A DNA stretch of 5,333 nucleotides from Amoeboradix gromovi X-113. Lineage: Eukaryota > Fungi > Sanchytriomycota. This document shows, piece by piece, positions 1 through 5,333 of this stretch (within the stretch, counting starts at the first letter, position 1; the number at the start of each line of letters is the position of its first letter). The stretch lies in the NCBI GenBank assembly GCA_018985225.1, contig JADGIF010000671.1, positions 1 to 5,333 on the forward strand, written 5' to 3'. The position numbers were made by a program, and so were the translations under genes. Under the pieces are notes generated by a model, which had not been told where the DNA came from, did not search any database, and was given only the letters and a program-made list of their open reading frames with translations.

Positions 1-2
1 TC

Positions 3-257
3 AAAGAAATAGACAAGAGTAATGATGCTAGTATAACATTACAAAACGACTCTAGAAAAGAGTACCGTCTAAGAAAATGCACCTTTTGCTTAGATGCTCA
101 ACGACCTTGCATACTTGAAAGAGATAGTGGGTCGTCTTGTTATATTTTAAAAAGAGGAATACAATCAATGAAAGAAAATTGGTATAATAGAAGAAGATCT
201 TTTATTAATGATAGCATTTCCTCCGCATGGTGCACCTTTAAAAACGAGTTAGTCTAG
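3..257 (+). CDS. C-terminal 84 codons of a transposon-encoded protein, open from the window edge; putative divergent TnpB/Fanzor-family nuclease (Zn-finger CxxC plus RuvC-III-like motif)
   Basis: Frame +3 reads KEIDKSNDASITLQNDSRKEYRLRKCTFCLDAQRPCILERDSGSSCYILKRGIQSMKENWYNRRRSFINDSISSAWCTFKNELV* (TAG 255..257). CTFC (78..89) followed by ERDSGSSCYILKRG (117..158) parallels the TnpB/Fanzor pattern CxxC...xRDxNAAxNILxxG. Against copy 2, 9 codons differ synonymously, 8 non-synonymously, and the indels are frame-preserving, which supports coding status. The family call rests on motif resemblance only. Confidence 0.55.
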   Translation, partial: KEIDKSNDASITLQNDSRKEYRLRKCTFCLDAQRPCILERDSGSSCYILKRGIQSMKENWYNRRRSFINDSISSAWCTFKNELV

Positions 258-276
258 TTTTTATATTTGGTGTCCC
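153..276 (+). ncRNA. Candidate omegaRNA-like scaffold overlapping the 3' end of the putative Fanzor ORF (copy 1)
   Basis: Hand-folded stems: GAGGAAT (154..160) with ATTTCCTC (216..223); hairpin TAATAGAAGA-aga-TCTTTTATTA (185..207); terminal hairpin GGTGCACC (229..236) with GGTGTCCC (269..276) enclosing TAAAAAC with GTTTTTA. Equivalent pairings are kept in copy 2. The position at the element right end matches TnpB/Fanzor omegaRNAs. No expression evidence. Confidence 0.3.
247..276. repeat. Right terminal inverted repeat of copy 1 (30 bp)
   Basis: Identical to 4898..4927; reverse complement of 4433..4462 with one mismatch. Confidence 0.93.
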
Positions 277-545
277 AAGTAATTGCAGACATAAAATAAT
301 AGTCTTGGTTTCTATTCTCTGCCGCGAACAAACCTATTGTTCGATAGTTAAGTTATAAGAGGTATTATTAGCCAATGTTGAAGATTTGATTGTAAAAAGA
401 GAAATCGATAAAAATTTGCCGCCAAGATTTTAGGTGATAAAATATTAGACCCTTTCACTGTAGCAGATCTTCATTTTCGAGATATTCGTTTTATAACGTT
501 TGTCTTGCTTTTGTGGAGAGTCCCAATTCATTCTGTAACACGAAA

Positions 546-1754
546 ATGTCTGAAGCCAATCCATACCTTCAACACCGTCAGAAAGACCATGAAAAATCAA
601 GATATAACGATGACAACTTTGACAAAAACCTGATTCACAAGAAGAGATCAAAAGTACAGTTTAGATTCAACGAACCCGGTAAATATATACTAAAAGCCAA
701 GAAGCAAAAGTTGAACGAACGCATAGAGCAGCGGCAAGAAATTGCACACCTGAAAACCAAAGAAGATGAAAAATTGATTAGGCAGCACTGGTCCAGAGTA
801 CCAGTGCCACAGACTGAATGGTGGGACGCGGTACTTCTTTACCCAAACAAAAAATACGCTGATGTTGACTCTAAGTTTCAATTTGATAGGAAAGTTCCAC
901 AGTTGGCTACAGTGGAAGAGCCAAAGGGTACCATTCCAATAACTCACTTAATATTGCACCCATTGTTGCCAAATAGAGATGGTAGGCCGATAAAAATTCC
1001 AATGTATTTAACTAAGCCAGAAATAAAGAGAATGAGAAGACTGAGAAGACAAGAAACCCAGAAAGACCTACAGGATAAAATATTACTTGGTGAAATAGAA
1101 GATGAGCCAAAATTGACCTTGAAAAACTTCACAAAGGTACTAAGTCCAGAGGTATTGCAAGATCCAACAAAAGCGGAAGAAATGGTGTTAGACCAAGTAG
1201 ATTCAAGGCGGCAGAAACATGAGAAACATAATGAAGTGAACAAATTGACCAAAGAACAAAAAAGCGAAAAGATTAAAAGAAAATGGGAAAAAGACAAGAA
1301 GAATGGGCTGCATAGAATGGTGTTTAAACTGAAAAAGATGAACTACTCAATTAAAAACAAAATTGATTTAAATGCACAACAAATGCAGATGAATGGTTGT
1401 TTGATCTGGTATAAAGACGAAACTAAGCACGACGAATTCAGCTTGCTTGTCATTGAAGGTGGTAGGATTGCGTGTAATAGAATGTTCAATTTAATAAATA
1501 GACGCATAGATTGGAGCCATTTAGCAACTTCCAAAAACGACATGGAAATAGATGGCGAATCTGATGATGACATGAATATAGATCTGGTTTCAACTGAGTT
1601 TTATGAATTAAAATGGAAATCCAAAGTTAGTAAGTCAATATTCGTAGACAAGCTGGGTGATTTTAGAGTGAAGATGTGTAACGTAGATACCGTAAGCAAC
1701 TACTTGGAATACATTGGTGAAGAAATGCAAGCGTACTGGAAACTTATTCAGTAA
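546..1754 (+). CDS. PRP3: U4/U6 small nuclear ribonucleoprotein Prp3 (pre-mRNA splicing factor 3), about 402 aa
   Basis: Hallmark Prp3 motifs: NPYL, FRFNEPGKYI, EWWD, ITHLILHP, MYLTKPEIKRMRRLRR...QDKILLG...EPKLTLKNF..VL....QDPTKAE, HEKHN...KLTKEQK, KIDLNAQQMQMNG, LVIEGG, RRIDW, terminal YWKL. The ORF track starts at a GTG (513); the first ATG is 546 in an AAAATG context, the likely eukaryotic start. No PWI domain and no introns needed. Confidence 0.95.
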   Translation: MSEANPYLQHRQKDHEKSRYNDDNFDKNLIHKKRSKVQFRFNEPGKYILKAKKQKLNERIEQRQEIAHLKTKEDEKLIRQHWSRVPVPQTEWWDAVLLYPNKKYADVDSKFQFDRKVPQLATVEEPKGTIPITHLILHPLLPNRDGRPIKIPMYLTKPEIKRMRRLRRQETQKDLQDKILLGEIEDEPKLTLKNFTKVLSPEVLQDPTKAEEMVLDQVDSRRQKHEKHNEVNKLTKEQKSEKIKRKWEKDKKNGLHRMVFKLKKMNYSIKNKIDLNAQQMQMNGCLIWYKDETKHDEFSLLVIEGGRIACNRMFNLINRRIDWSHLATSKNDMEIDGESDDDMNIDLVSTEFYELKWKSKVSKSIFVDKLGDFRVKMCNVDTVSNYLEYIGEEMQAYWKLIQ

Positions 1755-2035
1755 ACAAAATGAATTAAAATTTAAAATTTGGCATTTACAAGAATTGTGA
1801 AAAAGATTTTATGAAAGCTAGACTGAGTAGGTTGAAATGGATGCATTTAGAAATGCAGTCGCTTTTATTGTGGCACTGTTTTATCGATACTATTGTTTTA
1901 ATCAACTTAATAATTTTACTTTGTATAACCTTGGCATGGAGACACTGAATAAACCTGTATCTTGAGTCACAGTAGTGGCACATACATCCTGTATTTCATC
2001 AACTCTGGTCAGTTAGAACAAACACACTTTATTTC

Positions 2036-4102
2036 TTATTTTTTTTGCCTCTTGTTCTTTTCTAACGCCATCTGATAGTCATTCTCATTGATGTCTACAT
2101 CTAGCCAAGATTCATCTTCCATTTGCCTCTTGTTCTTTTGAAGTGCCATCTGATAGTCGTTTTCATTGATGTCTACATCTAGCCAAGATTCTTCTGCATT
2201 TTTAACATTTTCCATCGCAATCTTTTGTGCCCGAATTAAATCGTTTTCATTTACTTCCACGTCCAACCAATCGTCTTCTTCGTTGGTCACTAAGTTTTGA
2301 ATGGTCTCCGAATTGCTAAAATTTAATTTACTCTGCCCTGGTATTAATTTAGGCACTTTAGGTATCTTTTCAGCTTTTAATTCATTTACAATTCCTGTGT
2401 ACTCTGCATCGACTTTTGACCTTTTGCCATCCATGCACTGGCTCACAATATTTTGTTTCCTGTTCAACAAGTTCCAGAGCTGCTTGTCAATTGTACCTTT
2501 ACCGATCAACACAATTGATTCTACTTGATTAAGTTGCCCTATTCGGTGACATCTATCCTCAGCTTGTGCCATGTCACTCCAAGACCATGTCATTTCCCCA
2601 AACACAACATGAGATGCTTTAGTAAGTGTGAGACCAGTGTTACATGCTTTAATACTTAACAAAGCAATTGGAATTGTAGAATCGTTTTGAAACTTGTCAA
2701 CGAGAGCTTGCCTCTTATCGGTTTTAGTATCACCATCAATAAGAATATAATCAGTATTGAGAAATTGGCAGAAGGACTCAATTTCTCTTAACATGGCTTG
2801 ATGGTGGCAAAAGAATAATATACCGTTTACAGGACACGTCACTCCTTCAACAGGGAAGTCATTGCACTCGTTGTAAACCTCTATCAGCTCTTGTAAATAG
2901 TCCTTAACAAATTGTACCTTTGCCAAACTTGTAGCACGATATAGTTGCAACCACAACTTATTTAAATCACCTTTGTTTGCCATTGCATCTTTAATAACTT
3001 CATCTTCTGACTGCTTCTTACTCTTAGACTTCATTTGGTCTAAAATAGTAGTACAGGTTTGAAGTAAAAGTGGATCTATTTCTCTGATCACACAAGTTCT
3101 GTTTTTAGCTTCTAACTCAAGTAAATCATCCTTTGTGCGGCGGATCATTACATCCCTAAGAACATAATACAACTCATCCTCATTTTTGCTGCCAGTATAT
3201 ATCTTGGTACTGTAGCCGGCGGGATTTCTAAACTCACGAACATACGCGTAACGGGTAGCAAACTGGTTCTTGTCTTTAATGTAATCTGGTCTACATATGT
3301 TCAATTGAGTAAAGAGTTCCTCAATCTTTCCAGTTATTGGCGTCCCGCTTATTAAAATAGTGTATTCGCAGTGCCTCAAGATAACTTTCATTCCTTTGTA
3401 TCTAATGGTACCATTATTCTTTACGCTGTGGGCTTCATCCAGAATACCAAATTTAAATTTCTTCAAAAACTTGCTAGAATTGCGGGCACTTAAGTCCACG
3501 GTGGCTAAAATAATCTTCTTCATGCCCAGTTTAAGATCTGGTAGTATTTTGTCTAAGTCAGTGCCTTTTCTTATCTTTAGTATATTTTGCTGTCCGATAT
3601 TAGTCCATTTCATTACTTCATTGTACCAATTATCTAACAATGACGCTGGAGTGCTTATTAGTACTGGCCATTTATCCAACAAGCAAATGCTAGCAATTGT
3701 TTGAATAGTCTTTCCAAGACCCATGTCATCACTCAGCATAATCTTTTTAGATTGCAAAAGACATTTGCAGGTTAGCCATTGGAAATTATGAACATTTTTA
3801 GGATTTTTTAGCAAATGCAAAATGTTTTCATTCTGCTGAAAGTTCAATTCCTCCTGTAAAGACACGTTTCTTGGCAAAGGCTTGCATTTCTCAAATTGCA
3901 CAGGCAACCTTTCTATTTTGAAGTTAGCGTTATTAAAAAACTTGGGATACTGATCAACTCCAGTTTTGTACAACTTCAGACTGTGGTCATATTTGCAGAG
4001 CTTTTGGATTTCATGGATATACTTCTTGTTTATTATTTCAATGCCCAGGTAGAACGCTTGGTCTTTTTGAATAACTTTGAGCCTCACATCAACGGATGAC
4101 AT
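2036..4102 (-). CDS. SMARCAL1: SMARCAL1/HARP (ZRANB3-related) SNF2-family annealing helicase / fork-remodelling ATPase, about 688 aa
   Basis: SNF2 motifs with SMARCAL1-subfamily flavour: SDDMGLGKTIQ (Walker A), WPVLISTPASL, DEAH, ILISGTP, MIRRTK, FCHHQAML, IDGDT, ALLSIKACNTGLTLT, QAEDRCHRIGQ. The N-terminal EIQKLCKYDHSLKLYKTGVDQY resembles a single degenerate HARP repeat. No ZRANB3-type HNH or NZF domain is visible. The ORF track starts at a TTG (4126); the first ATG is 4102. Confidence 0.85.
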   Translation of the reverse strand: MSSVDVRLKVIQKDQAFYLGIEIINKKYIHEIQKLCKYDHSLKLYKTGVDQYPKFFNNANFKIERLPVQFEKCKPLPRNVSLQEELNFQQNENILHLLKNPKNVHNFQWLTCKCLLQSKKIMLSDDMGLGKTIQTIASICLLDKWPVLISTPASLLDNWYNEVMKWTNIGQQNILKIRKGTDLDKILPDLKLGMKKIILATVDLSARNSSKFLKKFKFGILDEAHSVKNNGTIRYKGMKVILRHCEYTILISGTPITGKIEELFTQLNICRPDYIKDKNQFATRYAYVREFRNPAGYSTKIYTGSKNEDELYYVLRDVMIRRTKDDLLELEAKNRTCVIREIDPLLLQTCTTILDQMKSKSKKQSEDEVIKDAMANKGDLNKLWLQLYRATSLAKVQFVKDYLQELIEVYNECNDFPVEGVTCPVNGILFFCHHQAMLREIESFCQFLNTDYILIDGDTKTDKRQALVDKFQNDSTIPIALLSIKACNTGLTLTKASHVVFGEMTWSWSDMAQAEDRCHRIGQLNQVESIVLIGKGTIDKQLWNLLNRKQNIVSQCMDGKRSKVDAEYTGIVNELKAEKIPKVPKLIPGQSKLNFSNSETIQNLVTNEEDDWLDVEVNENDLIRAQKIAMENVKNAEESWLDVDINENDYQMALQKNKRQMEDESWLDVDINENDYQMALEKNKRQKK
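2044..2280 (-). repeat. Coding tandem repeat in the helicase C-terminal tail (78-bp / 26-aa period)
   Basis: 2044..2113 and 2122..2191 are near-identical (ESWLDVDINENDYQMAL[Q/E]KNKRQ); a third degenerate unit EEDDWLDVEVNEND lies at about 2240..2280. Confidence 0.92.
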
Positions 4103-4432
4103 GAATTTAAAACGTGCGGGAACCAATTTTTAATTTCATTACAAAAAAATTACCAGTAACGAATGCTATCCTCAAGAAAAAGTCCTGGTTTAATAGGAAA
4201 TTAAGGATTCCACAGAAACACAGACTCAAAGGCGAGATTGAATAAGGATGCATTTAGTATATTTTCCTTGCTAATATACGGTCTCTATTTGCTTCCAAAT
4301 GACATTTTGAATTAACACACAACCCGAAATTGGTTTTCTTTAGAGTGAACCTTTTCTACATTTGACTAGAGAACGATTCATTTAATTCTGCCAATGCCTT
4401 TCATATTTCTTACACTTTAGTATTAAGCATTG

Positions 4433-4462
4433 GGGACATCAAATATAAAAACTAGACTAACT
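4433..4462. repeat. Left terminal inverted repeat of copy 2 (30 bp), preceded by TSD ATTG (4429..4432)
   Basis: Reverse complement of 4898..4927 except T4439 versus G4921. Confidence 0.93.
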
Positions 4463-4471
4463 TTCTGTAAC

Positions 4472-4508
4472 AACTTGGAACATTATTCAAACTTGGAACA
4501 TTATTCAA
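4472..4508. repeat. Perfect 18-bp tandem duplication, subterminal to the left TIR
   Basis: AACTTGGAACATTATTCA at 4472..4489 and again at 4490..4507. Confidence 0.9.
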
Positions 4509-4641
4509 GAGGCGAGTGGACATTCAGCTAGTTGCGGAGTTGACGAGTATAAAAGGAAAATAAATAACTTTTTGTATCGAAATTTCAAAAATAAATATTC
4601 TGTACAGCTATTCTCTTACTCTTTCATCCAATCTTTACTTC

Positions 4642-4908
4642 AAATAAAATATCACTATTATAGACAAGAGTAATGATGTTAGTATAACATTACAAAATGA
4701 CTCTAGAAAAGAGTACCGTCTAAGAAAATGCACCTTTTGCTTAGATGCTCAAAGACCTCATATATTTGAAAGAGATGCAGGGTCTTCTAGTTTTATTTTG
4801 AAAAGAGGAATACAATCAATGAAAGAGAATTGGTATAATAAAAGATCTTTTATTAATGACAGTATATCCTCTGTATGGTGCACCTCCTTTAAAAACGAGT
4901 TAGTCTAG
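4642..4908 (+). pseudogene. Truncated remnant of the transposon ORF (putative TnpB/Fanzor C-terminus) in copy 2
   Basis: K*NITIIDKSNDVSITLQNDSRKEYRLRKCTFCLDAQRPHIFERDAGSSSFILKRGIQSMKENWYNKRSFINDSISSVWCTSFKNELV* (TAG 4906..4908). The in-frame TAA at 4645..4647 corresponds to GAA (6..8) in copy 1. The element is too short to hold a full nuclease. Confidence 0.6.
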
Positions 4909-4927
4909 TTTTTATATTTGGTGTCCC
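4804..4927 (+). ncRNA. Candidate omegaRNA-like scaffold (copy 2)
   Basis: AGAGGAATAC (4804..4813) pairs with GTATATCCTCT (4862..4872) with one bulge. It encloses TCAAT/ATTGG (4816..4833) and the perfect palindrome TAATAAAAGATCTTTTATTA (4836..4855). A terminal hairpin GGTGCACC...TAAAAAC/GTTTTTA...GGTGTCCC runs to 4927. Hand folding only. Confidence 0.3.
4898..4927. repeat. Right terminal inverted repeat of copy 2 (30 bp), followed by TSD ATTG (4928..4931)
   Basis: Identical to 247..276. Confidence 0.93.
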
Positions 4928-5333
4928 ATTGCTATAATGAATGACGTTATCTGCTTCCTGGTGTCGAAAAGCATCAAATATTGCCATTTAAATAAAGACT
5001 TTTGTATCGCTTAGGGATTTCTTTAGCTTTAAAATATTTTCGCTACCATTATATGCAGGCATTTGCCATAAATGAGAAAAAATGAATGTCCAATTTTTTC
5101 TCAATATGAAAATTAGAGAAAGACCACTGGTTAGAAAGATAAAATTCATGTCATCTTGAAAAATGATGAATTCAATTAAAACGAAGTCCTATTATTTCAG
5201 CTTAACTAATAACACTGCCAACTTCACTCATACGGTGGATCTATCAAGGGAACCACTAGGTTACCCATTATCATTAATTCATCATACCCAACACAACAAA
5301 GAAACAAAAAGAGCAAAAAAAGACGATAATGAC

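Follow-up and report, generated by a model that had tools for sequence, protein, structure and literature searches.

The window, i.e. the whole 5,333-nt stretch of DNA analysed here (contig JADGIF010000671.1 of Amoeboradix gromovi X-113, assembly GCA_018985225.1), contains two host genes, a PRP3 splicing-factor homologue (546-1754, +) and an SNF2-family helicase gene (2036-4126, -). Both lie between two copies of a short inverted-repeat element, hereafter called ghosts, which occupy the short adjoining spacers. At the 3' end of the helicase gene, three tandem units of 78-84 nt (2033-2284) encode repeated acidic WLDVD(I/V)NEND.. segments at the C-terminus of the protein. Flanked by the helicase gene on one side and immediately to the left of the second ghost lies a decayed relic of another, unrelated ghost family, here named family A (4170-4395, -), which reads ..ELNESFSSQ..CHLEANRDRILARKIY.. 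with stops and matches a family A copy by tblastn (E 9e-13). The features belonging to the two ghosts are:

1-276, +: ghost copy 1, of which the 3' part is present and the left part is lost at the contig start; at least 40 other copies match it at 89-94 % identity
1-19, +: junction of a 22-nt deletion, from comparison with the longer copy L016
3-257, +: relic open frame, read from its sequence as a Fanzor1 C-terminus; 84 codons plus TAG at 255-257
78-89, +: second CxxC (CTFC) of the zinc ribbon, aligned to the second Cys pair of the intact relatives P0003, P0004 and P0005
120-125, +: Arg-Asp of the RuvC-III motif (ERDSGSSCYILKRG), aligned to ERDxGSxxYI of the intact relatives and, via profile A4, to the RD of SpuFz1
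228-277, +: predicted terminal hairpin in which the last codons pair with the right repeat (fold z-score -3.0); candidate 3' part of a guide-RNA scaffold
247-276, +: right terminal inverted repeat of copy 1, from comparison of the repeat arms, an end shared by 30/30 copies and the genome-wide core count
277-280, +: right flank AAGT of copy 1, fitting the A-N-N-T target-duplication pattern of the flank logo; its left counterpart is off the contig
4428-4432, +: C, then the left target duplication ATTG, which occurs again at 4928-4931
4433-4927, +: ghost copy 2, complete at 495 bp; its inverted repeats span 4433-4462 and 4898-4927
4660-4908, +: open frame of copy 2, a relic of 82 codons and a stop that lacks a start codon
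4928-4931, +: right target duplication ATTG of copy 2, from flank comparison

Translation of copy 1 gives YRLRKCTFC and, nine residues later, ERDSGSSCYILKRG, and the corresponding motif of copy 2 (4660-4905) reads ERDAGSSSFILKRG, exactly as the original prediction had described. The ERD of copy 1 (nt 117-125), nine residues past CTFC, aligns with the ERD of P0003, P0004 and P0005. Likewise, the stop codon does lie 19 nt short of the end of the inverted repeat, whose 30-nt arms in the window (247-276, 4433-4462 and 4898-4927) are 97 % complementary. The frame was also said to enter from the window edge: it is indeed open to the edge, but this is due solely to a break of the contig within the repeat. 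The 84-codon frame of copy 1 has no start codon. The RuvC-I Asp is missing from both window copies because it has been deleted, and a rearranged RuvC-II is likewise absent from them. Of the zinc ribbon, copy 1 retains the second CxxC only, since the 22-nt deletion at nt 1-19 removed the first Cys pair (KCSVCENE) and the HTSKK strand and shifted the frame upstream. The upstream reading ‘VHRLHFKE’ was rejected as protein: the copies that keep these 22 nt, absent from most others, read ...YTSKKCSVCENEIDKSND..., and therefore the usual reading is an out-of-frame product of the deletion. In copy 2, which has both inverted repeats and no Fanzor gene, the 5' untranslated part is fused straight to ..IDKSND. 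An exact 18-nt tandem duplication in the left part of copy 2 (4472-4507) is missing in the other aligned copies.

Profile scans of the window frames themselves were uninformative, i.e. Pfam and NCBIfam gave chance hits only for these frames and for relic frames of 100-138 aa, and neither window frame reached the gathering score of PF07282, with no match to that family. Ten places in the genome share still more sequence upstream than the usual ghost copies, and PF07282 (Cas12f1-like TNB) was the top Pfam hit for 5/6 of these longer relics of the same repeat, at 16-25 bits (best L016 with 25.4 and L094 with 24.3); all longer relics fall below the cut-off of 26.3 bits. With the L094 relic as query, phmmer returned no solved structure.

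The RuvC-I, RuvC-II and first zinc-finger half, absent from the window copies, are present in these longer relics. GIDPGVK (RuvC-I) was found in L094 and L101. Within the open 291-aa stretch of L094, ILFWGDGQF places a Gly at the canonical TnpB RuvC-II Glu position, VELVDEYHTSKMCSVC holds an alternative Glu and the first Cys pair, and CTFC provides the second Cys pair; L016 runs on into ERDAGSSSFILKRG. Between them, L094 and L016 show GIDPGVK, WGDG, the alternative Glu in LVDEYHTSKKCSVC, a CxxC...CxxC ribbon and ERD, and both contain the full zinc-ribbon motif DEYHTSKKCSVC...CTFC. In the relics of the family, WGDG is followed about 40 residues on by the alternative Glu in LVDEYHTSK, i.e. a rearranged RuvC-II. 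As judged from their sequences, L094 and L016 fit the motif reported for Fanzor/TnpB proteins, D-X(125,275)-[TS][TS]-X-X-C4 zinc finger-X(5,50)-RD (Bao and Jurka, PMC3627910), as well as the rearranged catalytic site of Fanzor1, in which Gly/Pro stands in place of the RuvC-II Glu and an alternative Glu follows some 45 residues later (Jiang et al. 2023, PMC10530073).

Intact relatives were retrieved with a profile built from twelve natural fragments (A2) and searched against 1.84 billion proteins. One match, P0001, is the same ORF as in L094 and is listed in EukProt under Amoeboradix gromovi; three others are intact proteins, i.e. P0003 (616 aa, E 7e-49), P0004 (585 aa) and P0005 (642 aa), with E-values ranging from 7e-49 to 2e-38. 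BLASTP of the copy 1 relic frame against P0003 gave E 4e-12, and a six-frame genome search with P0003 reached window nt 60-173 (E 2.7e-7). The three intact proteins have the tail YRLRxC..C...P.F.ERDxGS(A/S)x(Y/F)I..RG in common, and therefore the ‘divergent’ RuvC-III motif is a conserved trait of the clade and not the result of decay. Weaker, Fanzor1-like matches of the same profile (P0012, P0014, P0024 and P0025) pass PF07282 at 32-44 bits. A further relative, the 728-aa P0013 (L107:36-3424), has the tail DRDAIGSMNI and lies directly after an IS4-like DDE_Tnp_1 transposase gene, and thus its Fanzor1 branch also rides IS4-type elements.

The AlphaFold model of P0003 (33 sequences; pLDDT 81, pTM 0.81) was compared with known structures by Foldseek. 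SpuFz1, PpFz1 and GtFz1 came first (E 1.6e-14 to 1.1e-12, TM 0.5-0.6), with SpuFz1 the best at E 1.6e-14, and Cas12 variants and Fanzor2 trailed at 1e-4 or weaker. A profile of close relatives searched against solved structures gave weak Cas12f matches only (E 0.03), while a wider profile, A4, matched SpuFz1 (8gkh) at 1e-38 and Fanzor2 at 6.5e-12. In the A4 alignment, SpuFz1 shows RDMLSTCNM at the RuvC-III motif, so that a non-canonical NAAxN is ordinary for Fanzor1. According to the model, the whole-protein fold of this intact relative fits solved Fanzor1 better than Fanzor2 or Cas12. The proposed alignment of the R-D and I-L-x-R-G positions with RuvC-III is thus supported by the intact relatives and profile A4, as is the family call (Fanzor/TnpB), the clade here being Fanzor1. 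Window positions 3-257 are therefore best described, from sequence, as the C-terminal relic of a Fanzor1 protein comprising the second zinc-ribbon half and the RuvC-III Arg-Asp, an assignment reached through a chain of longer relics and intact relatives.

Another organism harbours an intact parent-type element of 2.07 kb, whose right end is nearly identical. This element, L106, lies on a 2342-nt contig of GCA_013565655.1, measures 2071 bp and contains a single ORF encoding the 642-aa P0005. Its right repeat is 28/29 identical to that of the ghost family and its left repeat 22/29, and its stop codon falls at the same place within the right repeat (...LV, stop); protein identity to the ghost family is only about 40 % over the aligned C-terminal parts. 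The right end recurs at five further sites of that assembly; the flanks there are ATTT, ATAT, AATT and ACAT, and CAAA at a site common to two loci. L106 adjoins a reading frame that resembles, in our own reading, the C-terminus of histone H3. An extreme miniature of an L106-type element was seen in the same organism at L111:2110-2182 (JACCDR01), a unit of around 70 nt with little beyond two back-to-back inverted repeats. The P0003 locus, AT-rich and packed with small genes, resembles giant-virus DNA but bears no repeats that match those of the ghosts; viral contigs yielded neither an exact match to the repeat nor any relative of P0003.

In the Amoeboradix genome, the window segment 1-280 matches at least 40 places at 89-94 % identity (949 first-look candidates). 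A sharp right end, ...TGTCCC (...GGTGTCCC followed by A), was common to all 30 copies fetched, and in most copies the left repeat lies 460-730 nt upstream of it. The repeat core gave 1498 hits in the 10.5-Mb genome (771 forward, 727 reverse) and the reversed control pattern none, a frequency far above chance and corresponding to about 750 elements, or roughly 3.5 % of the assembly. Many contig ends fall inside ghost repeats, as does that of the window contig. Aligned copies differ through nested internal deletions, and searches upstream with internal segments recovered only further deletion variants. ORFs of 295-434 aa upstream of some copies were rejected as the family gene, being unrelated flanking genes; one open frame of 295 aa (L039:464-1348), which has no Pfam match, continues into the left end of a ghost.

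The flanks of the oriented copies show a marked pattern. On the left, C at -5 (31/34), A at -4 (32/34) and T at -1 (27/34) predominate; on the right, CCC is followed by A in 51/52 copies and T stands at +3 in 39/52, with G at +4 in only 21/52. The constraint is one-sided (C at -5 vs G at +4, P 1.4e-6), and in the flank of copy 2 the conserved CA corresponds to C4428 and A4429. A 4-bp A-N-N-T duplication is perfect in 8/25 copies compared with 9.7 % of shuffled pairs (P 0.002) and imperfect in the other 17, with at least two mismatches in 15/25. Among these 25 complete copies (loci L002-L089), the duplications fall into two classes, either perfect (8) or with two (10) or three (5) mismatches, and few have one (2), a pattern that may reflect recombination among copies or a mode of copying in which the target is not duplicated.

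No coding constraint is apparent in the relic frame. Substitution rates by codon position are evenly spread (0.083, 0.077 and 0.094), and the frame is kept in 22/56 copies, the remaining 34 carrying frameshifts or stops. The relic frame thus decays neutrally across the ghost family.

The second, unrelated ghost family found in the window is also widespread in this genome (e.g. L053:1393-1842, L054 and L059). There were 560 first-look PF07282 candidates, all 150 scored candidates lay above the PF07282 cut-off with up to 74 bits, and the family A tail reads ECNESFTSQTCTRCG...DRDHMAARNIY. From its sequence, family A looks Fanzor2-like and resembles an IS607-type gene in L066, by our own comparison of the two sequences. 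This locus holds an intact 671-aa TnpB/Fanzor2-like ORF (L066:1417-3432, -) with NF040570 (119.7 bits, over the cut-off), PF07282 (67 bits) and HTH_OrfB_IS605 matches, overlapped in another frame by a 171-aa resolvase-domain ORF (L066:2711-3226, -). L067 contains a similar pair with one stop.

Returning to the two ghosts of the window, we consider it highly probable (about 0.9) that positions 1-276 and 4433-4927 are miniature, internally deleted derivatives of an inverted-repeat transposon of around 2.1 kb with Fanzor1 as its sole gene. The parent gene would have reached into the right inverted repeat and terminated there at its stop codon. Through deletions it would then have lost its middle, while the 5' leader, in some cases around 45 N-terminal codons, and the final 85-100 codons were spared, so that the open frame would be a non-functional relic with half a zinc ribbon and the RuvC-III Asp, devoid of start codon, RuvC-I and RuvC-II. 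Since the 4-bp duplication is AWWT-like, as is characteristic of Fanzor1 elements of Sola2 type (Bao and Jurka 2013, PMC3627910), the ghosts were probably mobilised in trans by a Sola2-type cut-and-paste transposase. The right end, comprising the gene tail and the repeat, may encode a guide-RNA scaffold, the guide being the DNA just past the right end; the conserved CA left of the left end would then match the target-adjacent motif of the nuclease, and the whole would run as in the ghost loci of Spizellomyces punctatus.

Other explanations of the open frame were weighed against the deleted Fanzor1 transposon. Inverted repeats, a 4-bp duplication and a CxxC near the C-terminus at a transposon end would also be expected if the frame were the zinc-finger tail of a piggyBac-like DDE transposase and the small elements ordinary MITEs of that transposon. 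The longer relics and intact relatives, however, have no DDE domain; what they show is RuvC-I, a rearranged RuvC-II and a zinc ribbon of TnpB type. The P0003 model matches only Fanzor1 structures and Cas12/TnpB, and the termini are of the form GGG...CCC, flanked by an A-N-N-T duplication, rather than CCC...GGG flanked by TTAA. Such a transposase tail, one of the outcomes that would have told against the original prediction, is therefore extremely improbable. Nor do the two window copies look like a small functional protein, i.e. a domesticated zinc-ribbon peptide retained from the 84-codon frame. The frame is open in both, and the two in-frame indels of copy 2 are multiples of three; yet the missing start codon, the even substitutions across codon positions and the disrupted frames of most other copies leave this with hardly any credibility.

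That a full-length gene might lie just upstream of the window had been proposed as well, and an intact, active Fanzor1 gene running on upstream would agree with a contig that starts inside copy 1, a frame open to the edge and the many contigs that break in repeats. Nonetheless, nt 1-19 are the junction of a 22-nt deletion typical of the ghosts, at which KCSVCENE is gone and the frame is shifted; most of the roughly 750 copies measure 460-730 bp; copy 2 is complete at 495 bp, with no room for such a gene; and the frame decays neutrally across the family. In addition, the six-frame genome search found no full-length open frame of the ghost family, the best stretches being 273-436 aa. We therefore regard an intact upstream gene as very unlikely, and no working nuclease gene is present within, or directly upstream of, the window. 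The same genome does hold open frames of 693 and 748 aa, at G000:C363:1568-2113 and G000:C1184:5144-5614 respectively, which are 28-33 % identical to P0003 and may be intact Fanzor1 genes of other lineages.

Elements of this kind are already known, i.e. the Spizellomyces ghost loci and the Sola2-type Fanzor1 elements, and the Amoeboradix family is a further member. In S. punctatus, 134 ghost loci are bounded by inverted repeats of 30 nt, and a CA is conserved ahead of the 5' repeat (Saito 2023, PMC10432273); Bao and Jurka (2013, PMC3627910) described Sola2-type Fanzor1 elements with AWWT duplications. Like the Spu-1 ghosts (PMC10432273), those of Amoeboradix are short (around 550 nt there and 480 nt here), carry 30-nt inverted repeats homologous to those around a single-ORF Fanzor1 element of about 2.1 kb, lack the Fanzor gene, show the conserved CA left of the left repeat and reside in a chytrid-like fungus; L106 in turn shares the single-ORF, transposase-less architecture of Spu-1 (PMC10432273). 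In contrast to Spu-1, the Amoeboradix copies still contain a recognisable stretch of Fanzor coding sequence, owing to the overlap of the gene with the right repeat. They also number about 750 in 10.5 Mb rather than 134, and no intact cognate gene was found in the Amoeboradix assembly. Expression and guide function have been demonstrated for the Spu-1 ghosts; in those of Amoeboradix they are putative.

The DFa-1/2/3 and PPa-1/4/5 elements of dictyostelids (PMC3627910) likewise have a Fanzor1 passenger at one end, inverted repeats, AT-rich 4-bp duplications (AWWT) and derivatives that lost the transposase. Their repeats, however, measure 12-21 nt rather than 30 nt, and the Amoeboradix elements are far smaller and far more numerous. 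With SpuFz1, GtFz1 and PpFz1 (PDB 8gkh, 9cer and 9cf0), P0003 shares the same predicted overall fold, a rearranged RuvC-II (a Gly at the canonical position and the Glu in the DE-x-TSK strand), the zinc ribbon and the RD. The sequences are nevertheless no more than 10-13 % identical, the tail here has the motif ERDxGS(S/A)x(Y/F)ILKRG, and the window carries only the last 84 residues. A looser parallel is offered by the non-autonomous derivatives of IS200/IS605 (PATEs), which are also miniature, have kept the ends of the transposon along with the 3'-terminal part of the nuclease gene, and preserve the TnpB guide-RNA region; unlike the Amoeboradix ghosts, they are bacterial, move by single-strand ‘peel and paste’ and have neither inverted repeats nor target duplications.

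By analogy with these systems, a guide-RNA role may reasonably be proposed for the right ends of the ghosts. A right-end hairpin of around 50 nt was predicted in both window copies (z about -2 to -3), and an analogous hairpin in L106 (z -4.2) has 5'-arm sequences different from those of the ghost family. Its pairs are retained in 52-59 of 59 copies, in which all changes are one-sided and no two-sided compensatory change occurs; RNAalifold returned no consensus structure for these 59 right ends, and Rfam no match. Within the genome, the left end is as well conserved as the right. The equal conservation of the ends, the lack of compensatory changes and of an Rfam match, the modest fold z-scores (-1.7 to -3.0) and the failure to find an intact cognate nuclease would be expected if the ghosts were pure junk MITEs that make no guide RNA, their hairpin being a by-product of a transposase-binding sequence, and we give this an even chance or a little better. 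Speaking against it are the between-organism contrast of a nearly unchanged right repeat with a divergent left repeat and divergent proteins, the origin of the hairpin from different 5'-arm sequences, the one-sided flank constraint, and the fact that ghost guide RNAs are functional in Spizellomyces (PMC10432273). At the other extreme, the roughly 750 ghosts might form a genome-wide guide-RNA library, each combining a right-end scaffold with about 20 nt of its own flank, used in trans by the 693- or 748-aa Fanzor1 to cut empty CA-adjacent sites and so lead to ghost copying. This would, if true, explain both the one-sided CA constraint and the two-class target duplications; we regard it as an unlikely, speculative scenario.

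The identification of these relics adds the sanchytrid fungus A. gromovi to the Fanzor1 hosts, and its genome represents a very dense case of ghost Fanzor elements. With hundreds of insertion flanks, it offers a ready prediction of the target-adjacent motif, i.e. CA followed by the 4-bp duplication, while P0005, whose element has an almost identical right end, could serve as the enzyme in tests of this motif and of the use of ghost right ends as guide RNAs in trans. Finally, the ghost family explains the recurring short, conserved CxxC/RD open frames in the gene spacers of this genome, as well as the breaks in the assembly at these places.
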